DNA of 64,000 nt. Source: Schmidtea polychroa (lineage: Eukaryota). The translations under genes were made by a program, and so were the position numbers. Positions within the stretch are counted from its first letter, which is position 1. Every line of letters starts with the position of its first letter. The notes beneath the pieces are model-generated. The model did not search any database and had not been told where the DNA came from. It saw nothing but the letters and a program-made list of their open reading frames with translations. This document shows positions 1-64,000 of the stretch, in pieces. The stretch spans positions 12,898,001 through 12,962,000 of the forward strand of contig CM097885.1 in NCBI GenBank assembly GCA_044892525.1, written 5' to 3'.

Positions 1-310
1 CATTCCGTACTTATCTAGTGGTTCTGATTGCATGTTATCAAAAAGTAAGTCAGTATACATCGGTTATCATACACATCTATCTTCTTATAGCAGATTGAAT
101 TTGGAAATAGTGCAATATATTATCATATTCTGAATGAAAACATAATGCAATCAAAATATTTTGCATTTGTAATAAGATGCCACGTACCATTCTATTATCA
201 TATAAAATATTATACTTCATTTAAGATCACAGTTTATTTTCCGGTTTACAGAATATATAAATCTTCCACTAACAGATTATCTGTATTTTATTAATTATTT
301 CGGAAGATGA
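1..310 (+). CDS. Possible upstream ATD-coding exons of the NMDA receptor gene (approx. <1-44, 91-183, ~233-300)
   Basis: GTAAGT...TTATAG at 45-90 forms a 46-bp intron, the same size as two downstream introns. Peptides QIEFGNSAIYYHILNENIMQSKYFAFVIRCH and FIFRFTEYINLPLTDYLYFI loosely resemble iGluR ATD segments, but I cannot join them cleanly in frame. Confidence 0.3.
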
Positions 311-2584
311 TACTTTTTGTTACAGAAATTTATTCTGTATTTCTTCAAACATGTATTTTCATACATTTTTGTATATATTTATGTATGGGTCTTATAAAAA
401 TGAACGAAAGTAATATCTATTGAAATTTAATTAGGAAAAGTATTTTATGAAAGATAACTAATGTCAGGCTGGATAATTAGAAAACATAACAGGAATTTTC
501 AGACCTTCTAGGCAAGGAACAATTTTGCTCAATCGAACTTGATATTTTGAGGTTAATTATTCTATTGAGAAATATCCTAACATTTAATTATATTGGGAAT
601 TCAAACTTGTCTTGGTCTGGCTTTTCATGTTCAGTCAAAATAAATAATAATATCCCAACAAAATAACTTTTATTCAAATAAAAATTATATACACTTTGAT
701 AGATCAACATTTAACAATTGCACGATAAACACTCAGTGAATGTCACTTTCAATATCAAAAAACATCTCCCGCAAAAATATTGATTTTTTTTTAATATTTA
801 ATTAGTTTTTAATTTAATTTTAATAATTTACAATTTTCCATTTTATTGATAAATTTAAATGTTACTCTGACTCCAAGTGTGTCTTTATACGATTCACAAA
901 TAACACTTGACAACAGAAATCTTTATTGATAATCACAAATAAACTTTCTTTTCACAGTGTAAAGTCTACACTGACAATCAATTCAACACTCTGCTTGGTG
1001 ACTATACAATGCTTATTACAATACTCGGTGAGGAATAGTACTTGCGTATAACACCGGATTAAAAGATCAGAAATTACTGATTGGTTTATCAACTGAGACT
1101 TTGAGCTGGTTGTTTTCTTTGACCTTCTTCACAACTTTATTCAAATACTCTTCGTTTTATTTTTCAACTAATTCTTTTATTCAAATCTTCTCCAACAATT
1201 ATTCTTCACAAATTATTTTCTTAAAAATTATTCTTCACAAATCGTTTTCCAATAACGTTTGTTCGACTTGTCCAATTTTCTCTCTATTCTCGTCTCACTT
1301 TTGTATCAATTTGTCTCTCACGTTTCGTCTCAATTTACGTCACTCTTTGTCTCTAATTTTGTCTAATTTTGTCTCTGCTAGTATTTCTTTATATAATTTG
1401 CTTCTATTGTGGCACTCAAGATAATCAAGTGTTTTTCCACTTTTTTTCTCCAGCTTTACCCGACTGTTCCATTTTTATCTCTGACGGCTGTCAAGTTATT
1501 TTATCTTTTTCCTTTTTTGCTTAACTTTTCTGCTATCACTGACAAGCTGTCGAGATAAGAATATTGTTGTTTTCCTTTTTTCCCGATTCCAAAATTCCTT
1601 TTCCTTTTTGTACTAATTAATTAGTATTGACCTTGGTTTTCCTTTTCCTGTTTGATTCCTTTTATTTCCTTTATCTTTCTCATTTTGAATTTCTTTATAT
1701 TTCCGTTTCCTTTTCTGAGTCTCTATAGATCGTCCCGTTTGTCATGGCGATCTTCCCCAGGTAATTTTATTTATTTCTTTGTGAATTGTTATTTAGGTAT
1801 CCTCAACAATTTCATAAATTTTTGTATATCCCCAACAACTGCAACTGATTTCAATATTTATACCAAAGAAATAATATTGTTTACTAAATTCTTTTTACAT
1901 AAAAAAACATAAATTATTTTTCAGAATTTTTTCAAAAATTAATGTTGCAATTTTGTTTTAATTTGATTTTTAATCCCAATGAAAATAAATGAAATGTTAA
2001 ATGATCTTCTGCAATTTAATTAAAATTTGATTTGTAAATTTTATTTATGACGCAACTAATAATAATAAAAAATTAATTGGAAAAATTTTAATTTCAAAAA
2101 AGTCACACTAAATATTATGTGATTATTAAATAATATTGATTATCAATAATATTTTAATAAAAAATTATTTTCAAATTATAAAATCAAAATTACCAATATT
2201 GAATAAAATAAATTACTAATCGATTTATTTTTTACTTCTTACGAACTAAGATTAGGAAGCAATTTAGGAAATTCTTCATTTTCTAAAAAAAATAATAATT
2301 TTTTTCTTTTGTTCAATTATCCATGAAAATTTATCATTGATTACTTTTAATGCAGTCTTTGTCACATTCAATAATTTTGAGTCCTATAAAAGCAAAGCAA
2401 TAATGGCCCGAGAATTGTGGGCAAGAAGTCTCAGCAAACTTACGGAAATATTGAAAGAAAAGCACCAAAACAATGACAGTGCAATAAGAAATAAATTGAG
2501 TCCATTTAATTTATGCGAAAATAAAAATCCCAAATTGAAAATTGGACCTAAACTATTTCAGTAAGTTTAGCAATCATTTTTATT

Positions 2585-2664
<80 letters not shown>

Positions 2665-3742
2665 TCATAAAATTAACAAATTTAATAAACTTCACTATAT
2701 TTATAATTATTATTTAATTTTCTTGATAATTAAAACAAAATTTTTATACCGCTATTAATTTCTGTTAGTTTCGATTTAAAAATCGTCTGCACAGTGCAAA
2801 TATGGATTATTGATTTGAGTAAAATAATTATTTATTATCCATTAACCGCATTAGCGACATATTTGAGCATTAATCAATTTATTATTATCTATTTGTCAAT
2901 GGAAATTCGGCCAAATAATATTTTCTCTGTGAAATAATTCATTTGTCACATACAGACTCTTTTGAAAATAATTAATTTCAATTTTCCTTCGCAAAATGTC
3001 ATTTAATATTAAATTTAGCCGGTTGGAATTAATTATTTAAATGTATCCGACGAGTTTTAGTAAGAGGGGGAGGAGGGGGGGTTGGCGGGTTATAATGTTG
3101 GTTAGTGAATAGATCTGAACATTTATTCAAATTCGAATCTAATTTTTGTTTGAATTATCTGAAAAAGCAGTGAATTTATTTATTCATTTTTTCTATTGAT
3201 TGGTGGAAAATTATTTCTAACAAATTGTGTTAATATTGTATAATAATATTACCATATTTATCTTTTGGTTTAACCTTTAATCTTTTTTTTAAATTAATAA
3301 TTTTCATATAAATGTTTGGAACAATATATAAGGAACAGGATACATGTTGTCACAGCCTTTATCAAATGTACACTTAATAATGGCTCTGTCGAAATATTGT
3401 GTAACTTATAAAATGTTTACAAAGATTATTATGAAAATTATTGAAAAATAATATTGACCAACTGATTTTAATTAAAATTACTTAAGAAATAGATTTTACT
3501 GACAGATTTAACAGGAGAAAATTATTTTAAAAAATAAATTAAATAAATTCATTATATCGATAAATGTTATGAAATAAATAAAATATTATTGCCAGTATAT
3601 CAATGATATTACAATTCTTTCAGTGGAATTGTCTTGTAATACATGACTTTGGAGTGTGTGCATTCCTAGCATTTTATTATATGTGTATGTGTGTATTTCT
3701 AGAATTTTATTATTTTTTGTGTGTATGACTTGATTGTCTAGA

Positions 3743-4034
3743 ACACCCGTTTGCAGAGAACAAACGCATCTATAATGTAAAAAAAATCAATAAGTGTATA
3801 TTATATAAACATACAAACTTGTCCGTGGGTTTATATTTAGCGTTGCAATGGACAAACGCATTTAATATAGAAAGTGATAGAAGAAACAACTGACACTCAC
3901 AAATACAACACAGTAGAAAATGCATGCAAAATTAAACTTAAATTAATTATTTCATCACAAATGATGACACATCTATAATTGGTTGTACATACAAACCTGT
4001 ATTATATATGCGTTTGTTCACTGCAAACGGGTGT
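3743..4034. mobile_element. MITE with 34-bp TIRs
   Basis: ACACCCGTTTGCAGAGAACAAACGCATCTATAAT and its reverse complement at 4001-4034 (2 mismatches). Confidence 0.7.
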
Positions 4035-4529
4035 ATGGCTGAGATCGAGGCCAGAATGTTACACATTGGTTAAAATGGAATATGTTTGCATGCTCTTCGA
4101 CACTTTTGTAAAGTAATATATAAGAATTTGAATAATGATCTCATAATTATATAAAATCAAAATTCAATCCTTATAATTTACTTAAAATTAAAAATTTTAC
4201 CTGAAAGCCATTTCAAAAATGGCTAAAATAAGACATCGAATTTATCGATTATGTTTTTGTATGTTAATTTTTAAGAGTTAATACTGTCACCTAGTTGATA
4301 AAGGAAAGGCCTATTGAAATTAAAGAAACCTATATATTGAGTTTCTGTCCCGAAGATTCTATGAATTAAACAATAGAATTATACTGTGAATTGAGAAAAG
4401 ATATGAAATATATTTTACACTATTTGATATTGTTTATTTATGAATTATTGTCATTTTCTTCATGAAATGTTCCATTTAATTGTGATCAACTATTATACTT
4501 CATTACTATGGACTATTCTTTGGCTTTAA

Positions 4530-4828
4530 CCACTTGCGCTATATTGACGTGCCAGGCACGTCTTGATGATTTTTTTCAGAACTGCAAGTGACGTGTATAC
4601 CACGTCGATAGTATTTGTCGCAAAAACAAAAACGACGTGTTTGCAACGTCGGCTGACAAGCCGATAATTATTTATATTCGTGAAAATCTTTTATGTGAGA
4701 CCTTACCCTCGCGCTAAGCACTGGTCAAACCTCTGAGCTCGCTGACGCGGTGAGGCGTCGATGCCTTACGATACTTTATATAATAGAGAGCGGCTCAGCT
4801 ACCGAAAATTAAATCATAGCGCAAGTGG
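4530..4828. mobile_element. piggyBac-type MITE
   Basis: Perfect 13-bp TIR CCACTTGCGCTAT with a TTAA TSD on both sides. Confidence 0.85.
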
Positions 4829-5147
4829 TTAATGTTTATTCTTATTTCTCTTTAATAAGTGAAAATAAAATGTCTTAATGGTAAAGAGAACTTATAAAGA
4901 AATTTTTTGTCAACTTAAGGACACCAAATTATATGCTATTCTAATATGATAAATGTTTAATCTTTCGCCTGGATCTTTATCTTCAATATTTATTAATGGC
5001 TGATAAACGAAGGGAAAAGGAGAAAGATTTGAAGTTGGAAAGATTACAGCATTAATTATAATTTAGTTTAGATTTTTAAAAATTATATTTTCTAATCGAA
5101 AGCTTCATTTGACATAGTACCGACGTTGTTCACGCAATGAGTGTCAA

Positions 5148-5169
<22 letters not shown>

Positions 5170-5178
<9 letters not shown>

Positions 5179-5370
5179 GAACTTTTATTTCTTCCAATTT
5201 CACCACTGATTATTTTATCCATTGAATTGGTAATATATCGATGTTTGTTGATACTCACAAATTTTCGACACTGCTTATTCACTTGAAAAAGGCAGTGCCG
5301 AAAATTTGTGAGTATCAACAAACATCGATATATTACTGATTTATAGTCTTCAAACTCTCTTTTCAATTCA

Positions 5371-5372
<2 letters not shown>
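5170..5372. mobile_element. Dispersed Penelope-like pLTR fragment with an internal inversion
   Basis: 44-bp inverted duplication (5231-5274 vs 5292-5335) and a hammerhead-like core. Related pieces near 36090-36250, 37850-37940, 45885-46050, 48255-48320, 52144-52285, 52985-53045, 60010-60155. Confidence 0.6.
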
Positions 5373-5425
<53 letters not shown>

Positions 5426-5876
5426 TCAAAAAACATTACATCACTGTTTGTACAGTCCTTTTTATTTTCCAAATTGCAGATAATCGATATTTTAGATCAA
5501 TTTTTTAACCTTGAATGATTCAATCAACATATCAATATTCATAATTTTAAAGATGCAGTGATGCATTTTATGGGCAAAAACCCTCAAATTTTCTTTAGAA
5601 TCACCTTCCAAACATGCTGGTAAACATAGAAATTCTTTTGCAAAAAAATAAACTCTACATAACTTGTTTATAGTAAATAAGAAAAATATATGCGATCATT
5701 TATTTATTTCTATACGAGTCTCAATACTTATTAGGTGCACCACATAAATTGATCAGATATGTGAAGTTATTGCAGAAGAATTGTAACTAATTCATGAATG
5801 CAAATGATTTCTTGTCTGTGTTCTTTCGGATTACACTTTAGAATATTTAATTCATATTTAAATTGTTGGTCTTTAA

Positions 5877-5947
<71 letters not shown>

Positions 5948-5961
5948 AATAATAATAATAA

Positions 5962-6012
<51 letters not shown>

Positions 6013-6095
6013 CAACAAAAATAATAAAGTGAATGAAAATAAAATATTTTAAAAACTTACCTAAATATTATATTTTGAAAATTTTTATTATTTAG

Positions 6096-6225
6096 AATAA
6101 TGAAGTCTATGACATTGAAAATCAACGGTGAATACGTAGGATTCCTCAATAATGGTGCTATCAACACAACGGAACTCTTGATCTTCAATTCTCAAACAAA
6201 GATTAGCGGACTCGGTTGGCATAAA
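6096..6225 (+). CDS. Nmdar2: NMDA receptor GluN2-like subunit, exon (end of ATD)
   Basis: tttAG acceptor and GTTAG donor. Encodes IMKSMTLKINGEYVGFLNNGAINTTELLIFNSQTKISGLGWHK and joins the next exon to give the conserved W-x-K-V-G-x-W. Not in the ORF track. Confidence 0.8.
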
Positions 6226-6794
6226 GTTAGTATTATATAATAATGTATATGTTAAAGGAATATGATAGACGAAATGATTAATATAAAAAGTCTACATTAT
6301 AAGTCACATACCAATTTTGATTGGTTGAAAAGGTCGTTTTAAAATCTAACTATTCATTATATATTATATGGTAGAAGAGAAATGGATACAGAATTTCACG
6401 GTTAACCTTGTGATGAAATTTAGTGTTTCAAAATGCGGTGATACCTTGATATAAATCTTGTTTAGACGGAAAATATTTCCCAAGGTATTTAACCTTTCTT
6501 TGGAATAGGACTGGAGCGCTATAACTATCTGTGAATTTTCACATGATTTTTTGTTTTTTCTCATAAAGTTTAATTAAAACAGAATAATCATTCTCCATTC
6601 ATTTCTTACGTGACAAATATATATTTCGTATGTTTTATTGAAATGATTAATCTTATAGTTTGACATTTATAAGATATATCCAGAGATTTAAAAATTTATT
6701 TACCACAACTTTTCCCTATTTAAACAAAATTAATTTTTGTTAAAACAATTTGTGGTTAATATTTATAATCACAACAATTAATTTACGTGGTATC

Positions 6795-7050
6795 TTGACA
6801 AGTGGTTCACTGACTTATGGTTCATCGACAAATGGTTCATGACAATTGGTTCACAACATTTGCTTCACGATATTTGGTTCACTATCTTTTTTCAGTGTTC
6901 TCGTAGACTAATACTGTCAGATAGAGACAGAATTTATGACAATGTTACTAAATTGGATAAAATTACGTATGATTGTGACCGCTATTTTCAAATTGTTATT
7001 GCCACACAATAGTAAACCAAATGTCGTGAACCAAATGCCGTGGATCCAAT
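6795..7050. repeat. MITE-like repeat with ~14-bp TGGTTCAC subrepeats, inverted at the two ends
   Basis: Tandem tggttca(c/t) units at 6800-6885; inverted gtgaacca-type units at 7010-7050. Confidence 0.5.
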
Positions 7051-7805
7051 TTACATATATTGAAAATTATTTCACATGAAGAAAATCATAATAAGTCCTA
7101 AAATATTTATTTATATATAATTAAAAGTTAAAACAATAATTATATATAAATAAGGCTTTCATTCCGGGATCCCACGAATCGGTAAATCACTTTTATTTGG
7201 TTTCAATGTTTGTTGTTTATAGGACAAATCAATTTGTTGACTGCACAGTGCATTGACTGGGATTTGTAAGTCAACAATTTTAATTAAAAATCAATATTTT
7301 CTGTTTATCTTTTTTAAGAAATGCAATTAAACTCCCTGCATTAAACGTGCCGTGAATAACGCACATACCTACAGACAAGGTAACTCTCTTGAAAATTTAA
7401 AGAAAGTTTTTTAATATTTATTTGCATATATATATATATATATATATATTATCATTCGGTGGTATCAAATTGTTGTCAAAATAATTACATTCAAATATTC
7501 ACATGGCCGAATTGTCCACAAAATATTTTTGCCATAATTAATAAACTTGACAAAATGGTAAAGTAAATATGAAATTACATCCATAGAATAAATTAATTTA
7601 TATAAAATAATTATACTAAATATGGAGATGTCTTTTTGAATTAATTTACTCAATGTCCTCCTCAATTGCTAAATTTGGGAAAATTTGTCAAGATTGATTA
7701 ACAGCTAAAAATTTATAAAATTTCATTTAATAGTCGGTAAATATGTTTTACAAGTTTTTTAATTTATTTTTCCATTTTTTAGTTTTATATCATTATTAAT
7801 ATTAA

Positions 7806-7872
<67 letters not shown>

Positions 7873-7876
7873 ATTA

Positions 7877-7971
<95 letters not shown>

Positions 7972-8019
7972 GATATTGTTTTTTAATAATAATTGAGACA
8001 AGGAAAGATACGAATAATT

Positions 8020-8995
8020 GTTGGAATCTATTATTTTTGTCAACACTGCAATCATTATTTATATGGAAAACGGTTCATTTTGAGAACGGTCCATAAAGCT
8101 ATCACGTTTATGTTATCCACAAAGAAATCAATAACAACGCAATTTCAGACATGGATAAACTACCTCAGTAGTCTGGATATTGAAATAGAGTATAGAAAAG
8201 GTACGGATCATGCAAATGTAGACATGCTGTCAAGAAGTACATGTGGAACATGCACACAATGTTTATTGGTACACGAAGACGCAAAAGTGGAAAGAATGAA
8301 AACCAGAAGAATAAACACGATGGAAAAAGCTGAAGATTATAAGTGGCAAAGAGATAATACATAAATAGAACAAATAAAAATTTTGCCGCTAAACAGTATG
8401 AGGAAACGGTGAAGGAAACAATACTACAAAAATGGATTCTTAGATTTGGAACACCAAAGGAAATTCAAACAGATTGTGGAAAAGTATTTGAATATAAGAC
8501 GATGAAAGATTTTACAAAATCAATGGGAATTACACAATGTTTTTCAAGTCCATACCACCATAATACAAATGGTTATATAAATGCATCATTAAAAAAAATA
8601 GAACAGATTGGGCAGTGATCATACCAGAGATTGATTTTACCATGAATGCAACATTTCAGAAATCAATTGGGCGAAGTCCCGCAGAAGTAATATTTGGAAG
8701 TAAAATAGCTCGAGAACAATTTCATAGTAAAGCGCCGATTTCACAAACAGAAGATACACGAGAAACAACGCAGACAAAAAAAATCATTCAATATTGGAGG
8801 TTCTGGTAAAAGTAGAATCAAGAACGAAAGACAAGGAAAGATACGAAGGGCCATACAGAATAATGCAGAAGATCCATCATCGCCGATATCTGCTACAAGA
8901 CTAAAGTGGGAAAATGCTTCAAAGAAATGTTGAAAAGATGAAGAAATTTCTTAAAGAAGGGGGATGTGAGGTGTTTTCAGCTGAGAATTAAATAT
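8020..8995 (+). mobile_element. Ty3/Gypsy LTR retrotransposon pol remnant (RNase H, integrase core, GPY, PPT, start of 3' LTR)
   Basis: HYLYGKRFILRT...IEYRKGTDHANVDMLSR; RFGTPKEIQTDCG...SPYHHNTNG; GPY motif; polypurine tract AAAGAAGGGGGA at 8953-8964 followed by TG; stops and frameshifts. Confidence 0.9.
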
Positions 8996-10387
8996 TTCAA
9001 TGATTTATTAAGATAATTTTAAACTGTAAATAATAGACTATTAAAATAACTTTTAAAATAATTTTTAAATTGAAATTTTTAAATTTTTAAATTGAAAAAT
9101 TAAATTATCTTTTTAAAAGAAGTTTTGTTAATAAATAATTTTTAAATAAATATATTTTAAATATCGAAATTTTAATAAATGGTTTTGAAAATATTTTATT
9201 CATGCTGAAAATTAGTTTGAAAATTATACAATATTTCAGTAAATAAATACTTGGAATAATGACGTTAACTTTTGAACCAGATTTAAAAAATAATTTAGAA
9301 GATGTTTTAGCCGCTTCTAATAATAATAATAATATTTATTATTTTTTAATAAACTAAATTGTTATTTCCTTTACTTTATTATTTCCTCAGGCTATTTATT
9401 AATCTAAAAATAAAGAAAATGTAATAATAATAATAAATATTATTATTAATATTAATGCATATTTTTGTTCACTTTTGAATTTTTTTTATTTTCTTTTAAA
9501 ATTTTATTTGCTTTCAATAAAATAATTTTCAATATCACATATAGACAAAGTAATGAAAAAATAAATGAAATTTTTAAAAGAAAATAATAATAATTATTAT
9601 TATTATAGTTATTTAAAACAATAAAGTGATAATTTAAGCCTTTTGCTGCGAATAATGTATTTAATGACAAAATTTTCGACTATAAGATAGCCCTTTCTCC
9701 GTATTTCCAAGTATTTTGCCCGGCTTAGGCCTTTTGAAAGTATAAAGTGATAATATCTTGGTAGCAGCATTTATTATTTAAAGTGATAATTTAAGCCTTT
9801 TGCTGCAAATAAAGTATTTAATGAAAACATTTTCGACTTGAAAACATTTTCCTTGTCAATCTCCTTTTATACTATTATCCCTATTATAATTATAATCGAG
9901 CCATTTAAAATTAATACGTTATCTCCAAGAAAGATGAAAAATCCAAAATGAATGACCAAGTATTGAAATAATCACACTATAAATAATTAATTAGTCATAA
10001 TTAAATACTTCCTTTCGGTTTTTAACCGAGATTTTCAGTGAAAAATAAGGGTGAATGTAATTTGAGTATATAAAAATCCAAATCCCGGGGATGCTAACCA
10101 GAAAGTTAGTAAATAATAATTCTTAATTATATCCCAACTAAATTTGATGAAAATAAATATACAAAATATAATAATTATAAATTCTATTTATTGGGAATAT
10201 ATGGAAAAGGTACATGAAATTTGGATTCAAATAATTGTAACAATTTATTAATAATATTTTGAGACATTTTTCAGTTCAATTATGCATAGAAATGTACAGA
10301 TGGAGTTGATAGGTTTAATTCTCTCTATTTTATTGGGAAAATGTTTTTTTTAATTTTATTTCATTAATTAATGAATTAAAAAACTAT

Positions 10388-11141
10388 AGTAGGTAGTTAT
10401 GTGCACTCTAGATCCAGATACCCCCCCCTATTTTTTTTGTAAATTTTTAAAAGACCCCCCCCCTTTAATTTTTTTAAAAATTTTTTAAAAGACCCCCCCC
10501 CCATAATTTTTTTTTTAATTTTTAAAATACCCCCCCCTATTTTTTTAATTATCGATTACGTAATAATTTTACTTTTTGTTTTAATCATCGATTACGTAAT
10601 AATCTAAAAATTTTTAAAACGCCGATTACATCATTGATTTTAATTTTTTATAAGAATTTTTTATGTCATTATACTTGAAATTTAATTCTCTGTTAAATGA
10701 GACTATGATGTAATCAAAATTCTGAAATTTCATTTTTAGTACACGATTTTTAAATTTACACATCTTTTTAAACAAATTGAGATGTTTTCACTCAAACAAT
10801 ATATAGATAGAATTTTAATCTCTATAAAATGACATCATTATTTACTTCAAATTCATAATCATAACACCTTAAATAATGTATTTTTCAGCCAACTTTTACA
10901 TACACACATATTTTCAACTTTTAAAAAATACAAATTAATCATCTATACTTAACTCATAGTAAATAATTATATTAAAAGACATATTAAAAGATGTATTAAA
11001 AACTAAACATTTATTAAAATCCCAGAGAAATTCGAGCACTATCTAATTTCCAAATCGGTGATATGACATCTTTCTCATCCAGTTTATATCCCTGTATTGA
11101 AATATTTACAAACCAGCTTTCCCCATCTTTATATTCAATTT
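10388..11141 (+). repeat. Left terminal inverted repeat of the Polinton-like element
   Basis: Reverse complement of 17189-17874, with indels in the C-tract region. Confidence 0.93.
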
Positions 11142-11487
11142 CTTCAAAGGCATCATGAAAACGAGAATTTCGATTGTTGATGATTATATTTCCATTGCAA
11201 CTTAGATTCTTATTGATTTTCCCCAACACTTTATTTACTGCAACAACATCTTCTTTTGTTATATGAGCAATGAAACTTGAATATTGCGACTTGATCAATT
11301 TGACTGCATTTGAGAATTTATATGGAATTTCGTCTACCAAGAAATATATCTTATGGTTATGATACATTTGTACTGGTTTCACATCATTCTTGGCATGCTT
11401 CGTCTCAGTTATTTTCTTAATTGGGCTTGTTTCTTTCAATAAATTAGAAAATGTTTTCTCACCAAAAACGTTCTTCTTGGATTGCAT
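11014..11487 (-). CDS. Polinton accessory protein of unknown function (157 aa)
   Basis: Intact, intronless ATG-TAA ORF with normal protein composition; stop codon overlaps AATAAA. Confidence 0.75.
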   Translation of the reverse strand: MQSKKNVFGEKTFSNLLKETSPIKKITETKHAKNDVKPVQMYHNHKIYFLVDEIPYKFSNAVKLIKSQYSSFIAHITKEDVVAVNKVLGKINKNLSCNGNIIINNRNSRFHDAFEEIEYKDGESWFVNISIQGYKLDEKDVISPIWKLDSARISLGF

Positions 11488-11840
11488 TTTTTAAAAAATA
11501 ATGACTATGATGTCATTTTTTCTCTCTTTTATACTTGTGTATAACCAATCAAATTAATGCATTTGTATTGCAAACAACATGCATGTGTCATTGACCTTCG
11601 TGTGTGACCTTTGTATGTGACCTTTACCTTTGTGACCTTTGTATGTGATTCATACAGGGTTTGCATATGTATTGCAGATGTATTGCAAATTAGTTAATTA
11701 AAACGTGTACTAATTAGTGTGATATTAAAAATATTATACTAATACATGTAACATAAAAATACTATAACATAAAAATAGTGTACTATCACAAGTAACAATA
11801 TAAAATTAGAAAACAATGTATTATAATAACTAAACATTTA

Positions 11841-12200
11841 TTAGTGATCTACAATTAATGAAAAGTGAGCTTTTCTCAACTCTTTTCTTAATATCCATAT
11901 ATTATACTTCTTCTCTCTATCAATACATCCTTCGCACTTGTATGGGCATACTGATGGCTTGCTGCTGTCAACAGGGTCAAGATCGTCTTCTAACGTCCTC
12001 AAGTGATCAAACAAGACCACATTCAAATCTATTCCGGTAGACATCCATATTCTGAATGGAATAATCTCTGGTGCCCAATAGATTAGATCCTTTAAAATAT
12101 TCGGATATAATTCCCCCATTTTCCCAATCAGAATCTGTATCATTTTTTCTAAAACATTTAAAATTATAAATATAAAAAAGCAATAATCAAAATATACCAT
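11841..12200 (-). CDS. Polinton accessory protein of unknown function (up to 119 aa; CxxxCxxC motif)
   Basis: Intact ORF; shares a 16-nt stop/polyA motif with the neighbouring ORF; the true start may be a downstream ATG. Confidence 0.65.
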   Translation of the reverse strand: MVYFDYCFFIFIILNVLEKMIQILIGKMGELYPNILKDLIYWAPEIIPFRIWMSTGIDLNVVLFDHLRTLEDDLDPVDSSKPSVCPYKCEGCIDREKKYNIWILRKELRKAHFSLIVDH

Positions 12201-12328
12201 TTACAGTTAAATTTGACATTCTCAACTAGTACTAAATAAATGATTAAACTGTTATTGTATATATATATATATACTTATTTCGATACACACCATCAACCAA
12301 TTGGATTCATGCATAGACGATTGTAACT

Positions 12329-12793
12329 TTAGTTTAGGAAAAATTTTAAAAATTCCATGTCATCAATTACTGATTTAATATCTTTAATAATTTTATAAAC
12401 AAGTAAATGGTAATCCAATGTCTTTATACCGAGTATAACTACTTTACCACTATTGAATATGTTAACACACATTGGATTATATTTTATATATCTTAATGCC
12501 GGAAATATTTCTGGTTCATAAATACATTTCATATACTTTGATAAATCATTTAAAATAACATTTGATTCAATATCAGCAGTAACTGTAATCGATTGAATTT
12601 GTAAATCCTTGATTTCATATTTTAAATCTTCAACTTTGATCGATTTTTTACATCCCATTATTCGACATTTACCTGACTTGAAAAATATTATTGAATTTTT
12701 ACCGCTTCTGTCAACAATTTGTTGCGGTTTACCTTTTGGAAATTCCATATGAGATACATCAAATCTACCTTTATAATTTATATTACTAATCAT
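12329..12793 (-). CDS. TATA-binding protein (TBP)-like protein, 154 aa, intronless
   Basis: Two TBP repeats: ISNI...IIFFKSGKCRIMG and IQSI...YEPEIFPAL...NIFNSGKVVILG (canonical TBP: LIFSSGKMVCTG and YEPELFPGL...LIFVSGKVVLTG). Confidence 0.92.
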   Translation of the reverse strand: MISNINYKGRFDVSHMEFPKGKPQQIVDRSGKNSIIFFKSGKCRIMGCKKSIKVEDLKYEIKDLQIQSITVTADIESNVILNDLSKYMKCIYEPEIFPALRYIKYNPMCVNIFNSGKVVILGIKTLDYHLLVYKIIKDIKSVIDDMEFLKFFLN

Positions 12794-12882
12794 ATTTTTT
12801 CAAATAATTTTTCATCAAGTAAACTGATGAATTAAAACAAATATAAACAATATTAATATATATATATAACTAATTTTTTAAA

Positions 12883-13470
12883 ATGGAATTAAGAAATGAT
12901 GCTGTTTATCAAATTGTAGGTCCAAGCGGTAGCGGTAAAACTTTATTTGTTTGTAAATTATTACAATCAAAAATGTTCAAGTCAAAATTCAATAAAATAT
13001 ATTGGCATAGGGGTGCTGATGACGAACATGGTTTGACGCAAGAACAATTCTGTAAATTAAAAATGACAATAATAAAAGGATTTGATAAAAACTGGTCATC
13101 TAGATTACAACAAGGTGATGTAATTATTATTGATGATTTATATCAAGAAGCTAACAAAGAAAAAGATTTTAATAATTTATTTACAAAAATATCTCGACAT
13201 CAAGGTGTAACAGTTATTTTTATAACACAAAATCTGTTTCATCAGGGTGGGAGTCATCGAACTCGGAACTTGAATGTTCAATATCTCGTTATTTTCAAAA
13301 ATCCGAGGGATGCAACTGTTATTGATTTCATTGCAAGACAAGCATATCCAAACAATCGTAACTTTCTAATTGAATCATTTCAAGATGCAACCAAAATACC
13401 CCATGGATATTTATTCTTTGATTTTACTCAGCAATGCATGGATGATGTACGTATTAGGACAGATTTTTAA
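12883..13470 (+). CDS. A32-like (FtsK/HerA superfamily) DNA packaging ATPase of Polinton type
   Basis: Walker A GPSGSGKT, Walker B VIIIDD, arginine finger SRH, ITQ sensor, FKNPRD and HGYLFFD motifs. Confidence 0.93.
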   Translation: MELRNDAVYQIVGPSGSGKTLFVCKLLQSKMFKSKFNKIYWHRGADDEHGLTQEQFCKLKMTIIKGFDKNWSSRLQQGDVIIIDDLYQEANKEKDFNNLFTKISRHQGVTVIFITQNLFHQGGSHRTRNLNVQYLVIFKNPRDATVIDFIARQAYPNNRNFLIESFQDATKIPHGYLFFDFTQQCMDDVRIRTDF

Positions 13471-14710
13471 TAAAGATGGTGTAACAGTTTATAAACAAAT
13501 TAAATTCTGTCTGACTATTAGGCAAGTGTTATTTGTGGTATACTTTTTCAATGTCATTTCTTATCAATTCCCACCATAAAACACAGATACCTAAATATAA
13601 TATATATATTTTAAAGAATTAATTCATGTCTTACATTAATAATAATATTCTTCAGGTATGACGAGTACTTTACTTAATTGCTAAAACATCGGTTTTTCCC
13701 ATTTTTCTTGACATTCGTTGAAAGAAAGTTTACATAATTTAAATCTGATAAGTAAACATTCATGTTGAAGGACACCCACAATCAGCTAATTCATTTAAAA
13801 AAAAATCCAGAACATAAGTCATTTAGTGTTTCACCATTTTGCCTGGTTCATCTTCTTCATAATCCAATAATTCATGTTTTAATAAGAAATCTCTAAATCC
13901 AGAACATAAGTCCTTTAGTATTTCACCATTTTGTCTGGTTCATCTTCTTCATAGTTATATAATTCATTTTCTTCATTACTAAGTAAAATAATTAAAATAT
14001 TGTAGTAAATTCTTTATTTACTTACTTTATGGATACTAAAACAAAAGAAATAAAGTTATATGAAAAGTTTATTTAAATAATTTAAATTTAGTTATTTAAA
14101 AATATTTAAACAATTTAGTTCTTTAAGCATATTTAAACATTAACATTATTATATAGTACAATTTTATATAGTATTATAATATTATAATTTTATGTATTCT
14201 AAATTTATTAATAAATACAGTATAATTTTATATAATATTATAATATTATGTATTGTAAATTTAATATATCCTTCATTTAATTTTTTAAATTCAAAAATTT
14301 ATAATGAAGATTCTTTGAATTAAAAAATATTCTGTTAGTATTTCCAGGCAGAAAACAACGAATTCAATAATTAAAATCTTAATTTTCATGTTGTTAGGGT
14401 TGTGGCCAGAAGTTAATCGCCATCTAATCGTTTGTTCTCAATTTCGCTCATTTTTGTTCAAAACATTCAGGTGAGTTGTTATCTGGAAATTTTCTTTGAG
14501 CTCAGTTTTGTTAAAACACTCACGGTATTTTTAAGGGACGTGTCACTGGAAATAAATTAACAATGGGTAGTTGGTCTGAGCTGTCGATTTATTTTAGAAA
14601 TATGTATATTAAAAACATTTAAGTTATCATTCAGTAAAATAATATAATATTTTTGAGTATGTTTTAGTTAATTTATAAATAACAGTATTTTGATATATCA
14701 ATAAAGACCA

Positions 14711-16795
14711 TATACTCCTAGTTTATCCGACAAAATATTCTGTCCCCCTATGGGTATTGCTAGCAAGGGTACTGGTCACATTCAACATGTCGCAAGGCTA
14801 TATTAATCATTTAGAAATTCTTAGGTAATTTAGTGAGATGATCGTGAATATTTTAAATGTAACTTTACACTTATGTCGAGCGACTAATTTATTGGTTAAC
14901 TTTGTAGTCATTTAAAGCAAAAATTAATTTATTCATCTAATGTTCGTTACAATAGTTAATAATATGAGAAAAACATGGTCATTATTCATTGATAATTTTA
15001 AATTCTTTATCATTTGGAGTAAATTTGTTTGAGGCAAAAATATTTAAAGGAGTCATAATAAAAATATGGTTATCATTTAACCAATTAAGGGGCTTATTAG
15101 TTAGAAATATATATTATAAAGTAACAATTATTTTCTAATTTAATTAGATGATCATTAGACGTAATATATCTTTGCGAGAAATTTAAGATGTTTGAGTAAC
15201 CAAAACATGGATATTTTGTGAGATAAATTTATGAATATTGTTTAATTTTGTTATTTTTAGTCATTTAAAATAATATTTAGCAAAGGTAATTTAGCAAAAT
15301 ATCATTTATCCACCCGATAACAATATTCCTTCAATAGATTAACTGATATTCAACCTATTTAATTTCTGGTAATATAATTAAAATCATAAATTTCCTTCAA
15401 TAAAGTTAAAATTTCTTTAGTTGTCAATGTCCAACTCTTTTAAGTCAATATTTTTGATACCGTTACTTCATAATGAATGTCCGTCTTTATCATGTTAAAT
15501 AAAATAATTTAAAGCAATAACCTTTGATATCAATTATCTCTAAATATTTCAAATATTTCATTGACAAAACCAAGTAAATTAGTCATTAACCCTAAACACT
15601 TCAATAAAATCCTGGATAATTAATAGACTATTTCCCTTGAAACATTTCCAAAAAGAACATCACCCATTTAAATGATCAAAACATTTCCACCGTAACCGAT
15701 CCCTCACCAAATATTTCTACCCCTTTAAACATTCAACCGACAATAACCCCCTTAAATACTATATATTCTCAACTTAACTGAACCCTCACTAAATCCAACC
15801 GACTATAATTTCACCCACTTGAGCCCTTTAATATATCTTAAAATCTATAGAAAATTCTTCAAAATATGAATTTTATTTAATTGTTACAGACATTTTTCCA
15901 TTGAAATAATTTAGTAGCTAAATTCATGTAGTAAGAGCCCATTAAAAAATCAAAATTTACTAAAATCAATATTTTCTACAAATATTTCACCACATTTACC
16001 ATCAAATACCTAACTAGAAATGAAATATATCGATTGATCATAATTCTTCATCGATTCAGCTAATTATATAGCAATTATAACGTGATATATCTTTCAAAAT
16101 CACAAATTTCAGTATATTTTACAATAATTTTTACAAAAATTAAATAATAATAACTTGATTATTGTAAAAACTCTAATTATTAACCTAACTGTCATTAAAA
16201 ATATTATTATTTAAAAGTAAATTTAAAAACAAGTCAATAAAATATAGCAAATTATCAAGAAATTAATTAAATTTGTCTTAGAATTAACACTAAAACGTTA
16301 AATTTCAAAATATTCTTTCAATTATTCACAAAAAGGTTAGTAATAATGTTAGTAAAATCCCGCTAACTCTAAAAATTACCAACGAATTTAATGCTAAATA
16401 ATAACCAAAAATTTGCCTAAATAAAACACACCAGTACCTTTACGACCAGTACCCTTACGAGCAGTACATTAGTAACCTTTACCTTTGCGACCATTACCCA
16501 ATGTGTTAATAAATTTTAGTGTATATATAAAGTATAATATTTAGAATTTCTTTGTTAAAGTTCTGTCTTGAATATTTTTAACAGTACCTTTGCGACCTTT
16601 ACCTTTGTGACCACTACCCAATGTGTTAATAAATTTGAGTGTATATTTAAAGTATAATATTTAAAATTTCTTTGTTAAACTTTTGTCTTGAATATTTTTA
16701 GCAGTACATTTGTGACCTTTACCTTTGTGACCTTTACTTTTGTGACCATTACCCATAGGGGGACAGAATATTTTGTCGGATAGACTCGGACTATA
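14711..16795. mobile_element. Inverted-repeat-bounded segment (MITE-like) inside the Polinton
   Basis: 45-bp inverted repeats at 14711-14755 and 16751-16795 (3 mismatches), TA at both ends; tandem subrepeats at 16430-16760. Confidence 0.65.
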
Positions 16796-16815
16796 TATAA
16801 TTATAATACTTTGAA

Positions 16816-16902
<87 letters not shown>

Positions 16903-17188
16903 TTGTTGCATGTGTGGACACTAATAAGATTTTTTATACATTGTGTGTAATAATATGTTAAAGTTTTAGCAGTACCTTTGTGACCATTACCCTTAGAGGA
17001 ACAGAATATCTTGTCTGATAGACTATATATGATAATACAAAGTATGTGCAATAATTTTATTTTGTCAACTTAACCGTCAAAATAAGTTTTTAAAATAAAT
17101 TTTAAATTTTAAAATACCGCAACGTAATATATTTAAAAAGTATGATGAGTCATGTGTGTCTTTGTATGCAATATGTCTTTGTTATATA

Positions 17189-17874
17189 AAATTGAATATA
17201 AAGATGGGGAAAGCTGGTTTGTAAATATGTCAATACAGGGATATAAAATAGTTGAGAAAGATTTCATATCACTGATTTGGAAATTAGATAGTGCTCGAAT
17301 TTCTCTGGGATTTTAATAAATGTTTAGTTTTTAATACATCTTTTAATATGTCTTTTAATATAATTATTTACTATGAGTTAAGTATAGATGAATAATTTGT
17401 ATTTTTTAAAAGTTGAAAATATGTGTGTATGTAAAAGTTGGCTGAAAAATACATTATTTAAGGTGTTATGATTATGAATTTGAATTAAATAATGATGTCA
17501 TTTTATAGAGATTAAAATTCTATCTATATATTGTTTGAGTGAAAATATCTCAATTTGTTTAAAAAGATGTGTAAATTTAAAAATCGTGTACTAAAAATGA
17601 AATTTCAGAATTTTGATTACATCATAGTCTCATTTAACAGAGAATTAAATTTCAAGTATAATGACATAAAATATTCTTATAAAAAATTAAAATCAGTGAC
17701 GTAATCTACATCATAAAAAATTATTACGTAATCGATGATTAAAACAAAAAATAAAATTATTACGTAATCGATAATTAAAACAAAATTTAAATTTAAAAAA
17801 AAAATAAAAATAAAGGGGGGGGGGTATCTGGATCTAGAATGCACATGGATCTAGAGTGCACATAACTACCTACT
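17189..17874 (-). repeat. Right terminal inverted repeat of the Polinton-like element
   Basis: Reverse complement of 10388-11141; includes a copy of the 3' end of ORF 11014-11487. Confidence 0.93.
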
Positions 17875-19891
17875 AACTATGAACCCTTCTTTAAAAGGTG
17901 TACCTTTTCTTTGTGATTTATTTCTGGAAAACTGATCCAGTTTAAAATGTAAAAGAAGGTTTCCTTGGATTTAGAAATTAAACTTAGAGCGAACCGAGTT
18001 GCTCTGTTACGTAGGCTGCAATATGACATCTGTAATGATCTGGGAAACATTTGGAATCGTTTTTTTTAATAATCATGTTTTTCTATTTCAAAAATTATTG
18101 CTATATAAATAAATGATAAGATAAGCCTTTTGCTTTTAAGTATGCGTTAAATAAACAAAGTTCGATTTGAAATTGAAAAGGATTGTTTTATCATTTATTT
18201 GTTTAAGATTTAATTTATGCTGCTACCAAAAAATCATCATTTTATTATATTAAAAATATTGTTAAATAAACCTTCACAACCAACTCATGAATCGTTCATA
18301 TCAAATTCTAATGGCGTTACAATTAATTTTATCATGTCATTCCTAGCTGTAAACTTATTTTAACTTGGTTATGGAAACATTACAGGCAAATTAGTTTTAT
18401 AGCAATTGTCCATTTTTTGTTGAATGTAACCATATATATTGATGATTGTTATTCTAATTGTTTCCATTTTTTCCTTTCTACTTTTATCCAACAGTTTAGT
18501 AGTGAGTAAATCAAAATGGTATTTGTCTCAAATGTTTATATCTGCTACCATACTTACGGGATAATATTCTCTTGTGGGCTTAATGAATAAAGCGGTTACG
18601 CTATGGAACAAATGGTGCATTCTCCCTTATACACCCGTTTCCACATGTTAAAAGTCTCTATAATGCATGTTGGTGTGTTCATCAATCGATGACTCACCAT
18701 TTATGAGAGAGTTTATTTTATTTTTTCATTTTCAATTCAATTTTATTTATGATTTTAGAAGTAAGTTTTTTAAATTTAAGTACACTATAGGACATTGATT
18801 TATCATGCGGACATTCAATTAGCTAAAGATTTTCCATTTAAAATTAATTAATTATAAAAAAATATACAAGAATATGTCAGAAACTTCATCAGAATCGACT
18901 ATTTCATTACAAGAAATACATAGATGAATGCTCTTCAATAGACGGACGAACAAGAGCTTCGGTAGATCACGAGTAGACAATAGAATTTATAACAATATAC
19001 CAACAAATCGAGGTCTCAATTTTCAAAGATGAGCTAATCCATTTACAGTAATATATCTTCATTGACTATTCAAATAGAAAAATTGCCATATAATCCATTT
19101 TTGAACCCCATCGAAAGTGTTGAGCAAAATTAAAAATGGGGTAAGGACTAAAGTTTCTTCGGTTGATGGATTTTCCAGACAGATTTACCTTCAATGAATG
19201 ATTTACTGCAATATCCCAAGCAGTTAACAAGGAACTTCGAAAACCAGATCATAATAATTTCAAAAATCATATTAATAATCACATTAAAGATTCTTCCCTA
19301 AATTCTTGATATTTTAATAAAACTATGAAAAAGTTAATGTATATTATAATAAATAAATAAATATCTTACTTCTTTATTCATTATTTTAACAAAAAATCTT
19401 AAAATTAACTAAAATCCAGAACAAAGCTTATTTGACAAAGCTAAATGAATGTCTCATTTATGATAATTAAATGCGCTTTGGTGTATGTGTTCTGTGTTTG
19501 TATGTAAAATTATTTTTCTGTCACTTTGTCAATTCCTATAATAAAACTTTTAACATTCGGAACATTAAATTTTTGCACACAGGTAAGTTTGTGTGTTGCT
19601 ATAATATAATTTTATCGTTTTTTTTTAGATTATAGAAACTTTTATATTGTGGATTTAGGTGTATTGTATGTGTCAAATAAACGAGATGTTTATTTGTGCG
19701 TGTGTATGTTTTCAGTTTTTTTCTGCGTTTAAATTAAGCATGTGTTGTATGTGTATGTTTGTGTGTGTGTGATAAAATTTACTGTAAGATATTAGATTGA
19801 ATATCAAAATATTTTAAATGTTTTGGAGATTACTAGTTTTGTTTAAAAATACGAAACGAATCGATATATTTACTGATTCATAGTCAAGCTT

Positions 19892-19972
<81 letters not shown>

Positions 19973-21008
19973 AGAATCCGTTGATATTTCAAATAATGAA
20001 ACAAAAAATTATGAATGATATTGCACTAAGTATGGTATTAGGAAAAGAACATATATAAAATAATATTTTATATAAAAATTATACTCATTCAAAATTTATC
20101 AGGACCTGTTATATCAATGATATATATTTTACCTTCTCATCCATAAGATTCTAGTTTTCAAAGAGTCAAAAAGCTATAAAATAAAAACATGAGTTTTAAA
20201 ATTTTGGCAGAAAATAATTAAAAAATTATTCCATTGTATGAAATAGATATCAACATTGGAATAAGCTTCCGAGATTAGTTCTATAATAATTTTAGCAAAT
20301 TTGAAATTAATTTTGTGGAATAACAGAACAAATACCAAATAAAATTACCCAAGATTCATCATACCCAGAGCTGATTAGTTAAAATTAAAAGATTTATAGG
20401 ATAACACTTGACTATGAAGTTTGAAATGTTTGTGTTGGATAGAAAAAAAATAAACATTGATCTATAGTCACAATGAAAATGAATGAAATTCTAATGGAAA
20501 ACATAGAAATAGATTAAATATCACATAAGTTTTTATATCTAAACATAAAATAATTAATTCTAAAAAAGACACCAGTGAATTTATCAATCTTATTTTTTGT
20601 TAATTTTGTTGGAATATTTTAATTTTCACATGTTTCTTGGTGATTTAAAATTTTAAAAATTAATTTAAACTTTTAAAATTGGCTAAAATAATTAAATCAA
20701 ATAATATTTTAAAATGTATAAGAATGTTTAAAAATATAATTAAAATACATAATATTGAGTTTTGAAATTTTAATTTTGATTTTTTAAGGGGAAATGTTTC
20801 TAAAAGGGATTTTATTTGTTATTCTTTTTAATTTTTCTTAAATGATGTCCCAATTATAAAAACATTCCTTCACCAAGCTTTTTTATCCTAAATTCTTTAT
20901 GGTTCCACGACTTGAATAAACCATTTCCATATTTATGAATACATATTTATTCATATTCAATTCAGCAATGAATTTTATTTTCTTTTTTCTGTAAAATTTT
21001 ATATATAG

Positions 21009-21182
21009 GTTGGAACTTGGTCAATGAGCAGTAAATGGGGAAAGAAAAAGTCTAACCTTAGAATTGACGGTGTAACTTGGCCAGGAAATGAAATAAAGCC
21101 ACCAAGAGGAAGACCAGATAAATTTCGGTTAAGAGTTACAACGATTAAGGAAGTTCCATTTGTTCAATTTAGAGAATCAGAA
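21009..21182 (+). CDS. Nmdar2: NMDA receptor GluN2-like subunit, exon (ATD-S1 linker, start of S1)
   Basis: tatAG / GTGAGT; VGTWSMSSKWGKKKSNLRIDGVTWPG...LRVTTIKEVPFV. Confidence 0.92.
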
Positions 21183-21218
21183 GTGAGTTTTAGTCTTATG
21201 AGTTTTTAATTAAATATA

Positions 21219-22685
21219 CAGTAAAAGCCCTGTTATCCGAAATGTTTGTGAATGAGTGCATTTTTCTTGAATAATTGAATGTTTCATTAAAACTAGAAAT
21301 TCGCATCATTTCATGTTATTTTACGATTCTCATTTATTTTCAGAAACAAGAAAACAATTTTATTAAATACATTTCAAGTTGTTAATTACATTGGTCAGAC
21401 TGTATGGGCCGAGTCATGAGTGCCCGCAGGGGGACAAGGGTGGGCTTTCCTGCTCCGTCGATTGATTGAAAATAATAAATAATAAAAAATAATAATAAAG
21501 AATTTGCTGCTACAGTATGCCCTTCATTACTTCAGTGTTCTGTCCGTTTGTTCACCATATAATTATGATTCAGTAAATTAAAACTAAATTAAAACATTAC
21601 TAAAATTATTCCCCCCCCTAAAAAATTTTCTGTGGGCGCCCATGGACCGACTATCGATTGTATCCATTTAAATCAACTAAAAAATCGATATTCAAAAATT
21701 TATTATTATTTACAATATCCAAACAAGAGTATTATTTTACGCCACTAATATCTTGAGCAAGAAAATATCATTCTACAATCAATTTTATTAATTTAAATTA
21801 TATAATTATGTTTATATTTAAATTGTTAATATACGATTTACATACCATTCTTATTAAATTCTAAATTAAATAATATGCAATATTTTAATTAATTAATTAA
21901 TTTAGTTAAATATTATGGCTTATTTAATAAACGTTGATTGCAAGTAATAAATATATATTATAAGAGTAAAAATAGAAAGTGATGATTTCTTAGTAGCAAC
22001 ATTAATTAAATTTTAAACAATTAAATGATAATTTAGGTCTTTTGCTGCAAATAATATATTTAATACAAGTGAAAAAATGTTTGACTACACGATAGTCCTT
22101 GTCAATAGTTGAAAGTTTTTCATTTGTATTAAAAATATTATTTGCAGCAAAAGGCTTAAATTATCATTTAATTGTTTAAAAGTAAAAATTAAAAAAAAAA
22201 TATAAGAATACCCTAAATTTTTAAATAATTCATAAATTAAAATTCGCCTTTCTTCAGTTTGTTAATAATTACAATTTTATCCTGATTGATAACTCATTTC
22301 TGTCCCTTTTGTTTGTTCTTTCCAGGTAGAAGCCACATTATTATTTCTTAGTGGATTTGAAAAAGTTTGATTTTTATTAAATTTTATTTATAATTTACAA
22401 AGTATTTATCACGTATAGAACTACTTTGAATTATATACCAAATATACGTAATATTGCAATTATTACACAAAATTTAAATTTTTTTAATTTATATAAACTT
22501 TACACATTCATTTCAAATAGAATAATCCGTAAAGTAGAAAAATGTTAATGCAAAAGATATTTTATGTGAAGCCCGGAATAAAAAATAAATTTCTCTAGTA
22601 AAAGAGATTAAAAAATCTAAAAATTAAAATTCCTATATACTGAATGTTTTGGTTAATTGAATAGCAGATAATCGGGCTTTCACTG
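21219..22685. mobile_element. pogo/Tc1-type non-autonomous element
   Basis: TA|CAGTAAAAGCCCTGTTATCCG ... CAGATAATCGGGCTTTCACTG|TA. Confidence 0.65.
21415..21644. mobile_element. hAT-like MITE nested in the previous element
   Basis: TIRs CATGAGTGCCCGCAG / CTGTGGGCGCCCATG; degenerate 8-bp TSD ggccgagt / gaccgact. Confidence 0.55.
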
Positions 22686-23346
22686 TAAAGCTAATTTTTA
22701 AAAAAATATATATATTTAATATTTAATCAAAAATGTTTTGTCAACTGAATAAACTGTACGATTCTATTTAAATTAATTGAATAAAAATTATTAATATTAT
22801 ATTAATTTATATTAAGTGCATCATTAAATAAAAATTATTTAAAATTGAAATTTTATTATAAATTTAATTAATTATTCATTATACGATGTCTAAAATATTT
22901 AATAAATATTCGATAATATTTAATCAGTTTTATTAACATAAAAAATATATTAAAAAATTATTTTCTGGAATATTGTATAAATTGTCAACGAAACACCTCA
23001 ATAGGGAGGTGAATTGCAAATTATGACCAAATTTCTTTATGATTTCTTATATAATTGTTGGATTTTTAAAGAATTACCGCATTTTTACTTTTCAAATTTG
23101 TTTCAAACTGGAAATTAATATTTTTGTTTATTTTCTCGGAATTTCTGCAAAGTGTTTTTCTTTTTTTTTAAAAACAATTGAAAAATCTTTACTGGAATAT
23201 TATCAGATAAATAAAAAAAATACTGAACTAGAAAGTTCAAGGAGGAATTAGAAATTTGAATATCAAAGTCGATCAATGGTAAAAAGAATAAAAGATATTA
23301 ATAATAAAAATATCCAACTTTCCCTATAAGGGATAAATTGATCTTT

Positions 23347-24096
23347 TAGAGTCAGCATCGTGATTGGTGTAAAACATAGGTGGCCAAAGCGTTGACCGTG
23401 ATCTACCAGTAACCCGTGAAGCTTTTTCGGCCACACACTGTTTAATATTTCTGTTAAGGGTTCAAACCAATTTTGAATTAATAAATATTAATATTAATTT
23501 AAGAAATGCAGTTGATTCGCGTTTATGATTGCATTTATCTGAAAGACTTTTCTAAAACATAAATTTTCCTAAAATTCAATACATTTTTTTTCTACAATAA
23601 TTTCTGATTTGACCTTGTACCGCTTTTGAGTTTACGGAGCGATAGTTGATAAAAATACTGATGGAGGTGGATTGATATTGACATTAAAACTTTGGTGATG
23701 AATCAATAATAAACTATTTTTATATTGCATATTCAACTGTGTGTATTTTAACAACGGATATTATATACATACAAAGACAATACAAAAAATCACATTAAAA
23801 ACAAGAAGTAAAGTAAGTATTCCTCCCACAAACTTTACACTGCATACTTGCAACAACTTGTTTATATGATGTTAAAAATATACGCAAACATGAAGTCAAA
23901 TTATCATTTGTCAATCATAAACGCGAATCAACTGCATTTCTTAAATTAATATTAATATTTATTAATTCAAAATTGGTTTGAACCCTTAACAGAAATATTA
24001 AACAGTGTGTGACCGAAAAAGCTTCACGGGTTACTGGTAGATCACGGTCAACGCTTTGGCCACCTATGTTTTACACCAATCACGATGCTGACTCTA
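23347..24096. mobile_element. Foldback element with ~185-bp near-perfect inverted arms
   Basis: 23347-23531 is the reverse complement of 23912-24096, with one mismatch seen. Confidence 0.85.
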
Positions 24097-26283
24097 CGTC
24101 AAAAAGTACAATATACCGAAAGTTTATTTGTTATTCCTATTGCTCTAGTATTTGATAAATAAAATTATTTAATTATGGAATTTATTTTAAATAATCATTT
24201 CAAGTACATAAATTTCCTAAAAATATAAACTACAAGGAGTCTTTAATAATTTATGAAATGGTTTTGTCATCTACCTTTATAGAAGTTAATATTTTCATAT
24301 GCTTATTAAAAGGAATCTTTATTGTTTTTTATATTATTTGCAATTTAAATATATCACACAAATTTTATTTTTTATTTTTAATTCTGAAAATATGTAATTT
24401 CTGTTTCACTGATCTGCCATTAGAAATGCGTTTTAGCTTTAAAAAATTGTTAAAAATTATTTTCATTAATTCATAATTAATTGAAGATTTTATGTTATTT
24501 CTTTTACACTGTTGTTATATTCCATTAATTAAATTATGTTAATATTTCTTATTATATTTTACAATATTTTCACATTGGTAAAATTTAAATGAGAAATATT
24601 TAATTCATTTTTAATGTAAGATTTTTTTTTATCTTTAATTTTTATAATTCTAAACAAGAAAAATATTCTATTTATATCCAATATATTTCGACGTCCACTT
24701 ATCATCACGAAGAAAAATACAGTATAAATTTTAAATTGCTTAGTCGAACAACTTATTAAAAAATCTTGAAAAATTTATAAACTAAATAATTAATTTTTTT
24801 AGAAAAATATTTTACATTTACATTACTTATACATGTAACATTTCAATTACAGTAATACAAACACAAAAACATTATTATTTGCATACATACTACTCTTTAA
24901 TCCCTTATTGTGCTCACCATTATTAATCAATTCCTGTAATCGACAGTGATTAAGAATATGGGGAGGGGGTAAGTCATTCCTATTTATGTGTCATTGCATT
25001 CATTAAATTTAAATTGATAAAAAAGATTATTTAATTGATAACTTTCACGATGGGTCTTTTTAAAATTTTATGATAATAAAAGAAGGGATGCAAAATTTCA
25101 GTAATTAAAAATAATTTTTTTTAAAAACATAAAGTAACGATATGAGTAATTAAATTATAATTTAATTTCTTTTGAAAAATTATTTTGTAATAAAAATGTA
25201 AGTTTTTCAAAAAGTATTAAAAATAATTTCATTATTGGGAAAAAAATTACAATAAATATCAATTAATTTTATATTAAATTATTATATAATAAATTACACT
25301 CGAACAACTAAGTAAAACCACTTGTTTTCAATAATAAAACAAATAGTTTTGAATTTGAATAAATAAATATTAATTAACTTTTATATTTATTTAATATTTT
25401 AAAATTAAAATAGATTTTAATTATATATTTCGTCATGTTTATATAAATTCCCATATTTATTTTATAAATTAATAAAAAAATTCCAACCCAGCTTGCATCA
25501 TTTTAATTATCTTTAATGTGCTCATTTAGAAATTATTCATAAAATTGTTTCCTGTTGACGGTTTTATAAAGATTATTTCCTTATTATAATGAATGCTCAA
25601 GAGCTCATAGAGGAATTATGTAAAACAATTAATTTCTTTCTCTGTTTATTTTATTCATTTAATTGATTATTATTTATAATATAGTTAAAATAATTTTCAT
25701 ATCTTGTTTTATTGTCTATTTGAAGACTAATTGAAAAAGCAAAATATGTAAAATCCTTCGTTTTTTCATCTTCACCATTAATTGAGAATAAAAGTTTTAG
25801 TTGCTAGATGATAATAAATCAATAAATCTTTAATGACCTCAAATATGTTAACAAATTTTTTTAAACCAATAAATTTTTGGCAATTAATTATAAATTAATT
25901 TTTAATTACCTTAATTGCTTGCGTATCACCCGCACCTAATAAATTTCAATAATTTCCATAAAAAATAAAATTCTTCGCGTATAATCCTCACTTAAAATAG
26001 AGTCAATACAATTTTTACCTATGAATGTACTTTAATATGCTGTCATACAAATGCTATATATTAATACATGCGTATACCCACCCATACAATAAAATTGACA
26101 ACCAACTGAATAACACCCCTTTTAAACTTGTGAAAAACACGTGTTATTGTTTACGAACTTTAATTCAAAACAAATATAAATTTTGTTAAATAATAAAATA
26201 ATAATTTAAAATAATATCGATTAGTTTTGAAAATGTTCTATTTATATTATAAATGTTATGGATTTAAAATAAAAACAAACAAA

Positions 26284-26455
26284 AATGCCACCAAATGTAA
26301 GTTATATACCGCCAAATTCAAATTAAAAGTAGTGAAATATGCTGAAGAAAATGACAAAAGAAATGCGGGTCGTGAATATTGTGTGGATGAAAGTATTGTC
26401 AGATTGAAGAAAAAATAAGAATGTCTTATATGTGATGCCGAGGAAAACGTGCATT
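26284..26455 (+). pseudogene. pogo-family transposase N-terminal (Brinker-like HTH) remnant
   Basis: YTAKFKLKVVKYAEENDKRNAGREYCVDESIVR. Confidence 0.7.
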
Positions 26456-27578
26456 ACTTTAATCCGTTGAATTATCAAGGAATCATTTATAATCGAATAA
26501 TAGAGCTTTTAGACTTTCAATTTCAGAATACTTTTAACCTTATTTAAGTAGCGCCTTTCCAGTTTTTCGAACCAATTTCCTTAGAAAAAACTATTTTTAT
26601 CATATCAAGAAAGATATATTCTAAAACCTGCTGTCAAACTGTATTTGTTTTATTTATGAAGAAAAGACTTCAAATAAATTGTAACAAAATATTTCATTTA
26701 TGAAAATCATTAAAAGGATTTTTTTATATTTAATTATTTTTTTTATTATCAATTGAAGACCACTGATCAGAAATATTTTATTTACTGAAAGTTTTAACCT
26801 TCCTAAGACCAGCTCAAATATCTTACACGGAAGATCACATGGGATATATTTGTACCCCAATACTTTTTTACTGTCCTATTGCTAGTTTAAAGGTTTTAAA
26901 TAATTTTAACGTATAAAAATAAAATATATTCTATAAAATACAAATATATTAGAGAAACAAGTGTTTACAAAATGAACATTACTTATATTCTTATATATAG
27001 TAACACAACACTTATCACAAGTTTTGCTTATTATAATGCTAGTGGAATGTTATCTACACACAAATGCTGAACATTTATTACATATTTGTTGGCATTTGCG
27101 ATCAATTTTTACGAGTACAAAGTGAACACTTACCACTTGTACCAGCCGCAGCTATAACAAACTGGGGTAACATTTTACGCCAAGCAGATTCTTTACAATA
27201 AATGTAAACAAGATTCTTTTTTATTGTGATGAAATTGATGCAAAGTGATATTAAATGATCCGACTTGAAATAACTAAAGGGCGAATGCGGTTGATTCTAA
27301 TTTAACAGAAAATTTCAAAGAAATATGATGCAAGAGTACACAAATACCCCACTTGGCCTAAGGAAGAATAATAAAGAAAAAAATTAAACTTGATAAAATG
27401 ATAAATAGAAATTGTTTTATATTACAATGTTTAATTAAAAAAACTTTCATTTTTAAAGTGATCAAGACCTTTGACGTGTAATATCTCGCAGGCCACGGAA
27501 AGGTTAGTCGGAAATAAATCATCATATTTAACTTAAAATAGTACGAAACCAAGATTTAATTAAAGATTTATATCGTAG

Positions 27579-27821
27579 ACAGGTAACTGTGATGGTAACT
27601 CTTTGAAATGCTGGGTAAGAGATGTCAATAGACAATTGTCTGAAAGCAATATCAACGAAACATTTTATGCATTATTCGGAGTGAATGTTACATCAGATCA
27701 TCCATATATTCCTGCATGTTGTTCAGGTCTTACAATGGATATGCTATCGGAACTTATGAAGGACTTGGAATTTGAAGTTGATCTATTTGAAGTACCTGAT
27801 GGTAAATGGGGAGGATGGACT
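27579..27821 (+). CDS. Nmdar2: NMDA receptor GluN2-like subunit, exon (S1 loop 1)
   Basis: cgtAG / GTAAG; TGNCDGNSLKC...CCSGLTMDMLSELMKDLEFEVDLFEVPDGKWG. Confidence 0.93.
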
Positions 27822-27840
27822 GTAAGAATTATTATATATC

Positions 27841-27883
<43 letters not shown>

Positions 27884-27924
27884 ATTTTACATTTATTATT
27901 ATTATTATTATTATTAAATTTTAG

Positions 27925-28108
27925 CTTGATGGATGGAATGGTTTGGTAAAAGTCCTAAAGGATCATTCAGCTGACCTGGCCGTAACTTCTTTCAAAATTA
28001 CACCAAATAGAAGTGAACAAATAGATTTTAGTGTTCCGTTTCTACAAACTGGAATAGCAATTATTGTGGCGTTACGGGAAGGAGGGATATCACCTACCGC
28101 ATTTTTAG
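27925..28108 (+). CDS. Nmdar2: NMDA receptor GluN2-like subunit, exon (S1)
   Basis: tttAG / GT; WNGLV...ADLAVTSFKITPNRSEQIDFSVPFLQTGIAIIV...ISPTAFL. Confidence 0.95.
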
Positions 28109-28280
28109 GTTATTATTTTCAATTTTGTTAAATGTCTGAGAAATGAATCGGATTAAAAAATATTTATTAATATTTTATCTCATTTGTTTCCAGCCCAAAT
28201 TAAAAGTCTTTAAATTTTAATTTTTTAAGAATTTTAAAGACGAATCCTTTAAATAAATCCTTTAAATAAATCCTTTGAAT

Positions 28281-28515
28281 CAGTGTTTCCGACCTTCTTT
28301 ATACCATGACCCACTGGCTCCTTTGCAGTAGCTGTCAAACTTCGATAATCAGTATTGCCAGTGTGCAAAAATAACGGTCGATGAAATTGCTGTATGCACG
28401 TTGTTATATTTAGTCGTGAATGAGCATATTATGTTAAAAAACTATATGTGGAATAGTTCATAATTGCTGATGTGTCCCACCTCTGAGGTGTAATGTCTCA
28501 CCATGGGAAACACTG
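28281..28515. mobile_element. hAT-type MITE
   Basis: TIRs CAGTGTTTCC / GGAAACACTG; 8-bp TSD ctttgaat / ctttaaat. Confidence 0.75.
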
Positions 28516-29384
28516 CTTTAAATCCAGCCAAGTAGTAAATACTATCTTAGAATTTCTTTTCATTATTAAAGAGAAGCTTGACAAAATAAATATATAAAGA
28601 AATATCATAAAATGCATTTGATTTTAAATTTTAAACTTACTTCACATTAGGTAACAATATGTATTGCACTTTGACAATATATACTACGTGTATGTTTACA
28701 GCATATTTATCATTGTGTATCATTAGTATGAATGATAATCTATCAAACAAACAGACATTCATATATATTAACTATATAGATCTGCATAACATAATATAAA
28801 TATCAGGGCAATCAAATATCCCAATACAATAGTATCACATATGTAATATCTGATTGGTAAATAATTCGACGTAATTAGTCATATTTAAAAATTATTTACA
28901 ATAAAAATCCGTTGGAATGATAAATTCTGTCTCATAAAACCGTCTTATTTTATCTTTCGAAACAATTGAAACAGAAAATTCTCCACAAAATTCGATGGAA
29001 TGGAACTCTGTTTTGGGAATTATTTAATGGGAAAATATTGTCACTTGTAAAGAAAATGTATCCTAAACGTACTTTCGGAATTTTATTGATTTTTAAATGT
29101 GTGCAATGCTAATTTTTGAGATTTTAAAAATTACATTTAAATTGTTGCTATTTTAAAATTATTTTGGAGTTTTTAGGAATTGTAATTTTTTTATTTTTTC
29201 AAAATTTTACTTGAAATTATTGATTTTTAAATAAAATTTACTATTTTAACTAATGTTTCTCTGCATTTATTTGTGTGTATTTTTATGACTAAATAGATTT
29301 ATGAATAATAAATTTAACATAAATTTTCCTATGATTAAAAATATGCTATTTTATAAATAAATAAAAAATATAAATATAAATTTG

Positions 29385-30505
29385 CAGGGCCGTCTTAAGA
29401 AATTCAGCGCTTGTGGGCTACTAAAAATAATGAGTACTTCCGTGTTATCTTACCCCCAAAAATTAAATTATAAAATACAATTAAAATAACAATATAAAAA
29501 ATCAGAGAATACATTATTGTTGACGTTATTGAACATTATTGAACATGAATTTATTAAGCCTATCTGTGATTTATGTGATTATGTGATTATGTGAGTTTAT
29601 GTGGCGCAAACGTGTTCTAAGCAACAGTGCCGATGTGTTCGACACTATTCTCAACGACATTGTGATTTTCTGTCCACCTGGATGGCCATTTACAAACTCT
29701 TTACAAACATTTGCTGAGTTTGTAACTGTGATTTAGAAAATAAATATAATAATTATATGTGTTCTTTTTTAATTTAATTTTTGGGGGTATGATAACACGG
29801 AAGTACCAAATAATGCGCCCCTCTTCGTAAGAAAATTCTCAGAATTGCAAACAGGAGCGCGATGTCCTGCAAAGTTATACAAACGTGTCAGAACTAAATG
29901 AAATCAATTTATTATCTATTTACAAATCAAAAACATAAAATTGAATATAATAAAATTAAAAGACCTTTAAGAATAAAACATATTTAAACTTACCTTAGAA
30001 ATATAATTATATAATTTAATAATTTCACTTAATTCTCAACTTCCCATTCACCTTTCTCAGTCGACAAATACTAAAATTATATCAACTTTATTTTTGTAGT
30101 ATAATCTTTATTTGGGTACGCATCAGTAACCTGTTCCTATCTCTTATTAGGATTATTAAGATAATATAAAAACATACAGATAAAGAAATACACCCGGGTA
30201 TACTTAGCTCACATCTAAGTCATCTATCGAAGTTTATTGCATCATAAATTATTGTAATATCGTTTGTCATCCCAGCACATTTGAAAATAAAAATTAGTTA
30301 AATATTTTAAGAAATTGCTTTAATCTAAAAATACATGAAAAATAATAAAATGAAAAACGAATTTTTATAAAGCTAATAACTAAATGACTAATAACTAACA
30401 AACTAATAATAACAAAAAAACATACATCGCAAATAAAAATTGCCAGCCAAAAGGCTTGCGCCCTGTGGCTATAGCCCATTTAGCCATGTGATTAGGATGG
30501 CTCTA
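29385..30505. mobile_element. hAT-type non-autonomous element
   Basis: CAGGGCCGTCTTAA ... TTAGGATGGCTCTA; TSD taaatttg / tatatttg. Confidence 0.55.
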
Positions 30506-31747
30506 TATATTTGCAATATATTTTGACACATATTATCGTTCTTAATCGTTGTTAAAAATTAAATTTAATAAAAAATCATATTTGTCAGCTGACAAGTCTA
30601 TATATAAGCATGTGATATTAATTCAACAAAAATACATTAATATCAGTAAAATTAATTAAAATCTCTCAAAATACATGTCATTATAATATGTAGTACACTT
30701 ATTTTAGGGGTGAATAATTTATCATCAAAGTCTCTCACCTGAAACCAATGAATGACATTAAAAGTGGAAATATATATCTCGAAATATCATGTTTCATTAT
30801 ACTCAGTTTATTTACTGTTTTTATTCAATCAACCAAGCTCTTTAAATCGTATATAAAGTTAGTAGGATATGTGAGTTTTCTAACTCATTTCCAGTTGTTG
30901 AGCTTTCCTTAACAAAAGCTAATAATCCCAGTTAAAGATTTGTTATAACATGTTAATATCTTTTTCTAGTAAAAATTATAGGTTATTTGAAATTTATTTT
31001 TATTTAAAAATTTAAAATTTTTGGTTATTTGAACCCCAAAACAACATAAAGGTAAGTTTGAATATTTGCTATAATAAAAATGATTTATTATTTTCGAATT
31101 TTATCGAATATATTGCAGTGAATTACATATTAATTTGGACAAATTACATAATCTTGCCCACGTACCTTTTATTATTAACCAGATCAAGTCAATTTTTTAT
31201 TAAATAAGCTGCGAAAATCTGAAAGTTTTCATTATTTTAATTATTTTCTTTGGAATGCGATATTTCCTTTATGCTGATATCTAAAAATTCATGATGTATT
31301 TATTTTACTTTAAGTCAAATTATAAAATTTATTTCAAACTTAAAAACCGAAATATTTCGGTTAATGTTAAATGCAATCAAATTATTCAGAAAATATATTT
31401 TAATTGAATAGCGTTATGTATCAATATGCACCAATAACATTCACATATTTTTACATAATAACATTTTAAACACTTACAATAAGAAGTGATGATTTCTTGG
31501 TTGCAGTATTAATTAAATGCTAACCAATTAAATGCTAACCAATTAAATGATAACCAATTAAATTGAGCATTTTGTTGCAAATTAATATATTGAATAAAAT
31601 GAAATAATAAAAATAATCATTGTCAATAAGGATTAATTTTACAATTGAAAATTATTTCATTTTATTCAATATATTCTTTGCAATAAAAGGTTTATATAAT
31701 AAGAACAATAGTTTTGTAGTAATATGAGTTTGAAATTATATATATAT

Positions 31748-32797
31748 TAAGGATTGTGAATTTACCGGTTTTTTCATTTATCGGTAAATCGGAAATGAAA
31801 ATAAAATTACCGGTTTAGCGAGAAATTACCGGGAAATTTTTTTTTCTAAAGATAAAATAAAGTTGAAAAAAAAACAAGTTTAAATTTTTATTTCAAAAAT
31901 ATTATAAATCTATAAGTTTTATTATAAATCTAAACAATCTATAATAATATTTTAGAAACAAATAAAAATAAAGTAAAATAAATAATAATGACACAGAAAT
32001 AGCTTTATTAACTAATAGTTTCTATTTATTAACATTTTTTAAAAATTAGCTCCTCAAAAAACTAAAATTATTTAAAGTGATATCTCCTAATTTTGTTCCT
32101 ATTTCTGAATCAACACTTGTTGGACGAATTGTCATCAAATAATCATATACCATTTGAATATACTTTCATCGTATTTTCTCTCGGCGAAAGTATTCCAATT
32201 CTTTTTTCACTATATATTGCCATTTTTTTTGTTTTTTTGTTGTGGAACTGATCTTTTTTGGCATTCCGATTTTTGTTTTATCAGATCGTATAATTTCTGC
32301 TTTATAGGCATTTCTTCATTAATTGTAGAAGTGTCAATATTTTATTATCTGACTCTAAACCGTATCCAAATCAGTATGATTTACCTGAAACTGACTATCA
32401 ACAACAATAATCGAAAGTATATCCACAATACCTTAGATTATTGTTGCTTTTTTTGATATATGAAAAATATCGTAGTTTTCCTGATTCGAAAAATCCAAAT
32501 TAGGGTCTGTCAAATATTGCAGAACATGGAGTTACTCGATTTGGTAAGTGGCACGTTAATATCAAATGTAATAGCATAATAGTGAAATAAAAACTTACTT
32601 TAGCTTTCAAAACTCCCACAAAATACAAACAAATTAACATAGGAAATATGTAATATAACTCTTACTTTTAGGTATTTATAAATACGATATTTTACACATA
32701 AAAATTTCTAGTAAGAATTTTTAATTTACCGAATTTATCGAATTTACCAGTAAATTTACCGAGTGTTTTTTGCCAATTTACCGGTATGCAATCCCTA
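31748..32797 (-). mobile_element. Internally deleted hAT transposon
   Basis: TAAGGATTG / CAATCCCTA termini, subterminal TTACCGG repeats, atatatat flanks; minus-strand YDYLMTIRPTSVDSE matches the hAT dimerisation motif. Confidence 0.75.
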
Positions 32798-33838
32798 ATA
32801 TATATAGCTATAAAATATCGTGTTCAACAAAATGTAGGTTTCGAGAACTTCTGTATTTTTGCAAAAATTTCAAATATTCATCACATTGAAAAACTTTTCC
32901 AGGGACGACTTGATAATTGAAAGTAAGTTAAACATTTCACATATACCTACTAGACACGAATAAAATATTACAGTCACTACAAGGAAAGCGATTGACGAAA
33001 TCGAAAGATAAACTGTTGGATATGTTTATATTTATTGAGGATTTGTTATCGTTTGTGTCGTAATCCAAGATATATATTGAACCAAACAATGTCATCTTGA
33101 AAATCTATACTGGGGCAGTCCGGGTGTTTATGTAATGGAATATATACATTTAACAAAGAAACAAATAAAGTATATTTTAACAATGATACTTCCAATATTT
33201 GTAAAATATTTTTTCTAAAATTTCACATTTGCAAACTAGTGAATTATATTTATTTTATATTTGCTTCTCTCAGCACCTCTAGATTGGACATTAATAATCT
33301 TTACCATTATTAATAAATAAAAATTAATTTAAAAATAAAATTAATAAAAACAAACAAAATAAATATTTTTATGACAAATAAAATTCTAAAATGTTTTGTT
33401 ATCACAAATATCTTTCATAGTTAATGCATATAATTTTGTTGTTTAAATGATCAAATAATTCTGAAAATAAAATAAATGTCAATTCATTTAGAAACTAGAA
33501 AGTAAATGGAATAAATTATTCAAGTATAAATGAGAATAATTCGATCTGAAGTTACAGTTTAACATAATTTGTTTTAATTCATCATTATACTGTTTTTATT
33601 TTGGTGAACATTTTTATTTACATATTTTAACTTGGTAATTCAGTTAATTGGAATTACGAATGAAATTAAAATACATATGGATTCTGCTCGTCGTTTTTCT
33701 ATGGACTTATATAAATATAATATAATTATAAATTTGCCTTAAAATTATAATCAAAATATTATAGTTTTTAGAATATAAACCTAATTTTAAAATTAATTAA
33801 AAAATAAAAACCTAAAAAAAATTATGCAATGAGACGGG

Positions 33839-33898
<60 letters not shown>

Positions 33899-34119
33899 TA
33901 TTTAAAATTTTATGATTTTGTTTTCAAAAAAACATCGATATATATACTGATTCATAGGCAAGCCTTTTAATAAATACAATATTTAAAATTTATTGCCAGT
34001 TTTTATAAATAACTGTAGAATGCTCAATACAAACACACATTTTACATTTAATTTACACAGATTTAAACTTTGTGTCTTTACATCTTTTATCTCACAAATA
34101 AGCTTCTTCAAAATTTCCT

Positions 34120-34420
34120 TCCTGGATCTTGATTTATGCTTTTTTAAGAATTCTGGGTATTTTGTTATATAGAGCGTATAGGCATTATAAACAGCAATGC
34201 CAATTATATTGCAAAATATAACAACATTGCCATTGCTTAGATTTTCCTTTTGTGGTATGAAACTTGATCAAATGACCCCAGATTTGGTTCCGTTATAGCA
34301 AATGACTATTTTAGGTTTTCAATTTTCCTCTGCTACTTCTGACTAATGCTATGAGCTTAGCAAGATTTCATACTTTCTAGGTTTATCCGAATATGTTATA
34401 TCATCGTGATACAAAAACTT
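34120..34420 (-). pseudogene. piggyBac transposase C-terminal remnant
   Basis: Degenerate KPKIV..YN.TKSGV..DQ...TKRK..QW...IAVYNAY on the minus strand. Confidence 0.6.
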
Positions 34421-35267
34421 CGAACCATTTTCTCTTATTTTTTCATTTATTTAGGCTGGCAGAAATTTTATGGAATGTTCTACAATATTTATAATCAACT
34501 GATTTAAATAATTAAAACACAGTTATTGAAAAAATTTACCTTGGTGTTTATTTGACCCTTTAAAAACCACAGTTATTGTTAAATTATTTGTTACGTATTA
34601 TGTTATGTATTATGTATTACAGACAATCTTGTAGAGCCCAGCAGAGTCTCCTTTAAAAATATTGTCTCGGGACACCTGGGTGCTTGTGTGTTGATTTAAT
34701 TTAAATATTAAATATACATAAAATATAAAACTAATTTAAATTTACAAAGTTTATTTACAGAAAAAAAATATCATCCTTCGAATTTAAGAAATTGAATTGA
34801 ATGGAAAACTCTTTTTGAGGTGGAATAAAATAGAATGTATTGCAGTTGAGAGTAAACAATTGAGAGTAAACAGTTTGTATTCTATTTTATATCAGGGATT
34901 TTTGATAGGTTTTTGGAGGATTAGAGCTTTCTTATTATTTTATTTTCAGATGATTTTCTTCCAGAAGTTATTAATATTTTAAATTCTTATTGATTATTTA
35001 TTTTTTTAAATTCTCTATAGTAATAATTTAGTATAGAGAATTATCCTATATAGTTTTATTATATTGTTTTACCAACATAGTTAACAATAATAAAAATAAC
35101 AATTGCAAATCCTAATTACAAATAAAAAATTAACACCACACTAGAATAATTATAATTTGAAAGAGATCGTTATTTTCTCATAACACGACATACTTTGATC
35201 AAACGAAACATGCAAATAATCTAGTTGGATTACAAGGTCAGCTATAGAAATATTTGATGGAATTTCT

Positions 35268-35417
<150 letters not shown>

Positions 35418-38154
35418 TTGAAACACATCTGGGGTCTATTAGTGCATATTAGTACATTGATACATAACGCTATTCGATTAAAATGCATGCATAATTTGAT
35501 TTAATTTAACATTAGCCAAAATCTTTTTGTTTTAAAGTTAGAATTATATTTTATGTTTTGACTTACAAAATAAATCCAAAGAATATAATTAAAATAAAGA
35601 AACCTTTCAAAGCATATTTAATAAAAGAATGACTTCATGTGATTAACAATAAAATTTAATTATTTGTTCAAATTAATATATAATTCACTGCAATGTAGTC
35701 GATAAAATCCACAATTAATATAACAAAACAGTAAATAATTTGTATTAAAGCTTACATTTTTGTTGAAAATAATTTTTACATTACCACAGCGCTACACATT
35801 CAGATCGTGTGTGAGAAAATCATATTTCCGTATTTTTTGGCATTATGATTTTTTAGAAAGTAAAAATTAAAACATACTTTGAATGTTCATTAAAACAATA
35901 CAATTTTATTTATTGTAATTAAATTCACAAAACATTTTAATTTATATTCATAAAAATCTTAATTTATATAATTGCAGTTTATAAGTTATTTTGAAAATAA
36001 AACTTTCCTAGCTTTCATTCGCGAAAGTTTTATTCGCAATTCTTCAATATTTTAATCATTTACAATGTTGTATTTATTAAAAAGCTTGCCTATGAATCTG
36101 TAAATATGTCGATGTTGAAGGCAGTGCCGAAAATTTGTGAATATCAAAAACATCGATATATTTACTGATTCATAGTCAAGCTGATTAATAAATACAAGGT
36201 CAATTGAAAAGAAATCAGTGTTAAAATTTGAAAAAAGTTCTTATAATTTACAATGTTGTTTACAATTGAAATATTAGCTAAACTGTTCTATCTGTTTTGA
36301 GATTTACATTTTTTTATAATTATTAATTTTGAAAAGCGTCTCTCTGCACATGCAAATGTAATTGACAATGTAAAAAAATCCTTAATGCAACAGAAACATT
36401 TGCATAAATTTCAATTAATGCAAGTGCACTTTTTTCGACAGAAAAAGACTAGAACTGTTATTTTGAAAATAATTTTTAATTTTAATAAAATAAATTTAAA
36501 GTTTTGAGAGAAATTTTATAATTTGAACTTGTCAAAAAAAAATATCTATTAAAAACCGTTTCAAAAAAACAGGTATTATTTTCAATTATTATTATAATAA
36601 TCTTTAAATTTTTTAAAAATCACTTTTACATTAAAAATACACATAAATACATACAGAATAGTAGGAAATATCAAATATCCAAATTTGATTACATAATTTG
36701 TAAATAACGCTTTTTGCTTATGTATAATTACCGCCAGCACACGCTAACATCGTTTATAATGTTTTTGAAAAGTAAATTAAATGTACTTTGAAATGAATTA
36801 TTTTTCATAAAGTGCTATTCCAGGTTTAGGGAATGTTAGATGCTATAACATTCAATTCTTCTGTCATCAAATAAATACTAAGACTAAAGAAATCCAAAAT
36901 TATATTTTATTAAATCTGCTTATATAAACAAATATTCTTGGGACATTTTCTTTTTATACACTTTAATTTCAACCAAATATCAACATACCACATTCATACT
37001 TGAATTGTAATTTTATTAAAAATTATTTTATCTCAAATAATTTTTGTTTCACTTTTAATTTTACAATATTTAATCATGAAATAATTTTAATTTAACATTT
37101 TAATTTTAAATCCTCACAGGAAACATTTAATTATTTTTCTTTTAACATTGATATTATTCTTTGTAGGTTTCATTACAAATAAGTTTTAAGACAACATTAA
37201 GTGTTTAAAATCTGCCATTGCAGTGCCGACATTCCAATTTATAAATATATTAATTTAATAATTAAATTACACATATATTATTAAATTAAGTAAATAAAAT
37301 TAGGTTGTTTAAATATTCATTCTTCTTTCAAACCTCGCCACCTTTTTATTTCAAAATGTATATAAAACCATGGAATTTTATCTATTTGACAAAAGCATGT
37401 TTGCTCAGAAGATACGTAATTTCTAAAACCCAATAATCTCGTCACAAAGGCCACCGTTTTACTTCTATATTGATTTCATTATGGCATCAACATCTTTTTT
37501 CCAATTATTTATATACTTTTGCGCCATAAATATTAGAAGTTTTCTATTAATGAAATTATCAGATCGCATTACTAATCTCCAAACGAGCATCAGATCACCC
37601 CTGATTGGAGCTATACAAAATATAATTGGATCAATAATCACTCATTGATCTTGAAAGACAAATCAATTGTTTATGGTAAATTAATTTCGTCGGATATATA
37701 TATATATAGAAAGGCGCCCCAGGCAATACATATTTATGGTGCCCCTCTGTTTATGATGAAACTTAACATACACACCCTGTAAATTGTAGCAATGTAAACA
37801 TGTATTGCAAATGAAGATATTATAAACCTTGTATAAATTAAAAAAGTGACGATGAATCAGTAAACATATCGATGTTTTTGTTGATATCTTTACTGATTCA
37901 TAGTTAATTTTTAATAAATACAATGTCAATTGAAAAGAAACCAGAGGTAGCAGTATATCAGTTTTTTCAAACTTCTAAAAGTATGCAAATTTAAAATTTT
38001 TTTATATAAATAACTTTCAATAAAAAAATATAAATATATAATAAAACAATAAAGATAATAAAAATAACTGTCCTCACATTCATTCAATAATAACAATAAT
38101 AAAAAATAAACATAAAAGGTAAAAAATCAAAATAATTAAATATTAAAAATTATA

Positions 38155-38760
38155 GTGCGACTTTTTTTGCTTTAGTTTCAGCGAAATCGTCTATCATTAC
38201 ATTATAATTGACTTCGTTTGATTTTGTATTCTCTCTCCATAAAATTGTCAAGTTAGACAGGTTTTGTTGACTCATGGAATTTCTCAAATAGTTATTCACT
38301 CTTTTCATCACAGAAAACGATCACTCAGTAGAAGCGTTTGCAAGTGATATTGTTAGAAATATTTTTAATATGATTTCAACATTGGGAAAAGTTGAAACTA
38401 ATCCTCCATGGATTGGTACATTTCCAATGGTGTTAGCTAACGTTCTTCTTTGGCAAAATGCAGAAATTCTACCACTTCATCTTTGAATGCTTTCGTATCA
38501 ATATCCTCTTCAAATATTTTTTTTATATTTTCAGCGGAATCTTCTTTAAGAGTATGTTAACAAATATTGCAAAGGTTTTTTTAAATACATTTGTACAATT
38601 CTGTCCGTCGTTTTATTTCTGAAATTAAATTATCGCAAGTAATTTAAAAACAATCCATCAGAATGATTGTTTTTCTTTCAATGTTGTATCATTGTTTACA
38701 TTTTCATCATATAATGAAATTTTCTTTATTCTATGTGTACACTTTATTTTCAGCTAATAT
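38155..38760 (-). pseudogene. hAT transposase C-terminal dimerisation-domain remnant
   Basis: TFPNVEIILKIFLTISLANASTE*SFSVMKRVNNYLRNSMSQQNLSNLTIL...IDDFA. Confidence 0.8.
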
Positions 38761-40413
38761 AAAGGCTTCTGATCCAATATTTTCAAATTGATTGGAATTT
38801 CGAATTTTAAATTACATATGTATGTTTGTAAATTACAGTTAGTGATTGCGTTTTACTGAACTTTTTCGAGAATTCCCGAGTCTGTAATCAATTCATTTCT
38901 AGAGATTAAAGATTTTATTCTCACCAATTCTCGAGAATCTCGATTTTTAAAGAATATTGTCTAGTCAAAAAAATACTTATTTTTAAGAAAAACAATTAAA
39001 TGAGCAAGAATAAATCGTGCAAAATGAATACAAAAATATTGATTGTATTACAGATATAATTTTACTATCAAATTTTATTAAAATAACTTTTCAACATAAA
39101 CAATTTACCGACTTATCAGATAAACTGGTTATGGCTTTGGACACAAAATTTTCAGAAATTGAGAATTTTCTTTCATTTTGTGTTAATGTCGGCCTTATGC
39201 AAAATATTGTATTTTTTAGCATTTCTAAATTTGTAGTAATTTTACATGATGCTTCATAAATATTTAGTTCCTTTGATAATCAACGGAAATCACCCCCAAT
39301 AGTTTTGATAGGCGCCAAGCCTTCTCGAATTGATTCCTCCAATTGTTGAGCTAAACTAAATTCATTCTCAGAATCCGGACTATCAATCTCAATAACATCC
39401 GTAATTTACAGTCCTTTTTGGTAGTTTCATTTATAACATTAATTCTTCGCATCATTGTATTCCATAAACTCAATATAAGGACAGTTTCATGATCTTCGAA
39501 ATACTTTAGTATACTCCTTGATTCAAACTTATTTATTGGCTTTTAATAAGGATCATTAGAAATTTTCATTAATCATTTCTTTATTAATTAGCTGACCATC
39601 TGGTGTCACTTAATTCGTTTTAGTTTACATTTAGCATTACTGAGAAAATCCATCACTTAAGTAAGAAATATGGATTTTATGACTTTCGGCTCTTCTTAAA
39701 TTATGAGTTGCCGACCCCTGAAATAAGAGTACGCAATTCTTTTTAAATATAGTTTTGCAATATATTTCAACAGCCTGACTGTTATCAAAAGGCATTAAAC
39801 AATTTCAAAAAAAACGATTAAACTTAGATTTATTAGCAATTACATACGGAATCCAATAAAATTTATTGATTATAATAAAATTAATTTAACACTCTCAAAT
39901 TAGATGTGGTTAATGTTTTTTGAATGTTGACTTTCAGGTTTAATAATTTTATCATCAAGTTCTCACAAGTTATACGTTATCAATAGATTTTAAAATCCTT
40001 AGATAAGACTTTAAAATTTGAAATGTCTATTTTTAACTTACATATCTTATTAGGTCTTTTTACACACATTACAAATAAATTATATATGAAATCTGAACAT
40101 AAACCAAAAGATATCACAGATCTATTAATGAAAACATCACAAACTTTACAACTTTTTGAAATAATTTTAACAGTGAGACTTCCAATATTTTTAAAAAAAG
40201 ACTTTTTTAAAAATTTTCAAACCGCCAGTAAATAATTAACCTATAATAAAACCAGCAACTGTAGAGAAATCACTTTCATTTATTTTATCAGTTTTAGCAT
40301 TATTACGTCATTCACACTTTCTTGTGTAATTATTATAAAGCATAAATCATTTTGGCATACAGTTTGACAAAAATAAAATAAATAATAATTATTATTATTA
40401 TTAATGATTTTTA

Positions 40414-40612
<199 letters not shown>

Positions 40613-41417
40613 TATATTTGTTATTATTGTTAATGTTAAACTTCCACATAAATAATTTGTACATTATTTTCGATCAAAAATTACATTTTATAATTATTAA
40701 TGACTATATTTTCATTTTTTCTTTTTTTGCCGCAAGGAAATGTCTACATAAAATTGAGGAATGTAAACAAATAATAATTATATTTTGTTAACTTTGATTT
40801 CGTAATTTATTGGATGTTTCAGTTTGAAAATAAATGTAATTTCTTTAGTAATTTCTGATTTTAATAAATATTTGTTTAATATTTAAATTTTAATTAATTA
40901 AATTTAATTTGGACTTTTATACATATTACATATTATAATATATAAACAATAATAAAATAAATAAAAATTAAATATTACATTATAATAAAAATAATCATAT
41001 TTTTTTCTTTATATTATTTGAAAATATATTTCTACAAAATAATTAAGAAAATAAAAATAATTTTGACTTACACATTTTTATTAGTAGATTTTAAGATAAA
41101 TTTTATTTCGTCGGGAAAGGGATTTTGAGGCATCTGGAAATTTTTTATAAAATATTTGTGTAAATTTGTTTTAAATATCTTTAAATAGAAATGTATTTGT
41201 GTATTTATTTGTAGAGTAAATAAAAAAGAATAAGGTTTTCAAGCATGATTTCATATTTCTTATATTAATATCTATTGGCCTTCATTGGACCTTACTTATC
41301 GACCTTCTTATAAACTTAAGTTATTAGTGTTTGACAGGAGCGTAATAATTAATAATAATAATTAGTAAACATATTATATAAATAAAAATAAATGAAAAGA
41401 TATAATCTATATTTTAG

Positions 41418-41543
41418 AGCCTTATGATTACCAATCCTGGTGCGTGATTTTGGTATTCAGTGTCCATGCCTGTGGAGCAGCTCTTTTTATTTATGAATGG
41501 TTGAGTCCACATGGATTAGATAGAGGAAATCAGGTAACAGCAG
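41418..41543 (+). CDS. Nmdar2: NMDA receptor GluN2-like subunit, exon (M1)
   Basis: tttAG / GTCAGT, phase 1-1; EPYDYQSWCVILVFSVHACGAALFIYEWLSP. Confidence 0.93.
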
Positions 41544-42645
41544 GTCAGTTTCATCATATATTGCATATTATATTATATTTTATGATCTTTTATCCGGATA
41601 TATATATATTAAAAAAGCGCCAATCAAACATTTGTTTCAGGATATATTTAGATAGTTTTCCTGTCATTATCAAGTAGGATATAATAACTATATAAATTAG
41701 AGATTTTTAAACAAATTTATTAATTTTATTAATTATTAATTATATAAAGATTTTTATCTTTATTAAATTGGAACCTGACATCATTACAACATCGAATATA
41801 TTATTTTCATTGAATATCTTGTTTTAATCTTTATTATTTATTGTTATTCTTATCTTCCGCCGATCGAAATATAGTATGTAATATTTGTTTTAATATTCAG
41901 AAAAGTGGCTTGTTTATTAAATTCCTCATTCAGGGGATTTCTTTTAAATATGAAAAAATATTATTTTTATTATTAAAATCTTGTGGAGCTGAGTTCCGTG
42001 GAAATAGATTGAATAGATAAAAGCGTTTATTCAATTTTAGCACTTGAAATTAGTGTAATTCAAATATTTTTTTATAAGAACAAATAATTTTAAAATGGCA
42101 AAGGTAATTTTTTAATATTCTTTCATTATTTTATTTATTAAAGAACAATTAATTTTCTATGCAACAAATATTTTCGGCTTTGCGTTTAATAAATGTTATT
42201 TACCAATATTAATATTAATAATAATACTAAGGGTATCTTTTTGTAGGATGTATGATACTTTATTAAAATAAACAACACAATCTTTGTTTAATGATATGTA
42301 GTGTAAGTCATGATAGTAGACTTGTTTCGAGGATTTGACTCTCATCAGTACTATGGAGGAAACGCGTAGATTTCTCTTCAAGCCAGATATGTATACAGCA
42401 GTATTGAATCAACTGCATTGCATAATATTATACTGAAAATCAAATTCCTTGCTCTAGAGCTAGGTCAAAGAAAATCTGTAAATTTGCAAACAATGCTTAT
42501 GAATGATCATATTCTTCTTTTGGCACTAATAAAATTAGTAAAATAAAATTACAGAAATTGTTTACAAGCGCATCCGATTGCATTTAGCATTTGATTTTTT
42601 AAAGTAAGGGTGTAATGTTTTTTAATGCAGATTACTAATAATGAC

Positions 42646-42757
<112 letters not shown>

Positions 42758-45700
42758 GTATTAATAGTAAAAATAATTTACCGCCATTTAAATTTTATTA
42801 TTGTGTATGTTTCACCATTTTATTTATCACATGTCCCCTTAGAAATTATTTGTGTGATATATGTAACCTTACCATTTCTAAGATAAATATCATATAAAAT
42901 TAATTTTTTTAAAACGGTTTCGTCGAATTAAATTAGTAATTTGTTTAAAACTTTGCCGAAAATTGCTTTTGAATTGTCAGAATTTAATAAGGGATTAATT
43001 GGAATGAATTTAAACAGTATTGAATTTGATTAGATAATAATAAATCTTATTTTTTTTATTTTATTTTATTTTCGACAATGAAAGTTTTCAAGAAAACAAA
43101 TTTGAATTCTTGAAATAATTTTTTTTGTTTTATTATTGGTTATTGTAGTGCCTACACTTTATTAATATTTACGTATTTATTTATATAGATATATTATATT
43201 ATAATATATTAAAAAGTACTAAATAGAAAATAAAAGGATTAAAAAAACAATTGTTTAAATAATCAGAATAAAAAACAAAAAACCCACGTTCGAAATAAAT
43301 ACTAAGAAAAATGTAACTAAGAGATGAAGCGCAGCAATAAAATTTATACCAATAATTCAGAAGCAACTTTTCACAGTCAAATCATTATTACCATCAAATG
43401 GAATTCAGATCTCGACATCACAATTTTATACTCAAAGAAGTTTTGACGTTATTTATTATAATGTATTTCAGAGTTACGATAGTTAATAATAAATTGAGAT
43501 TTTTATTTTTAATAGAAATTAATTAATATTTTAATTAATATTAGATCTTTGATTTATAGAATTTCTTTGGATTTTTTGGTTTTATATGACCTTAATGTGA
43601 ATATTTCTTAGTATCTTTCCCTTAACTTAAAAATAACTCATTTAAAGTCGATAGGAAATCCTCAGGCAATTGCAAAATTACAAACTTATTAATTAAATAA
43701 TTAGAACCCTTCTGAATCATAAATCATTTCTTTCAGAAAACAGAATCGCTGGTTTGTCCGGTTAATAGCGGTTGAGCATGTAAATTGTTATCATGTTCAT
43801 TAAAAAGATGAGAGGATTTTGGTGGCGACTCTCAGAAGGCAGATGAATTATAACACAAAAGTGCATAAAAGTTAAATAGAATTCGTTAAACTTGAGTGTA
43901 ATCGAAACAAAGTTTACCAATTAAATTTGCAGTATGATGAAAAATTTAGTCAGATATCGCTTTTCCGATTTGCAAATGTTTTCGTATGTACAAATTCCTT
44001 CACATAGAATGAAACATTTTAATTAATTTTTAATTAGACTAAAAAATAATTTTTAAAAACAGTGTTTATTATTGTTAAAATTAATAAGCGAATTTGAATT
44101 TTTAAAAATATTTTGTTGAAAATAATACACCATCGTATTGGATATTGTTATTTTCAATAAAAAATAAATTATCATAATATTTCTACAGAAATTGTGTAGA
44201 AAAGTCAACAATGATACCTCTTGGTTAAACTCGTAAAAACATTAGGTTTTTCTAAATAGGGAAATATTACTGTTACATATGAATTACGGCTTAAATCTTT
44301 GGTATATAGAAGTAAGAATTTGGGTGTTCTAAAAGGTGAAATAGAAACTTATATGGCAGAAACTTATATGCCGAGATTTAGGGTCATTTTGATCTGGGCA
44401 TTAGCTTTTGAACATTTCTATCATTGAAAGCTGTTATAAAAAATATTGTAGATTTCGCAAATGAAATTTATTGTAGTAAAAAAGTATTGAGCTACAAATT
44501 TACCCCAGGTGGTCTTCCGTGTAAGAAATTTAAGCAGGCCTTAGGAATGTTAACTTATATTAATCGTTGCTTTAATATATACATGTTAATTGTAAGTGTA
44601 ATAGGACAATGGATATTTATGAATAATAAAAATATTTAGTTTTTTGTCTAATACTGTGACCTTGACATTTAATTGTGTTTTGTTTTAATTATGACAAAAT
44701 GAAAATTAAATGACGATAAATAAATGACGAAAAATTACATTTAATATTGCATAATAAAAAGGAAGATAACAGTGGTTCTCCATGTCCCTGAAAAAGTGAC
44801 TACTGCAAATATAAAGCCTAAAATAACTAATATAATTTATTGCTGTTGTAGACATATTAAATAGTTTGAAAAGGGAGTCTGGAAAAATATGGAGTAATGA
44901 TAAAATCTAAACCGATTTATTTCAAAGTTCCAATGAATGAAAGTGAATGTTAAAAACTGTTGAAGAAATTGAGTCTAATAAACCACATCAATCATTTAAT
45001 GTTTGGCAGAATCAGTTTCTCAAAGACATTTTCTACAAGAATTCTGATGCTGTTAGTTTAATTGAGCTCATAAATCATTCACCATAGAGATGGAGCCGGT
45101 TAGATATTTCTTCATACAGGTTCCGTGCAAAATATCTGGGATGTTCTAGTGGAAATTTACTTGAAATTTTATAAAATCGTTTTTTGCCCTCTGAATATGT
45201 ATAATTATGTTTTTTATTATGCTTTATATTTCTTTATATTTTCCTTGTTAGCAGCGAATTTTCAAATGAAAATAACATAACTTTGAGAATTCTTCAAAAT
45301 CTTCAAAGAACTATTTATTATTATTAATATTTGTATTTTAAAACAATTAAATAATAATTTAAACCTTTTTGCTACAAATAATATATTTAATACAAAGGAA
45401 CAAATTTTCCATTATTAGAAAGCCGTTGTCAATATCATTGAAATTGGAAAGGGCTATCTTATATTCGAAAATCTTTTCATTTGTATTAAATATTTTATTC
45501 GCAGCAAAAGGCTTGAATTATCATTTAATTGTTTTAAAATTTAATTAATGCTGCTACCAAATAATCATTACTTTATACTTTAATATTATTATTACAATTA
45601 GTTTCTATAGCATTTAAATTTTCCAAGTCTATTAATGTTAAATCAATAAAAATATTTTATTCCAAATAAAATCCAATAAATTACTGAGTTTTTAATTCAA

Positions 45701-46173
45701 TATTATTAAAACAAACACTTAAGATTTGACACGGTTTCCTAATTTAAGTCAATAAATTAAAATCACAAAAATTTTAAATTTTATCATAAAATAACCCCGC
45801 GCCCCTCCAATTATTATTTGTAAAATAATTCTTAAATTTTAAAATAGATATACAATTACTATTATTAATATTATTATTATTATTATAAGAACTTTTTTTT
45901 CAAATTGCACCGCTGATATCTTTTCCATCGTATTAAATAAAACACCTTGACTCATTAAATATATCGATGTTTTTGATATTCACGAATTTTCGGCACTGCC
46001 TTTGTCAAGTGATCAAGTGTTTGAAAAGAAATCAGATGTGAAAATTTAAAAAAAAATAATAATAATTATAATTATTATTTATATTATTAATATTATTAAT
46101 ATTATTATTATTTAAAACAATAATGTATTTAATGAAAATATTTTCGACTATAAGATAGGAGATTGACAAGGAC

Positions 46174-46269
<96 letters not shown>

Positions 46270-47873
46270 TAGTATTAGTATTATAATTACAAATATTTTT
46301 ATTTTTTTTAAAAATGTTGTCATTATAACTGATAAATCCAGATAAAATATGGAAAATTTATGATGCTAATATAATCAGCGGATCAAATTGAATCAAGTGA
46401 ATAACGATTTTGACATTTACATATTTTGCAAAAAAATTGAAATGGGACTAAAATTTTGTATCCCATTAGTTAAGAACATAAATCATTAAAACAACGCGTC
46501 CATTTGACATATTCTCGTGTTGTTTTGAAATATTTTGATAAAAAACAATACTTTTATTCGCAAGTTTTTCGTTCCCGTCCGTCGTTGTCCATTACGCCAG
46601 ATCTGGAATTGAGTGGTTTTCCCTTTTGGATTTGGAATTTTTTGGTCATTGAATTTGAACTTGAAATATTTTTTTAGTTTATATGTTCTCTTAAATTTTT
46701 ACGACTTAAAAAAATTTGTCGGTGCAACGGTATTCATATATGAGCCCTATAGTGCTTATAGATGTTAAAATTAAATTTTTGAAATGTTAGGAAGTGGGAT
46801 GGTGTAATTATTTAATTTCTGGAAAATGAAAACATTTTTTAAGGGGTCTTTGTCTAAAAACATAAATTATATTTTGAATGTTTTCTTGAATTTTTGGCTA
46901 AGTTTCAAAATTTCCTATCAAACACCCGTTTTGTAAAAAAAAGTCGAAATAGAAATTAGACGATTGCGTTCATTTACAAAAAACATTTTTTTAATTCCAA
47001 ATATATACTATGAATCATTGACTTTGTCTCAATGACCTTGACCTACTTATGACTAACAGCATGTTCTGGCAGAAAAATTTGGATTAAAAATGATTTGTCA
47101 TCGTTTAAGGATGACTAATGATGTTTTGAGCTCAAGATGAGTCATCGCGGGCTCACTTCTACTTACTAATGCGTGAATACCACTTATTTTCTGTTGTTTC
47201 TGATAGAGAACGTTCACTATAACAATAACTCTTATTTCCTGTGTATTCGAACCTTTATTGCCTATAGCTGCCCTATAGTGTTAAAATAACTGGAAAAATT
47301 GGAAAATATATTAGAATTTTTTAAATTCTTGGAAAGTATTTGTAAAAATTATAACCTATTTCTATGTATGATTCGCGATAACATATCCTATGCCAGAAAG
47401 TTCAATTGTACCTGCTTTCTATGTATTCCATTGACATGTTTGAAAAATATGACATTTAAATAAATGGGAAAAAAGGAAATATTTTATAATATTTAATCCA
47501 TAAAAAATTGTTATTATTAATATTTATTCTTAGAAAAATTCTTCTAAATTTTTCATAGAAAATCTCAGAAAAAATAAGTGAAAATCGTTTAATGCTTCTC
47601 TAGGATAATTGCGTTTCTTTCTGCTGTTATTAATTACGAATGTTCGACAAATTTCAAAAAAAAACTGAAATTTCCTATTTCTAAGGAACTGCTAGGTTTT
47701 GAATTCGTAAAATATTTAAGAGAAAGCACTTACGCTAGTTTCGAAATCGAAAACTTAAACAAGAATAAAAAATTTCTAATTTAATTATATTAGTAAAACA
47801 AAACGTGCAAGTGAAATAAATTCGTTTAAAAAACAAAAATAACAATTTAGATTTTGATTTATTATATTTTTAG

Positions 47874-48094
47874 AGCATAAATTTTCGTTTTTTCGATCGT
47901 TGTGGTTAATTTGGTCTATGCTGTTTGGAGCTGCCGTCAATGCCGACAATCCGCGAGGAACTGCGAGCAGATTTCTTGCTAATATTTGGGCATTATTTGC
48001 ATTGGTTTTCCTAGCCAGTTATACAGCTAATTTAGCCGCTTTTATGATAGCAAAAGATGACTTTTATGATTTGACCGGTATTAAAGATGCTCAT
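47874..48094 (+). CDS. Nmdar2: NMDA receptor GluN2-like subunit, exon (M2 pore loop and M3)
   Basis: [20 protein letters not shown]...[11 protein letters not shown] gate motif; AG/GT borders. Confidence 0.97.
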
Positions 48095-48336
48095 GTAGGT
48101 TATGTTATATTTATTGGAAAGATTTCCGATAATAAAACGGACTGGGAAAGATTTTTATTTAAAATTTATTTTTATTAAAAATATTAAGTTCAGTAAATAA
48201 TAATAATAATAATAATAATAATTATTATTATTATTATTAAAAAAAGAAAAGGTATTAATAAATTCAATGGAAAAAAATAATCAGTGGTGAAATTGGAAGA
48301 AATAAAAGTTCTTATAATAATATTATTATTATTATT

Positions 48337-48411
<75 letters not shown>

Positions 48412-48539
48412 AAGAAGAACTTGTTTATAATAAAAACATAATTTTTTTAAAAATTATAATTCAAATAATATATTATTTTTAAAATTTTAACATTTAGAAT
48501 TTAATTTAATAATTTATTAATTATTTATTTTAACAACAA

Positions 48540-48790
48540 TAATCGATACATACAATATGCAAAAAATTATTTAATAACATTTAAAACACAAATATTCACT
48601 GCATTCTGCACATTAATTTTTGGATTCACTGACTTTATCAATAACGCCTCACAAATTACACGTTGCCAATAATTATCGACTATTTTTAATAAAATTTTAA
48701 AATCAGACATGCCTATTTTACTCTTACATCCCTTATTGTGCTCACTAATATTGGTCAATGCCTTCGGTTTATAATGCTCTCGAGCTCGAG
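48540..48790 (-). mobile_element. Penelope-like element 3' fragment (GIY-YIG endonuclease C-terminus)
   Basis: R..EH...ISEHNKGC...DFKIL...ICEALLIKSVNPKINVQ. Confidence 0.8.
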
Positions 48791-49993
48791 TATTGTTAAA
48801 TAAAATAATCATAATAATAAAATTAAAAATAATAATATTATGTCAGGGCATGAAAAAATAATATAATTGTATGACTAATAAATTTGCAATACAAGTGCAT
48901 AATTAACAAAGACTTTGCAATAAATGGGCATGATTAACAAAGACACTAGAAATATTATCTTTGCATTTTGTCGAAGATGATTATGGCAGTAAAATCAGAG
49001 GAGAATCAATGGACAGAAGAAAAGCATCATTATGATTTATAATAATTGTAAATATAATTGTATATATAATTGTAAATTTCCATATATAAATAGCACTATT
49101 TCAAAAATTAATACAAATATTAAAACAAAATTAATGTGTTTTAATCAAAAAGTATTACAATAAAACAATAAATTTATAAAAACAAATTAAAACATTTATT
49201 TACGAAACAATAATAACCAATACCATTGTAACACATACAGAGATGACAATGTATGTGGCATTGCACCCATTACATGAATACTGATAAACAAGATCAGAAC
49301 ACAATTCGACCGGAGTTTTAGACTGATTTATAAACATATTACGACTTTCCATGAAGTTGACACTATCCTATAGTTTAAATTCCCTAACTGCTTACTTATT
49401 TTCCCTTTATAATCCTTAAAACCTTCTGAGTACGGCAATATTAACAAAAATTAGGCTCATCATCCTTGCTCACACTATTTAATTTATTTAACTAATCATA
49501 TTCACACACCTCAACAAAATTAATATTTCAATTTAATATGAAATTCTTTTAAATATATTATAGGATTTATTAAAAAATTTAGTATTATTATTAATAAACA
49601 TAAGATTACTTAATTTGCGTTTTTTATTATTGAAATTTATTTTCCCGAATTTGTGATCTTATGCATATTTCGTAGCAATTTGCAAGACTTCCTGGCATGT
49701 TTTTTTTGGAAATTTTGCAATCCGGTATACATTACATATAAATAGAAAATATTATTATATTATTTTTAAAAATCATGTAAACAATTTCTAATAAAATTTG
49801 CCAATTTTTTTAATAAATAAATTTCAATATAACACTTAATAATTTTAATAAAATAATTAAAATACAATGAAAATAATTGAATATAAAATTAAAAAATAGA
49901 ATTTTATTTATTACTTATCAATTGAAATAAAATTAAATATGTAATTTGTAAATAATTTTCCGTTATTTATTTCATTGTTATTAAATTATTTAG

Positions 49994-50154
49994 CTAATGA
50001 ATCCATTAGGATTTAAACCCCCCTTCACATTCGCAACAGTTCCCAGTGGGGCAACGGAAGAAAATATAAAAATTAATTTTCCCACTATGTATGAATATAT
50101 GAAAAAATTCAACAGATCTAGTGTGGAAGAAGGAATAAAAGCTCTCAAAACCGG
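49994..50154 (+). CDS. Nmdar2: NMDA receptor GluN2-like subunit, exon (S2 start)
   Basis: tttAG / GTAAGC; LMNPLGFKPPFTFATVPSGATEENIKINFPTMYEYMKKFNRSSVEEGIKALKTG. Not in the ORF track. Confidence 0.94.
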
Positions 50155-53100
50155 GTAAGCTTCATAAATTAAATGGAATTCTAATTATTAAATAAAATGA
50201 ATATTTCTAATAAAAATATGAATAAATAATGCAAAGAATTTACTGATTTAATAATAAAAACTCAAAATTAATAAATTATTTTGAACAGGTGAAAATTATT
50301 AGAATATTGTTATTGGAAATTTTATTTGTTTTAATGACATATTTATATACTATATGAAAATTTTATGCTTGTGACATGCAACGGTGTAACAATAATGTAG
50401 CAAAAGTAAGCAATGTTTCGCGGCCTCGTAGAGGCCTGTTCTATATACAATTGTCAAGCCTGCTTATGAAAAAAATATAAGAACTTGTTTTAAATTTCAT
50501 TTTATTTCTTATACAAATATATTCTTTATATATTTATATATATATATTTATTTATTTGCATTTTTAACAGAAAATCAAATGCATTTTTATTATACTCAAC
50601 ACAAATATTTGAATTTGTTTTCATCAAGTCCTTAAATTTCCAAAAAACCGATCACATGTGATCAAAGAAACTAAGATGCGTTGTAGAGTCGCTGGATGCG
50701 TCGCTTTGGATCTTGGCTCATTTGGAGATTGTCATTGACTCGATTGATATTCCATTCATTTGTTATATTCATAAATTCATGTCTCCTCACCAGTGATTAT
50801 GCTGTGAATGAATTTTTAATCTGAATCATGGCTGGAAAGCATTTCCTTTGGAAATTTAATAGGTTGAATGTTATGTAAAGAATTCAGTTTTGTTGGAAGA
50901 TACCTAACATTACCACGTTTAAACCCAATGCATCATGTAACATGCTATTAAAGAAATCACATGATAATGAGGTCTCTTTTACGATCTCATTAGAAGTATT
51001 TTTCTTGTTTTCAGTGATAATAACTTCGATTTTCTCGATTTTTTTATCAGTCTTCAATGTCGATGGTCTTACTTGTATTGTATCAGGTTTTACTGATTCA
51101 GAGCCACTTCCAAAGCGTGAATACCACTTATTTCCTCTTATTTTTGATAGAGAACGTTCGCCATATTAATTTACCTTTAATTAACAAATTTTCAATAATT
51201 TCATTCATAATAAGAATCGAATATAAACAAAAAAATAAAATAAAGCCAAACAATTTTTAATCAAGTTGAAATTTGTATAATATTTCACTTATAAAAGCAA
51301 AAACTATACATTCATATTTAACGTGTCAATTTTAAAATAGAAAAATTATTTTTATGTTTTTTAATAATGAATATTTTTTCATTTTCAATAAATTAAATTA
51401 ATTTTTTGTGCTATTTAAATTTGGTAAAATTGTGCTTGTAACATTTCTTATAAGAACTTTTATCAATTTTCACCACTGATTTCTTTTATATTGACTTTGT
51501 ATTTATTAAAAAACTTGGCTGTTGTGAAAGTAATTAAATAGAATTAGTATTTAATTTCCAGAATTAAATAGATTTAAGTTTTTATAATAAAAGTAGATAA
51601 TAAAATTATAAATTAAAATAATAAATTAAATATATTTAAGAATGATTGAAAATTAAAATATAAAATATTTATTGAATGCTTGTGTACGAATATTCCCTGT
51701 TCAATTAAGAACTTATGCTTGCAAAAATATCCTCAAAGCTAAATGTAGAGATTGTTTAAATAAGAGAGATTGTGTGTTGTGTTTAAAAATATAGTTTTGT
51801 TTTTATTTTATTATATGGATGTAATTAATTCAAGAAATTAGACATCTAATAACTATGAATAAGTAAAGATATCAACAAAAAACAGCGATATATTTACTGA
51901 TTCATTGTCAAGTTTTTTTAATAAATACAATGTAACATTTCTGTTTAACATGAGAAGAGAGGGTAGTGGTGAACCTATTTTATGTGGGGATGTCAACAAT
52001 TAAAAAACATCAACCATTTGTTTAGATATTAATTAAAAAATGTATTTATCGCAGAATTTTATAATTAATTTTATTAAATTAAGATAATTAATATAAAATA
52101 TATAAAATATTAATTAAAAAGTATATTAATTATTATTTAATATTATAAGAACTTTTTTCCAATTTCACCAATGATTATTTTTTCCATTGAATTTATTTAA
52201 AAGAGAGCTTGAAGACTATAAATCAGTAATATATCGATGTTTGTTGATATATTACTGATTTATAGTCTTCAAGCTCTCTTTTTAATTAATTCTATTAATT
52301 AATATATTACAAAATATTAGTTACAAAATAATATTCCAAATTTACTTATATATTTTACATTTTTTCATTGAATGGGTATCTACACTTTTTGTAAACCAAC
52401 TTGGTAAAGACTTTGCATTAGGTTATTATTTTATCTTATTTTATCTTACTTTACTTTTGCAACACATCTGAAAGGAAAGTGTTATTACATATTAAATTAT
52501 AAACCTTCAGTATGTCCTTAATATATCCTTATATCATATAATATTGACATAAATAAGTCAACAGAATAATTGTCAAAACCTAATTCTTTAGACATTGATT
52601 TTTGGCAGTTTTGAATCTTAATTATTTTTTTGTTTCTCTCACTGTCATTGCATATTTCCAATCTCTTAGATTAGTTCTTGTCAGGTTTTTGGTCTTCCAT
52701 GTGTGTCCAACATAGACTAAAGTCATAATCTAACAAAATTTGCTTGAATAAATTTCCATATTTGATTACTAACATATAAACCCTGGTGAGCAACTTTAAG
52801 AATGACAAAATCTTTGCCAACAAAAATTCAGGACATAGAAAATGTAAACTATAGACATCATTGTATTTCCCATGCATAAACATCAGAAACCCTTGAGAGA
52901 TTTGAAAAGAATATTGTAACCACATTAAAATATCGCACCCGTCATTGGTTTTGCTTTTTCAAGCGATTTTAAAAATTATTTTTAATAAATACAATGTCAA
53001 TTGAAAAGAAATTAGTGGTGAAAATTGAAAAAATTCTTATTATAAAAGTATTATTTATATAGTCTTGTTTTTGTTCAATATTTATGTCCAATACTGAATT

Positions 53101-53758
53101 TGATCTATAATCGAAAACTAAATGTATGTAAATGATATTGTAAATGAAGATAGATCACAGGTGAAAAAAAAATAATGTCACTAAACGTTATTTTCAATTA
53201 TTATTTTTATGTTTATACGTTTTGATAAAAATGATGAAGATTAATTCATTTTTTATATTTTCAAATAACAAATAAATATTTCTAAATTTCAATTATATTT
53301 TTTGAAATAGTGGTCCAGTTTTAAAGGGAATTGAAAGATTTTTAATATATTAATATTTAATTTTGAAACTTTTTTTCTTAATTTTCCATATGCTTATATA
53401 ATAATTTATTTTCCACTTAAATGAATTACATTAAAAAAATCCAAAAATTTATCCTAAAATAATTTCTAAACTAAAATTTCGTCTGGAGTCTAAATTGGAA
53501 AGCATTATTTTGAAAGATTTAAAAAATCTTTTTTTGTTTATCCATTTTATTTATGGATAATATTTATATTTGAAATTAAATTAAAGAAAATAATTTAATT
53601 TTTTTGTTTGTTTATATCATGTTTTATCATTTTCAATGGGGTGTTTTAATGTTGATATGTTTTAACAATTGATCCTTCAAATGGGGTGTTCAATTGAGTT
53701 TAGCTGAAGAATGTATCCTATATGAAATGCATTCTATAATTATAAACAAATAAAAATA

Positions 53759-54065
53759 CAGGATGTCCAAAAATATGTATGCATAATTTAAATGATTATA
53801 ACTTCAATTTTTATTTACACATATAATTAATGTTTAAATTGAAAAAGAATCTACATAAAATGTATAACCTTTCCTCTTATCGCAGATGTTGCAAATTAAT
53901 ACCGTTCAGGTCAATTTATTGTTGATAACGGTGGGGTATTTATTTACAAACTGTAACAAACATTTCATTTGATGTTGTGGCGTACTCTTGCTCAATTGAG
54001 GCTTTTAATTCCTTCATTGTCGTCGGTTTTCTGGAGTAGACTTTATTTTTAAGGTATTCCCACAC
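53759..54065 (-). pseudogene. Tc1/mariner transposase 3' remnant with TIR
   Basis: WEYLKNKVYSRKPTTMKELKASIEQE on the minus strand; TA|CAGGATGTCC terminus. Confidence 0.7.
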
Positions 54066-54319
54066 TCAAGAAACATTTCTGAATGTTTTATTTGATAAAA
54101 GTAAACTAATAGATATTTTTCTTGATCGGTAGAATTTTTTTTAAAATTAAATCCTCATTATTGCAAGCAAAGGGGTTTTGTCAATAATATTATAATTTTT
54201 TTCAAGTATATTATTGTTAGTGTGGACAAAATTATTTATTTATATATTCAATGTTTAAAATAGTTAAACATACATGGCAATGATTTAATTATAAGAAAAC
54301 GTCAAGCAAGCATTCTTTT

Positions 54320-54730
54320 CACGATATATTTCGACAGTTTTCTTGTCATCATCAGGTAGGATATAATAACTATATAAATTAAGGATTTTAAATAAATTTA
54401 TTAATTTTATTAGTTATATAAAAAAATTTTTATTTAATAAAAACATTTTATTCTTTTTAAAATTATAATTAAAATTAAAATAATATATTATTTTTAAAAT
54501 TTTAGCATTTAAAATTTAATTTAATTATTTAAAGATTTTAAAACATTTTTATTAATTATTTAATTTAACAAACAACAATCAATACATACAATATACAAAA
54601 ATTATTTATAAACATTTTAAACACAAGTATTCACTGCATTCTGCAAATTAACTTTCTAATTCAATGACTTTATCAACAACTCCTCACAAATTATACGTTC
54701 CCAATAATTATCGAAATTTTTTAATAAAAT
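54320..54730 (-). mobile_element. Penelope-like element 3' end (GIY-YIG tail followed by pLTR with hammerhead motif)
   Basis: 54600-54725 is homologous to 48565-48690; CTGATGA-stem-GAAA motif at 54320-54360 on the minus strand; related copy near 41640-41730. Confidence 0.75.
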
Positions 54731-55165
54731 TGAATTGATATTTTGTGAATAAACAATCATGTCTCTTCCCGTGATCAATAAAATTATACCAAATTCAGTA
54801 TTATTTAAAAATTATTATAAATTACAATTTATAATTTATGGAAAATATTTGCATGACATTTGAAGAACAAAAAATCATCATAAATATCTGAAAATATTTT
54901 CAAAAATACATTTTCTGAAATGATTGTATTTATTACATAACAAATGTTGACTTCTATACTTAAATAATTACTTACTTCCAGGAATACCTAATGATCAATA
55001 ATGATGGCGGGACAAAATACTACGGACAAAATGAATAAATAAATAACGAAATAAACTGAAAGATGACCAATAAAATGCATTCTATTAAATGCATGTAACC
55101 TTAGATAAACTAATTGGTAAAATGAATAAAAAATAACGCTCTCTCAATATAATTGTTGTCTGACA

Positions 55166-55587
55166 TAGGATTGCCAGATTTTCACCAAGACAAACCGGGA
55201 CAATCCGGTAAAACCGAGACGTCTGGTAACCCTAGTAACTATATAAAAAATTAAAATAATAAACCAAGTATAAATATAAAAATCAATAAACTCACATATT
55301 TTTAAATAATTTAATAGCTTTAAATATTGTAAATAAAAAAGTAACTTTTTCACGACGGCCACAGATTAAATTAAACAAAAACAAAACTTAACCATCTGTC
55401 ATTCATAACAAAAACCAACTACCCAACAGGAAAAGTGTCATATTAAAACCCATCGAACAAGAAAGCTAATTCGAAAAATAGAAAAAGTGTGATAAATAAA
55501 CGAAACTTCGGAGGCAGTTGTTCTCCAAAATCTTTAATTTTGTTTGCAATATTGCAATGCAAAAACCCGGGACGTCTGGCAACCCTA
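55166..55587. mobile_element. MITE nested in a larger GGACAAAAT-subrepeat element (~55005-55947)
   Basis: TAGGATTGCCAGA / TCTGGCAACCCTA TIRs; TCTGACA duplicated on both flanks. Confidence 0.7.
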
Positions 55588-57185
55588 TCTGACAGCAATT
55601 ATATTGCAGAAGTGTATAAACAACAACATTATTACCGTGTAACCGTTGTCACCGAAAACTTATTTATTCATTATAATTTACATATTTTTTGGACTAATTT
55701 AGATTTTCTTTTGTTTTTTATTGTTATTAAACTAAAGACAGAAAGAACCAGACATTTAAGCTAAATAAAAACCACTTACTTACTCACTTTTCTAATCACT
55801 AATCTAGCCCTTCAAAATTAATTAACAATAATTAACTAACTATATTTTTAAAAAAATTAACTTATTATTCTACCATTTAATCCTTGTACCATTTTGTCCA
55901 ATATCATTATGTCCGCATACCATTTTATCCATACCATTTTGTCCGCTACTATTTTGTCCCAGAACCCAATACATTGTTACATAGAAAATTATGTATTTAG
56001 ATTATACTTTTTACCAACAGAGTTAACTAGATGTAAAAAGTCTTCATATTTTATACATTAAATAAAGTGTTTTAGATGAGAATGTGGGTTCATTTAAATA
56101 TTTGGGCACCAGTATAAGTAGAAAAGTAAGAATTAAAAGATTTTCTGTGACCGTCTCGGTATTATATATATATATATATATAGTTGCGGATGAGATTTTC
56201 ATGTCGCTATTTTTACTTTATTAGAGAACCTTTGAGAAATATGTAATTAGATTTTGTAAGTCGTAAACATAAATATAAAATTTTATTATATGTCCATTGC
56301 AGATTTTCAAAGACTTGTCACTTATTTATCATAAATATTTTTACCAATGTTTTCAAGAAATGAATCTGTTATCATTTTTGAATTTAATTTAATTTAAAGA
56401 TGTCATAAATTATTAATTAACTATGGACAGTTTTGGTTCTAACCGTAGTCGGCGTCCATGACCACAGACAAAGGCATTTTCATAATTTTATTGTCAGTTT
56501 TAACAAAAAAATAAAATGAATTTGGAAAAGTTTTTTTTGCAATTTCTGTTTAAATTTGCGAGTTTTCCAACTTTATTATTATAATTGTAGGTTAGGAATT
56601 TGGTAGATAATAATTCTGTCCTTTTGTCTAGGACGTGTATTCATGAAGCTACAATAACTTTTTTTTTAAAAATTAATGTCGGTTTATGGTTTAATTTCAA
56701 AATTATTGCATTTTCTATTTTTGTATTTGAAAATTTGCATCTCGCCTACGCACAGAACCGAGTCTGAATATGGGTATCGCAATATGGGATATGGGAATAT
56801 ATTAAATTATTTTGAAATAAGTACACGAAATATTTTACATATATTTTATTTTATTCAAGAAAAATTATCTTAACATGGTAAGGCAACTCGTTTCAGTTTT
56901 TTAATTGAGAAATAATAAATATCTTGAGTAGTACTTAAATTAATAAAGTTATGAGCAATACAATCATACAGAAAACATACATATTTTTGATTGGTTTTCA
57001 CTTTAAGGTCATATTTGACTCTTAATAAATGATATTATATTTTTCATGTAATCATGAAATTATGACATCTCAATAATTTACATATAAAAAATTAAATATT
57101 ATTTTCAACATAAAATTAGAGTTATATTTTTTGATAAGGAGAAATTAAACAATACAGTATCTCTAATTTTTAATGTATTTTTTAG

Positions 57186-57367
57186 GGAAATTAATGCTTT
57201 CATTTACGATTCCAATGTTCTCGAATATCGAGCAACAAAGGATGAAAATTGCAAACTGAAGACAGTTGGAAATTTATTTGCCATGACAGGATATGGTGTT
57301 GGATTTCCAAAGAGTTCAAAATGGTTAAATCTAATAAATGATCGAATACTAAATTACGAAAGCAACG
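57186..57367 (+). CDS. Nmdar2: NMDA receptor GluN2-like subunit, exon (S2)
   Basis: tttAG / GTAAAT; INAFIYDSNVLEY...CKLKTVG...MTGYGVGFPKSSKW. Not in the ORF track. Confidence 0.94.
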
Positions 57368-57413
57368 GTAAATGCATAAATTTCACTTGAATATCTCATT
57401 TATATCAATATAG

Positions 57414-57649
57414 GCAAAATGCAAAGATGGAAACAATATTGGCTAACTGGCGCTTGTAAGAAAGACAGAAGATTGGACAGTACGAATAAGAGATTGGGAG
57501 TGAAAAATTTCATTAGTGCATTTATTTTGCTGCTAGGGGGAATTATTTTATGTAGTTTGCTTCTTTTATTGGAGCATGCATTTTACAAATATCTGAGACC
57601 TCATTTAACCAATATTGACAAATATGGTTGTTGTGGACTTGTTAGCATA
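57414..57649 (+). CDS. Nmdar2: NMDA receptor GluN2-like subunit, exon (S2 end and M4)
   Basis: Follows a 46-bp intron; YWLTGAC...LGVKNFISAFILLLGGIILCSLLLLLEH; GTAAG donor. Confidence 0.94.
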
Positions 57650-57695
57650 GTAAGAAAGCTACTTAAAACAATAGGTTTGTATTATAGTTTTGTAG

Positions 57696-57938
57696 AGTAT
57701 GGGTCAGATTTTGAATTTTGAACAGTCTGTCAATCAGACAGTCGACATGGTAAAACACCATAAATGCTCAAATATTATTTGCGAGTCAAAGTGGTTAAAA
57801 GCAAGAAACGAAGCAGATAGATTGAAAAAACGAGTCGAGATGCTAGAAGATGCTTTAATTTTAGAGAAATCGCAAAATAAAAATAAAAAGCAGTCAAATA
57901 ATTATCAGGAAGAAAAAATTAAAGATTGTACAGAGTAA
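57696..57938 (+). CDS. Nmdar2: NMDA receptor GluN2-like subunit, C-terminal exon (possibly not the last)
   Basis: Follows a 46-bp intron; SMGQILNFEQSV...HKCSNIICE...coiled-coil-like segment typical of invertebrate NR2 tails. The TAA at 57936-57938 overlaps a possible GTAAAT donor. Confidence 0.85.
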   Translation, partial: SMGQILNFEQSVNQTVDMVKHHKCSNIICESKWLKARNEADRLKKRVEMLEDALILEKSQNKNKKQSNNYQEEKIKDCTE

Positions 57939-58441
57939 ATTATTATATTTTAATTACAGCTTATCATTACAATTATAATTATTGTTCAATTTTTCTACAG
58001 TTTTTATACTATAATATATTGTAATTTGCTTAAATACATGGAATTTTATATAATATATATGTGCATATTTAGAAAATCGATGAATATAATTAATATAATT
58101 ATCGAAAACTTCGATTTTTATTTGATTTTAATTTTATTATTCGAAAATTGCAACATTAATTATATTATATTATATAAATTATTATATTATATTTATTATA
58201 TTATATTATATATTATATTATTATATTATATTATATATATTATATATAATATATTATATTATATTATATAAATTATTATATTATATTTATTATATTTATA
58301 TTTATATTATATTTATAATTATTATATTTGTTTTAATTTGATAATACGCATTTGTGTACTTAACCCATTCGCTGCTACGCCTGTAAATATACGTTTTGAA
58401 ATTTTGTAATCTGTTACTGACTTGTGCTACTGTCATAAATA

Positions 58442-58816
58442 CAGTGCTCGAAGTGGAACAAAATATGGGCCGGGATAGGCATGCTGTTGCACCCGGGATT
58501 CCAGGCTTTTATGCAGAAATTTTCAGTTGGGGGTGTTGCAAAACTTTGGGGGGTGTCCAACAAATACCTACCTATCCATTACTGCTGCTTGGAAATTCTT
58601 AATTGAATAGAGAATAGAGAATAAAGAATATATATATACATACATATATGGATGTACTATGTGTGACCTTAATTGCAGTATTTGTGTGCCTATAAAATGA
58701 AATAAGTACCGGGATAAACCTATAGATTATATGAAATGAAGTGCCGGGATGCAATTCCGCCTATATAATCAATGCTGGGATAATATCCCGGCTATCCCGC
58801 CTCACTTCGAGCACTG
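58442..58816. mobile_element. hAT-type MITE
   Basis: TIR CAGTGCTCGAAGTG / CACTTCGAGCACTG; perfect 8-bp TSD CATAAATA. Confidence 0.88.
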
Positions 58817-60489
58817 CATAAATATATATATGAAACTAGTTCAATGCCCTACTTTTGTAATTGTACGTTATTATTATAACGATCATTATACATCTCCCTC
58901 TGACATTTTAATAATATCATAATGATGGTAAAAAAAGAAATTATTTTAAAAAGCGAAATTACATTAAGTTAAATAATATTATATTTGATAACATCTGTTA
59001 TAATATAGTCTGAAATAAATACAATTAAATAAATACAAATAACTTCTAAATTCAAAAATCTTTCAATAAACTTAATATTAAAACAATTACTATGAATTAT
59101 TGTAAAGTTTTTTATTTTATATTGTGTAATATTTGGTAAATTATTTAAAAATTTATTTATAAATTTATTATAATTTGATTTTTTAATATTTTATATTGAA
59201 AGATTTACACTAATTTATTAAATAATTTACTAATTTCAAATAAATTAAGATCATATCATTTACATTGAAAAGTGATTTTTCATTTAAAATAATCCAATTT
59301 ATAAGTTTAAATATGATTCAATATTCAATTTTGTTAAACTTCCCAGTTTTCTTGGCAAAATCAGATTTAATTACAATTTAATTATTGGCAAGTGTTATAT
59401 GCAATTCTAGAATCCAGATATTTATTTTAATCTCGAAATCCCAGAATTTACATTATGGAATTTTATCAATTATTATAACATTTTTAATCTTTTTTTTTAA
59501 ATATTGTATATAAATATAACATTTAAATTTTTGTCCAAAAATAAGCTATGACTATTTTTGTTTGACTGCTGTAACAATTTTAAATTTTAACTTGCAATAA
59601 TTTTTGAAATTATTAATATTTTTAGTATGTTTTCGAATTTATGAATGCAAGGAATATATTGAATTAAATATTGTTTTTACAATCTAATGTTTGAAATTAA
59701 TAATTCTTATGTTTAATATTGAAAAGGCAAATTCCTGAATTTCGGTAGTAAAAATAGTAATAAAAATTAGTAATTAAATAATTAATAATAAAGTAGACAT
59801 CTTATGAAATATTTAATCAAAAAAAGAAGGCAGAGTTTTTATAATTGAAAATCGTCAACAAAATATATTAAAATATAACATTGCTATATATTTCGACCGT
59901 TAAACAGTCTTCTTCAGGATATGAGTCGTATTAATAACAACTAAATGAAAATAAGAATATTCAAACAAATTAACAAATAGTAATCGTAATCATATTGTAT
60001 CAAACTAAGAAATTTATTAAAAAGAGCTTGAAGACATAAATCAGTAAATATATCAAAAACATCGATATATTTACTGATTTATAGTTTTCAAGCTCTTTAT
60101 AATAAATTCAATGGAAAATAAAATCAGTGGCAAAATTGGAAAAAAAGTTCTTATAAACTAAGAAATGTTTATATAAAAATTTTTCTTTTTGAAAAAAGAC
60201 ATTTTTTTAATCATATAAAAATTATTATTTTAATTTGAAAAAAACACAAAATTGTTAACATTCTCATACAAAAATTTTTTTTAAATAATATAAAAAATAA
60301 ATTTAATTTAAATTTAAAAATTGTTTTCATACAAAAAGTTTAATCAACAATGACATCATCCGAAATAAACAACATACGACGTTAAATTATTGTAGACTGC
60401 ATACTTTGAAAATTAATTATAGGATTTAAAGATACTCATACTTAAATTTTCACCACTGATTTCTTTTTAATAAATACAATGAGAAATAC

Positions 60490-61170
60490 TTATCTTTTTA
60501 GTAGTACACTTCCTAAAATGATCACTCATGTGAGTCACACCATTCCGTCGGTAATGTTCAAGAACTCGATTGTAGAGATGACGGGCAGTCCTTCCAATGT
60601 ATGTGGCATTACATCCATTACATGAAAATTGATATTCGAGTATTTAACACAGACCAACTGAAGTTGTAGACTTATTAGTGAACATTATACCAACTTTGCA
60701 AGACTTTGAAACAATTCTAAATAAAGTCTTATCTACATGTTTAAGAATCTTATGCTTGAATTCTCTGAAACCTTCAGAATAAGTTATTACCAGAACGTTT
60801 ATTTGACCAGTGTTCCTAGATCTGATTTTTTCACCTTTCGAACTTGACAACATATTAACTTCAACATCAATAGGATCATTTCTTTTAAATAAAATATCAT
60901 GAGTATTCAACATTCATTTATCAACGGTCTCTTTATCATGCGGTCTCAAGCACTCAAGAAAAGATTTAGAATATCCATTTTTAAGAAGCAACATAACCAG
61001 ATAATCAATGCTCTTCACTGAATTTATAAATGTGGATGATAAAGATAATGCATAAAAAACTAATCCTCTCACCATAAATTGCTTGTATTTATATTTACAA
61101 AAGCACTCAGGAGTAGTATAAAGACCAGTATCAGTCGCTTTTCTGTATATTTTAATCTGATAGCCTTTTC
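60490..61170 (-). mobile_element. Penelope-like retroelement remnant (RT thumb and GIY-YIG endonuclease)
   Basis: YRKATDTGLY...LLKNGYSKSFL and YQFSCNGCNATYIGRTARHLYNRVLEH...H...C on the minus strand. Confidence 0.85.
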
Positions 61171-62339
61171 CCTTTCGTTGAATTATTGTTTATTTAAATG
61201 TTTATATTGGTTTTATTATTACCAAAAATACATGCATAATCAGAATTCAGAAATCCTGGTATTAAAAAATCTTTTCCAGGTTGGATATCTTAACAATAAA
61301 AGACAGTTGTAATTATTTATTATATATATTAATTAAACAAAAATTAATTAAAAAATTTTTTTCCATTATTCTTTTAAACTTTCGAGAATCGTGAAACATT
61401 TCTTTGAAATTATTTTCCCACATAAAAACTGATAAAGAATTATTTAGATAAACAATAAATATTATCAGTAAAACAATTGCTTTACTCACAGGAGTTGGAA
61501 TGAAAATATAATAACAACTTATTATAAAGTTTTTCCATAATTCTAAATAAAAGGTTATTAATATTTTTATCAGTATTTTCCCTATTAAGATTAATTGGGA
61601 AAGAAAAATAAAAACTTTATTAACGATCACCTTGTAACATTGACGGGTTTCCTTAAATGGGGAAAATTTAACAATAAAACATTTTTGACCACTAAAAAAT
61701 CTGAGATTATAAATCTTAAGTGTATAAAACATTTTGTTTAATAAATGTATAATTTAGGAGATAAATAAACATTTTTTATCATTATAACAAATATTGTTGT
61801 TTTTATAAAGTAATCTTTTTTAAAATAAATTTTTAAATCAGCTGAATATTGAATTAAATTATTTTATTATAAAAATATTTAAATATCTAAAAAATGATGG
61901 CCCATTTTTAATAAAATCTCAAAAACGCTAAATAAACAAAATATATCTCAAATAGATTTTTCTCATTATCAGTCTGTCATCATAAATTATGTCAACAGTT
62001 ATATACGGAAACAATAATGGTGTAATGGTTTTGATTTAATGAGTTAATTAAATAAAGGTAGTATTTTCTAAATTTCTAAAAATAATCATTTGGTCACCTA
62101 ATTTAATTTATCGAAATCAGAATTAATTTTAGTTAGTATAATTTAATTAATAATTATCAGAATTAATTGAAATCGGTTAAATTTAATTAATAATACTTAG
62201 AAATTATTTTAATGCCGCAATGATAGAAAATAAATATTGTGGATCGTATACAATTCACAATGCGTTCAACTTGTTAATTAACAATACTTTGATTATTAAT
62301 TAAAAAGCCAACTAGTCTGTTGTATTTTACTCCATCAGG

Positions 62340-62660
62340 AGATATTAAGGAATTGTAAAAACAGCAATGCAAAATTTATTTGGAATCGCAAGAAAAGCAT
62401 GACTGGGATTCATCCGACAATTACAAGTCATGTGTTCCTTCAATGTGGATGGTAAAAATTAATGAACAACAATGGGAAAAAAGTTCATATATGTATGAAT
62501 TGGACAAAAAATTATATATGCAAACTTGTTATTGGAATAGCGAAACGCGTAAATCTGTGTAAGATATCTCGGAATGCTTCAAATATACTCTTTGGTTTCA
62601 AGAATGGCCAAGACCGACCAGTTTTAACAAAAAAACGCGACAAATTATTCACATAAAAGG
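62340..62660 (+). pseudogene. MULE-type transposase SWIM zinc-finger remnant
   Basis: W...C...KNYICKLVIGIA...RP pattern spread across frameshifted ORFs 62380 and 62462. Confidence 0.55.
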
Positions 62661-63309
62661 GAATTAGCAAAGTTATATCTAAATATTTTGGTTAAGTCAT
62701 AGAGAACGATAATGAAACTTAAGTTATTAAGATTTGTGTGGTTGCAATTGCGGTAACATTACATTTTACTCAACGTTTCTCAGTCCCTTTCCAGCTAGTT
62801 GGGATCGAGCAGATATCGCAGTTCCTCATCAGTACTGGAAATTTCTTTTCAGTGATTGTTTGTGTCTACGTCATTTAACGAGTTTGCAAAATGGATCATT
62901 ATCGTGAGGATTCAGTATTAATGCAAGAAATATTGAACTACGTTTCTGAAATCTTTAAAACATTCATACAAAATTTATTGAGCGTTAAAAATATTGCTCA
63001 AATTTATCGATATTCACAAATTTCAGATTGAACGGATGAATAACATAAATTCAGCTGTCTTTTGAACCAATTCGGCTGTTATCTAGCACTTAGATTTCGA
63101 CGGTAATCTTTATCATAACTGGATGTATTTGATTTACCTAATTTATTCAATAATGCCTGGAACTGACTAAGAAAGAAACATGATAAACCAATCAAACCAA
63201 TTGTTTTTAACATTTACACGTATGGTTGTTTATATGCATAAATTAAATAATCTGATTGGCTGGCGTATGTATTTATAATTCCATTTTTTGTTAAATGGGT
63301 GAGGTGGAA

Positions 63310-63983
63310 TACAGAAGTGTGATAAAATTCTATTCTTTGTGTTGATAAAATTCTATGAAATATTTCGTGATAAGGCAATTGCATATGGCAAGAAATGTCC
63401 TTCTAGATCAACTTTATATCGTTGGATATCATTATCCAAGTATGGACATGAAAGTTTGCACCAGCATTATTCCAATGTTGGCAAACAAACTGAAATTTCC
63501 GATCAAAAGATCACGTGATGTGAGGCGATTATTCGAGCTGAAAGACGAATTAAGGTGGGTGAAATTGCAAAATTACTTAAAATAAGTGTTGGCAGTTGTC
63601 ACAACATCATTGGAAAATTAGGCTATCACAAATTATGCTCACGAAAAAAACGGAAATCAAGAAATATTCAACTTTGGCTCCTTGTTGATAATGCTCCTGT
63701 CCATTGAAGCAATGTTGCACAATGTTCAACAGAAAAGAGTGGTTTTAGACTTCTCCAACACCCACCTTACAGCCCAGACCTTGCTCCGAGTGACTACTTT
63801 TTGTTCAAACACTTGAAGAAAGCATTACGTTGCCATCATTTTGAGACATCAGATGCACTCCAGCAATTTGTTGAACTGTGGTTTCCAAAGCTTCCTGGAC
63901 ATTTTTTTACTGATGCATTTAGAGATTTGGTTATTCGATGAAATAAGCTGGTTGCTGCCAATGGAAGTTATATAGAAAAATAA
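63310..63983 (+). pseudogene. Internally deleted mariner transposase
   Basis: DNAPVH...HPPYSPDLAPSDYFLFKHLK...GSYIEK*; in-frame stops. Confidence 0.9.
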
Positions 63984-64000
63984 TTAAATGTGTTTTTCGA

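Follow-up and report, generated by a model that had tools for sequence, protein, structure and literature searches.

Structure of the insertion and its host intron

The window analyzed here is a 64-kb stretch of Schmidtea polychroa DNA, in which an element of 7,487 nt (10388-17874) with AG..CT ends lies in an intron of a neurotransmitter receptor gene.

6226-21008, + strand: host intron of a GluN2-type NMDA-receptor subunit gene, 14,783 nt, GT..AG
10382-10387, + strand: left TSD AACTAT (sequence comparison)
10388-11141, + strand: left TIR, 754 nt, beginning AGTAGG; a 38-bp C-run repeat is present in it ~3 times, and the SSB gene reaches into it with its 3' end
17189-17874, - strand: right TIR, 686 nt, terminating CCTACT, with a 17-bp duplication close to the terminus
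17189-17316, in the right TIR: non-functional copy of the SSB 3' end
17875-17880, + strand: right TSD AACTAT (sequence comparison)

The intron limits were set by splice signals and in-frame joining only. The exons downstream match GluN2 and the domains of ionotropic glutamate receptors, and a Pfam search of the 3' flanking exon gave no match. A preliminary description had placed the insertion in half of a 14.8-kb intron of a neurotransmitter receptor gene, and had reported AG...CT termini, long TIRs and a perfect AACTAT TSD. All of these were seen again: the element occupies 51% of the intron, and the gene is of the GluN2 type. A 6-nt match between the flanks is expected by chance with a probability of ~1e-3 from the local composition. 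The outer 29 nt of the element ends are perfectly inverted, and the end motif AGTAGG//CCTACT is a 5/6 match to (AGT)2//(ACT)2. By sequence, the cis ends for helper enzymes are intact. The TIRs share 93% identity across 650 columns (blastn) and 97% across an ungapped core of 534 nt, with 4 differences in 379 nt (~1% apart) in the non-coding TIR. The divergence is graded, from ~1% in the outer part to ~5% in the inner, SSB-derived part, where all changes are non-synonymous. Because the last ~42 SSB codons fall within the left TIR, the right arm carries a decaying partial copy of them. The TIR DNA matched none of 81 fetched metagenome loci and no viral contig (TIR end: 0), and blastn in the 64-kb window, the sole DNA searched for a second copy of the element, found none.

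Genes in the left part of the element

The four ORFs of at least 100 aa all lie within 11014-13470, as in the preliminary description, which had them in the left ~3.1 kb. An exact look-up in a protein collection found none of five window proteins.

11014-11487, - strand: intact gene for a 157-aa ssDNA-binding protein (SSB, ORF1), T7 gp2.5/Enc34-type OB fold (predicted structure and homologues)
11590-11650, - strand: AGGTCA-type words in a short tandem cluster that lies upstream of the SSB gene (sequence repeats)
11841-12200, - strand: ORF2, 100-119 aa, without assigned function, two full-length homologues
12329-12793, - strand: intact gene for a 154-aa TBP-like protein (mini-TBP), head-to-head with the ATPase (Pfam TBP, E 3.3e-15)
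12883-13498, + strand: A32/FtsK-type packaging ATPase, frameshifted near its end (Pox_A32, E 2.9e-6)

The identity of the SSB was reached via its neighbours and its fold. Its model (pLDDT 83) resembles the T7 gp2.5/Enc34/ASFV CP312R SSBs (PDB 1je5, 5odk, 4klk, 8hw5) in the predicted OB fold over 101-125 residues, the four best matches being 4klk (Z 7.5), ASFV CP312R (Z 7.3), Enc34 SSB (Z 7.2) and T7 gp2.5 (Z 6.6). These Z values, all below 8, are middling, the identity is 9-12%, and DNA binding is putative. The protein also matches giant-virus proteins (E 3.5e-6) and has homologues in 22 of the 81 metagenome loci, and none of its seven conserved columns is changed; an SSB word search gave 0 of 25 candidates. 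TATA-like and CCAAT-like words lie upstream of the gene, and the AGGTCA-type cluster there may have a regulatory role. A 25-nt word of this cluster is found again at 16711-16735 (25/25 nt).

ORF2 has two full-length homologues, P0092 (E 2.7e-8) and P0096 (E 8.9e-4), with 31-34% identity and Cys-rich C-halves. Six of its eight matches were dropped as partial alignments to long repetitive proteins, and it had no noteworthy Pfam match, no Atlas match and no homologue in the 81 loci. The mini-TBP has 88 homologues of 38-66% identity, with none of 35 conserved columns changed.

The ATPase reading frame is lost in a T run near 13465, so that the ORF stops at 13470 and the homology runs on in another frame to 13498. 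Where the homologues have their stop, none follows here: after the terminal ATPase motif the homologues end within 0-7 residues, whereas the element's frame continues for 26. The ORF is shorter than all 75 homologues (by 10-18 aa). The frameshift could be a sequencing error. The best homologue stands at 90%, the end branch is 0.053, and 2 of 112 conserved columns are changed against 75 peers. A faster decay of the ATPase than of its peers, suggested by 8 of 127 columns against 10 peers, was thus rejected as an outgroup effect.

A gene-free stretch follows the ATPase

13499-13520, no strand: inferred left deletion breakpoint, where homology to gene-complete relatives ends
13506-17188, no strand: the 3.7-kb gene-free stretch, negative in Pfam, Rfam and relic searches
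13803-13970: 92-bp duplication
14710-14780 versus 16726-16796 and 16955-17025: ~70-bp inverted repeat
16462-16732: 120-bp tandem array
16816-16901: (AAT)29 run

Matches to relatives (blastn) break off abruptly at 13498-13505, where the last codons of the ATPase lie. The preliminary description saw no polymerase, integrase or capsid gene in the element and proposed a six-frame HMM search for pPolB, MCP and rve relics, and this search bears it out. Pfam found no family in any of the six frames of 13500-17190, Rfam gave no match, and profiles built from the relatives detected no core-gene relic in 13506-17188 (best score 7.0 bits). These profiles recovered 22 of 22 unaltered slices of 300 nt and 39 of 46 of 150 nt. 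In six frames neither PolB (power 10/10 at 300 nt) nor rve integrase (3/3 at 300 nt) had a match; nor did the major capsid and the protease, the protease profile standing outside the power figures. The 7.0-bit candidate, a minor-capsid relic at 15740-16006, was rejected, as 2 of 12 host controls scored as high (0 of 6 shuffles).

The longest gene-free stretch in 21 fetched loci of at least 4.5 kb, which are fragments from other hosts, is 1,839 nt. Host DNA has 16 (AAT) runs in 56.5 kb and the relatives have 1 in 278 kb, and GC and CpG do not distinguish host from element DNA. The ~70-bp inverted repeat (77-85% identity) bounds 2.1-2.3 kb.

Relatives and comparison with known elements

Of 15 metagenome loci of at least 5 kb, four combine homologues of the TBP and the ATPase with rve integrase, double-jelly-roll capsid (E 1e-14) and pPolB, and one has an adenain-type protease (Peptidase_C5) beside such homologues. 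The PolB of one such locus, L006, matches a PHROG DNA polymerase at 5e-20 and has no PDB or Pfam DNA_pol_B_2 match. In viral contigs the ATPase was found at no locus and the TBP at one weak locus, L001. Because TBP and ATPase occur together with integrase, capsid and pPolB in the relatives, the assignment of the element to the Maverick/Polinton lineage is supported. The Polinton-like origin proposed earlier is thus upheld through the retained genes, the TIR DNA itself being without match in the fetched loci. The core genes begin 102-246 nt after the ATPase in all five close relatives measured, and the block that reaches to the distal PolB end spans 8,252 nt or more in L006 and 8,918 nt or more in L013.

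The element shares with Mavericks/Polintons (adintovirus-type; PMC8097293, PMC8502044) the 6-bp TSD, the AG..CT ends and the packaging ATPase; its end AGTAGG is one base off their (AGT)2 motif, and its TIR length is inside their range of 46-1,447 bp. The Maverick genes for rve integrase, double-jelly-roll capsid and pPolB occur in its relatives. However, the element is only 7.5 kb and lacks polymerase, integrase, capsid and protease, and its mini-TBP and gp2.5-type SSB are outside the eight core genes of vertebrate Mavericks. A preprint (10.1101/2025.02.07.637071) describes polB-less polintons of Pieris and other insects that stayed mobile, and other polintons with gene-containing TIRs. The polB-less forms and our element are both non-autonomous polinton derivatives between TIRs. 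The former lack polB, carry LINE or LTR cargo and have more than one insertion shown, whereas in the latter the ATPase is the sole core gene left, no cargo is recognizable, and one site is known. The MELD viruses (Starrett et al., 10.1101/697771) also combine a TBP-like gene with a polinton-like linear DNA element, a likeness by label only, the label coming from figure legends in a section on non-animal eukaryote data. In the literature searched, mostly listings and passages, we found no paper dedicated to a Maverick derivative carrying these genes.

Origin of the element

PolB, rve integrase, capsids, protease and an intact ATPase, which characterize an autonomous Maverick, are all missing, and the element cannot copy, package or insert itself. 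It is probably a young, non-autonomous, dead-end deleted copy of a TBP-bearing Maverick/Polinton, likely a single one. That it is young is suggested by the ~1% divergence of the TIRs, the perfect TSD, the intact TBP and SSB and the end branch and conserved columns of the ATPase. A parent of ~16-17 kb would have lost one block of 8-10 kb, comprising a small ORF, integrase, minor and major capsid, polymerase and probably the protease, and the deletion would have brought the end of the ATPase next to non-coding DNA from the right part of the same parent. The insertion would have been made by an rve integrase. The full parent may have inserted first and lost the block at this site; alternatively, a template switch of the polymerase during copying of the linear DNA may have produced a short molecule that an intact sibling's integrase inserted once. 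With both ends kept, the element would remain a passive substrate for a helper. The preliminary description offered a deletion after insertion or a satellite moved in trans; the size arithmetic favors a single internal deletion: a block of at least 8.3-8.9 kb plus 7.5 kb gives at least 15.7 kb, which is within the range of intact vertebrate Mavericks (12.7-24.6 kb, PMC8097293), and thus one internal deletion of a normal-sized parent fits. Moreover, the broken gene is the ATPase, whose packaging function is useless without capsids, and this also speaks for deletion. Against it stand the gene-free stretch, longer than any in the fetched loci, with a host-type (AAT) run inside, and the lack of a stump of any core gene, an outcome that a random deletion need not produce.

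The published polB-less polintons, still mobile according to the preprint (10.1101/2025.02.07.637071), count both against a dead-end copy and for an amplified non-autonomous family, in which a helper's protein-primed polymerase copies the 7.5-kb form from its TIRs and the helper's integrase puts the copies into many sites, with SSB and TBP perhaps kept as aids to its own or the helper's replication or transcription. Both ends are intact and ~1% apart, as such a family would have them, and so are SSB and TBP. However, intact ORFs are expected of any copy so young, and proteins that act in trans would give a passenger little cause to keep them; the undecayed state of SSB and TBP (0/7 and 0/35 columns) fits youth and equally selection. 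We regard this family as possible but doubtful. It is unlikely that the element belongs to a satellite lineage of the defective-interfering kind, which, without enzyme and capsid genes, would keep the early helper genes SSB and mini-TBP, be copied and inserted by intact siblings and stand between full Mavericks and gene-less mirror-image satellites. If it does, the TIR gradient would record repeated end-to-end copying in protein-primed replication.

The unusual length of the gene-free stretch, its host-type (AAT) microsatellite and the internal inverted repeat, which could mark a nested element, might instead point to a recombinant, in which the gene-bearing left end of a Maverick was fused to foreign DNA (an arm of a gene-less palindromic satellite, host DNA or a nested transposon). 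Yet the 25-nt word that also occurs upstream of the SSB gene suggests that the right part is the element's own DNA, the sizes sum without filler, and GC and CpG do not set the stretch apart from either source, which leaves such a fusion very improbable. Even less credible is a longer element collapsed or mis-joined in the assembly. The setting is very repeat-rich, but the sequence at the junction is non-repetitive, no direct repeat connects the ATPase end with a distant site, the two TIRs carry distinct variants of their own, and the window contains no N. Sampled words of the region occur in 11 public runs from 4 studies, six of them with at least half of the words (best 0.73); as word presence and not alignment, this is no evidence on the assembly.

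Significance

A single deleted copy matters little, as defective Mavericks are the norm: 96% of vertebrate copies are defective (PMC8097293). What is more unusual biologically is the presence of TBP and SSB, but these genes are a property of the whole lineage. The junction at ~13500 is a clean marker for asking whether Maverick derivatives that have suffered a deletion but still bear genes are amplified in trans. Such amplification, if it occurs, would show which cis ends suffice and would tie full elements to gene-less satellites.

Insertion Site and Host Intron

The element (10388-17874; 7,487 nt) is flanked by two copies of AACTAT, a 6-nt match with a chance of about 1e-3 given the local base composition. 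Its termini (AGTAGG..CCTACT) are perfectly inverted over the outer 29 nt, and the TIRs extend to 754 nt on the left and 686 nt on the right, differing at their tips by a 38-bp repeat in the left and a 17-bp duplication in the right. These features bear out the preliminary description of an insertion with both ends and a target site duplication. No second element-like sequence was found elsewhere in the 64-kb window. The element makes up 51% of the host intron (6226-21008; 14,783 nt, GT..AG), whose flanking exons join in frame, and the downstream exons match Lig_chan-Glu_bd, Lig_chan and GluN2 subunits in PDB (E = 5e-19), in agreement with the proposed half of a 14.8-kb intron of a neurotransmitter receptor gene. 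The 3' flanking exon has no Pfam match; from position, frame and resemblance to NMDA-receptor sequence, we take the flanking exons to be part of the NMDA receptor.

The same intron bears a broken LTR-retrotransposon pol relic (7993-8990; RT_RNaseH, E = 1.6e-7) and short frames at 18565-19250 that, from their motifs, may represent a decayed LINE reverse transcriptase. In the next intron lies a MITE-like 750-bp fold-back element (23347-24096) with 185-bp arms that are 99% complementary.

Retained Genes and Their Relatives

Four ORFs are retained, all within 11014-13470 and thus in the left ~3.1 kb, as had been noticed before:

11014-11487, minus strand: ORF1, SSB, from predicted fold and neighbour homologues
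11841-12200, minus strand: ORF2, putative protein with two full-length homologues
12329-12793, minus strand: ORF3, short TBP-like protein (Pfam E = 3.3e-15; 88 homologues)
12883-13470, plus strand: ORF4, A32-type packaging ATPase (at most 90% identity to database proteins)

Sequence searches with ORF1 gave no match. The four top-ranked folds for its model (pLDDT 83) are of the gp2.5/Enc34 ssDNA-binding type with middling Z scores (6.6-7.5), the Atlas lead is likewise of this type (0.87), and giant-virus proteins match the model (E = 3.5e-6). The ORF4 frame is broken in a T run near 13465, and all homologues compared (75/75) are longer by 10-18 residues. The homology picks up in another frame and stops at 13498; 72 of the 75 homologues end 0-7 residues past the ATPase terminal motif, whereas the frame in the element continues for 26 more. 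Because the homology ends there and the frame overruns the usual stop, the left breakpoint is placed at about 13499-13520.

A TATAAAC word lies upstream of the ATPase gene. The SSB gene (at 11014) and ORF2 (at 11841), both on the minus strand, end with the same 16-nt word joining the stop codon and an AATAAA signal. AGGTCA-type words, which resemble nuclear-receptor half-sites, cluster on the minus strand at 11590-11650, upstream of the TATA box of SSB, and at 16430-16990, close to the right end, in the place where polB begins in relatives. Relatives show no enrichment of this word.

The TBP profile brought in 81 relative loci, namely one weak viral contig and 80 metagenome loci (the best 80 out of 82 confirmed). 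Among them, the ATPase occurs in 28, ORF1 homologues in 22, and ATPase, SSB and TBP together in 8. In the 15 loci of at least 5 kb (locus L001 left out), integrase is present in 9, major capsid in 6 and PolB in 6, and all three accompany TBP and ATPase in 4; metagenome loci L006 and L013 carry SSB as well. Label checks matched rve (E = 1e-12), Peptidase_C5 (E = 1e-7) and DNA polymerase, and the capsid has a double-jelly-roll fold matched by iridovirus, PBCV-1 and mavirus capsids (E = 1e-14 to 1e-13); a minor capsid is presumed from gene position. Since TBP and ATPase in relatives sit with integrase, capsid and PolB, the Polinton link survives at the gene level; it does not extend to the TIR DNA, which has no match in the 81 loci or in viral contigs.

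Close relatives do not share one arrangement of SSB, TBP and ATPase: gene order and orientation both differ between them. L002 and L053 match the window in having divergent TBP and ATPase genes, which are co-directional in most other loci. Accessory genes of host-like type, for a ubiquitin-conjugating enzyme and a dual-specificity phosphatase, occur in relatives (L013:225-719, L010:4008-4316), and L033 bears a tandem pair of SSB paralogues (L033:1479-2644). Four loci (L055, L057, L063 and L064) form a second, more GC-rich TBP-bearing lineage with PolB upstream of TBP; the small gene between them has a putative parvovirus-type phospholipase-like motif.

Missing Core Genes

Profiles of 41 protein clusters from the fetched loci recover the TBP, ATPase and SSB genes and pick up the 127-nt SSB stump of the right TIR as well (E = 2e-9). 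Integrase, major capsid, protease and PolB are not found in the element. The best match in 13506-17185 has 7.0 bits, equalled by 2 of 12 host control stretches and 0 of 6 shuffles. With L006 held out, 22/22 slices of 300 nt and 39/46 of 150 nt were detected, figures that cover unaltered slices with the protease profile excluded, frameshifted relics being harder to detect. Pfam gave zero matches in six frames of 13500-17190, and Rfam zero in the element. The reported absence of polymerase, integrase and capsid genes is thus upheld.

In relatives, the gap from ATPase to the next gene is 102-246 nt, and the block up to the far end of PolB spans at least 8.3 and at least 8.9 kb. With the missing block added to the element's 7.5 kb, the parent would measure at least 15.7 kb, a normal size for intact vertebrate Mavericks (12.7-24.6 kb, mean 16.9, in the part of PMC8097293 consulted).

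Age and TIR History

In the non-coding TIR core the two arms differ at 4 of 379 nt, a count that omits 8 further differences crowded in 10610-10634 beside the variable tip repeats. The SSB-coding part has 6 differences in 128 nt (P = 0.02, Fisher's exact test). All 6 changes (5 codons) alter residues, and P144, invariant in 20/20 aligned proteins, is lost in the right arm. The right-arm stump is thus the decaying copy, and it appears to predate the most recent homogenisation of the outer TIR. Although the numbers are small, the gradient would fit a replicating lineage, autonomous or not, in which end-to-end copying took place repeatedly. Conserved columns are unchanged in TBP (0/35) and SSB (0/7). 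Faster decay of the ATPase was rejected, as 8 of 127 changed columns became 2 of 112 with more peers (end branch 0.053). Judged from its sequence, the copy is young.

Origin of the Shortened Element

In Mavericks the polymerase initiates at the TIR ends of a linear molecule. Mavericks are described as copied by protein-primed PolB and inserted by a retroviral-like integrase (PMC6431247, in part); the element keeps the integration marks and encodes neither. A single deletion of 8-10 kb may have taken out the core genes. It could have happened at the insertion site once the element was there, or while the element was being copied, in which case the integrase of a sibling would have inserted the shortened molecule. 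The element is probably a one-off copy, unable to move alone. Counted against a simple deletion is that no core-gene stump is left. The gene-free stretch also counts against a one-off deletion: its 3.7 kb exceeds every such stretch in 21 loci of at least 4.5 kb (longest 1,839 nt), and it contains a host-type (AAT)29 run and a ~70-bp inverted repeat of 77-85% (14710-14780, 16726-16796 and 16955-17025; spans 2.1-2.3 kb). One arm lies within a 120-bp tandem array, and the arms may belong to a nested non-autonomous transposon or be repeats native to the element. Recombination with foreign DNA is improbable; in favour of a native origin, a word in the stretch recurs, with 25/25 nt identical, in the sequence upstream of SSB. 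Mis-assembly is very improbable.

Membership of an amplified satellite family is unlikely, and a satellite that amplified keeping only early helper genes slightly more so. Repbase has non-autonomous Polinton entries, which our literature search did not confirm. A preprint, as far as consulted, describes polintons that remained mobile without polB and carry LINE or LTR cargo, and butterfly polintons with gene-containing TIRs (10.1101/2025.02.07.637071), which the TIR here resembles in holding the SSB 3' end; in the portion of PMC3014272 consulted, non-autonomous polintons were not seen in Anolis. Figure legends of Starrett et al. (10.1101/697771, PMC8502044) label genes as TBP-like, and a term search of the main text of PMC11161782 found neither TBP nor SSB.

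The element is a real, young, internally deleted Maverick. According to the part of PMC8097293 consulted, 96% of vertebrate Maverick copies are defective; internally deleted Mavericks are a known kind of element, to which this copy adds a member.

Follow-up and report, generated by a model that had tools for sequence, protein, structure and literature searches.

We analysed a 64,000-nucleotide stretch of Schmidtea polychroa DNA, here called the window, which holds only eight ATG-initiated open reading frames (ORFs) of at least 100 aa, four of them grouped at positions 11014-13470. These four lie within an element that spans 10388-17874 (7,487 bp), has directly read 5'-AG...CT-3' termini, and is bounded by terminal inverted repeats (TIRs) of ~700 bp and a 6-bp target-site duplication (TSD), AACTAT. 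Long TIRs, a 6-bp TSD and 5'-AG...CT-3' ends are the hallmarks of Maverick/Polinton elements, and the window copy has all three. Its features are, in order:

10382-10387, no strand: left TSD, AACTAT; the same hexamer is found at 17875-17880
10388-11141, + strand: left TIR, where the element begins 5'-AGTAGG (from inverted-repeat arms and direct reading of the end)
11014-11487, - strand: ORF158, a 157-aa ORF whose 3' end lies within the TIR; no Pfam family
11841-12200, - strand: lineage-specific 119-aa ORF (from the ORF list)
12329-12793, - strand: TBP-like ORF, 154 aa, stop-free under the standard code, with a predicted two-repeat TBP saddle
12794-12882, no strand: divergent intergenic region between the TBP-like ORF and the ATPase, 89 bp (from subfamily comparison)
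12842-12849, + strand: TATAAACA box, 41 nt ahead of the ATPase ATG
12883-13470, + strand: packaging ATPase of A32/IVa2 type, 195 aa (from Pfam)
13490-13497, + strand: second TATAAACA box, immediately past the ATPase stop codon
13510-17188, no strand: filler unlike the longer copies (from comparison with longer element copies)
17189-17874, - strand: right TIR (from inverted-repeat arms and direct reading of the end)
17875-17880, no strand: right TSD, AACTAT (from direct reading)

The main TIR arms (10608-11141 and 17189-17722) run over 534 nt at 97% identity, and further arm pairs lie at 10540-10603/17720-17783 and 10399-10438/17807-17846. The TBP-like ORF and the packaging ATPase are divergently oriented, with 89 bp between them. 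The ATPase frame matches Pox_A32 (E=2.9e-6; 27.4 bits, cut-off 22.8) and, also above the Pfam cut-off, RNA_helicase (E=1.1e-6); it is shorter in the window copy (195 aa) than in other copies (207-210 aa), and the ATPase of another subfamily reaches 29.8 bits against Pox_A32. The TIRs, 6-bp TSD and adjoining packaging ATPase described in a first-pass annotation of this DNA are thus all in place, while its broader description, a Polinton-like element that encodes its own TBP-like factor, holds for the element family but not for the window copy as a complete Polinton, since the pPolB, integrase, capsid and protease genes are all absent from it. Longer copies match the window copy only over 10388-13509 and the right TIR, and part of the filler (13510-16131) is a non-coding high-copy repeat of another kind. 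The window copy is an internally deleted, non-autonomous derivative.

In 20 of 55 metagenome loci a tblastn relative of ORF158 adjoins the TBP-like gene, and the ORF itself gives a weak lead to phage ssDNA-binding proteins, with a score of 0.87 that lies below the 0.9 line. The 119-aa ORF has zero relatives at E≤1e-5 across the same 55 loci. A ciliate genetic code was rejected for this DNA, as it yields 184 overlapping ORFs and many read-through stops, whereas the standard code gives intact homologous ORFs. None of the sequencing runs catalogued as RNA contains this DNA; one run of guessed kind has a 579-nt contig over 12325-12909, which says nothing on transcription.

Longer copies of the family add an rve integrase with a chromodomain (rve E=6.1e-8; 33.3 bits, cut-off 32.6), a double-jelly-roll capsid candidate, an adenain-type protease (Peptidase_C5 E=1.1e-5; 25.6 bits, cut-off 21.3) and pPolB (DNA_pol_B_2 E=2.5e-16 in one copy). 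The capsid candidate, a 428-aa ORF with zero Pfam matches and zero PDB sequence matches at E≤1, gave a weak structural model (pLDDT 57.2). Even so, when 48,161 chains were compared with this model, every one of the top 12 was a double-jelly-roll capsid or scaffold protein, at Z 10.7-6.8 and a high rmsd of ~20 Å; among them are those of PBCV-1 (10.7), Faustovirus (10.5), ASFV p72 (10.1), hexon (8.7), Sputnik (8.4) and mavirus (8.1). The positional candidate for a single-jelly-roll penton is an ORF of 338-360 aa that precedes the capsid gene and has no Pfam family match.

The 154-aa ORF matches Pfam PF00352 over two stretches (E=3.3e-15; 56.1 bits, cut-off 22.9), in agreement with the first-pass annotation, which had read it as an intact ORF with both TBP repeats. 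Profile-profile comparison with canonical TBPs gave a probability of 99.6% (E=2.6e-24), and TBPs account for 35 of the 36 matches listed in a PDB sequence search, the top one being archaeal TBP 2z8u (E=2.2e-15). An AlphaFold model of the protein (pLDDT 94.9, pTM 0.84) was compared with the PDB by Foldseek, and all 44 matches at E≤0.001 are TBPs, at TM 0.57-0.70 and in full-length alignments of 164-177 columns, so that HMM search and structure prediction both return the TBP fold.

A TBP repeat has the architecture S1-H1-S2-S3-S4-S5-H2, with both helices on the convex face. In the model, repeat 2 is complete in this respect and closes with a long C-terminal helix, whereas repeat 1 (residues 1-61) consists of strands alone, with zero helices of at least four residues, and the profile-profile alignment has a 13-column gap at the site of repeat-1 helix H2. 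As modelled, the protein is a reduced variant of the TBP fold, not a different fold. Across 43 sequences, N4, I5, N6, Y7, P23, C43, R44, F97 and F113 are invariant, and F18, F38, E93, P94 and E95 are conserved in at least 90%. If the four DNA-kinking phenylalanine positions are taken to be those of yeast and human TBP, F38, F97 and F113 align with three of them, and at the fourth stands P23, which is invariant; F18, nearly invariant, lies five residues ahead of it. The acidic C-terminal stirrup, Y-E-P-E-[IL]-F-P, is retained and aligns with YEPE[LQ]FPGL of TBPs; its E93-P94-E95 region corresponds to the TFIIB contact of cellular TBP. The first stirrup is remodelled in the profile-profile alignment with canonical TBPs, and because of this and the proline at one kinking position, classical TATA bending is not guaranteed. 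On the host side, the one contiguous two-repeat frame among those retrieved for TFIIB is Brf1-like (PDB 6eu0, E=2.6e-27), TFIIB proper being intron-split.

The gene is widespread. The S. polychroa genome gave 4,168 first-look candidates, of which 150 were scored, all at E≤5.8e-57, and the frame is open in 54 of 57 loci taken from the genome. At least five subfamilies carry it, with 51-68% amino-acid identity between them. Public protein sets contain 88 relatives, none of them an NCBI/UniRef entry, and PF00352 is found in 87; among cluster representatives, 57 are related at E≤1e-30 and 793 at E≤1e-10. A viral contig collection returned zero relatives with the TBP alignment, the capsid candidate or the capsid alignment as query. 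A core Maverick gene is present in 22 of the 55 metagenome loci, and in 19 of the 25 that have at least 1.5 kb of flank; the gene thus keeps company with pPolB, integrase, ATPase, adenain and capsid genes. In S. polychroa the TBP-like gene lies near the element end, adjoining the packaging ATPase, and in a second synteny it follows the protease, distant from the ATPase (loci L078, L080, L082, L086, L087, L089 and L090).

NG86 dN/dS is 0.06-0.37 in nine of ten subfamily pairs, the tenth being not computable, while YN00 gave no value for nine of the ten because synonymous sites are saturated; the TBP-like gene is under purifying selection. In a quick IQ-TREE phylogeny, the 72 rows of the family group in a clade of their own (SH-aLRT 99), separate from 17 cellular TBPs, including three host paralogues, and archaeal TBPs also fall outside it. 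Given at least five subfamilies, low dN/dS, core-gene neighbours and a separate clade, a single capture from the host does not account for the gene. The first-pass annotation had named three outcomes that would count against it, namely no TBP fold, a one-off retrocopy of host TBP/TRF, or dN/dS of about 1; the fold is present, the gene is no such retrocopy and dN/dS is not near 1, so that none of the three applies. The TBP-like ORF is a minimal TBP paralogue and a standing gene of a large adintovirus-like Maverick/Polinton clade.

An observation new to this follow-up analysis is the TATAAACA motif, which contains a perfect TATAAA. In the 89-bp intergenic region, AATATAAACAATA is the sole block conserved in subfamilies A-D, the remainder being divergent. 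Across the 55 metagenome loci TATAAACA is the top enriched 8-mer outside low-complexity words and is present in 29; it occurs 87 times in sense (13.5 expected) and 19 times in antisense (11.9 expected), a 6.4-fold sense enrichment. The most distant relatives keep the strand bias (12 sense, 1 antisense, in 13 loci). The enrichment comes from these metagenome relatives, which are GC-richer than the window; in the AT-rich 64-kb window itself, 25 occurrences against 15.1 expected are not significant.

The boxes stand mostly 20-120 nt ahead of the ATPase, capsid-module and integrase ORFs. An ATG-ORF of at least 80 aa begins 20-120 nt past 56 of the 87 sense boxes, compared with 12.1% of random positions; many of the motif-bearing relatives are kin to each other, so that the p-value of this comparison overstates their independence. 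Boxes are found upstream of the ATPase in 12 of 15 loci, the capsid candidate in 6 of 7, ORF122 in 6 of 6 and the integrase in 4 of 10. The distance to the ATPase ATG is 33-41 nt in subfamilies A-D and 32-36 nt in 11 of 15 metagenome relatives. The modal box-to-ATG spacing is 20-39 nt, and for this reason a start ~30 nt past the TATA would leave almost no 5' leader; animal Pol II genes are seldom so arranged, and this counts against a promoter role. The box is absent ahead of the TBP gene (0 of 48); there, in non-redundant sets, TATAWAWR occurs in 18 of 41 and an Inr-like motif, TCA[TC][TA], in 31 of 41. Canonical TATAWAWR 8-mers have no gene-strand enrichment (TATAAAAG, 15 against 14.3 expected; TATAAATA, 30 sense and 33 antisense). 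This, with the avoidance of TATAAACA by the TBP gene, suggests two promoter classes within the elements.

Our best reading is that the elements encode an initiation factor for their own TATA-variant promoters, to which we give a probability of about 0.5. Host machinery would transcribe the TBP-like gene from its host-type promoter, and the product would bind TATAAACA boxes, with the intact C-terminal repeat on the TATA half and the remodelled N-terminal repeat on the unusual AACA half. The conserved stirrup would then recruit host TFIIB and Pol II and turn on the morphogenesis genes, and loss of the repeat-1 helices would free the protein from host regulators acting through that surface. Judged from sequence, the arrangement suggests that the element brings its own switch for capsid and packaging genes, and the proposal of the first-pass annotation that Pol II initiation may be redirected is strengthened by the presence of TATAAACA upstream of morphogenesis genes and its absence at the TBP gene. 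A fuller version is more tentative: in a self-contained two-step programme, host TBP would fire the TATA and Inr motifs on the TBP gene, whose product would read a private TATAAACA box, with its C where the remodelled N-terminal half sits, and thereby switch on the packaging, capsid and integrase genes.

Since host TBP should bind TATAAA as well, the box alone does not call for a dedicated factor. Host TBP may therefore read TATAAACA too, with the element copy acting as a supplement that boosts initiation capacity or evades TBP regulators (TAF1, NC2, Mot1), for instance in silenced chromatin. The perfect TATAAA inside the box and the canonical C-terminal repeat and stirrup are consistent with this, as is the loss of both repeat-1 helices, whose surface such regulators use in cellular TBP. 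We consider it unlikely, because gene-strand enrichment is seen for TATAAACA but not for canonical TATAWAWR 8-mers, and because the TBP gene avoids the box.

A role in DNA architecture, with the saddle bending AT-rich TIRs, an origin or a packaging signal for protein-primed replication or for the ATPase, rather than acting in transcription, would fit a gene near the element end that adjoins the packaging ATPase in S. polychroa and has ORF158, with its ssDNA-binding lead, as a frequent neighbour. It is improbable in view of the second synteny, which places the gene far from the ATPase, the near-invariance of the stirrup residues, and boxes that are scattered along the gene strand and not clustered at element ends. 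We give slightly less credence still to a decoy or repressor that sits on TATA boxes or sequesters TFIIB, leading to host shut-off or element latency. Cells do have TBP-related factors whose DNA binding is altered, and a remodelled N-terminal half without one kinking phenylalanine could form non-productive complexes, but long conservation beside a promoter-like motif on the gene strand fits an activator more simply.

The motif may instead be unrelated to the protein, as a host forkhead-factor site (RYAAAYA, a core that ATAAACA within TATAAACA fits) or a poly(A)-signal variant. Some boxes stand directly past a stop codon, as in the window and at the same place past the ATPase stop in L057, L064, L089 and L094, and for these a TATAAA poly(A)-signal variant is arguable. 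Other boxes lie within the coding sequence of the upstream gene, and the ATPase box of S. polychroa has no co-directional gene upstream of it and so is not a poly(A) signal there. GTAAACA, which fits a forkhead site better, shows no enrichment (23 occurrences in sense and 24 in antisense against 21.2 expected), and ATAAACA is enriched only when T precedes it (87, against 12, 15 and 12 after A, C and G), leaving this explanation very improbable. A passenger gene, copied once from host TBP/TRF and without function for the element, draws on the several intronless TBP paralogues of host genomes and is scarcely credible against five subfamilies, metagenome relatives in two syntenies, dN/dS of 0.06-0.37 and a clade separate from the host paralogues.

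The usual account of Mavericks/Polintons is of a fixed gene set for replication, integration and the capsid, with expression left wholly to the host. If an element-encoded initiation factor is the correct reading, a conserved TBP paralogue and a clade-wide promoter box would give these elements control of their own transcription initiation, a temporal (early/late) programme in Mavericks would be probable, and the view of Mavericks as working viruses and not passive transposons would gain support. A transposon-like virus without RNA polymerase would then encode a general transcription factor and a promoter code. One protein and one 8-mer would form a simple cis/trans pair that is directly testable, the 154-aa protein, with helices in one repeat only, would be a minimal TBP from nature in which to study what the saddle requires, and the TBP-like gene with TATAAACA would be a sequence marker by which the clade can be recognised in genomes and metagenomes.

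A literature search for a prior description of a Maverick TBP returned one mention, the gene label 'TBP' in the legend of Fig. 5 of Starrett et al. 2021 (PMC8502044; preprint 10.1101/697771), for MELD viruses with adintovirus-like PolB in a section on non-animal datasets. In the parts of that source available to us, the label is a legend entry only, undiscussed in the text and absent from one supplementary file. It would place a TBP homologue in a Polinton-related midsize dsDNA virus, so that such homologues in this virus supergroup are not wholly unmentioned. The accessible part of a planarian genome preprint (10.64898/2025.12.11.693146) reports Maverick expansions and has nothing on their gene content.

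The protein shares with cellular and archaeal TBPs the two-repeat saddle, the S1 'N-I-x' strands, and the C-terminal YEPE[LI]FP stirrup, with phenylalanines aligned at both kinking positions of that half. It differs from them in its length (154 aa against a core of ~180), in a repeat 1 without H1 and H2 and with P23 at a kinking position, in its ~21-28% identity to solved TBPs, in its separate clade and in being encoded by a mobile element. Its best fold matches in BFVD are TBP-like proteins of NCLDVs (E=2e-7 to 1e-4), from Heterosigma akashiwo virus 01, Terrestrivirus, Aureococcus virus and an asfarvirus B263R homologue. These are longer (189-547 aa in the matches) and 10-22% identical to it, and NCLDVs are far larger and have their own RNA polymerase, unlike a Maverick element of 15-20 kb that has none.

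The TBP mimics of beta/gamma-herpesviruses (the UL87/BcRF1/ORF24 family) read TATT-type late promoters. The likeness here would be one of mode of action and not of membership, in that a TBP-like factor encoded by the virus goes together with a departure from the canonical TATA on late genes, and by this analogy the Maverick pair may be to small viruses what the vTBP/TATT late switch is to herpesviruses. The mimics are large (~440-1,000 aa in the matches), with a single TBP-like domain and no detectable sequence similarity, and fold matches to U58, BcRF1 and UL87-domain proteins are weak (E=3.5e-3 to 3.3e-2). Promoter motifs of virophages and polinton-like viruses, for example mavirus, are matched to the helper giant virus, and they too are single short motifs repeated upstream of most genes that tie expression to particular machinery. 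There, the trans-acting machinery comes from the helper virus, whereas the Maverick encodes the candidate factor itself and no helper is implied.

The strongly AT-rich window (20–31% G+C in 2-kb steps) contains eight ATG-initiated ORFs of at least 100 aa, four of which cluster at 11014–13470.

Features of the element and its gene pair (window positions)
10382–10387 and 17875–17880: target-site hexamer AACTAT, on both flanks of the element
10388–17874: element with termini 5'-AG...CT-3', ends read directly
10399–11141 paired with 17189–17846: inverted repeats, 534 nt at 97% plus shorter pieces
12329–12793, (−): TBP-like ORF, single open frame, 154 aa, standard code
12842–12849: TATAAACA box, upstream of the window ATPase
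12883–13470, (+): A32-like P-loop ATPase, 195 aa, above the Pox_A32 and RNA_helicase thresholds
13510–16131: non-coding high-copy repeat, unrelated to longer Maverick copies

The TBP-like ORF matches Pfam TBP (PF00352) in two stretches (E=3.3e-15, 56.1 bits, cut-off 22.9), and 35 of the 36 PDB sequences that match it at E≤1 are TBPs, with archaeal proteins at the top (2z8u, E=2.2e-15; 1mp9, E=9.3e-13). A structure predicted from an alignment of 43 relatives (mean pLDDT 94.9, pTM 0.84) has the TBP fold: Foldseek against the PDB matched 44 chains at E≤0.001, every one a TBP (TM 0.57–0.70, 164–177 columns). Among viral structure predictions it comes closest to TBP-like proteins from large DNA viruses (Heterosigma akashiwo virus 01, E=2e-7); U58/BcRF1/UL87-type proteins of herpesviruses rank far lower.

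The second repeat of the predicted structure is complete (strand 62–74, helix 81–85, strands 90–92, 99–102, 109–113 and 117–123, helix 129–153). The first consists of strands 2–10, 25–28, 34–38 and 42–48, with no helix of four residues within residues 1–61, and profile-profile alignment of the family with ten canonical TBPs (probability 99.6%, E=2.6e-24) places a 13-column gap at the position of repeat-1 helix H2. Residues F38, F97 and F113 align with DNA-kinking phenylalanines of cellular TBP, and the fourth such position is occupied by P23. The segment E93-P94-E95-I96-F97-P98 aligns with the C-terminal stirrup (YEPE[LQ]FPGL) of canonical TBPs, whose acidic residues touch TFIIB in the cellular protein. 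Across 43 sequences P23 is invariant, and the three phenylalanines and the stirrup residues are invariant or almost so. In cellular TBP complexes, one half of the protein covers the 5' TATA part of the box and the other half the 3' part; by these residues, the half on the 5' part is therefore canonical and the half on the 3' part remodelled.

The ATPase lies on the opposite strand, 89 bp from the start of the TBP-like gene. Together with the inverted repeats and flanking hexamers, this bears out the first-pass annotation, which had described an intact ORF with both TBP repeats inside TIRs and a 6-bp TSD, next to a packaging ATPase; that observation was right throughout. This copy, however, is not a whole Polinton but a broken derivative. 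It matches longer copies only over 10388–13509 and in the right TIR, and 28 of 29 other copies of its subfamily are collinear up to base 13509 and then continue differently. The ATPase frame, 195 aa against 207–210 aa in other copies, stops early, just before the 13509/13510 breakpoint. The repeat at 13510–16131 (~2.1–2.6 kb; 9,763 first-look candidates genome-wide) is frequently found as two nearby copies in inverted orientation, e.g. C1:111496082(+) with 111501121(−). Immediately left of the element, at 7993–8941(+), are frameshifted Ty3/gypsy remnants (RT_RNaseH, E=1.6e-7; rve, E=6.1e-7, under the cut-off).

In the host assembly (781 Mb, four chromosome-sized contigs), we found 4,168 first-look candidates for the TBP-like protein, all 150 of those scored having E≤5.8e-57, and 4,942 for the ATPase. 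From 20-kb views around seven copies, several of which carry disruptions, the gene order reads: divergent TBP-like/ATPase pair, small ORF, rve integrase with chromodomain, 338–360-aa ORF, 122–135-aa ORF, 425–430-aa ORF, Peptidase_C5 adenain and DNA_pol_B_2 polymerase (Pfam names). The 428-aa ORF among these, the capsid candidate, gave a poor model (pLDDT 57.2). Out of 48,161 chains compared, the 12 that match it best, at high rmsd, are nevertheless all capsid or scaffold proteins with a double jelly roll (Z: PBCV-1 10.7, Faustovirus 10.5, ASFV p72 10.1, adenovirus hexon 8.7, Sputnik 8.4, mavirus 8.1). These elements belong to the adintovirus-like Mavericks/Polintons. The TBP-like frame is open in 54 of 57 fetched loci and falls into at least five subfamilies in the genome (148–170 aa, 51–68% protein identity).

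The gene is not a stray host copy. Between subfamilies, NG86 dN/dS is 0.06–0.37 rather than about 1 in the nine pairs, out of ten, for which it was computable; saturation at synonymous sites (dS near or above 1) makes these values rough. Against the commonest copy, the window's subfamily shows 35 synonymous and 42 non-synonymous differences (site ratio 4.31), counts that are not independent, since four synonymous changes common to five copies enter the tally from every one of them. Besides the element copies, the host has at least six TBP-family loci (L045–L051): a canonical TBP gene (124 bits) and five or more others, three of which are intronless two-repeat frames of 215, 212 and 166 aa. A quickly computed maximum-likelihood tree with 89 rows, namely 5 element copies, 67 relatives from public sets, these 3 host paralogues and 14 cellular TBPs (intron-split host TBP genes omitted), places the short TBP-like family in its own 72-row clade (SH-aLRT 99), apart from the three paralogues, which group with eukaryotic TBPs within the 17-row cellular clade (support 99). 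The several subfamilies, the separate clade and Maverick-linked relatives in metagenomes all speak against a one-off retrocopy. This Maverick clade keeps a conserved TBP-fold protein under selection.

A word-indexed protein search returned 88 relatives (97–199 aa; PF00352 in 87), none of them an NCBI or UniRef entry. When 1.84 billion cluster representatives were searched with a profile, 57 matched at E≤1e-30 and 793 at E≤1e-10; the 3,479 that matched at E≤0.001 include cellular TBPs. A viral contig collection yielded no relative. Metagenome contigs supplied 55 loci with 37–51% identity over full-length matches (61% in a 51-residue fragment, L105). By tblastn with S. polychroa element proteins, at least one core Maverick gene lies in 22 of the 55, and in 19 of the 25 whose flank reaches 1.5 kb or more on either side; counting either of two accessory ORFs raises the latter to 24 of 25, and L099 has no core or accessory match in its 2.3-kb flank. 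The TBP-like gene stands before the ATPase in some loci (e.g. L057, L064, L094) and after the protease in others (e.g. L078, L080, L089), and has been relocated within the element yet retained. The first-pass observation holds and extends further than was stated. The most frequent neighbour (20 of 55 loci; relatives in L053–L083) is ORF158, a 157-aa ORF at 11014–11487(−) in the window whose 3' end lies inside the TIR. It had no match in Pfam; by language-model similarity it lies nearest to ssDNA-binding proteins of phages (0.87, under the 0.9 line), and an SSB, if it were one, would suit protein-primed replication.

The spacer between the TBP-like gene and the ATPase (89–184 bp in four subfamilies) has diverged save for a block, AATATAAACAATA, that puts the TATA-type 8-mer TATAAACA 41, 33, 34 and 37 nt before the ATPase ATG. 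Two subfamily-C spacers differ in length (184 bp, L039+L040; 103 bp, L043+L044) because a (TA)n run in the first greatly exceeds its counterpart in the second, a short TATATATA run at the corresponding position; the adjoining TATAAACA block is unchanged. Across the 55 metagenome loci (170,127 nt, 33.5% G+C; expectations from base composition), the box occurs 87 times on the TBP-like gene strand (13.5 expected) and 19 times on the other (11.9 expected). It is present in 29 loci, ranks first among non-simple-repeat words in an unbiased count of all 8-mers, and remains in the 13 loci that are most distant (12 sense, 1 antisense). Control words are flat (TATAAATA, 30 and 33 on the two strands; TATAAAAG, 15 and 7 against 14.3 expected). 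Fifty-six of the 87 boxes lie 20–120 nt upstream of an ATG-ORF of at least 80 aa, 29 of them at 20–39 nt, against 12.1% of random positions (binomial p 3e-30, overstated because the loci are related).

Loci with TATAAACA within 160 nt upstream, by gene
ATPase: 12/15, 11 at −32 to −36
Capsid candidate: 6/7
ORF122: 6/6
Integrase: 4/10
ORF358: 2/6
Protease: 0/6
Polymerase: 0/1
TBP-like gene: 0/48

A strand-specific TATA-type box thus precedes the morphogenesis and integrase genes, whereas the TBP-like gene has a different, host-type layout: in non-redundant sets, TATAWAWR lies at −70 to −21 in 18/41 and TCA[TC][TA] at −30 to −1 in 31/41, against 2/12 for each motif at the ATPase. In the 120 nt upstream of metagenome TBP-like genes, regions without a canonical TATA often have TTGTTT[TA]A[AC]T ~50–70 nt before the ATG, often accompanied by ATCATAATT near the ATG, a second putative promoter layout of this gene.

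We give roughly even odds (about 0.5) to the reading, drawn from these sequence patterns, that the protein is an element-encoded initiation factor. The host would start transcription of the TBP-like gene; its product would bind TATAAACA and, through the canonical stirrup, bring TFIIB and Pol II. The remodelled first half may read the C at box position 7, and the missing helices could release the protein from host regulators. That the box is private to this factor is a more tentative proposal. Against the initiation-factor reading, host TBP should bind TATAAA as well, and the box is not significantly enriched within the AT-rich window (25 found, 15.1 expected). Moreover, the modal box-to-ATG distance across box-bearing genes, 20–39 nt, implies leaders of a few nt if the usual TATA-to-start spacing holds; leaders may truly be short, transcripts may be trans-spliced, or initiation may follow another geometry. 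We found no TBP-less Maverick relatives for comparison of the box. A forkhead-site interpretation of TATAAACA fits less well: the forkhead word GTAAACA shows no enrichment (23 sense, 24 antisense, 21.2 expected), and ATAAACA is in excess only where a T precedes it. At least 12 intronless open frames (301–310 aa) elsewhere in the genome match the TFIIB cyclin repeat (PF00382, 37.9–43.7 bits) in local clusters on two chromosomes (C3:38.2–39.1 Mb, C1:23.8–24.2 Mb), a multi-copy family that is possibly another mobile-element-borne initiation factor.

In the portion of the literature available to us, the sole mention of TBP in Polinton-related viruses is a gene label in the Fig. 5 legend of Starrett et al. 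2021 (PMC8502044), in whose accessible text TBP is not discussed and in whose accessible supplementary text it does not occur. New here are the TATAAACA box and the division of promoters into two classes. The closest functional parallels are giant-virus TBP homologues and the TBP mimic that herpesviruses use for their late genes; the closest cis-element parallel, as far as the accessible accounts describe it, is the promoter motifs of virophages and polinton-like viruses, which are keyed to the helper giant virus.

Follow-up and report, generated by a model that had tools for sequence, protein, structure and literature searches.

What can a TATA-binding protein (TBP) still do when its first repeat appears to lack both helices and its second repeat keeps the contact for TFIIB? 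This question is raised by a small TBP-like gene of Schmidtea polychroa, lying in a window of 64,000 nucleotides (contig CM097885.1, positions 12,898,001 to 12,962,000; the coordinates below are those of the window). An earlier note, made from the sequence alone, had described the protein as asymmetrically minimised and had suggested that it either reads a non-canonical TATA or acts as a TFIIB decoy. From comparisons of sequences, predicted structures and upstream regions, we consider it likely that the protein is a one-protein late-promoter factor using the box YATAAAC(A/G) together with host TFIIB and RNA polymerase II. The features on which the argument draws are listed in Table 1.

Table 1. 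Features of the TBP-like gene and of the element that carries it
Feature	Position in window	Strand	Basis or remark
Left terminal inverted repeat	10388..11141	+	Preceded by target-site duplication AACTAT (10382-10387)
Conserved 157-aa ORF, possible single-strand DNA-binding protein (lead only)	11014..11487	-	Relatives in 22/80 metagenome loci
TBP-like gene, 154 aa, intact ORF	12329..12793	-	ORF list, Pfam, AlphaFold model, structural alignment
YEPEIFP stirrup of repeat 2: E93, E95 (yeast E186, E188), F97	12500..12520	-	Residue counts; role as given in PMC7221094
19-residue linker (residues 48-66) replacing basic helix 2	12596..12652	-	Model, intervals
Repeat 1 (residues 1-60), retaining five strands but with neither helix 1 nor helix 2 predicted; N6, P23, R44 and M46 fixed	12614..12793	-	Model, residue counts
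Pro23 at the intercalating Phe99 position (yeast numbering)	12725..12727	-	P in 178/188; spacing register
Short loop (residues 11-17) replacing helix 1	12743..12763	-	DSSP on model; N69-F116 interval
TATAAACA, candidate late-promoter box in the head-to-head gap, 41 nt before the ATPase start	12842..12849	+	Motif scan
(TA)6 run, possible ordinary TATA of the TBP-like gene (weak: simple repeat)	12857..12868	.	Sequence
A32-like packaging ATPase, head-to-head with the TBP-like gene	12883..13470	+	Early end: 195 aa vs 207 in other copies
Second TATAAACA	13490..13497	+	In other copies precedes the next cassette gene, missing here
Right terminal inverted repeat	17189..17874	-	Followed by AACTAT (17875-17880)

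The stretch on which the earlier note had commented, 12570..12793, encodes residues 1-75 of the 154-aa ORF, and the Pfam TBP domain (PF00352) matched repeat 2 only (residues 64-127, E 3e-15). The AlphaFold model (pLDDT 96, built from 74 sequences) has the two-repeat saddle fold of the TBP family and aligned with TBP along its whole length (VIA Z 12.7, 143 residues, rmsd 2.5), residues 1-147 corresponding to residues 66-240 of yeast TBP. Yeast numbering was set by this superposition, in which residue 4 is N69, and agrees with Table 1 of PMC2265533. Cellular TBPs of yeast, human and archaea likewise form a two-repeat saddle along their whole length, but have helices 1 and 2 of repeat 1, which are missing from the short Polinton clade described below. 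The 154-aa protein belongs to the TBP fold family, yet lacks several defining features of cellular TBP.

In the model, helix 1 of repeat 1 is absent and helix 2 is a three-residue turn, repeat 2 keeping both; a helix-keeping relative modelled identically has both repeat-1 helices (H19-25 and H63-77). The interval from N69 to F116 comprises 34 residues compared to 47 in host TBP (13 fewer, helix 1), and that from G125 to Q158 comprises 20 compared to 33 (13 fewer, helix 2). The model and the intervals bear out the earlier observations that repeat 1 is without most of helix 1 and that its helix 2 is cut to a short linker. The basic N-lobe helix 2 of eukaryotic TBP is thus absent from the model, and the median net charge of the helix-2 segment is +1 in short forms and -1 in long forms of the family, compared to +4 in 11 cellular-type (non-archaeal) TBPs. 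As had been stated earlier, the helix-2 surface is described as the common site of TFIIA, TAF1, Brf1/2 and Mot1, which bind a basic N-lobe patch with three positions on this helix (PMC7221094).

The earlier note had also placed KPQQ where YNPKRF lies in TBP, with the loss of one Phe. The loss stands, but the register does not, as without gaps KPQQ matches RFAA and FPKGK matches YNPKR. MAFFT placed Pro23 on P96 with two compensating gaps; the ungapped register is our own reading, and Pro23 was assigned to F99 based on this register and on the spacing from Pro to a conserved K/R, which is 6 in 129 of 132 sequences, the same as that from F99 to R105. On the ungapped register, the repeat-1 stirrup would be of full length with the Phe alone replaced. 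Of the four intercalating Phe of the TBP family, three are kept and F99 is Pro (Table 1). The description of repeat 1 as eroded was not upheld, the mean top-residue frequency among 139 short-form sequences being 0.51 for repeat 1 compared to 0.54 for repeat 2. Because repeat 1 is conserved as much as repeat 2 and its stirrup reads as full length, repeat 1 is remodelled rather than eroded.

The two C-lobe glutamates of TBP form the contact with TFIIB/Brf (PMC7221094), and both are retained in the family, with E at position 186 in 198 of 221 sequences and at position 188 in 213 of 221. The motif YEPEIFP, which had been read in repeat 2, is present at residues 92-98, outside 12570..12793; F97 and F113 of repeat 2 are both kept, as had been noticed, as is F38 of repeat 1, and QS does replace the repeat-2 QN at residues 67-68. 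For the TFIIB core P0232, which shares 92% identity with the host exon, a complex prediction run with neither alignments nor DNA scored 0.18, below the mark of 0.34, which weighs neither for nor against binding. The host is AT-rich, and the named proteins most closely related to a TFIIB with 92% identity to its exon come from flatworms. Compared to cellular TBP, F116, F190, F207, N69, E186, E188, L189 and P191 are kept, whereas F99P, V71N, V122R, T124M, N159S, V161T, I194R, V203C and L205N are changed, and R196 and T215 are lost from the family. On the DNA face, R at V122 (192/195), M at T124 (214/215), N at L205 (212/220) and S/T at N159 (216/219) are nearly fixed. The central Asn69/Asn159 and Thr124/Thr215 pairs are not intact, with N69 kept, S/T at 159, M at 124 and mostly L at 215. 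In long-form proteins, V203 is often His. Since fixed changes are found on the DNA face of both repeats, repeat 2 is not canonical, and the idea of a canonical repeat 2 beside a decayed repeat 1 gives way to a DNA face rebuilt in both.

V122R and I194R are reported to be DNA-binding-null in yeast TBP (PMC2265533 Table 1), which, together with the loss of R196 and T215, suggests that TBP-type DNA binding might be absent; ordinary TATA binding by the TBP-like protein is unlikely. The strictness with which the concave face is kept suggests another ligand. A protein devoid of DNA binding could sequester host TFIIB or Brf1 as a decoy, damping host transcription, and the kept stirrup, the two null substitutions and the loss of one Phe, as in TRF2, a TATA non-binder (PMC10005294), would all agree with this. 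However, the concave face, with its three Phe, K120, K211, N69 and new invariant polar residues, is held more constant than a decoy would require, and a decoy would also leave the box described below unaccounted for. The decoy, which we regard as rather improbable, is thus the weaker of the two earlier readings, and for the other a candidate box was found.

Genome G000 contains at least 42 full-length copies of the gene at 97-100% identity, as well as further subfamilies at about 64% identity (150 scored of 4168 candidates). The family set, assembled from 88 homologues and 150 representatives with 10 cellular-type TBPs set aside, held 221 sequences, some partial; the collecting searches favour query-like sequences, and the residue counts come from a table without a motif filter. 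The median N69-F116 interval is 38 (n=175) compared to 47 in host TBP, and the median G125-Q158 interval 21 (n=214) compared to 33. The short form was found in roughly 140 full-length relatives (139), and 29 other genomic copies showed no gap and differed at 1-2 residues. In six pairwise comparisons, in which dS was partly saturated, dN/dS was 0.13-0.36. The deletions, whose recurrence in other copies had been proposed as a check, are thus family-wide, in a gene under purifying selection.

A tree was built from 63 sequences and 107 columns, leaving out the deleted regions and including no giant-virus TBPs. Support was 100/100 for the separation of the family from cellular TBP and 95/88 for a single clade of the 32 short forms; a fast tree of 180 rows was concordant, apart from an outlier labelled as short and a long form with a wrong label. 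That the copy in the window is internally deleted, with an ATPase that ends early, might suggest that the missing helices reflect the decay, private to a single copy, of a TBP captured from the host. This reading, to which we give next to no credence, is refuted by the family intervals, the gapless copies and the short-form clade, and the dN/dS values also speak against it. By the AU test, a single clade of helix-keeping forms is compatible with the data (p 0.28), so that these forms need not be a grade; with the root at cellular TBP, helix loss would be derived in both cases. The long forms already carry F99P, V122R, T124M and L205N (35-36 of 36), and their helix 2 is non-basic. As most of the DNA-face changes and the non-basic helix 2 are already found in the long forms, the DNA face and the basic patch are likely to have changed before the helices were dropped.

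The TBP-like gene and the ATPase lie inside a 7.5-kb element (10388-17874), whose long terminal inverted repeats and 6-bp target-site duplication are traits of Polinton/Maverick elements. Within the 64-kb window, no match to an integrase, capsid, protease or polymerase was found, and the element is internally deleted, its middle being lost; of the Polinton gene set (retroviral-type integrase, protein-primed PolB, C5 protease and A32 ATPase), which is represented across copies, the window holds the ATPase alone. Because integrase, C5 protease and type B polymerase are present in other copies in G000 and in relatives, the element is assigned to Polinton/Maverick. Among 80 metagenome loci, 33 are at least 3 kb long, and 27 of the 33 have a Polinton hallmark gene, some of the queries coming from these loci. 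A 407-aa ORF, considered as a possible double jelly-roll major capsid protein, has no Pfam or PDB sequence match, and hhalign gave 74% to the capsid-position ORF of another Polinton, a weak profile match; the capsid labels used here denote gene position and this profile match, and early or late timing is an assumption based on the type of gene. The 63 element ORFs scanned yielded no TFIIB, though a very divergent one could escape, and the five places examined among 21 matches to PF00382 (TFIIB) in G000 are host-type genes. Counterparts of herpesvirus late activators gave no Pfam match among the 63 ORFs, many of which have no assignment at all. Viral contigs scanned with TBP, ATPase and capsid queries yielded no relative; a single match (E 8e-4) was set aside, the contig being phage-like.

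Several other observations were made on the elements and their surroundings. The 157-aa ORF often adjoins the TBP-like gene, and its Atlas matches at 0.87 to phage single-strand DNA-binding families are a lead only. The cargo of TBP-carrying elements varies (L065, L097, L062 and L116), including a ubiquitin-conjugating enzyme, RING fingers, a dual-specificity phosphatase, KilA-N and a PLA2-like domain. The host has several divergent TBP paralogues (L046-L051), two of them intronless (L048 and L051), with changed stirrup and Phe positions. G000 also has clusters of divergent TFIIB-like genes (C1 23.8-24.2 Mb and C3 38-39 Mb), at least 13 in number, which encode about 300 aa and lack introns; the two examined (L149:4185-5096 and L150:4575-5486) have no Polinton genes nearby. 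The window also holds LTR retrotransposon fragments (RNase H and integrase; 7993-8809, + strand) and short ORFs (47900-48178 and 57419-57721) resembling what we take to be exons of ionotropic glutamate (NMDA-type) receptors.

The non-canonical TATA suggested earlier has a candidate in YATAAAC, found before the cassette genes. Among windows of 110 nt upstream of conserved element genes, from which those more than 70% alike had been dropped beforehand, 80 of 91, covering eight cassette gene classes, carried the motif in sense orientation, where shuffling predicted about 4, and none carried it in antisense. It was found upstream of the ATPase (21/23), the next ORF (10/11), the likely minor capsid (6/9), the core-protein-like gene (9/9), the likely major capsid (10/10), the protease (4/5), the post-protease gene (12/15) and the PLA2-like gene (8/9). 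Before the TBP gene it occurred in 0 of 48 windows, 24 of which contain TATAWAWR (6.1 expected); for polymerases and integrases the counts were 0/3 and 2/4. In an unbiased count, ATAAAC ranked first among 6-mers and TATAAAC among 7-mers, and in six long metagenome loci 61 sites faced the same way as the cassette and 2 the opposite way. The distance from box to ATG is variable, mostly 32-45 nt and 99 nt for one gene class. The first base is T in 24 and C in 32 boxes of eight long-form loci (including L115 and L116), and T in 51 and C in 11 boxes of nine short-form loci; long-form loci are more GC-rich than short-form loci. A further TATAAACA (12394-12401, +), to which no downstream gene is assigned, lies within the TBP-like gene in antisense orientation.

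Near gene ends, 19 of 26 Ile-Asn pairs within coding sequence were coded as ATA-AAC, compared to 5 of 50 at other places, with two reading frames involved, indicating that the constraint acts on DNA; this codon test ruled out a protein-level cause. A reading of the box as a poly(A) signal was also ruled out, AATAAAC accounting for 2 of 89 sites and the site in the window lying between head-to-head genes. Since long-form, helix-keeping elements have the same box as short-form elements, helix loss is not what permits its use. In a TBP-less Polinton family of G000 (3 copies), the box precedes no intact cassette gene, and in four partial viral contigs of TBP-less Polintons it was found at 1 of 42 ORFs; TBP-less elements carry TATAAATA or TATATAAG upstream of the ATPase. 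These controls are distant Polinton groups, and protein and box mark one lineage; a close TBP-less sister element was sought and none was found. The TBP-less family of G000 (L137-L142) is very abundant, and upstream of most of its genes a TATA-like site at constant distance is not obvious either.

The N-terminal repeat of TBP is reported to read the 3' half of the box (PMC1636458), and TBP kinks DNA at steps 1/2 and 7/8 (PMC10005294), so C at position 7 may coincide with the lost Phe99 and the change of Val122 to Arg. The sites I194, V203 and L205, which are R, C and N in the family, are those of the altered-specificity yeast mutant TBPm3 and read box position 2 (PMC1636458); because position 2 of YATAAAC is an ordinary A, the box leaves the changes at these sites unexplained. 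TBPm3 is thus likewise changed at the three sites in a specificity shift, but it reads TGTA, altered at position 2, whereas the candidate Polinton box differs at positions 1 and 7.

Activity with host TBP on TATAAACG is given as 27% in plant protoplasts (PMC10005294), and on this one plant assay the box would be weak for host TBP, not dead; entry 1qn3 is wild-type TBP on the C(-25) variant. The box may thus be a weak promoter read by host TBP, which tolerates TATAAAC (entry 1qn3; PMC10005294), or by one of the divergent host paralogues, some of them intronless, with the TBP-like protein acting elsewhere, for example at the terminal repeats in replication, as its frequent neighbour, the possible single-strand DNA-binding protein, could suggest. 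If the promoter were read by host factors, however, fixation of the disfavoured C7 at nearly every cassette gene, with canonical boxes at the TBP gene, would be unexpected; the different motifs of TBP-less elements and the retained TFIIB stirrup also argue against it, and we consider this explanation unlikely.

The protein could also bind the box as a repressor silencing integrated copies, or need an unrecognised element-encoded partner covering the surface of the lost helices. Herpesvirus TBP mimics are reported to require five more viral proteins (PMC4893493), and many element ORFs lack a Pfam match. A repressor, however, would not need a TFIIB stirrup, and the model is compact and confident across the linker (pLDDT 91-97). 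Both variants together seem improbable to us, and a late-promoter factor working through host TFIIB remains our preferred reading.

Known viral TBPs provide points of comparison. The TBP mimics of beta- and gamma-herpesviruses (BcRF1, ORF24 and UL87) serve TATT late promoters before structural genes (PMC4893493, PMC7498053), and the Polinton system would share with them, by analogy, a viral TBP-like protein and a variant TATA box before structural genes. The herpesvirus proteins are large, act in a six-protein complex and bind the Pol II tail directly, as described in those articles, whereas the Polinton protein has 154 aa, keeps the TFIIB stirrup and has no extra domain, the fold spanning residues 1-147; the variant base is at position 7 in the Polinton box and position 4 in TATT. 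The fold match to BcRF1 was weak (E 0.012). Herpesvirus mimics are the closest working model by analogy, without homology in context. Giant-virus (Nucleocytoviricota) TBPs are described as losing the N-lobe regulator patch and the C-lobe glutamates, with the TFIIB-contact glutamate about 40% conserved and a viral TFIIB nearly always encoded (PMC7221094). They matched the fold at 8-22% identity and share the condition of a viral TBP without the N-lobe regulator signature, but the Polinton family keeps the glutamates at 90-96%, with no TFIIB found in the elements scanned. Metazoan TRF2 has likewise lost an intercalating Phe (PMC10005294).

In the open full text on Polinton/Maverick elements and TBP, the only relevant mention found was the label 'TBP' on a MELD/adintovirus-like genome map in the Fig. 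5 legend of Starrett et al. (PMC8502044) and its preprint; a supplementary file of PMC8502044 gave no match. That legend entry marks a TBP-similar gene in a Polinton-like element, which may or may not be of the same family, without structure, conservation or promoter analysis. TATAAAC was absent from the Polinton promoter literature among the matches listed, and the timing of Polinton capsid genes was not described in the open full-text literature searched.

Considering these results, we propose the following scenario for the TBP-like protein of this Polinton lineage. The TBP-like gene may be expressed early from an ordinary TATA/initiator promoter, and its product would bind the YATAAAC(A/G) box before the packaging and likely virion genes, with repeat 1 accommodating C at position 7 through F99P, V122R, T124M and V71N. 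Host TFIIB would then dock on E93/E95 of the acidic stirrup, followed by RNA polymerase II. The loss of helices 1 and 2 would remove the surface for TFIIA, TAF1, Brf1 and Mot1, and the protein may thereby be confined to TFIIB and spared eviction. Helix loss would be a later streamlining and not the source of the new specificity. In its full form, which on balance we favour over its negation, this Polinton clade would use one protein of 150 aa, the smallest TBP in nature, to switch from early to late expression, with both repeats reprogrammed for YATAAAC, the surface for TFIIA, TAF1, Brf1 and Mot1 stripped, and host Pol II engaged via TFIIB alone.

If this scenario is true, the protein would prefer YATAAACA to TATAAAAG, and the protein and its box would constitute a natural orthogonal TBP/promoter pair and direct evidence for a staged viral life cycle of these Polintons, a cycle that a dedicated factor with a matching box makes testable. 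The pattern of giant-virus TBPs, in which the host TFIIB contact is dropped, would be reversed. The family also represents a natural deletion test of which parts of TBP are needed for TFIIB-based initiation, for which helix-keeping and helix-less forms offer a ready comparison, and it bears on whether specificity for the 3' half of the box can change.
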